Shown: positions 1 through 64,000 of the stretch, in pieces
Layout of the letters: each line of letters opens with the position of its first letter
Position numbering within the stretch: the first letter of the stretch is position 1
Origin: Eledone cirrhosa
Taxonomy: Eukaryota
Length of the DNA stretch: 64,000 nucleotides
Assembly (NCBI GenBank): GCA_964016885.1
Contig: OZ024743.1
Span: 101,742,001-101,806,000 of the forward strand
Reading direction: 5' to 3'
The notes under the pieces: model-generated
Seen by the model: the letters and a program-made list of their open reading frames with translations, nothing else
Told to the model about the DNA's origin: nothing
Databases searched by the model: none
Position numbers and translations under genes: made by a program

Positions 1-27
1 CATTTTTTCCCATTTGGTTCTGGCAGA

Positions 28-2787
28 ATGTCGGTTGACAGCCTGCCAAACTACATCCAGGCAATGCAACCCCACATCACTAACACAAGAGAGGTAACAC
101 CACAGGAGCATGAGGATAGAGAAAAAGCCCTCAATGCCCATATGGTGATGTGGACGAATATAATGCAGCCCAACAAAAGGACTGCCAACAACTTCCAGGC
201 CTGGAACAATGACGTGCCGGCGTTGTATGGGCTTCGAAAAGACCATAAAACGGGCTGGGACCCTGTCGCGGGACCACCAACACGGCCAGTCTGTGGGGCT
301 AACATTGCTAGTAACTACAGACTGTCCTACTTCCTCTCCCTGATCATACGCCCCATCATTGAGATGTCCCATCATTGAGATGTGTGTGACAGCACGGAGG
401 ACCTCCTCAGCAGAATCGGCGCGGGTAACCGATCTGGGGACCTAACAAACTGCATAATAGGCAGTATGGATGTTGTGTCCCTGTATCCATCTATTGACGT
501 GGATTTTGCTGTGGAGAAATGCGTAGAAATGATCAGCGAGAGCAAGGTTGAGTTCCGTGTGATTGATACCAGTGAGCTGGGACTTCTACTTAAGCTTACC
601 CATAGTAATAGTTACCTAGACACTTATGACCTTAGCAACCTGTGCCCTACAAGACCAGCAAGAGGCAGACCACCTACCATTACCTCAATGGCCAAGAAAA
701 CCCACACAGATAGATGGAACGTGTGAACCAGAGCCATACGGACACCCGAAAACCACGATGAACTGAAGAAAATGATTGCACATGCGGTAGGGGCCAGCAT
801 AAAATTAACCCTTAAGGAACATATGTTCAAATTTAATGGTAAAACATATGCCCAAGAGGAAGGAGCAGCCATTGGTGTTAGCATTGCAGGCGACATAGCT
901 AACTTATTCATGGTATGGTGGGACAGTAGACTTAAACTTAAACTTAAAGAACAATTAGAAGACAGCTTAACCCTGATAATGTACTCCCGCTACGTAGATG
1001 ATATAAACATCGTAGTTAAGACACCCCCACTAAAGAACAGTCAGGAACTAGAGAAAAACACAATGGAAAGCATCCAGCAAATAGCAAACCCCATCCACCA
1101 GAGCACTAGAGTTACTATAGACTACCCAAGTAGACACCCCAACCATCGATTACCTGTACTAGACACAGAGCTCTGGTTAGATACCATTAACAACCAAAAA
1201 CAAATCCTCCATTCCCATTATGCCAAACCCATGACTTCCAAACATCTGATCCACCGAAACTCGGCCATTTCGGACCATACCAAAATCAACATACTGATTG
1301 CGGATTTGGTACGGGTGATGAGAAATGTGTCCCGCATGTGCAACCCCGAAGAACTAGAGAGACACATACAACACTTCATCCACCGTATGCAGTTCTCTGG
1401 CTACAATCAGAGAGATAGAATCAGAGTGTATAAAGGAGCCAGAACCAAATGGGAAAAAATGGTAAATAATGACATAAATGGGACCTGCCCCTTGTATAGG
1501 AGCAAATTTTGGAATAGAATAGAAAGAACTAGGAACAAGGCCAATAGAATAAACTCATGGTACGATAGCAATAAATACCAGAGTGTAATGTTCATCAATA
1601 CAACCCCTAGAGGCGAACTAGCCTACAAATTTAGAAGGGCCCTAAATAAACANNNNNNNNNNNNNNNNNNNNNNNNNNNNNNNNNNNNNNNNNNNNNNNN
1701 NNNNNNNNNNNNNNNNNNNNNNNNNNNNNNNNNNNNNNNNNNNNNNNNNNNNNNNNNNNNNNNNNNNNNNNNNNNNNNNNNNNNNNNNNNNNNNNNNNNN
1801 NNNNNNNNNNNNNNNNNNNNNNNNNNNNNNNNNNNNNNNNNNNNNNNNNNNNATACTGATTGCGGATTTGGTACGGGTGATGAGAAATGTGTCCCGCATG
1901 TGCAACCCCGAAGAACTAGAGAGACACATACAACACTTCATCCACCGTATGCAGTTCTCTGGCTACAATCAGAGAGATAGAATCAGAGTGTATAAAGGAG
2001 CCAGAACCAAATGGGAAAAAATGGTAAATAATGACATAAATGGGACCTGCCCCTTGTATAGGAGCAAATTTTGAATAGAATAGAAAGAACTAGGAACAAG
2101 GCCAATAGAATAAACTCATGGTACGATAGCAATAAATACCAGAGTGTAATGTTCATCAATACAACCCCTAGAGGCGAACTAGCCTACAAATTTAGAAGGG
2201 CCCTAAATAAACATAATCTCAATATTAAGATAGTAGAAAGACCAGGTACCTCCGTAAAAACACTTATTAGCAAGACATACCCGTTCCAAAGACCCTCATG
2301 TATAGATAAGAAATGTATAACCTGTAAAATAAGCCCCATATTAACTGTAAAACTAGAAATGTAGTGTATAGCATAAGATGTACAGAAGGACAATGTAGAA
2401 ACAAAAATATAGTGTACATAGGTGAGACAGCTCGTAGTATAGGGAAACGAATAAATGAACACTGGCGAGACCTCCAAGATAATAAAGAATCATCTGTGCT
2501 CTAGAAACAAAAATATAGTGTACATAGGTGAGACAGCTCGTAGTATAGGGAAACGAATAAATGAACACTGGCGAGACCTCCAAGATAATAAAGAATCATC
2601 TGTGCTCTACCAACATGCTAAGATAGAACACAGGGGTAGACTAGAGAACATAGAAGTAAAAATAGAATCCACACACAGAAAAGACGCAATGTTTAGGCAA
2701 ATTACAGAGGCAGTAAGCATAAAAGAATTACAACCAAAATTAAATAGAAAATATGAGTGGAACAGCAACATCACAACTTACAATTAA
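28..2787 (+). pseudogene. Disrupted PLE RT/GIY-YIG ORF
   Basis: In-frame TGA at 376-378 and 724-726 (TGG in copy 2), N gap, 1-nt deletions near 2072 and 2335, and a 106-bp tandem duplication (2396-2501 = 2502-2607). Confidence 0.9.
1653..1852. other. 200-N assembly gap with overlapping flanks
   Basis: 1853-2212 repeats 1291-1652 almost exactly. Confidence 0.9.
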
Positions 2788-3085
2788 GGACAAAATGAAA
2801 ACACACACAGGACAAAATGAAAACACACACACACATAGAACAAACAACTTACAATTCAGGACAACATGAAAACACACACAGGACAAAATGAAAACACACA
2901 CACATAGAACAAACAACCAACCAACAATAAATAAATAAATAAATAAACAAATAGATAAATGAACACAAACACACACAGACAACCGACGTGGCGCATGCGC
3001 AAACTGAGCACACAACACACACACAGAAACAAAATGGCGTAGGATAGAAGAAAGGAAAGGCACAGAAACAAAGGAAAGGATCCCC

Positions 3086-3130
3086 AGTCACTGAAGAGGT
3101 CACAGAGTGTGTGACGAAAGGACTATGACT
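3086..3130 (+). ncRNA. Type I minimal hammerhead ribozyme in PLE pLTR
   Basis: AGTCA-CTGAAGA-G-GTCACA(gagtg)TGTGAC-GAAA-G(ga)C-TA^TGACT: stem I AGUCA/UGACU, 6-bp stem II, minimal stem III, CUA triplet. Confidence 0.8.
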
Positions 3131-3352
3131 ATATATAAACAACTATCTGGTTGTGGAACCAACCAACCAACCAGAAATTTATAAGTTTGTAAATTTGTAA
3201 ATTTATAAATTTATAAATATATAATAAATTGAAGTGAAAGCAACTGGTGCGTGTGTTTCTTATTGGCAACATGACCCCCCCAAAGTATAACAATATCGGT
3301 TTCAACACACGATTTCAGATAAAGAATCTTGCTAAACAAATTCAGAAACTAA

Positions 3353-14290
<10,938 letters not shown>

Positions 14291-14933
14291 TATATGTATT
14301 TGTACAGATGTGGATACAAAAAAAGCAAGATGCAAACAAGTCTTTTCCTTGGAATTATGATGAGAGTGGTGTGATTACGTTTCCCAAAATGTAGTTTTAT
14401 TTAACTATTCATTGGAATAGTTGAATAAACTGGGTTAAGTACGTCTGGAGAGGCAAAAAGAGAGATGCGTATTTCGATACCCCACAGGCGTCTCTGTTCA
14501 CATGCTTTCCCTCTCCATAGGTATATTTTACTCGATTTTATTTAGCTGTTAGTTATAGTTATCAAGTGTCCTTTTAGTTATCTGCATTGTGGCGACTACA
14601 TTACGCGATATCTAATATTCATAGATTCATTGTACAGTATACATACGTACCTACATACATACACACGCGCGCCCTGACACACACCCATATATATATATAT
14701 ATATATATAACAATATTCGGCTTAAAAGAGAGTGAGATCAATATTTTGCCTTTGTTTTTAGTTTATTTTTCCTTTTCTTAATACATTAGCTCGATTTGAC
14801 TCTCCACATTAGCCGGAATCTTAAAGTTTTTAGGTTTCTGTATTTCTTTATTTTCTTGTTAGTTAGATTATATCTTTATTTCGCTGCATAATATTTTCTC
14901 AAATTCATAAATGCATTCATGGTGGCTGCATTC

Positions 14934-14935
<2 letters not shown>

Positions 14936-15012
<77 letters not shown>
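14936..15012. repeat. (GA)n microsatellite
   Basis: Read directly. Confidence 0.97.
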
Positions 15013-15015
<3 letters not shown>

Positions 15016-16224
15016 AGACTTTAGGAAGAAAAAAAAAGAGAGAGAATAAGAGTGAGTGAGCTATCGAGATAGTGGAATAGAGTAGGCGCTCGAGAGAGAA
15101 ATAGAAAGAGAAAGAGAGAGAATGAAAGTGGGTGAGCCGGAGAGATAGAGTAGGAGAGACACAGAGAGAAATAGAGTGAAAGATAGATTGACAGAAAGAG
15201 AGTGAAAGAATGAAATAATGATAAAATGTTTGGGATCTATTTAATAGAGAAATAAGTATCTATGTCACGATATCTAAGATGGCGTCTTATTTGTTAGAAA
15301 CACTTAGTGTTTGGTATCAAACAATTCAAATTATATGTATTTAAAAAAGAAATGTCCTTTCTGAGTTCAAACCCTTGGCTCTCTTTCTTTCTATGGTGTG
15401 AATTTTTTTGTTGCTGTTTCATTTTACCTTTAAATATGTATGTATGGAACTCATAACACCAGGGGGAGTTAGTGTAAGGACACTGTATGTCTGAACGAAG
15501 CTGATTTCTTCAGGAAGAGAGAGAGAGAGAGAGAGAGAATCGACTCCAGTACTGGACTGCTACTTATATTATCGATCTCTAAAGATGAAAGGAAAATATG
15601 ATCTCAGCGGGTTTTGAACTTAGAGCGCAGAGTGCAGGAACGAATGCTACACAGTTTTATATCCGACATCTTAACGCTACGTTTTACTATAAAACCTATA
15701 CAATACAACATATAAGGTAAAGCAAGTGAAACATTACTGACGCGTCAAATCTGCACCCTCAGAAAATTATGAAAGTTACAAAATATTTTTGTCATCTCGA
15801 CAAGTGTATACCTTTTGTAGATAGTTAAAAGACATCTACATAAAAAACTGTACGAGTTCGTTTATAACTAAAGCTGTATTTAACAGAATATTCGTTTTAG
15901 AATTGTCTGATTTACGGGACATTTTAAATAGTATTTTGACTTCAATTCCTGTCAGTTTGGTGGTTATAGCAGTGAATAATCAGATTATGCTATGTAAATG
16001 ATGTGACGGTTGAGATGTTGAGAATAGAATTTTAGCTTCTTTTATGTAACAATTGAAGCAATGTTTGGCCTATAGGAATCATATACCTTACAATGTTATT
16101 CGTAAATGCATACTATAAAAAAAGGTTGATAATTACAGAGTAATTTATAATTAAAGTGTAAGAAATCTTGGTGGTGAGTCTGTTGAAATTTTCAGACCTA
16201 GTTGTTATAGCTCCTTCGTTTATT

Positions 16225-16490
16225 TCCCCTAAGCCTGAAGGCTTATCAGGTCGGTGCATAACCCGGCGTCAAGCAAGCGACTGAGAGTACATGACTCCCT
16301 CATGGACCGGACGGCCGCCCATCATAAGATTAACCTCCAGCTACTGTTGGTACCCATTTTCAGCTAAGTATACTGGAACAACATAAATGAATGTTTTGTT
16401 CAAGAACACAATACACTACCATGTCGAATAATCGAACCCCTGCATTAGGATCGTACGTTAAACACCATAACTACTAGGCCATGCGCCTTC
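16225..16490 (-). mobile_element. tRNA-derived CORE-like SINE
   Basis: The minus strand reads AGGCGCATGGCCTAGTAGTT..GGTTCGATT (A/B boxes), then TGTGTTCTTGAACAAAAC..CTGAAAATGGGTACC, which resembles the CORE domain. Confidence 0.6.
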
Positions 16491-16864
16491 TACTTATGTA
16501 CTTGAAATTAATCTCTTAAATTATATCAACCCCACAGGTCACATTTTATCAACGTTTGAATCTCACAGAGCAAATCACCCTTTCTCTATGTCAATGACAA
16601 AAATAGTTAACCAACGCACACCATTTGTCTCAGTGTGAAAGAAATTATATTTAACATTTTTTTTATCATCAAAGAAATAGAAATAGTTGTGAAGTGGTTC
16701 TTAATTCGTGAAGAGGTTTATAAATTACTTCATTGCATAAATATCTTGCTAAAAAGATTCATCAGCAAGCAAAAAGATCATTAATGCATTTTACATTAAA
16801 AGAAAAAAACACCATAAGATCTTTGGGAAAGTGGGTCTGAGTACTTTGCTTCAGTGATCCACTC

Positions 16865-17010
16865 GAGCAGAAGAAGAAGAAGAAGAAGAAGAAGTCCAAC
16901 AGAGCTTATGGTTGTTATCCAACCATCTTGCTCGTGGACTATCTCTGGGTCTTTTGCCAGTTGCTTTGCCCGTAAAATCTGTATGAATAAAACGCATTGA
17001 ATGGTAGTAA
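16865..17010 (-). mobile_element. Possible 3' end of an RTE-type LINE with (TTC)n tail
   Basis: The minus strand translates to GKATGKRPRDSPRARWLDN (G.R.RG.P..RW.D-like), followed by a trinucleotide tail. Confidence 0.4.
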
Positions 17011-17269
17011 ATTAAATATAAAATATGAAAATTTTATGGCAAACAGCCAATATGAAGCCTGAGGCTGTTTGTTGCTCGATAATTCTTAATGTTGGGTGTC
17101 ATTTATTTTAATGGCTATCGCAAGACATTATTCAAATGGAAATCGGTCAATTTTGTACTGACATAGTTCTTGTTGGGCTGAATTTTAAAAAATAATTCAT
17201 CACATATATAAGTACTGCCAAACAATCACGCCATCTATTTTGCATATAAATAAGTTAAGGTACTTTCCA

Positions 17270-17830
17270 CTGTATGGCTGAACGGTTAAGTAGTTCTCTT
17301 TGCGTCCTAAGTTTCCAGTTTTAATCACACTGTGTGGCATCTGAAGCATATGTTATTTACCATAGCCTCGGATCGACCTATGCCTTGTGAATAAAATTGT
17401 ATTTTCAGAAACCGTTTGGAAGCTCGTCGGATGACCTGTATATGTTACTTAAAGGGTCAGCAATGTCACACACTGCTTCACAATCAATCCTCTTGAGAAT
17501 TACATTAAGTGTATACATACATGTCTGTGGAAAGCCGAGATACTTGCAAGTTAATTATAAGAGTAGGCAGTTCCATTGACCGAAAAACTGGAACACTCAT
17601 CGTCGAAACTGACGATGGGTCCATTTCTTCTATTGAGCTGTATATTGGCTTCCATTGGTTTTCTTTGATTCTTTGATGTTACTTCAAAACATGTTTCCTT
17701 AATAATTTTCCTTTGAAGTGGATTAAGTTTTGGAATGCTCAGTCACTTACCCGTTAACGACATGAGTGGGCTGTTTCATTGATCGAACAACTGGAACACT
17801 CGTCCTCGAAATCGATGGAAGTCTGTTCCA
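17270..17830 (+). mobile_element. Second SINE-like family, degenerate (related pieces at about 37090-37400, 40455-40760, 48065-48345, 48985-49110, 52540-52930, 57615-57680)
   Basis: Recurring block GAATTAC..AAGxGTACAC..GTCTGTGGAATxCTCAGCCAC..GTTAATT..GTTCCxTTGATCGAACAACTGGAACACTCGTCGTC; degenerate tRNA-like head. Confidence 0.6.
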
Positions 17831-18312
17831 TTCTACTTTTTATTGGAATGAATTAATTTTCTGACACATCTCCAAAAAGAATTTTGATATCAAAGTCATC
17901 ACACTGAATTTGATAATTTTTGGAACCAGTGTCTACTTCTACATGAAATAAAGTAGCAAACAGTTTGAACTTATGAAACCCTGAAAAACACGATCGAAAT
18001 GATATTTATTACGTTCGTAGACCATATTCTTAAAATACTTGAATCCTGTAACTACTAAACTGTGCAGAATTTACCGTTTCTCTCCGCAGTACTTTCGTTA
18101 TTTTTTCTCTTTATTTTTGTTATTTCTGAACACTATATAATTTAATTGAAATTTGTTGAATAAAGATTTATAAAAGTGGAGCAATAAGTGCGATTTCCAT
18201 TTGGAAGCCGGCACTCCCCAAGACTACTGCTTTCTTTCAAACGCCACAATTTCGTTATATATTTCACGAACGAGCTGATTTTTCTTCAAAGCTGTAAATG
18301 TAAGTTATTTAA

Positions 18313-19738
18313 ATAATTGTTTCTTCTTTTGGCACAAGGCCAGCAATTACCCTAGTACATTACTGGAGCTTTATTTTAGCGACCCCCGTAAGGATGAAAG
18401 GCAAAGTTAACCCCGGCGGGATTTGAACTCATAACGCAAAGGGCCATAACTCTATGCCACAAAACATGGTGTCTGACGCTTACCTATACAGCCAAGTTAT
18501 TTAAATAATTGTTTCTACTTTAGGCACAAGGCCATCAATTACCCAGTGCATTACTGGTACTTTATTTTATCGACCCCGTAAGGATGAAAGGCAAAGTCAA
18601 CCTCGGAGGGATTTGAACTCAGATCGTAAAGGGACGTAACTATGCTGGAAAGCATGGTGTCTATGCAGCTATGCGATGTTGCTTTTTTTCGCCCCACCAT
18701 TTTCAAAAAGGCCTCAAAATATCTGCCTAAGAAACCATAAAAAACTCTTCACAACATTTGAAAATACTCTATTTGATCAATACCAGAAGGACGAAAGGCA
18801 AAGTTGGCCTCAACAGAATTCGAACTCAGAACGTAAAGACTCGTAACAAATATCGCAAGCTTTTTTACGTTGATCTAACGATTCTGCCAACCCAACGAAG
18901 TAATAACAGTTTAGGCACAAGGGAAACAATGTTTTGGGGAAGAAGAAAATTAGTTATACCAAACCGAGTACTTAACTGGTACATTATTTTATCGACCCCG
19001 GAAGGATGAAAAGCAAAGTTGACCTCGTGGGGAACTGAACTCAGAACGTAGAAAGTCGTTATTAAGTACCACTAAACCTTTTGTCCGACGTTCTAACGAT
19101 GCTGGCAATCTACCACCGTATCATCAGAAATAATTGTTTCTACTTTAGGCACAAAGCCAGCAATTTAAAGGGGAGAGGAAAGTCTATTAAATCGACCCCC
19201 AGTGCGTGACTGGGTACTTTATTTTATCGACCTCAGTAAGGATGAAATGCAAAGTTAACCTCAGCGAGATTTGAACTAAGACAGTAAAGGACTGTAACTC
19301 TATGTTGCAAATCATATTGTCCGACGCTCTACCGATACTGCCAATCGTCCCCCATAATAATTGTTTCTACTTTAGGCACAAGGCCAGCAATTACCCAGTG
19401 CATTACTGGTACATTATTTTATCGACCCTGTAAGGATGAAAGGCAAAGTCAACCTCGGCAGGATTTGAACTCAGATCGTAAAGGGACCTAACTATCCTGG
19501 AAAGCATGTTGTCCGACCCTCTACCGATACTGCCAATCCACCCCCATAATAATAATGGTTTTTATATAGACACAAGGCCAGCAATTTGAGGGAGGGGGAA
19601 ATCGATTAAATCGATCCCAGTGCGTGACTGGTACTTTATTTTATCAACCCCGTAAGGATGAAAGGCAAAGTTAACCTCGGCGGGACTGAACTCTGAACGC
19701 AAAGGGCCGTAAATCTATGCCACGAAGCATGACGTCCG
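18313..19738 (-). mobile_element. Head-to-tail array of about 7 tRNA-derived SINEs (Meta-domain-like core)
   Basis: Repeated TTGTTTCTACTTTAGGCACAAGGCCAGCAATT..TTTTATCGACCCCGTAAGGATGAAAGGCAAAGTTAACCTCGGCGGGATTTGAACTC; A box TGGCAGTATCGG and B box GAGTTCAAATCC on the minus strand. Confidence 0.88.
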
Positions 19739-21804
19739 AATAGGCAGTATGGATGTTGTGTCCCTGTATCCATCTATTGACGTGGATTTTGCTGTGAAGA
19801 AATGCGTAGAAATGATCAGCGAGAGCAAGGTTGAGTTCCGTGGGATTGATACCAGTGAGCTGGGACTTCTACTTAAGCTTACCCATAGTAATAGTTACCT
19901 AGACACATATGACCTTAGCAACCTGTGCCCTACAAGACCAGCAAGAGGCAGACCACCTACCATTACCTCAATGGCCAAGAAAACCCACACAGATAGATGG
20001 AACGGGTGGACCAGAGCCATACGGACACCCGAAAACCACGATGAACTGAAGAAAATGATTGCACATGCGGTAGGGGCCAGCATAAAATTAACCCTTAAGG
20101 AACATATGTTCAAATTTAATGGTAAAACATATGCCCAAGAGGAAGGAGCAGCCATTGGTGTTAGCATTGCAGGCGACATAGCTAACTTATTCATGGTATG
20201 GTGGGACAGTAGACTTAAACTTAAACTTAAAGAACAATTAGAAGACAGCTTAACCCTGATAATGTACTCCCGCTACGTAGATGATATAAACATCGTAGTT
20301 AAGACACCCCCACTAGAGAACAGTCAGGAACTAGAGAAAAACACATTGGAAAGCATCCAGCAAATAGCAAACTCCATCCACCAGAGCATTAGAGTTACTA
20401 TAGACACCCCAACCATCGATTACCTGTACTAGACACAGAGCTCTGGTTATTTACCATTAACAACCAAAAACAAATCCTCCATTCCCATTATGCCAAACCC
20501 ATGATCTCCAAACATCTGATCCACCGAAATTCGGCCATTTCGGACCATACCAAAATCAACATACTGATTGCTGATTTGGTACGGGTGATGAGAAATGTGT
20601 CCCGCATGTGCAACCCCTAAGAACTAGAGAGAGACACACAACACTTCATCCACCGTATGCAGTTCTCTGGCTACAATCAGAGAGATAGAATCAGAGTGTA
20701 TAGAAGAGCCAGAACCAAATGGGAAAAAATGGTAAATAATGACATAAATGGGACCTGCCCCTTGTATAGGAGCAAATTTTGGAATAGAATAGAAAGAACT
20801 AGGAACAAGGCCAATAGAATAAACTCATGGTATGATAGCAATAAATACCAGAGTGTAATGTTCATCGATACAACCCCTAGAGGCGAACTAGCCTACAAAT
20901 TTAGAAGGGCCCTAAATAAACATAAACTCAATATTAAGATAGTAGAAAGACCAGGTACCTCCGTAAAAACACTTATTAGCAAGACATACCCGTTCCAAAG
21001 ACCCTCATGTATAGATAAGAAATTTATAACCTGTAAAATAAGCCCCCATATTAACTGTAAAACTAGAAATGTAGTGTATAGCATAAGATGTACTGAAGGA
21101 CAATGTAGAAACAAAAATATAGTGTACATAGGTGAGACAGCTCGTAGTATAGGGGAACGAATAAATGAACACTGGCGAGACCTTCAAGATAATAAAGAAT
21201 CATCTGTACTCTACCAACATGCTAAGATAGAACACAAGGGTAAATTAGAGAACATAGAAATAAAAATAGAATTTACACACAGAAAAGATGCAATGTTTAG
21301 ACAAATTACAGAGGCAATAAACATAAAAGAATTACAACCAAAATTAAATAGAAAATATGAGTGGAACAGCAACATCACAACTTACAATTAAGGACAAAAT
21401 GAAAACACACACACACACATAGAACAAACAACCAACCAATAACATGTAAATAAATAAACAAATAGATAAATGAACACAAACACACACAGACACCCGGATG
21501 TGGCGCATGCGCAAACTGAGCACACAACACACACACAGAAACAAAATGGCGTAGGACAGAAGAAAGGAAAGGCACAGAAACAAAGAAAGGAATCCCCAGT
21601 CACTGAAGAGGTCACAGAGTGTGTGACGAAAGGACTATGACTATATATAAACAACTATCTGGTTGTGGAACCAACCAACCAAGAAGAAATTTATAAATTT
21701 GTAGATTTGTAAATTTATAAATTTATAAATATATAATAAATTGAAGTGAAAGCAACTGGTGCGTGTGTTTCTTATTGGCAACATGACCCTCCCAAAGTAT
21801 AACA
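19739..21804 (+). mobile_element. PLE copy 2: 5'-truncated, same family as copy 1, joined to a truncated SINE
   Basis: Closely matches copy 1 from 456 onward, without copy 1's duplications. It has a 13-nt deletion near 20405 between TAGAC repeats and a TAA stop at 20618; the GIY-YIG frame is open at 20657-21391. Confidence 0.93.
21598..21642 (+). ncRNA. Type I hammerhead ribozyme in PLE copy 2 pLTR
   Basis: Identical to 3086-3130. Confidence 0.8.
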
Positions 21805-21836
21805 TTATATATATATATATAATATTATATATATAT

Positions 21837-21949
21837 AAGTTGAAATAAAATGAAAACTAAATTTCATTTCTCACTCCTAGTACGGCACTTACTTAAATGT
21901 AAGTATGTATGTATACGTACATACATATGTATACAGACGTACAGTAGCA

Positions 21950-22023
<74 letters not shown>

Positions 22024-22451
22024 CAAGTACACATACATATATGCACTTATCAGTTCAGCGGACGCTTATTATAACGCCGCTTTGTTCGTTTGTAAACAAA
22101 CTGAACAGCCTGAATTTTTGCCATACGGTGTTAAGGCAACCACGTCAACTTTTGTTCAACACTGACACAGGAACGATGTACTAGTTTAAAGCTTGTTAAC
22201 TATCATCAGCACCATATACCCTTCTGCCAGATAGTTGAACGTTCGAAAGTATATACTTTCCTTATGAAAATTAACGGCTGAGCAGCCTAATTTGCATATC
22301 GAGTGAGTTAAATTGGTCACGCATACCGAAAACGACAAGTTGAAATAAAATGAAAACGAAATTTCATTTCTCACTCTTAGTACGGCACTTACTTAAATGT
22401 AAGTATGTATGTATACGTACATACATATATGTATACAGACGTACAGTAGCA

Positions 22452-22517
<66 letters not shown>

Positions 22518-22701
22518 CATACAGGTACACATACATATATGCACGTATCAGTTCAGCGGACGCTTATTATAACGCCGCTTTGTTCGTTTGTAAACAAACT
22601 GAACAGCCTGAATTTTTGCCATACGGTGTTAAGGCAACCACGTCACCTTTTTGTTCAACACTGACACAGGAACGATGTACTAGTTTCAAGCTTGTTAGCT
22701 A
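21837..22701 (-). mobile_element. Retrozyme-like partial tandem repeat (500-bp period including a TA tract, about 1.7 copies)
   Basis: 21837 onward repeats at 22337 onward; each unit carries a minus-strand HHR or part of one; flanked by (TA)n. Confidence 0.65.
22173..22215 (-). ncRNA. Type I hammerhead, core GAAA mutated to TAAA; the copy at 22672-22701 keeps GAAA but lacks CUGAUGA
   Basis: Consensus of the two copies: ATGGTG-CTGATGA-T-AGCT(aaca)AGCT-T-GAAA-C(ta)G-TA^CATCGT; palindromic stem III ACUAGU, GUA triplet. Confidence 0.7.
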
Positions 22702-22915
22702 TTATATATATATATATATATAATATTATATATATATATATATAATATTATATATATATATATATATATATAATATTATATATATATATATATATATATA
22801 ATATTATATATATATATATATATATATAATATTATATATATATATATATAATATTATATATATATATATATATATATAATATTATATATATATATATATA
22901 TAATATTATATATAT

Positions 22916-22984
<69 letters not shown>

Positions 22985-23117
22985 TATATATATATATATA
23001 TAATATTATATATATATATATATATATAATATTATATATATATATATATATAATATTAATATATATATATATATATAATATTAATATATATATATATATA
23101 TAATATTATATATATAT

Positions 23118-23149
<32 letters not shown>

Positions 23150-23749
23150 ATATTATATATATATATATATATAATATTATATATATATATATATATAATA
23201 TTATATATATATATATAATATTATATATATATATATATAATATTATATATATATATATATATAATATTATATATATATATATATATAATATTATATATAT
23301 ATATATATATAATATTATATATATATATATATATAATATTATATATATATATATATATAATATTATACATATATATATATATAATATTATATATATATAT
23401 ATATATAATATTATATATATATATATATATATAATATTATATATATATATATATATAATATTATATATATAATATTATATATATAATATTATATATATAT
23501 ATATATATATATAATATTATATATATATATATATAATATTATATATATAATATTATATATATATATATATATAATATATATATATATATAATATTATATA
23601 TATATATATATATTATATTATATATATATATATATAATATTATATATATAATATTATATATATATATATATATAATATATATATATATATAATATTATAT
23701 ATATATATATATATTATATTATATATATATATATATAATATTATATATA

Positions 23750-23791
<42 letters not shown>

Positions 23792-23797
23792 TATATA

Positions 23798-23843
<46 letters not shown>

Positions 23844-23849
23844 TATATA

Positions 23850-23890
<41 letters not shown>

Positions 23891-23942
23891 ATATTATATA
23901 TATAATATTATATATATATATATATATATAATATTATATATA

Positions 23943-23990
<48 letters not shown>

Positions 23991-24006
23991 ATTATATATA
24001 TAATAT

Positions 24007-24079
<73 letters not shown>

Positions 24080-24121
24080 TATATATAATATTATATATAT
24101 ATATATATAATATTATATATA

Positions 24122-24239
<118 letters not shown>

Positions 24240-24253
24240 TATATATATATATA

Positions 24254-24299
<46 letters not shown>

Positions 24300-24570
24300 T
24301 ATATATATATATAATATTATATATATAATATTATATATATATATATATATATAATATTATATATATATATTATATATATATATATATAATATTATATATA
24401 TATATTATATATATATATATATAATATTATATATATATATATATAATATTATATATATATATTATATATATATATATATAATATTATATATATATATATA
24501 TATAATATTATATATATATATATATAATATTATATATATATATATAATATTATATATATATATTATATAT

Positions 24571-24602
<32 letters not shown>

Positions 24603-24626
24603 ATATTATATATATATATTATATAT

Positions 24627-24658
<32 letters not shown>

Positions 24659-24946
24659 ATATTATATATATATATATATATTATATATATATATATAATA
24701 TTATATATATATATATAATATTATATATATATATTATATATATATATATATATAATATTATATATATATATTATATATATATATATATATAATATTATAT
24801 ATATATATATATATATAATATTATATATATATATATATAATATTATATATATATATATATATAATATATAATATTATATATATATATTATATATATATAT
24901 ATATAATATTATATATATATACATATATATATATAATATTATATAT

Positions 24947-24994
<48 letters not shown>

Positions 24995-25001
24995 TATATA
25001 T

Positions 25002-25043
<42 letters not shown>

Positions 25044-25103
25044 TATATATATATATAATATTATATATATATATATATATAATATTATATATATATATAT
25101 ATA

Positions 25104-25157
<54 letters not shown>

Positions 25158-25260
25158 TATATATATATATAATATTATATATATATATATATATATTATA
25201 TATAATATTATATATATATATATATATTGGAATAAATGCTCTGAAATAGCGATATATATG

Positions 25261-25553
25261 TGAAGATAGACATAGAATATTCGAAAATATTCTGTATGTT
25301 TATAATAAACATTTTGAAGACCTAATCGCTATAGAATAGAATACGTCACGTATTACAATTAGATTCTCGATAAAAGCACTGGATATGTAATCCTGAAGAT
25401 TTCTAATAAGAATGAAACGCGTAGGTTACTTCCCTTGCTTTTATCGTGAATCTAATTGTAATACGTGACGTATTCTATTCTATAGCGATTAGGTCTTCAA
25501 AATGTTTATTATAAACATACAGAATATTTTCGAATATTCTATGTCTATCTTCA
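25261..25553 (+). mobile_element. Fold-back element: 118-bp inverted arms with a hammerhead in the 57-nt loop
   Basis: 25261-25378 is the reverse complement of 25436-25553 (1 mismatch seen); the loop holds the HHR at 25387-25429. Confidence 0.85.
25387..25429 (+). ncRNA. Type I minimal hammerhead ribozyme
   Basis: GTAATC-CTGAAGA-T-TTCT(aata)AGAA-T-GAAA-C(gc)G-TA^GGTTAC; palindromic stem III ACGCGU; weak stem II. Confidence 0.72.
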
Positions 25554-25821
25554 TATATATATATATTATATATAATATTATATATATATATATATAATAT
25601 TATATATATATATATATTATATATAATATTATATATATATATATATAATATTATATATTATATATATATATATATTATATATAATATTATATATATATAT
25701 ATATAATATTATATATATATATATATATAATATTATATATATATATATAATATTATATATTATATATATATATAATATTATATATTATATATATATATAA
25801 TATTATATATATATATATATA

Positions 25822-25861
<40 letters not shown>

Positions 25862-25883
25862 TATATATATATATATATAATAT

Positions 25884-25936
<53 letters not shown>

Positions 25937-25956
25937 TATATATATATATATATATA

Positions 25957-26026
<70 letters not shown>

Positions 26027-26027
26027 T

Positions 26028-26127
<100 letters not shown>

Positions 26128-26363
26128 TATATATATATATATTATATATAATATTATATATATATATATATAATATTATATATATATATATATTATATAT
26201 AATATTATATATATATATATATAATATTATATATATATATATATTATATATATATATATATATAATATTATATATATATATATATATTATATATAATATT
26301 ATATATATATATATATATATAATAATATATATATATATATATTATATTATATATATATATATA

Positions 26364-26402
<39 letters not shown>

Positions 26403-26406
26403 ATAT

Positions 26407-26446
<40 letters not shown>

Positions 26447-26497
26447 TATATATATATATATATATTATATATAATATTATATATATATATATATATA

Positions 26498-26543
<46 letters not shown>

Positions 26544-26610
26544 TATATATATATATATAATATTATATATTATATATATATATAATATTATATATATATA
26601 TATTTATATA

Positions 26611-26650
<40 letters not shown>

Positions 26651-26653
<3 letters not shown>

Positions 26654-26788
26654 GTTTCTACTATTGGCACAAGGCCAGCAATTACCCAGTGCATTACTGA
26701 TACTTTATTTTATCGACCCTGTAAGGATGAAAGGCAAAGTTAACCTCGGCGGGATTTGAACTCAGAATGGAAAGGGCCGTAACTCTCT
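26651..26788 (-). mobile_element. 5'-truncated SINE inside the satellite (duplicate at 28544-28680)
   Basis: Same SINE body as 18313-19738; the two copies appear identical. Confidence 0.88.
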
Positions 26789-27219
26789 ATATATATAATA
26801 TTATATATATATATATAATATATATATAATATTATATATATATATAATATTATATATATATATAATATTATATATATATATATATATATATAATATTATA
26901 TATATATATATATATATATAATATTATATATATATACATATATAATATTATATATATATATATATAATATTATATATATATACATATATAATATTATATA
27001 TATATATATATATATATAATATTATATATATATATATATATATATAATATTATATATATATATATATATATATAATATTATATATATATATATATATATA
27101 TAATATTATATATATATATATATATATATAATATTATATATATATATATATATATTATATATAATATTATATATATATATATATATTGGAATAAATGCTC
27201 TGAAATAGCGATATATATG

Positions 27220-27511
27220 TGAAGATAGACATAGAATATTCGAAATATTCTGTATGTTTATAATAAACATTTCTAAGACCTAATCGCTATAGAATATAAT
27301 ACGTCACGTATTACAATTAGATTCTCGATAAAAGCACTGGATATGTAATCCTGAAGATTTCTAATAAGAATGAAACGCGTAGGTTACTTCCCTTGCTTTT
27401 ATCGAGAATCTAATTGTAATACGTGACGTATTCTATTCTATAGCGATTAGGTCTTCAAAATGTTTATTATAAACATACAGAATATTTTTGAATATTCTAT
27501 GTCTATCTTCA
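27220..27511 (+). mobile_element. Second copy of the HHR-in-loop fold-back element (HHR at 27345-27387)
   Basis: Near-identical to 25261-25553. Confidence 0.85.
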
Positions 27512-27887
27512 TATATATATATATTATATATAATATTATATATATATATATATAATATTATATATTATATATATATATATATATTATATATAATATTATA
27601 TATATATATATATAATATTATATATATATTTATATAATATTATATATATATATAATATTATATATTATATATATATATAATATTATATATATATATAATA
27701 TTATATATTATATATATATATAATATTATATATATATATATATATATAATATTATATATATATATATATAATATTATATATATATATAATATTATATATT
27801 ATATATATATATAATATTATATATATATATATATATATAATATTATATATATATATATATATATAATATTATATATATATATATATA

Positions 27888-27925
<38 letters not shown>

Positions 27926-28176
27926 TATATTATATATATATATAATATTATATATTATATATATATATAATATTATATATTATATATATATATAATATTA
28001 TATATATATATATATAATATTATATATATATATATATATATAATATTATATATATATATATATTATAGATATATATATATATTATATATAATATTATATA
28101 TATATATATATAATATTATATATATATATATATATATAATATTATATATATATATATATATATAATATTATATATA

Positions 28177-28214
<38 letters not shown>

Positions 28215-28237
28215 TATATATATATATATATTATATA

Positions 28238-28312
<75 letters not shown>

Positions 28313-28458
28313 ATATTATATATATATATATATATATTATATATAATATTATATATATATATATATATAATATTATATATATATATATTATATAATATTA
28401 TATATATATATATATAATATTATATATTATATATATATATAATATTATAATATATATA

Positions 28459-28545
<87 letters not shown>

Positions 28546-29293
28546 GTTTCTACTATTGGCACAAGGCCAGCAATTACCCAGTGCATTACTGATACTTTAT
28601 TTTATCGACCCTGTAAGGATGAAAGGCAAAGTTAACCTCGGCGGGATTTGAACTCAGAATGGAAAGGGCCGTAACTCTCTATATATATAATATTATATAT
28701 ATATATATATAATATTATATATATATATATATATATAATATTATATATATATATATATATATATAATATTATATATATATATATATAATATTATATATAT
28801 ATATATATATAATATTATATATATATATATATATATAATATTATATATATATACTATATATAATATTATATATATATATATATATATAATATTATATATA
28901 TATATATATATATATAATATTATATATATATATATATATAATATTATATATATATATATATATATATAATATTATATATATATATATAATATTATATATA
29001 TATATATATATATAATATTATATATATATATTATATATATATATATATATATAATATTATATATATATATATATATATAATATTATATATATATATATAT
29101 ATATAATATTATATATATATATATATATAATATTATATATATATATATATATATAATATTATATATATATATATATATAATATTATATATATATATATAT
29201 ATAATATTATATATATATATATATATAATATTATATATATATATATATAATATTATATATATATATATATAATATTATATATATATATATATA

Positions 29294-29403
<110 letters not shown>

Positions 29404-29408
29404 TATAT

Positions 29409-29441
<33 letters not shown>

Positions 29442-29629
29442 ATATTATATATATATATATATATAATATTATATATATATATATATATAATATTATATAT
29501 ATATATATATATAATATTATATATATATATATATATAATATTATATATATATATATATAATATTATATATATATATATATATAATATTATATATATATAT
29601 ATATATAATATTATATATATATATATATA

Positions 29630-29693
<64 letters not shown>

Positions 29694-29718
29694 ATATATA
29701 ATATTATATATATATATA

Positions 29719-29756
<38 letters not shown>

Positions 29757-30038
29757 TATATATATATATATATAATATTATATATATATATATAATATTA
29801 TATATATATATATATATAATATTATATATACATATATATATATATATATGAAATATATATATATATATATATATATATTTATTAAAATAACAGATTAAAG
29901 TTTAACCAAAGAATCGCTGCTTTCACTCTTAACGGGATCTTCTGAAACTAACAAAGTCAATCTGTAAACGCAGAAGTGGATATTTAAAAAAACGTTGCAA
30001 CTGAGGAAGACAGGAAGACTATACTTTGGTTCGTGGAA

Positions 30039-30305
30039 ACGTTCGCTGGCAAAGAAAGGGAAAAAACGAACATAATACGTCATTAATAGGAGCGGTGAAA
30101 AACAATTACGCGCAAAGACAGAACCACGTTTATGGTATAAAAGAGGTCGAAGACTAATGTTCTCTTAGGTGGTTCATAGAGACGTTCTCTGGCAATGAAC
30201 GAAAAAAAAACGAAGATAATACGTCATATGTGGTGCGTGGAGAACAATAGAACGCAAAGACAAAACCACGTAAATGGTATAGAAGAAGTCGTAGACTAAA
30301 ATTCT
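30039..30305. repeat. Degenerate tandem repeat of about 143 bp, about 2 copies
   Basis: ACGTTCxCTGGCAAxGAA..ATAATACGTCAT..CGCAAAGACAxAACCACGT..ATGGTATA..GTCGxAGACTAA at 30039 and 30182. Confidence 0.7.
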
Positions 30306-30848
30306 AACTAGGAGACCGAATGAATCTCCGCTACAGAGTTAAGAAAAAAGTAAATAAATACAATACAGAAATAATAGAAATAAATAAATACATACACGCA
30401 AACAAATACGTACATACACAAGCATACGCAAAACACTTACCATAGGTATACAAAACCACGCACATATAAATATGTGTGTGTAAGCGTGTATACAAATAAA
30501 TAAATAATTATATAAACGTATATGAATAAATAAATACGTATATAACAAGCGCACACACATACCTACATGTAAATACACGAATGTTCGGAGACGTAAGTCA
30601 ACCCAAACATGAAGTACACATATACACACACCCTACATACGTACGAACCTGCATACTCATACAGGCGCAAAACTCCCGTATACACATAGCCAAACCATAT
30701 GTACCAGAATATATAAAATTATACGCCATAACATAAACAATCCGTATATGTATTTTAATAAATATTTGCTCTACGGTTCTTATATATTTGATATATATTT
30801 ATCCCTATCGAGCCCTCTTTGGATTTTAGTCTTCAAATTTATTATTAT

Positions 30849-30886
<38 letters not shown>

Positions 30887-30892
30887 ACGGAA

Positions 30893-30990
30893 AAAATGAA
30901 ACGAAATTTCATTTCTCACTCTTAGTATTGCTGTTACTTAAATATAAGTATGTATACGTACATACATATATGTATACAGACGTACAGTAG

Positions 30991-31044
<54 letters not shown>

Positions 31045-31170
31045 CATGCACACATATATATGTGAATTCATACGTACATATATATATATGTGTGCATGTA
31101 TGTATATATATATATATACATACTACTGTACGTCTGTATACATGTATGTATGTACGTATACATACTTATA
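30893..31170. repeat. Fragment of the 21837 repeat family plus a local inverted copy
   Basis: AAATGAAACGAAATTTCATTTCTCACTCTTAGTA..CAGACGTACAGTAG matches 22348-22449; about 30945-30995 is inverted at about 31119-31170. Confidence 0.7.
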
Positions 31171-31172
31171 TA

Positions 31173-31217
<45 letters not shown>

Positions 31218-31289
31218 GATATATATATATATATCATATAAATATATATATATATATATTTATATATATATGATATATATATATATATC

Positions 31290-31345
<56 letters not shown>

Positions 31346-31659
31346 CCATCTATCTCTATCTATCTCTATATCGTTTGAAAATAGATTTAGACAAAAACAA
31401 AACAAAACTTACGTGTATAGAATCATGACGAAAAGAGCCAGTTCGACTTGGAGAGGAGGGATAGAGAGATAGAGGAGAGATAGATAGAGAGAGAGAGAGA
31501 GGGAGAGAGAGAGAGAGAGAGAGAACATTTTGGTTGGTTTCAACTGCCACAACAGGAATGTGTGGAAGACAGCAAGACGAAAGAACGACACAATAGTCAC
31601 ATGAGAGGAAAGAAGATATTTCACGGTAAATAGTCATCTGAACAAAAGAAATTGAGGGG

Positions 31660-33700
31660 AACAACGTGCGTCACGGGTGATATTACATGAGAGGGAATAT
31701 AAAGAGATATAACCAAAGGATAAAGCACCATATACAAAATAAACTGTTCTAGATTGATCAGAAAAGTTTTTATTAGGAAATCAATGGAAAAGATAAACGA
31801 GCAAAGAAAGTGTTATACCAAACGCAGAAAAGAATCAGGCATTCTGGAATAAGATATGGAGTAAGGAAGACGTGCATGATGTTCATGTAGAATAGCTGAG
31901 AAATTTGAAACATTCTGCGTCTTGCTCACAACAGGAAGAAAAACGAATCATTGAAGAAAGTATCCGACAGATAAACAGAAAAATGAGTAATTGTATAATA
32001 TCTGGGCCCGAAGATGTCCAGGGGTATTTGTTAAAGAAGTTGGTGGCTGGTATAATATTATTGCAGAGCAGCTTGGTGCAGTTATTAATGGAAATAAGGA
32101 GATTCCCCAGTGGTTCATAAGTGAGAGAAGGATTTTATGTTTCCGAAAGAAATGGTGTAGTTAACTATTGACTAATACCATGCCTCCCACTAATGTGGAA
32201 ACTTCTTACAGTCATACTAGCTGGTGAATTGTGCACATGTTTTAGTGAGAATGAAATCCTCCAATGGAACACAAAGGCTGTAAGTGAAAGTGATGTGACG
32301 CCAAGGATCAGCTGCTCATTGATAAAATGATGACAAATTATAGGCGAAGAAAGACCAATTTAGGTATGTTATGGATTGATTAGAGAAAGACATATGACAT
32401 GATATCCTATTTGTTGTTCATTGAGTGCCTGAACATGTTTGGGATATTGAGGAATACTGAGAGATTTCCGAGAAAATGCATGAGAAGTTGGAAAACTGAA
32501 CTCACGTCATATTGACAGAGACTAGGAGTGCTGAGGTACATGAGAGGAATTTTCGAGGGGACAGATTGTCTCCCTTGCTGTTTGAAGTGTGCATGATTCC
32601 CTTAATATTGTTGCTTGAAAACCGGACATGAATTTAAAAGAAAACAGCGGAAGATCAACCATTTATTATTTACGGATGGTTTTAAGCTGTGCGGTATAGT
32701 GAAGCCCGAATTAGTCCAGTACTGAACCCATTTCATTGCCTCACTTCTGACATTAGAATGGAATTTTAACTTTAAAAGTGTAGGATATTGGTCTTGAAAA
32801 TAGGAAAAATGCATAACATGGAAGGTATAGAATTTCTTTCATTAGAAACGATGACGAGAATGTACATATATACTTGAAGATAGTTGAGATAGGTGAGTTT
32901 ATGGAGGTAGAAATGGGAAACGTCTTTATTCAAGAGTTTGTTCAAAACTATGACTGGTGGTGCTATAAAAATTGAATGAGAGGAAGAAGTTTCAAGCAAA
33001 TAATATTTGGGCAATTGGATTATTGCGGTATGGTGCTGGTGTCCTTAACTCGATAAAGGAATTGCAATTGCTGGACAAGAAAACTAGAAAATTCCTCACA
33101 ATGCATGGTTCATTTCACCAAAAAAGCTATGTTGATTGGCTGTACTTACAGAGATATAAAGTGGGAGAGGACTGTCAAGTTGTGAAGGTTGTGTGAGTTC
33201 AGAGGAAAACGGTCTGGTATGGTACATAAAATATGCAATAGAGCCGCCACAGTTAATTCAGGTTAAAAAGTCTGATATTGTTGGTGCATATGATAGTGAG
33301 GAAAAGGAAGAATTGAAAAAGAAGGAACATGAAAGTAGATGGAAAGAAAAGAAGATGCATGGTTAATTTGCAAAACACGTTAGCAGAAAAACAGATATGA
33401 ATTGGTGGTGGAAGTGACTAGAAAACAGAAAATGAAGCACTGACTTATGCAGCACAGGAGCAAGCACTGAAGACAAACTATGTTAAGTAAAACAGATCAT
33501 ACAGGTGATAAGTGCAAGATGTGCGGCGAAAAACGAAAAGCAGTCTGGCATAGAAAACTGGAACACTATGGCAATTTAAAATGGAAATTATATAAGTTGT
33601 GGACAATGAAGGAAGTGGAGGTTATTCCCATTGTTGTAGGTGAATAAATATTGAACGTTTTAACGTCAATTTGATGAGTGGATGTTAAAAAAAAAAAGCA
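31660..33700 (+). pseudogene. Heavily degenerate R4/Dong-like non-LTR retrotransposon (RT region to zinc knuckle)
   Basis: Remnants in shifting frames: GPEDVQGYLLKKL, CLPLMWKLLT, KDQLLIDK, WID*RKTYDMI, GIFEGD, INHLLFTDGFKL, WAIGLLRYGAGV, LDKKTRKFLTMHG, YAAQEQALKTNY, CKMCGEK. Confidence 0.85.
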
Positions 33701-33789
33701 CTCTTAGCAAACGTTTGTGCCTTTTTTGTTCTCTGGCATTTTATGGGTTTCTCTCCTCTACATTGCGAGATAGGTAGGTCCCTGTATCT

Positions 33790-34700
33790 GAGAAATTGTG
33801 TGAGTGTCTATACGTGTGTATGTATTTGAAGGAATGGGGGAGAGAGGGAGAGCTGGGCTGGGAGACACACTGGGTGGGTATGGTGATGGTTTTCTCTTCT
33901 ATTGTTTTTCTTGTTGACATTCGTGGTGATGATGTTTGTATTACTGTTGTTGTTGATAGCGCTGTTGCTGCCGCTGCTGCTGCAAGATTTGGATCTACTC
34001 GCGCTGCTGTTGGTAATGCTGCCGCTGTTGGTTTTGTTTGCCGTTGTTGTTGTTGTAGGTGTTTTTTTTTGGGGGGGGGGTTGCTGTTGGTAGCGAGGAA
34101 GCTTTGCCATTCCATAAGTTCTGTTGAGGACAGAAAACAATCAAGTGGTTAGCATTACGACACAGTTGGCAGTGAGGATTCCTTCTCTCAAATACAGAAT
34201 ATAGGTTGACCCCCACCATGTAGGCGAATGAGGTCTGAAACCCTATTTAGCTTTTCTGGTTTGATATAGAGAAGCACCTTTAAACTGATCCCAGATCAGT
34301 TATCCCACCGAGTTCCCTTTACGTCCAAGAGGGGTCACTCCTCTCCAGGATATCCAAAAGATATCCAACTGAGGAAGGAAGGATCCCAGAGATCCTGGTT
34401 TTTACTGTTCTTTTCCCTAAATACAAAGGGAAAACAATATATTCGCCACTTCGAGAAGGTACCACACGGCGGCTTCGCTTTTAAAAAGCACTGGCATACC
34501 ATGAACTGCCTTGCTCCTGCGACATGTTTTGTGTAGGGCATTATCAACCTCAGCGTTCATTCTACTCGTGCGCGTGATGATGTTTCTGGTCGTCACGTCT
34601 TTCTTGAGACACACCGTTAAATTAGAGTCTTTTTGGCAGTTACTGCCAACACCTCGGATGGGCCAGATACATCAGCCCATGATTTGTTCATTTTGATCGA
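33790..34700 (-). pseudogene. Degenerate LINE ORF1 (gag-like) with CCHC zinc knuckle, probably Tx1/L1 type
   Basis: ORF 33995-34219 contains CQLCRNANHLIVFC (CX2CX4HX4C), followed by a Q/P/T/N low-complexity tail. Confidence 0.55.
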
Positions 34701-35189
34701 TTGGTCCGCTTGTGCTAAACATGTGTATTCATCTATACCATTCATATCAAAACGTTCTGCTGCTTTTGTAGCCGTTGATGCAAAGTATTTTCGTTTTTGT
34801 TATTGTTGTTGCTTTTCATATGGTGTTTGTTAATTACGTTGTTGATATTGTTTTTATTGCACTTGTGTTATCGTTATTGCACCTGTCACTGTTGTTTTTG
34901 TTTCTGTTATATTTCTTGTTGTTGTAGTGGTACTGTTGCTGTTGTGGGTGATGGTGCTGGTGCTAGTGTTGTTGGTGTTTTTGAGTGTTTAATTTTTATT
35001 GTTCTGTAGTTTGTGGTGGCAGGGATAGTGCAGAAATTTGTAATGCTGGGAAATTCTTTCTGTATTCTTAACTTTCCTCACGTCTATCGTATTATTATTG
35101 TTTCTTTGCCCAGCTTCTAACGCTGGAGATGTATTACAGTGTTAGCTGTTCACTACCAGTTAACTGAGCTAAACGTATTATTATTATCA

Positions 35190-35690
35190 TTGGCAGTATC
35201 GGTAGAGTTTCGGCCCTTTACAGTCTGAGTTCAAATCCTGCTGCGGTTAACTTTGCTTTTCATCCTTATGGGGTCGATAAAATAAAGCACCAGTAATGTA
35301 CTGGGGTTGATTTAATCGACTTTCCCCACCCCCCAAATTACTGGCCTTGTGCCTATACTAGAAATCATTACAAATTACTGGCCTTTTGCCGATACCTGAA
35401 ATCATTATTAGAGTTACGGCCCTTTATGGTTTGAGTTCAAATCCCGCCGAGGTAATTGCTGGCCTTGTGCCAAAAGTAGAAACAATTATTATTATTATCG
35501 GTGGATTGGCAGTATCGGTAGAGGATCGGACGCCATGTTTTGCAGCATAGAGTTACGACCCTTTACGGCCTAAGTTCAAATCCCGCCGAGGTTAACTTTG
35601 CCTTTCATCCTTACGGGGTCGATAAAAATAAAGTACCAGTAATGCACTGGGGTAATTGCTGGCCTTGTGCCTAAAGTAGAAACAATTATT
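35190..35690 (+). mobile_element. Cluster of about 3 tRNA-derived SINE copies and fragments
   Basis: TGGCAGTATCGGTAGAG..GTTCAAATCC..CTTTCATCCTTACGGGGTCGATAAAATAAAG..GGCCTTGTGCC, with (ATT)n tails. Confidence 0.88.
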
Positions 35691-36039
35691 ATTATGATTA
35701 GTAGTAGTAGTAGTAAAAATAGTTTTTGTTGTCGCCTGCAGTGGTTGAACTGGGCTGTTCCATTCCGTGGACAGCCGGGCAATCTTTTCTGTGGATAATA
35801 TTTCTTCACCTACCCTGTTTTTTCAAAACAGAACTGGGTGGCGTCTTTCAAAATAAATGCAGATTTAGCCCTAAGAGCTTAGCGACAGAGAATTATCAAT
35901 CAGATCACCAGGGACTTGGTCGGAATAACCACAAAAGAATATGAAGTTCCAGCAAAGTGTTTTTTTATATTATTGTGAATGAACAAAAATCTTACGGAGC
36001 GGTTTATACACAGGCGTCGAGAACAAATAAACAAACAAA

Positions 36040-36112
36040 CTACAACAGCAGCAGCAACAACAACAACAACAACAACAGCAGCAGCAACAACGACAACAAC
36101 AATAATAATAAT
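36040..36112. repeat. (CAA/CAG/AAT)n trinucleotide repeat
   Basis: Read directly. Confidence 0.9.
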
Positions 36113-37253
36113 TTAAACAGGGCAAAAGAAAGACAAAACAAACACAAATTAGTTCCAGTATCTGGATACATTGATGCGTTCACCATTTTGTACAAAAGTG
36201 TGTCTACATGAAAAAAGTTGACGTTACATGAATCTATGGCAAAAGACCTTGATCAGATAAGAGTACAAAAAATAATTCCAATATTTCATATGAAAAAAAT
36301 TAATTATATCTAAAGAGATTAATTAATGAATTTCGTTTCCAGGTATAGCAAATACAGAAATAATACATATTAATCAGTTTAAAAAAAACAAAATAGAATA
36401 TATGAACAAATAAAATGCGTAAATAACTAAGAAGAACAAATATTCTTTTTAGACTGGAGATAGTTTCGTACACAACCAATTAGCCATTATATGTATTATA
36501 AATTAATTTTGTGTGTACGTCATTACAGTCAAAACTTTCAATTACTAACACAAACTGGGAAAATTGCGCAAAGAGTTGAGATAATTTTTGTTATGGCCAA
36601 TATTTCACACGAATACCTGAAGTCATTTATAGACACAGTAGCTAGTACATGCGAGGTCTACAGCGATGGAGAAAACAAAACGAACATATACATATACAAA
36701 TACTAATAGTACTAGTTGTAGTAAACGGCAATTTGACAGTGTTGATAGAACGTCAGATAGAATACTCACAGTATTCATTCCGGCTCTCTATACTTTGAGT
36801 TCAAAACCCACTGAAGTCAACCTTGCCTTTCATTCTTTCGACTTATAAAAATCATGTAGTACTTCAATACTACGGTCAATTCTTCATTTATATCTCTTTC
36901 TAATTTCTTCTCTATCACCTTCCTTGTCCTTCTATGGAAGAAATCAAATGTGTTCAGGTCTAGAGATGGAAAATGCATAATTTCCACCAGGTTTTAAATT
37001 CCAAAGACATGATATATGCTATTACGGTGCCCCTACAACTTCATCAGGAGTTACAGGTTCATACATACATATAGTTGTAGTAGTAGGGCATTCGTTGTTT
37101 TCGGCGACAAGTTTTACAGTTGAACTGATCAATGAAATAGCTTTGACGAACGAGCAAGCTGAACATTTCACAAACACATATATCCTTAACGGAGTACTGA
37201 AGGAGACTTAGCACTACACAGTGTGTGTGTGTGTGTGTGTGTGAGTGTGTGCA

Positions 37254-37284
<31 letters not shown>

Positions 37285-38549
37285 AAGCATGACAAGGCTG
37301 GCTCTTTAAATTACAGTTATAACTCATTTTTAGCCAGCTAAGTGGACTCGAGCAGCGCGAAATAAAGTGTCTTACTCAAACACAAAACCTTTCTGCCCTA
37401 AGAAGAATGTCCTAACCACAAAGGCATTTTCTTTCACAAACACACACACACACACACACACATACATAACCACCCTCTCTATTCGCCACACGTACGCACT
37501 CAGATATTTGCATACAAAACAAAATACGACTTAAATATAAATAGAAACAGATTATTTCAAATATATTTCAACTATAATTTATGATAACGCCTAAACATTA
37601 CTGGATATCAGAAAGTAAATGAGTAATACCTAGTTAACTGTAAGATGTGGCGAGTTTCACACCTGTGGGTGGTCAACTCTGTGCCGATAGTGGTGAGTAG
37701 GAAGGTGGCCCTAGAGCCAAGGACACCAGAAGTCACCACCGGATTAATAAACAATATTGGAAATATATGCATTTTTTTTTATTCTTCAACTATATTTACT
37801 ATTGCGACTGATGTTTAAAATGACTACGAAAGATTACGCATTTTAATCAATCAGATTGCTCTTCTTATTTCATTGAAAGAGCTACTGCATCTGCTTATTT
37901 ATAAAGACAATACATCGGGATGTTATTGAAAGTGCTTCTTGTTAGTGACTTAAATGTTTTGAAATCGATTAATATGCATTGGCAAAATGATGGAAGATTC
38001 GAATTTGAAGTGACTAAGAAATTCGTCTGTATTTAAGCAATCGAACATAAAGGACAATGGCTTCAACGAAGGGTATTTAATTCATTTTTATTAGCTATAA
38101 GATCCATGTGTATAGGGGAGTGACAGACTGGATTAAGTCATTCATAGTCAACGTATTACTGGCACCGTGAAACTGAAAAACAAAGAAGCGACGAGAAAAT
38201 CTCTACCATGTCACATTATCTGCTAGAAATTACTCACTGTCTTTTTTGTGATGGTGATGGTGGTGACATAATAAATAATGTAGTGAATTATCTAAAGAAA
38301 TAAAAGATGATTACAGCTGGAATGGTCGGTTGGGGCGAATTGGCAGAGCTGTTAGAACGTCGGATAGAATGCTGTGTGTTATTCGTTCGATCTCTCACGC
38401 CGCGGTCCATTTTGCTTTCTATTCTTTCCGCGTGTCCTAGCCATTTTAAACTTGACGGAACACACGCCTCTTTAGGTCTTATCAAACCAGATTCCTTTCA
38501 GAGAACGGAATAGGGTGTGAGAGAGGAAAGTGAGAAAGTGATATCATCG

Positions 38550-49935: not shown

Positions 49936-52155
49936 AGACAAAATATAATGATACATGATATACCCTGAGATGTTAAATGGTTAAGATTTAATCAAGGTAG
50001 TGATTAACCTAATAGAAAGTTTAACATTTATACGCTAATAATGAGAAAATGCGAAAACGTAATAAATTCAATAGAGAATGTATGAGTAAGAAAAACGTTG
50101 CTTAATGTAACATTTATAGAGATTTTAAAATGTATGATACTACTATTTATGTTTATCTAGGAAAACAGTCAATGAGAGCCACTGGAATAGGATATATAGA
50201 GAGGGAAAGATAAGGGGTAATATATGTAGAAGGAGATTTTTTCCGAAAGTTAAACGGTTAAGTTTGAAAATATTTAGTTTATGCTATTTTAGGGTGAAGA
50301 TTCAAGATTTTAGGTTTTTCTTTTTAAATTGCTGGTTATTTATATTTATTAGTTTTGTAAATTATATAAGTGTGTTAACATTTCTAAACTTCTGAATTTT
50401 ATGAGGATAACATTTAAAGGGCCAGCGGAAAGGAAAGTTTACACTGTTGAATATTTTCCTAAATGTAAACTTTACCTAAGATAATCATTGTCAACATATT
50501 TGGTATGTAAATCTTATGAAGTACTTATTGTTAGAAATATTTAAATAACGATTATGTATATAGATATATATTAATTAATGAGCCAGTATATTTTAGGTAA
50601 GTGATAACGAAAATAAAAATAAAATAATAGATTGAGGCATGCTAAAGTTAAATATATACCTATATATAACAGGGTGTTAATGCATTAATTATTCATAGTT
50701 CGAAATAAATAATAATAATCAAGAATTTAGAAGTTAACTAAAAATTATGTATCTATAGAAGAAATAACGCTCGAATGAAAGACACTTCTTTAATAACATG
50801 CCGGAACATTGATATACATAACATAATATTATTAACTTTGATCCATACCATTATTTCTTTATTTCTCTATCTTTATCTTCCTATCTAAGTTTTAAATTTT
50901 AGTTTAATATCCAACCCATACATTTTTACGGAACTTATTTCTAACTGTGAATCTTTCATGTGTTTTTGATCTCTTATTTATAATATGTATGTAATTATAT
51001 TTTATACGTTTTTAAATATACCTACTGCATTTTTATATCCATGATTCAAATATAGAGCAAATATACAAACTATAAATTATTATAGACCTTATTTATATAT
51101 ATACTGTATCAATAATACCTAATTTATATCCATATATACCTCCCTCTATCTTTCTATACATAATTTTTAGTTAACTTCTAAATTCTTGATTATTATTATT
51201 TATTTCGAACTATGAATAATTAATGCATTACACCCTGTTATATATAGGTATTTATTTAACTTTAGCATGCCTCAATCTATTATTTTATTTTTATTTTCGT
51301 TATCACTTACCTAAAATATACTGGTTCATTAATTAATATATATCTATATACATAATCGTTATTTAAATATTTCTAACAATAAGTACTTCATAAGATTTAC
51401 ATACCGAATATGTTGACAATGATTATCTTCGTTAAAGTTTACATTTATGAAAATATTCAACAGTGTAAACTTCCCTTTCCGCTGGCCAGCTAAATCCTTT
51501 AAATGTTATCCCCATAAAATTCAGAAGTTTAGAAGTGTTAACACACTTATAGAATTTACAAAACTAATGAATATAAATAACCAGCAATTTAAAAAGAAAA
51601 ACCTAAAATCTTGATTCTTCACCCTAAAATAGCATAAATTAAATATTTTTTAACTTAACCGTTTAACTTTCCGAAAAAAAATCTCCTTCTACATATATTA
51701 CCCCTTATCTTTCCCTCTCTATATATCCTATTCCAGTGGCTCTCATTGACTGTTTTCCTAGATAAACATAAATAGTAGTATCATACATTTTAAAATCTCT
51801 ATAACTGTTACATTAAGCAACGTTTTTCTTACTCACACATGCTCTATTGAATTTATTACGTTTTCGCATTTTCTCATTATTAGGGTATAAATGTTAAACT
51901 TTCTATTAAGTTAATCACTACCTTGATTAAATCTTAACCATTTAACATCTCAGGGTATGTCATGTATCATTATATTTTGTCTGATGAGGATGTACTCTTG
52001 TACATCCGAAATATGTATAATAAAATGTAATTGATCAAAAGAACATCTATTTTATTAAATATTAATAACTCTGGAAAATTATTTTTCGTAGAGTGCTTCC
52101 AATCTACTGTAAAACTCATTCTTTGATATACTCATTGAATCTTGTTTAACTCTTT
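49936..52155 (+). mobile_element. Non-coding fold-back element of about 2.2 kb: inverted arms of about 825 bp, spacer of about 390 bp, hammerhead plus conserved tail
   Basis: 49936-50760 is the reverse complement of about 51152-51982; the HHR follows directly and the tail ends in (TA)n. Confidence 0.9.
51970..52030 (+). ncRNA. Type I hammerhead with canonical core
   Basis: TTATATTTTGT-CTGATGA-GGATGTAC(tctt)GTACATCC-GAAA-TA(tg)TA-TA^ATAAAATGTAA: perfect 8-bp stem II and 11-bp stem I. Confidence 0.9.
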
Positions 52156-53289
52156 AATATATATATATATATACATATACATATACATATGCCAATTACT
52201 AGCTGGTGTTTTAACCAAAGGCAATATATATATATATATATATATAAATGGTGTATGTATATATATATATATGCGTGTGTGTATGTATGTACACACACAT
52301 ATATATATACAATCAGGTACATAATGACATAATGATGCATATACCCACACACATATACACACAAACACGTACATACACAGAGGCATATAAAGATGCACAC
52401 GCAAACGCATATGTACACATATACACTGATACAGAGTTACATAGAGATGCATATGCACACACACACGCACACACACAGTTACATAGTGACGCACACGTAA
52501 ACATATACATACAAATATTTGAAATATATGGCATGGATCTCCACCGGTTTCGACGACGAGTGTTCCAGTTGTTTGATGAACGGAACAGCTTGCTCGTGAA
52601 AATACATTTCACAGACACGTGTACACTTAACATAATTCTCAGGGAGATTCAGCGTGATATATTGTGCGTCAAAACTGAACCTTTGAATTAGAGTTACAAT
52701 CCATCTTGTATTATAGTGTACATGGCTGAGCATTCCAAAAGCACGTGAACTATAACGTAATTCTCAGTGAATTTAGCGTGACAATGTGTGACAAGACTGG
52801 CACGTTGAGTTACTAGGGCAACATTTTATTGTTAGTTGAGCGGATTGAGTAATGTGAAATAAAGTATTTTGCCCAAAGACAAAACGCGCCGCCGGAAAAC
52901 CCAAAACAAACCCCACATTATGAAGCGAACACCATTAAGCCATATATATAATTCTTTGTTTATAGGACCGAAATATAAAGAGAAATACTAAGCAACAGGA
53001 AGAGTGGGAATTTACATAAAACGTGTAAAAAAAGTAAAGCAGATAACAATTATCAATAAATAAATAACAACGGAATTCCTCATATGAGGGCATCATCCAG
53101 GGGTAGTTTCGTAACGCCAAAGATCCGAAACTACCCTAATCAACAAGAGAATCCTAGGAAGGTACCCCCTCCTCTCTGAACACTCAACCTCCAGGCGCAT
53201 TCCCAGAGTAGGCACATTCATTCGGGCATTCTCGCTAAATTCATCCATATCTTAAGAAACGTACTGGCGACGAGGAGGCGGGTAGGCAT

Positions 53290-55090
53290 CACTTTCCGCC
53301 AAACTTCATATTTGTTTCCAAGTGGAACTTGAAAAAGTTGATGATGGCTTGGCCGAAGAGGAAAGTGTCTGTCTTCAGTCCTTTCAACACACAATCTCTT
53401 TCGCTATAGCCACCAGACAGAGAAAATCTGCTTGCCCCTCCCGGGCAAAAGAGGGCAGCGGGGCGATTTTCACGATGGAATCGGCCCATTGGATCTGTCC
53501 TACAGGCAGCAATAATTGTTCGATAAAACTCCATAAATCAGCAATGTCCTGACACTGGACTAGTGCGTTCAGAACGCTTTCGTCGCTCTGCACGCTTCTC
53601 CGACAGGTCCGTCTGACAACACTTCCGTTCCTGTAGAATTTAAACTGGTGGTGTCCCGCTCCTGTCGTACTGCCAAGCGAGGGATTTCTGTGAATTATCT
53701 ATAGGTCTCGGAAAGAAGTTCCTCTGGAACAGACTGGCTACTTCATTCTTGTGGACGCATAGTGTCCCCAAGAACGTCGTCGCACTTGCCCATCACTAGT
53801 CCTCTGTAGTACGCTAACGTGGAATTTCCACTGACCACATTACTCGATTGGTAGAGGTCTGTGAGCGCTTGAAAACATTTGAGTTGCCAGGCGTCCAGCC
53901 TCGGTCTTTGCTTGACTCATGACTGCAGCTCAGTTAAAGAGATGAGCTGTAGAAAGACGTTCCTCACAAACGGCAACCACACCTGTTCACCATTTAGGAA
54001 TATCTGTAAATGACAACCTCAGCGCATGTTTGCGTACTATCAGCAACGTCATGTCCATCCCCACTCGCAAAGAGTGCTAGCAGCAGATGGACCGCCTGAA
54101 TAATGGAACCTCTCCTTTCCATAAGAATTGAAAGGGAAGACGCTGCAATATAGTGAAGCACGAACAGAAGCAAGGCACGACAGTCAATCGGTAATAGATG
54201 ACGGAAGCGTTATACAAATTCACCACATCCACTCAATCTTTCAGGGATGGCTACCTCTCGTCACCTGGAGGTCTGGACCGAATCAGCAACTTGACTGGTC
54301 CGTCTGTCCAGCGTCCGACGACGCTGTTGAATTTCGTGGATTTTCCTCTCCAGGTGCCGAGCTGCAAACCTACTGACTTATCCGGGTTGATGTTTGGTTC
54401 TGACAACTATTAATATTCCCCTAAAAAATTGCCGACTACCTCGATTTCTTAAGCGATCGACACAATCTCGGTGATGTCGTCCGCATATGCCAATACAGCC
54501 ATTCCACATCCTTGTTCGGTCAGGATGCCCTGTAGGAGCCTCGTCTCGCAGTAATGGCTCGTGAGTCAGTGCATACAGAAGGTAGGAGAGAGGGTATTCT
54601 TGACGGAGCGAGCGCGTGATCTAAAACGGTCCCGATAGGTGATCATTTACACTGACCATCGAGCAGATGTCGCTGTGCATTGCAGTGATCTGGCCTCCGA
54701 ACAATGGACCGAAACCGGCTGCCTTGAGGACACCGTCCAGGTATCGATGGTCGACTCTATCAAAAGCTTTCGGTTGATCTAAATTGATCAGAGTCCCACC
54801 GAAGTCATGTTTACTCTCTACCCCTGTTTAGGGTGTATTGCATGAGATGGAAGTTGTGTATAGAACTTGTCGAGATTGCACATTTTTGCGTTTTCCTTAC
54901 CATACTTTTGAAGAAATGTGCCAATCTCATTGGCCAAAATCTTAAACTTTGTGTTGAATAGAGTTATGGGCCGAGAATTATAAATAACGTTCCGTTTGTT
55001 CTCGTTTTTCCTCATCAGTATTAATACAGCTCTACTTACAGAGCTGTAAATTCTCCCATTCTGGCTGCCAGTTGCAGTAAACAGTGTCTG
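53290..55090 (-). pseudogene. Degenerate Tx1/L1-clade ORF2 (RT to C-terminus)
   Basis: Minus-strand remnants: RPITLFNTKFKILA, LINLDQ, KAFDRVDHRYL, VRQEYPLSYLLYALT, AYADDIT, ESVLNALVQC. Confidence 0.82.
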
Positions 55091-55394
55091 GCATGTCTTT
55101 AACGAAGGGTATAAGTAAGAGATAGTTAAATGGATTAACACGATTGTTAGATGAAATAACAATAATAAATGCTTTTAGTTTATATATGGTTTACTTCACT
55201 TCAAATTAAAAAGTATAATAAAACAGTTACCAAGAGTTGCGAAGGTTGACCATGTTATTTTGTTGTTGATATGAAAACAGCGAGCGACGAGATAAAGTTT
55301 GTTGGTGGTTACAGTTTGTTGCAGTCGTCATAGTAGTTTTCGTCGTGAGGCTGAGACCATAGTGAGTGAGAGATAGTAATGGTCTGTAATTGAT

Positions 55395-55640
55395 TGTAGA
55401 CCACTGTGGCTTGTAGATAGCGGAATGTCTTTCACATAGCGGGTCTGTAGTAGTAGGGCTCTGATCTCTCTGTATCTCTGTAGACCTCTAGGGTCTGTTG
55501 ATAGCGGTGAATCTTTACATAGTTTGCTGTGTAGCGTAGAGCTCCGATTTATATGTCTTTCTGTAGACCACTGGAGTCTGTTGATAGTTGTGAATCTTTC
55601 ACATAGCTTGTTCTGTAGTGGGGTGCTCCGATGTCTCTGA
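55395..55640. repeat. Minisatellite of about 84 bp, 3 degenerate copies
   Basis: TGTAGACCxCT..TGTxGATAG..TCTTTxACATAG..TGTAG..GCTCxGAT at about 55395, 55480 and 55562. Confidence 0.75.
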
Positions 55641-56140
55641 CTAAAGTAGGATGATACAGGCTTTATATACCTGTCGCTTCCTGTCTCCCACCTTGAACCT
55701 GTTCACATCAAAAGGGTGGTGACCTAGAATTTGACCTCTAGGTGTCACCCAAGGTTCAAGGCGCGGACAGATTTCGCTACATGTCTATGTAAAACTCGTA
55801 AGGTAGACCACCCAAAGCGGGCACTTAGTGCTTCCCGTCTGTTATCGATTTTTGGTAACAACTTGCATTTCTCACTGGCAGGCCGTCAAGGTAGAAACTA
55901 TCATCCGCCACTATCTCTGTACTCCGCTTACCTCGAACAGTTATGCAATGTGCCACTGAAAACCCGTACACATCTGCTTGGAATCGAGAAGTACGTGCTT
56001 GTTTCAATTCGTCAAAGGCCGAATTGTGGCTTTATTCCCACGCTGCGCCTCTACCACCCGGGCACATCAAACAGCTTTCTTTCCTTCGTGCCTTAGAGTA
56101 CATAAGTAAGCCATATACATAGTAATAATTATTTCTAAAA

Positions 56141-56675
56141 ATTGTTTCTACTTTTGGCACAAGGCCAGCAATTACCCCAGTACATTACTGGTGCTTTATT
56201 TTATCGACCCCGTAAGGATGAAAGGCAAAGCTAACCTCGGCGGGATTTGAACTCAGAACGTAAAGAGCCAAAACTCCTATGCATAATAATAACTGTTTCT
56301 ACTTTTGGCACAAGGCCAGCAATTACCCAGTACATTACTGGTACTTTATTTTATCGACCCCCGTAAGGATGAAAGGCAAAGTTAACCTCGGCAGGATTTG
56401 AACTTAGAATGGCAAGGGTCGTAGCTCTATGCGTGAAAGCATGACGTCGACCCTCTACTGATACTACCAATCCACCACTCCTATGCATAATAATAATTGT
56501 TTCTACTTTTGGCACAAGGCCAGCAATAACCCAGTGTATTACTGGTACTTTATTTTATCGACCCCGTAAGGATGAAAGGCAAAGTTGACCTCGGCAGGAT
56601 TTGAACTCAGAATGGAAAGGGCCGTAACTCTATGCGTGAAAGCATGACGTCCGACCCTCTACCGATACTGCCAAA
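56141..56675 (-). mobile_element. Three head-to-tail SINE copies
   Basis: Same SINE body, separated by CTCCTATGCATAATAATAA. Confidence 0.9.
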
Positions 56676-56748
56676 ATAATGATATATACTGTAAATTCAT
56701 ATAACAACAACAACAACAATAATAAAAAATAATAATAATGATAATGAT

Positions 56749-56785
<37 letters not shown>

Positions 56786-56859
56786 CATGTAGAGAGAGGG
56801 GGGAGAGAGAGGGAGGAAGAGAGAGAGAGAGAGAGAAGAGTGAGAGAGGAAAGAAAATT

Positions 56860-56905
56860 GTAAATCCTTTATCCGAAACGCATGGGACCGGATGTGTTCC
56901 GGATT
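56860..56905 (+). mobile_element. Possible pogo/Tigger-type terminal remnant
   Basis: ATCCTTTATCCGAAACGCATGGGACCGGATGTGTTCCGGATTT resembles Tigger4/MER46-type ends (from recall); no partner TIR was found. Confidence 0.3.
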
Positions 56906-57843
56906 TGTGAATAATTGTATATTGGCAGCTACAAAATGGGAGCAGCTTGTGGCTGGATTGAAGCCAAGTCTAAACGCACCTCAAGTTAACATTTCGCTAT
57001 GAAGTCTAAGGAGCTATCATGAACTGTAGGTTTTGTAGTCGTTGTAGTTGTGTGCTACTCAAGTCGATATTAGGTGTGTGTGTGTGTGGGGGGGGGGGGG
57101 GGGTTAAAGCAATAGAATAGAACGACATAAAATTGGTTTATTATTATTTTATATACCATAAATGTGGATTTATAGAAATTTCTGTTTTGGCTTGTTTTCG
57201 CACGACATGCAACAGTTTCACTTTGGTAACGTTTAGCTTTTCACAAAAGGAAAAAAATCTGTTTTCCACTTTCATGTCAGTTTGTCAAACATATAAAAGA
57301 CCTACAAGAAAATTCTACAACTTACACGTAATACACAATTCGATTCTCCACACGGTTCCTTGTCCACCTTTTCCCATCTCCATCGGTATTTTATCCTATT
57401 TTTTCTACTAGCGTTTACAGTTGTTAATCTGCATTATGGCGACTATATCAACAAATTTACTTTTGTTTCATGCTCACATACAACAGCATCTCTTAAAAAC
57501 TCTGAGAATAAATAAGTAATTTATAGTTCACCTCCATTTAAAAAAATAATATTTTAACATTTATAAGATCAAAATAAATAAATAATGAACTGACCGAAAG
57601 TTATAAAATTTCATAAGTAGGTTGTTCCGTTGATCGAACAACTGAAATACGACCATCGAAGCCGAGGAAGGTCAATTCCATTTCTAATAATATAATATTG
57701 TTTATCGTTAAACATACTTTATCAGATGATTTTAAACATGGCAGAGTCCCATCCTTTCCCAGGACTGAAAATAGCCGATTCTTATATACATATATATATC
57801 TAATGTCTCTCTCTCTATATATATATAGCTAATCTCTCTTTCC

Positions 57844-57874
<31 letters not shown>

Positions 57875-60800
57875 GAGAGAGAGAGCGAGGGGGGAGGAGG
57901 GAGAAAAAGAACCGACTCTAATTCTTGACTAGTAATTCTTTATCAACATCAAATGTATGAAACGCAAAGAAACTTTGGCGGGATTTGAACTAAGCGATCG
58001 TAGAGAGCCGAAATGAATTCTTCGAAGCATTCTAACCGACATTTTAGCGACTCAACCAATTCGCCGTCTCTGCTCAGTAAACTACCGTCGCCTTAATCAA
58101 TATACTGTATTTAAGGTTTGCCAATGAGAATGAAGGGAGGTGAGGTAAGCATTCAACGATATAGTATAATATCGAAAATATATCATCTGAAATCAATAAT
58201 GTTGGAAGAAGAGAGTTATTAGATTATATATCTTAAAGAATGAAGACATATGTGTGGCGAACGGTTAAATATTAAAAAGAATTCGGTCATACACGAAGGG
58301 GAAATAGTACAAAATATAAGACTGATGTGTAAAGAATGCAAATACATAAGGGACAGAAACACAAAAGAATGAAAAAGAGCAGATGCATAAGAAGACAAAA
58401 GAAAAAAATAGCCCTGTAGCTGGAATCTGTTTTTATAATAAAATAAAGTTGTTCATAAAATATTTACGATAGCATTCTATCGCATTATTTCTATTTTCGT
58501 ATTATTTGAAATAAAATTTTCACAATTTCTATTTTATAATCAACCATAAATTGTCATGATATGGGTTGTGATTCAGTATAATGACGTATTGATTTTAAAT
58601 CAACGATTTCATGACTTTGTTGTAAAAATAATTTCTGAAAATTTCAAATCAGGAAAATAATGCTTATCAAAAGAGCTTAATCAGTTGTAAAATCTATAGG
58701 GGATATTTTCACTTTGATATCAGTTTATTCTCCACATAAATCAATCGATCGATCAATAAGGAATGATCTCATTAAATATTGATTTGTAGTTTATAGTAGA
58801 TGGGCTTTTTTATTGAAAATAATAATGATAATAAAAAACAGGTAAAACATTAGCCCAAGAGAATACATTCTTGGGAATTATTTCTTTCGTGAGACGTTTG
58901 TTGCCGAAAATAAATTGTTTCTATAGAAAACTACAGATATGTTGGTTAGAATGCAATAAAGGCTGGCGTAAGTCATGGTCGGCATTCAATGTGATGTCGT
59001 GATTGTAATGCGCAGTAGTTTCTGCCGAGGGGATGGGTTATAGAAGCTAGCTGGTATCAACACAGGTAACTGGGTATACATAAATGTAGTGTAAAATATC
59101 ACGTGGGATTAGCTCTCAATGTTTATACACATCCGAACAGCCCGGAATCTCGGAGTTGCGCCCTATCATTACATAATAATTAATGAAAACTACAAATATA
59201 CGTATGCCATACGGTGTTGTAAATACTCTAATAGAGAGATGGACTTCTGCCAGGTTTGACATGCCAGAGACAAGTCGTATGTCACAACGGCACACCTCCG
59301 TCCCCATCAGGGATGGTCAGACCTGGATAGGAGATTAACTCTACCATGTTTAATACTTCAGCGCCTCTACGACTCCACCAGGAATTACGGGCCCATATAT
59401 ATATGTCATAAGACTGTTTAATTTCGTCGAGTCAACGAATTGGTTTTGACCCGTGGCATCACTAATCTTGGAATATGCACGAACTAATGTTTTGTATTTC
59501 CCCTTCAAAAGCGAAACTACCGATGAGTTAAACTACCAGCCGGAACGTTGTTTCTTTCCTATTTACGGCGTTTCACTGGATCATTGTCCAAGACAACTTT
59601 AAAATGGACTTATTAAACAGATAGCAAATAGGTTACCCTTGGTCAGAACAAGATATCGCTTTAAGTAGCAGGATTTAAAAAATTCCATTAAGTTGTACTA
59701 CTGGTTTGAATGCAGTATGGAGAGTTTTCTTATTGTCTTTTTCAATATAGATCATGAAGATAACGTCTTCACTGGTACGCTACGATTTCATGTAAAGTGT
59801 AAAAAAAGTCAACAACTTTTCATTGCCCTTTTGCATAGGCAAATTCAGTGTTTCATCTGGCAATGTGGTGAGAGTGACAGAGTAAGTAGAAAACCTTTAG
59901 TGAATCTGTTTCGACTATAATGTGAATCCTATATATTTCATACTTTTAACGTAGCACTATCCCATTTTCTCAAATCTGATTTGCCCTACATGAGTCATAA
60001 TGGCGCAGACTTATGATCAAAGAAGTTCCAGCCATGATCATACCATATTTTTGCATATCCAGGACTACAATATCTATTATGGCGATAGATATTTTATGAG
60101 AGACTTGGCTGATATTTCAAGACGGTCGAGTTGTCACGTATACGCTCAATGGTTAGCCCAAGATAATGAACATTAACTATACAGAGGAGTAGTAAATGCG
60201 AATGAGCTATAAATAATTGCAGTTAATATACTTTACAATATTTACTTTAGTTTATTCATGATTCGAATTCAAGTCATGGAGAGGTGGTCTAACTTTTCAT
60301 AAAACCTAATAAGTACCAGATATGAATTCGATTCAATTCAAATGACGAGAGGTCTTGCATGTCACTCAAATGGAATAATATTAATGGAGATATAAAGAGA
60401 GAAATCTACTAAGAATCTAATGTCAGTCAGCCAACACTCCTGCCTCAGGAAACTAACAACTGTAATTAACTTATCAGATATCTAGATTTACAGATAACTT
60501 TACTCCAACTTTAATTACTATATGATTTCGTATGGTAATTTATTGCCAGTTTCTTCGTCGAGTGGCGTATCACTTACGAAATGTTTCGTCAAATTGATGA
60601 TACCTCAAGTCGAGGTGAAGCATCTGTTTACGATCAAGAATATCTAATCTGTATATATATATATATCTTGTTCTTTCCCCACCAGCACATGTACGCATAC
60701 GCACACGCACGCTTGCACGTACATACACTCACACACTCATACACATTTGTAAATATATCTGTGTGAGTGTGTGTGTATGTGCGTCTAACCTTTTGTCTGT

Positions 60801-61497
60801 GTATCTATCTCTCGCTATATATACACACATAAATACATGAATATACATTTATATATAGGCACATATATGTATATATGCCTATATAAATATATATATTACT
60901 GCTCAAAGTTCTGTTACACCAATTCTGTTACATGACTATTTCACTAAAATCACTGCTCACGACTCGAAAATTTGGACCCCTTATCTGGAATATTCTTAAG
61001 GTTAAAGTACCAAACCTCAGAACCAAATATAAAGGAAGGAGAGGAGATGATATTCAGACCGGAACAAAAAAACAATATTTCCTTTCGCCTTTCCATTACT
61101 GATACCATCTGCCAATCGCAAATCCTGACAGAAGGAGATATAATTTGAATTCAGAACGCATAGAACTGGATAAGAGACTGCAAAGCATCCCTTCCGTCTC
61201 TATAACAATTCTACTAATCTACCGTCTCTGGGCTGGTACTTTAGTTATCGTTTCCGAAAAGATTAACAAGTAAAGCTGACAATGTCAGTATTTATACTAA
61301 CAATGTAGAGACCTGGAGCAAATACCCAACGATCTAACAACTTAACGAAATCGGACGCCTTGCTTATTCATTCTTAGATATGTATGTACCCAAGTAAAAT
61401 ATATACGCTCATGAACATAGATGCATATTTCCTCATCATGATTTCATGCGTTGGTTAAGGAGAGACAGGTATAGTTCGATTAAGTAACATTAACACA

Positions 61498-61848
61498 TTC
61501 ATCATCATCATCGGGTGGCCTCGGCCGAAATGGACTCAACAATTGATCTCCACGTGGGTCGTCATTCATTGCCGTTGCCAATTCTTGGATTTCAATACCA
61601 GAATCTCTGGAGATGACATCGGGATAGGAGAGCTTGCGCCCCCTTTTATTAGTGACTGATTGTGGTTTCCAAAGCACTAATGGGGACACAGCCTCGTAGG
61701 TGGCACAATGGGAATGGCCGGTAAATCTTACTCTCCTCTTACGTAGAACGACTGATATGCGTGGGAAGGCGGCATATATCTTTCTCAAGGCAGATGTTGC
61801 CAGCTTATGTTCTGAATGCGTTGAAGCAGGCGAGTGTAAGTGCCATAC
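61498..61848 (-). pseudogene. 3' end of an RTE-like LINE with (GAT)n tail
   Basis: TRLLQRIQNISWQH, KIYAAFPRISVVLRKRRVRFTGH..LVLWKP..RGRK..YPDVISRDSG; tail GATGATGATGA. Confidence 0.7.
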
Positions 61849-62351
61849 ATTACTGGTAGTGGCGAGATGACAGAATCGTTAGAAGTTAGATGGAATGATT
61901 CAGTCTGTTCATTTCAGTTCTCTGCACACTTTGTTCAAATAACACTGAAGTTAACTTTGCTTTCCATCCCTTTGAGGTCCATAAATAAAATACCAGTCGA
62001 AAACTGAGGTCAATGTTTACTCTATATCTTTGTCTCACTTTTGCTGTTTGTCTGTTTATCTCCATCTCAGGAAGACATCGACTATGTTCAGGTTTAAATA
62101 CCCAAGACGGAGTAGAGTATTATGGCATCCCTACAAATTAACCAGGAGTTATAAAATCACGGTTCATAGCATATTATTGGTATATACCGATCAGAAATGG
62201 ACTCACAGCGTCTTTATACATAAAATACCTTATGGTGCAATACATTTCTGTAACTGTATCTATCCATATCTTATCTCTTTCTCTTAATTTCGAGTATATT
62301 TTTTTGACCGGCCACCTTCCTGGTGGCAAGGTTGTAAAAGAAAAGAAATTG

Positions 62352-63250
62352 TCATCCCTTGAATCGCAAGAATGTTTTGCAAATTTTGAAGGTGCCAGCT
62401 TTCGCAGACATTTGTAGACTATGAATTAGGGAGCTGCGCTCTTTGTCCGCAAATCCAAGTTCAGTCATACCTTGGTCCAAGCGGGTTGGTATATAACCCG
62501 TAGCTCCAATAATGATGGGTATGAAGCTAAAGGTGTATCTTGGATACTGGATTTGTAAACTCCTCATCAATGGTCCGTAGATGTCCTCCTTCTCCTGTAT
62601 TTTTCTGACAACGTTTACATCAAGTGGGCAGCTGATCTCCACAACAGAACACGTTTTCAATGTGTGGTCCCAAACAACAATATCAGGCCGGTTGTGCTTT
62701 AATTTGGTGGCAGTTTTTATTTTCAGGTTCCACCAGTATTCCTTAGAGCCATCTGTCTCAATATATTTTTCCTCGTTTGTTGTTAATTTTGTTTTCCGAA
62801 GTGCTTTCCAGATGCTTCTAGCTATTCCATTGTGTCTCATGGGGAGGTAGTAGCGAGATGACATTGTTTCGCAGCTGGCAACAATGTGGCTTACATCCTC
62901 GATCTTTGTTTTACATAGCCTACATTTATTGTCAGCTGATGGCCTTCCCCCTTTTGTGCAGCAGATATTTAGTAGGGAGTTCTTGTTCCTGTATTACATA
63001 GAGATATCCCTCAAGGTATGATGTCATAAACTTGTCAGAACTCCATGCCAGGCTTTTTGAGTGGTTTATCCCCTCTATGGTCTGTTTTACGTCTCAAGTA
63101 TCCATCTACAACTTTTTCTGTAAATTGGTCGATTTTTTCATCTTGTTTGAACATTAAATAGGATCTTCCGATTTTTCTGGGTGAGAGATTTATATCAGGC
63201 TTTATTCCATATCTCTCCTCCAGATCAGTGGCTATTCTAATGATATATTT
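62352..63250 (-). pseudogene. R4/Dong-like C-terminus: zinc knuckle plus restriction-like endonuclease
   Basis: CRLCKTKIEDVSHIVASC, RHNGIAR, HNRPDIVVWD..VVEISCPLD..KIQEKEDIYGPL..FIPIIIGATG. Confidence 0.9.
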
Positions 63251-63251
63251 T

Positions 63252-63326
63252 TGTATGTATGTATGTATGTATGTATGTATGTATGTATGTATGTATGTAT
63301 GTATGTATGTATGTATGTATGTATGT
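63252..63326. repeat. (ATGT)n microsatellite
   Basis: Read directly. Confidence 0.95.
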
Positions 63327-63524
63327 TCTTCTGGTTTTATAATTTCCCAAATTTTTGCCAATAGAGAGAGAGTCGGTTTCTAACATAGACACAATACTCT
63401 CATTGGAATTTACACATCAACTAGGTAGATATGTATGCATGCATGTGTAGATATGGATGTTATTGTATGTGTGGATGTGGATGTTTTTAGTTGTATGTGT
63501 GCATGTGTATACGCAGTTATTAGA

Positions 63525-64000
63525 TGCAAAATGTTTGGAATGTTTTACATAGTTTTACTGTTCTATTAATGGATTGTACTTGTAAGTTCCTAACTAGTTG
63601 TGTTCTTTCTGTTCCTGTGAAGCCCAGCTTCTCAAGATATGTACTGAGGCAGTTACTAACATATCCCAGTGCCCCAATAATCACAGGCATAAATCTGAGG
63701 TATAATCAGGGTGGAGTATCTGCAGATTTCTCATCAGTACTGCATAAATATTCTCCTTTTCACTAATCTTTTATATTATATTGGCATCTGCTGGACAGCT
63801 AACTTCCACTACTCTGCATGCCTTCTTTTCCCTGTCCCATATCATAATATCTGGTTTGTTATGCCTGCATTTTATTGGGGTTTTTACTGGAACATTCTAC
63901 TAGTACTCTTTCATATTGTGTATATGTATGTCTTCCACATTGCTGTAGCTTTTAATGTGTTTATTATCGAGGCTATCTTTTCTAAGGATTGAATTGTACA
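63525..64000 (-). pseudogene. Second, distinct R4/Dong-like restriction-like endonuclease fragment
   Basis: Minus strand: KCRHNKPDIMIWDREKKACRVVEVSCPADAN..KISEKENIYAVLMRNLQ, PVIIGALGYVSNCL. Confidence 0.85.

Follow-up and report, generated by a model that had tools for sequence, protein, structure and literature searches.

A hammerhead motif in the loop of a 118-bp hairpin of Eledone cirrhosa as a probable PLE-type insertion of a small retrozyme repeat

Animal non-LTR retrozymes are 170-400 nt long, have a GC content below 50% and are proposed to use PLEs (Cervera and de la Pena 2020, PMC7229834). Their mobilisation by PLEs has been proposed from co-occurrence and from likeness to pLTRs, with the mechanism left open (PMC7229834; preprint 10.64898/2026.07.22.740005). 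Hammerheads of the canonical metazoan type combine a 6-bp helix I, a helix II of about 4 bp and a palindromic helix III of 1-2 bp (Cervera 2014, PMC4209133). According to the same source, so short a palindromic helix III hinders cleavage of the monomer and demands a dimer, and the G10.1-C11.1 pair that closes stem II is highly conserved among hammerheads.

PLE insertions are described as often having an inverted 5'-truncated copy, a one-sided tail of 30-40 bp and a bias for (TA)n targets (Craig 2021, PMC8557442; PMC8969392). In Adineta PLEs, direct and inverted pLTRs share an overlap of 15 bp, the tail length is 31 bp, and palindromes at the inverted junctions are read as self-priming on an antisense template (Arkhipova 2013, PMC3846280). 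In experiments with a purified PLE protein, both target strands were cut and extended, synthesis began at two internal RNA sites at the borders of the tail, and the hammerhead was dispensable for insertion (Frangieh 2024, PMC11167929).

The window, meaning the whole 64,000-nt stretch of Eledone cirrhosa DNA analysed here, contains a hairpin element with a hammerhead motif in its loop. The element is probably a piece, shorter than one unit, of a retrozyme repeat of likely 310 nt, inserted in (TA)n by a PLE reverse transcriptase/endonuclease. Its parts and setting are as follows.

25229-25260, minus strand: one-sided extension (PLE-type tail), 32 nt, non-TA, only on the inverted copy, on the left side
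25261-25378, minus strand: left arm, inverted 5'-truncated copy of the 3' part of the likely 310-nt unit
25379-25435, plus strand: loop, 57 nt, hammerhead plus a short stem I extension
25387-25429, plus strand: type I hammerhead motif of canonical metazoan architecture, predicted cleavage after 25423
25436-25553, plus strand: right arm, direct copy of the 3' part of the unit, ending without tail at a TA run
27188-27511, plus strand: second copy of the whole element, a local tandem duplication with the same junction, 98% identical
22700-29830, no strand: (TA)n-rich tract of about 7 kb with A/T-only runs, holding both element copies; insertion target

The hairpin with a hammerhead in its loop, as an earlier note on this DNA had described it, is real. 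Each arm is 118 nt long, 117 of the 118 positions pair (the single mismatch is 25367/25447), and the type I boxes are complete. The predicted fold of the hairpin RNA reaches -196.3 kcal/mol (z = -31), and none of 200 shuffles is equally stable. The 57 nt that the note singled out as non-duplicated and almost identical with the ribozyme are indeed this loop; both the 32-nt tail and the second copy of the element had escaped it. GC content is 0.30 over tail, left arm and loop (25229-25435) and 5-8% over 24001-30000. Target-site duplications are unreadable in the (TA)n flanks, and no RT or GIY-YIG ORF occurs in the element, its flanks or the 310-nt unit.

The two copies (25229-25553 and 27188-27511) differ 6 times in 325 columns, and their arms carry 1 mismatch in the first copy and 5 plus a gap in the second. 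A 134-nt SINE-like piece is duplicated alongside the element (26654-26787 equals 28546-28679). Because this neighbour was duplicated together with the element, the copies represent one insertion, not two independent ones. The duplication as a whole, 25229-28679, consists of the element, TA sequence and the SINE-like piece, whose two copies are identical, and five of the six differences between the element copies are departures in the second. The SINE-like repeat itself, which presumably resembles an octopus SINE, has many copies in the window, some in tandem (18302-19739, 26654, 28546, 35203-35705, 49290-49516 and 56129-56674). Elsewhere, 3400-14300 consists of about 11 kb of (TA)n interrupted by CA or CAG units. 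A 213-aa frame at 62352-62993 (minus strand) has CxxC, His/Cys and PD..D-like motifs and no Pfam match at E 0.01; it is presumably the C-terminal restriction-like endonuclease of an R2/R4-type non-LTR element.

All core boxes of a hammerhead (CUGANGA, GAAA and NUH), joined by three stems, are present in the loop. A pair-by-pair check gives stem I as GUAAUC/GGUUAC, 6 bp with one G-U; the boxes are CUGAAGA at 25393-99 and GAAA at 25414-17, and the cleavage triplet GUA ends at 25423. Stem II starts with a U-U pair in place of the missing G10.1-C11.1 and continues with UUC/GAA, a fourth pair (U25404-A25409) being possible. Stem III is the palindrome ACGCGU at 25417-22, with 2 bp and a 2-nt loop, which bears out the claim of a type I hammerhead with a palindromic stem III of the dimer type. 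The name minimal hammerhead is a misnomer, since the three helices have the lengths and the palindrome of the canonical metazoan type.

When a strict type I descriptor is applied to dinucleotide shuffles, 20,000 versions of the loop yield no match and 20,000 of the 325-nt element yield 3. The best Rfam match is Hammerhead_HH9 only, with 17.1 bits and E 0.14, and does not reach the gathering score of 52; the HH9 model has a longer stem III than the loop motif. Across the whole window, the best 150 of 278 Rfam matches include no hammerhead and are mostly miRNA-model noise on TA repeats.

Public sequencing runs show that the element belongs to a repeat family. A search with the loop and right arm returned 24 rows from 20 runs and 17 studies under many organism labels, with no RNA run among the matching runs listed, and contigs of four of these 20 runs (X1, X2, X8 and X15) were aligned to 25229-25435. 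Run X1, which may be the window's own source, holds 386 contigs with several variant letters and a summed depth of 1.4e5-5.9e5 over tail, arm and loop, a figure that is not a copy number. The other three runs hold 1-2 low-depth contigs each, which fits traces of a high-copy repeat. The hammerhead repeat is thus an abundant and varied family. Exact patterns from the hammerhead or the arm had no match in the metagenome_contigs and viral_contigs collections.

The order of the parent unit can be read from one 340-nt contig of X15 (record 9). Its positions 1-113 match the arm (25266-25378, plus), 114-186 match 73 nt of the loop side (25435-25363, minus), 187-273 are 87 nt absent from the window, and 274-340 match tail and arm (25229-25295, plus). 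The 30 nt at each of its ends cover 25266-25295, and the contig therefore closes at 310 nt, a closure seen in one contig of depth 34 from one run of unrecorded kind. The native order is therefore upstream sequence, hammerhead, arm, extension and then upstream sequence again, and the family unit is likely 310 nt head to tail (87 nt, hammerhead, arm, 32-nt extension). Either a tandem array or a circular RNA would account for the closed contig, which shows neither directly. A unit of this size is too small for an RT and thus non-coding; as a rarer path, there could still be a longer, ORF-bearing element. Within the window, a 16-nt motif from the native upstream sequence has no match at up to 3 mismatches.

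Further contigs agree with this order. The joint from 25435 to 25378 on opposite strands, present in X1, X15 and X8, identifies loop-to-arm as native. The arm runs continuously into the tail in X15 record 9 (25229-25295), X8 record 12 (25248-25378) and X1 record 1 (25239-25322), which makes the one-sided extension a natural continuation of the arm. At 25252, beside the end of the direct arm, twelve X1 contigs break off into loose letters that finish in a TA run, and X1 loose ends with TA runs lie at 25361 as well. Both arms share a G (and its partner) at 25265, where T accounts for 346k of 404k X1 depth; this shared minority letter points to one template or one subfamily. In X2, record 10 matches the arm at 25266-25365, after which come 120 nt that do not resemble the window; this variant has a different sequence upstream of the arm.

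The contigs also show where the hairpin departs from its parent. In X15 and X8, a single 73-nt piece covers 25363-25435, with 5 and 4 other letters respectively, and only before 25363 do these contigs diverge from the window; the X2 match spans 25367-25435 with 3 other letters. The native upstream sequence leaves the window at the same position in two X1 contigs and one X8 contig, whose loose letters agree, and none of the loose ends listed (8 of 21) suggests a different long upstream sequence. These matches define one further feature.

25363/25367-25378, pairing with the first 12-16 nt of the right arm: native stem, from contig matches of X15, X8 and X2

Judged by these sequences, the native stem of 12-16 bp closes the hammerhead in the parent unit, and the 118-bp arm would only extend it. 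The earlier note placed a breakpoint 8 nt upstream of stem I; there is none there, as the 5' flank of the loop is native over 12-16 nt, and the inversion switch lies somewhere in 25363-25378. X1 depth shows no dip over 25355-25382, and the inversion junction is crossed by none of the 15 contig pieces listed (there are 397 others), in contigs that drop rare forms.

Predicted folding casts doubt on the activity of this ribozyme copy. Energy models penalise hammerhead-type junctions, and their figures serve as comparison, not proof: the minimum fold pairs the hammerhead core with the 3' strand, the hammerhead fold lies 10.2 kcal/mol higher, and the probability of stem II is 0.05-0.07 alone, within the native stem and in the full hairpin. 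The idea that the arms leave the hammerhead free to fold stands insofar as the loop is unblocked, and fails insofar as the active fold is not favoured with or without arms. In the runs, T at 25397 (CUGAUGA) makes up 177k of 246k depth in X1 and also occurs in X2, X8 and X15. An A at 25400, giving a pair at the base of stem II, accounts for 39k of 231k in X1 and is found in X15 too; one loose-end consensus implies A at 25425, which makes stem I fully Watson-Crick. With all three family letters put in, stems I and II rise to 0.89-1.0 in the fold model; with two of them, stem II stays at or below 0.15.

The majority letter of X1 gives U-U at the base of stem II, and no variant with a closing G-C is listed at 2 in 100 in the run contigs, which may make even the parent ribozyme weak. 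It is doubtful that cleavage happens within the hairpin, because a 2-bp stem III needs a dimer and the modelled active fold lies about 10 kcal/mol above the minimum; a loop closed on a 118-bp stem would, moreover, hinder the exchange of stem I strands between two copies. The image of a hairpin displaying an active ribozyme is therefore unsupported, and self-cleavage that leaves a long dsRNA finds no support. In this single hairpin copy the ribozyme is likely weak or without activity, and the insertion was likely a dead end.

The layout of the insertion is that of a PLE. An inverted 5'-truncated copy lies beside a direct copy, with a one-sided tail of 32 nt, an overlap of 12-16 nt and a (TA)n target. 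The proposed affiliation with PLEs and retrozymes is upheld, and the layout is not unusual in the way that had been supposed for retrozymes: the unit is likely a direct head-to-tail repeat, and an inverted truncated copy with a tail is the published PLE layout.

A twin-priming mechanism would give the observed structure exactly. Both target strands would be nicked, and each would prime a cDNA, starting from one or the other of the two internal sites at the limits of the tail. Of the resulting cDNAs, one would run through the arm, the hammerhead and the native upstream 12-16 nt, while the other would copy the tail and the arm. The 3' ends of the two would be complementary at the native stem that closes the hammerhead, where they would anneal and be filled in. 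As the native stem already surrounds the hammerhead in the parent RNA, the loop is where it would come to lie. The parental ribozyme would cut multimeric transcripts into monomers, acting as a dimer. The end of a cleaved monomer would fall 12 nt inside the native stem and might likewise halt the second cDNA at that point. Had the first cDNA simply folded back, the direct arm would carry the tail; it is the inverted arm that does. We infer twin priming from tail polarity in two elements, since the tail is on the inverted copy in both the hairpin element and a PLE at 41979-45345. Antisense self-priming, the explanation given for such junctions by Arkhipova (2013), is possible as well. As the native stem is a defined joining point, junction counts in one assembly would separate the two.

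Nine hammerhead motifs in the window resolve into six insertions, and four of these six have inverted arms (pairs less than 6 kb apart were searched). Those other than the hairpin and its second copy are listed below.

41979-45345, minus strand: 5'-truncated PLE with inverted pLTRs and a hammerhead in each (42085 minus, 45144 plus)
44717-45139 and 43907-44572, minus strand: RT-like frames of this PLE
43430-43906, minus strand: Cys-rich linker and GIY-YIG-like frame of this PLE
45415-45932: near-perfect palindrome with a 7-nt loop (45666-45672), hammerheads at 45599 minus and 45739 plus, and TA-run flanks
49936-51982: inverted-arm insertion, arms of about 820 nt (96%) and a spacer of about 400 nt
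456-3330 and 19739-21830: PLE-like element in two copies (95-97%), hammerheads at 3091 and 21603

The PLE at 41979-45345 has Asn-rich (AAT)n stretches and a tail of about 95 nt on its inverted copy. Its GIY-YIG-like frame is an Atlas lead (score 0.95, family on 32% of cluster members) with no Pfam match. At 49936-51982, a well-paired hammerhead starts at 51981, right where the inverted copy is cut off. The two PLE-like copies with hammerheads at 3091 and 21603 have weak RVT_1 matches and, by eye, a GIY-YIG-looking C-terminus; the first is interrupted by an N gap and contains a duplicated stretch, and no inverted arms were found in either among pairs less than 6 kb apart. Pfam on 15 ORFs gave weak RVT_1 in two and nothing in the rest. 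Spacers between inverted arms measure 57, about 2,970, 7 and about 400 nt, so inversion is general in the window's insertions, and the position of a ribozyme in the loop is not.

The loop shows no likeness to the other hammerhead elements, which agrees with the note's view of a distinct family, and its statement that the parent PLE is not in the window also holds insofar as blastn finds no close parent there. Arm plus tail shows no likeness to four of six regions compared. Local alignment of the arm to five pLTR-like regions on both strands (ten comparisons) matched its last 60 nt to the direct pLTR of 41979-45345 in sense (score 33, 7 of 2000 shuffles). This match spans from the end of that element's hammerhead to TATCTTCA, where the hairpin's direct arm ends. 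Two other scorings gave 10-13 of 2000 shuffles for the direct pLTR, the inverted pLTR gave 9-50 of 2000, and the other three pLTR-like regions gave no signal. The best three of 1,234 window tiles for the arm are pLTRs of 41979-45345; a multiple alignment did not reproduce the register of the match. The arm may thus weakly resemble the pLTR of this PLE, a lead that is borderline after ten comparisons of AT-rich sequence. A 12-nt match of the arm end to the same element in the opposite orientation was dismissed as AT-rich chance.

Other origins of the hairpin fit parts of these data. It might be the extreme 5'-truncated pLTR end of an autonomous PLE, the 310-nt contig loop then coming from pLTR tandems. 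Such an origin would share the insertion layout of PLEs, truncated pLTRs are common, opposite-strand hammerhead pairs 100-700 bp apart occur in Schistosoma (PMC4209133), and the weak resemblance of the arm to a PLE pLTR in the window points the same way. It is nevertheless unlikely, given that the X15 tail rejoins the upstream side of the hammerhead after only 87 nt, that the loose ends listed suggest no other long upstream sequence, and that the hammerhead is canonical and not of the minimal PLE type (PMC4209133). The chance is slim that the hairpin is an amplified transcribed unit of its own, self-cleaving in the loop and yielding long dsRNA or small RNAs. Near-perfect arms, the shared junction of the two window copies and the lack of a dip in X1 depth over 25355-25382 would suit this, but the two copies are one duplicated insertion, none of the 15 contig pieces listed that start in the arm continues past the native stem to reach the loop, the native order is kept in X15 and X8, and the hammerhead fold is costly (10.2 kcal/mol over the minimum), with a stem III loop of 2 nt.

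Long perfect inverted arms in TA sequence also recall a MITE-like DNA transposon with 118-bp terminal inverted repeats, a TA target and the hammerhead as a passenger. This is hardly tenable: one end is 32 nt longer than the other, by sequence that natively continues the arm, contigs of the family lack a palindromic structure, and the loop continues in them into other native upstream sequence. The run contigs largely refute such a transposon, which would have equal terminal inverted repeats at both ends. Lastly, the inversion could postdate the insertion, through fold-back repair in the unstable TA tract, or be a fold-back artefact of assembly or library. Assembly is difficult in the roughly 7 kb of TA repeats around the element, the junction lies at a short native inverted repeat, where fold-back chimeras form, and it is absent from the contig pieces listed of the four runs. 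However, folding back the direct arm cannot produce a tail that only the inverted arm has, the window contains three further inverted hammerhead elements, and each element copy has its own arm mismatches, all of which make an event of this kind very improbable.

With insertion by a PLE machinery as the preferred reading, the hairpin is a by-product of a known insertion pattern and largely an ordinary new family member, and its value is as a footprint of retrozyme movement. A tentative and rather doubtful extension sees the 310-nt unit as a chimera, in which a canonical hammerhead module is joined to the 3' part of a PLE pLTR (with a dead minimal hammerhead). The two RT start sites would be kept in it, much as a LINE tail is kept in a SINE, and its motor would be the PLE family of 41979-45345 or a relative. 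The stem closing the hammerhead, with the 5' end of the cleaved RNA 12 nt away, would fix the cDNA join, giving a genome with recurring hairpin insertions that hold a ribozyme in the loop. If true, this would be direct evidence from an insertion signature that animal retrozymes move by PLE twin priming. A retrozyme-sized unit with a PLE tail, an inverted copy and a TA target is the type of evidence offered by SINE-LINE pairs.

A literature search that covered main texts and few subscription journals found no report of this family or of hairpin-form retrozyme insertions. In the available parts of PMC7229834 and of the preprint by Li et al. (10.64898/2026.07.22.740005), inverted insertions or tails are not described; the word "inverted" is absent from the former and occurs once, in a reference title, in the latter. 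The family resembles animal non-LTR retrozymes in its canonical type I hammerhead, its likely 310-nt unit, its GC content of 30%, its abundance, the lack of any ORF found and the presence of PLEs in the same window. Unlike retrozymes, the hairpin copy is less than one unit long, is inverted and not tandem, and has a stem II without G10.1-C11.1.

The dimer-acting hammerheads of newt, cricket and schistosome repeats, as described in PMC4209133, PMC6155905 and PMC2837043, have the same 6-bp helix I, short helix II and 2-bp helix III with a palindromic loop, and the CUGANGA, GAAA and UH elements are intact. Unlike that type, the loop hammerhead has U-U (the X1 majority) or A-U at the base of stem II and is a single motif closed inside a long stem. 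Compared with PLE insertions, the hairpin element contains no RT or GIY-YIG sequence, and its inverted copy stops short of the hammerhead, whereas the inverted copies at 41979-45345 and 45415-45932 include it. With the PLE insertions described in PMC8557442, PMC3846280 and PMC11167929, it shares a direct copy with an adjacent inverted 5'-truncated copy, head to head, a one-sided tail (here 32 nt), a (TA)n target and a short native inverted repeat at the junction.
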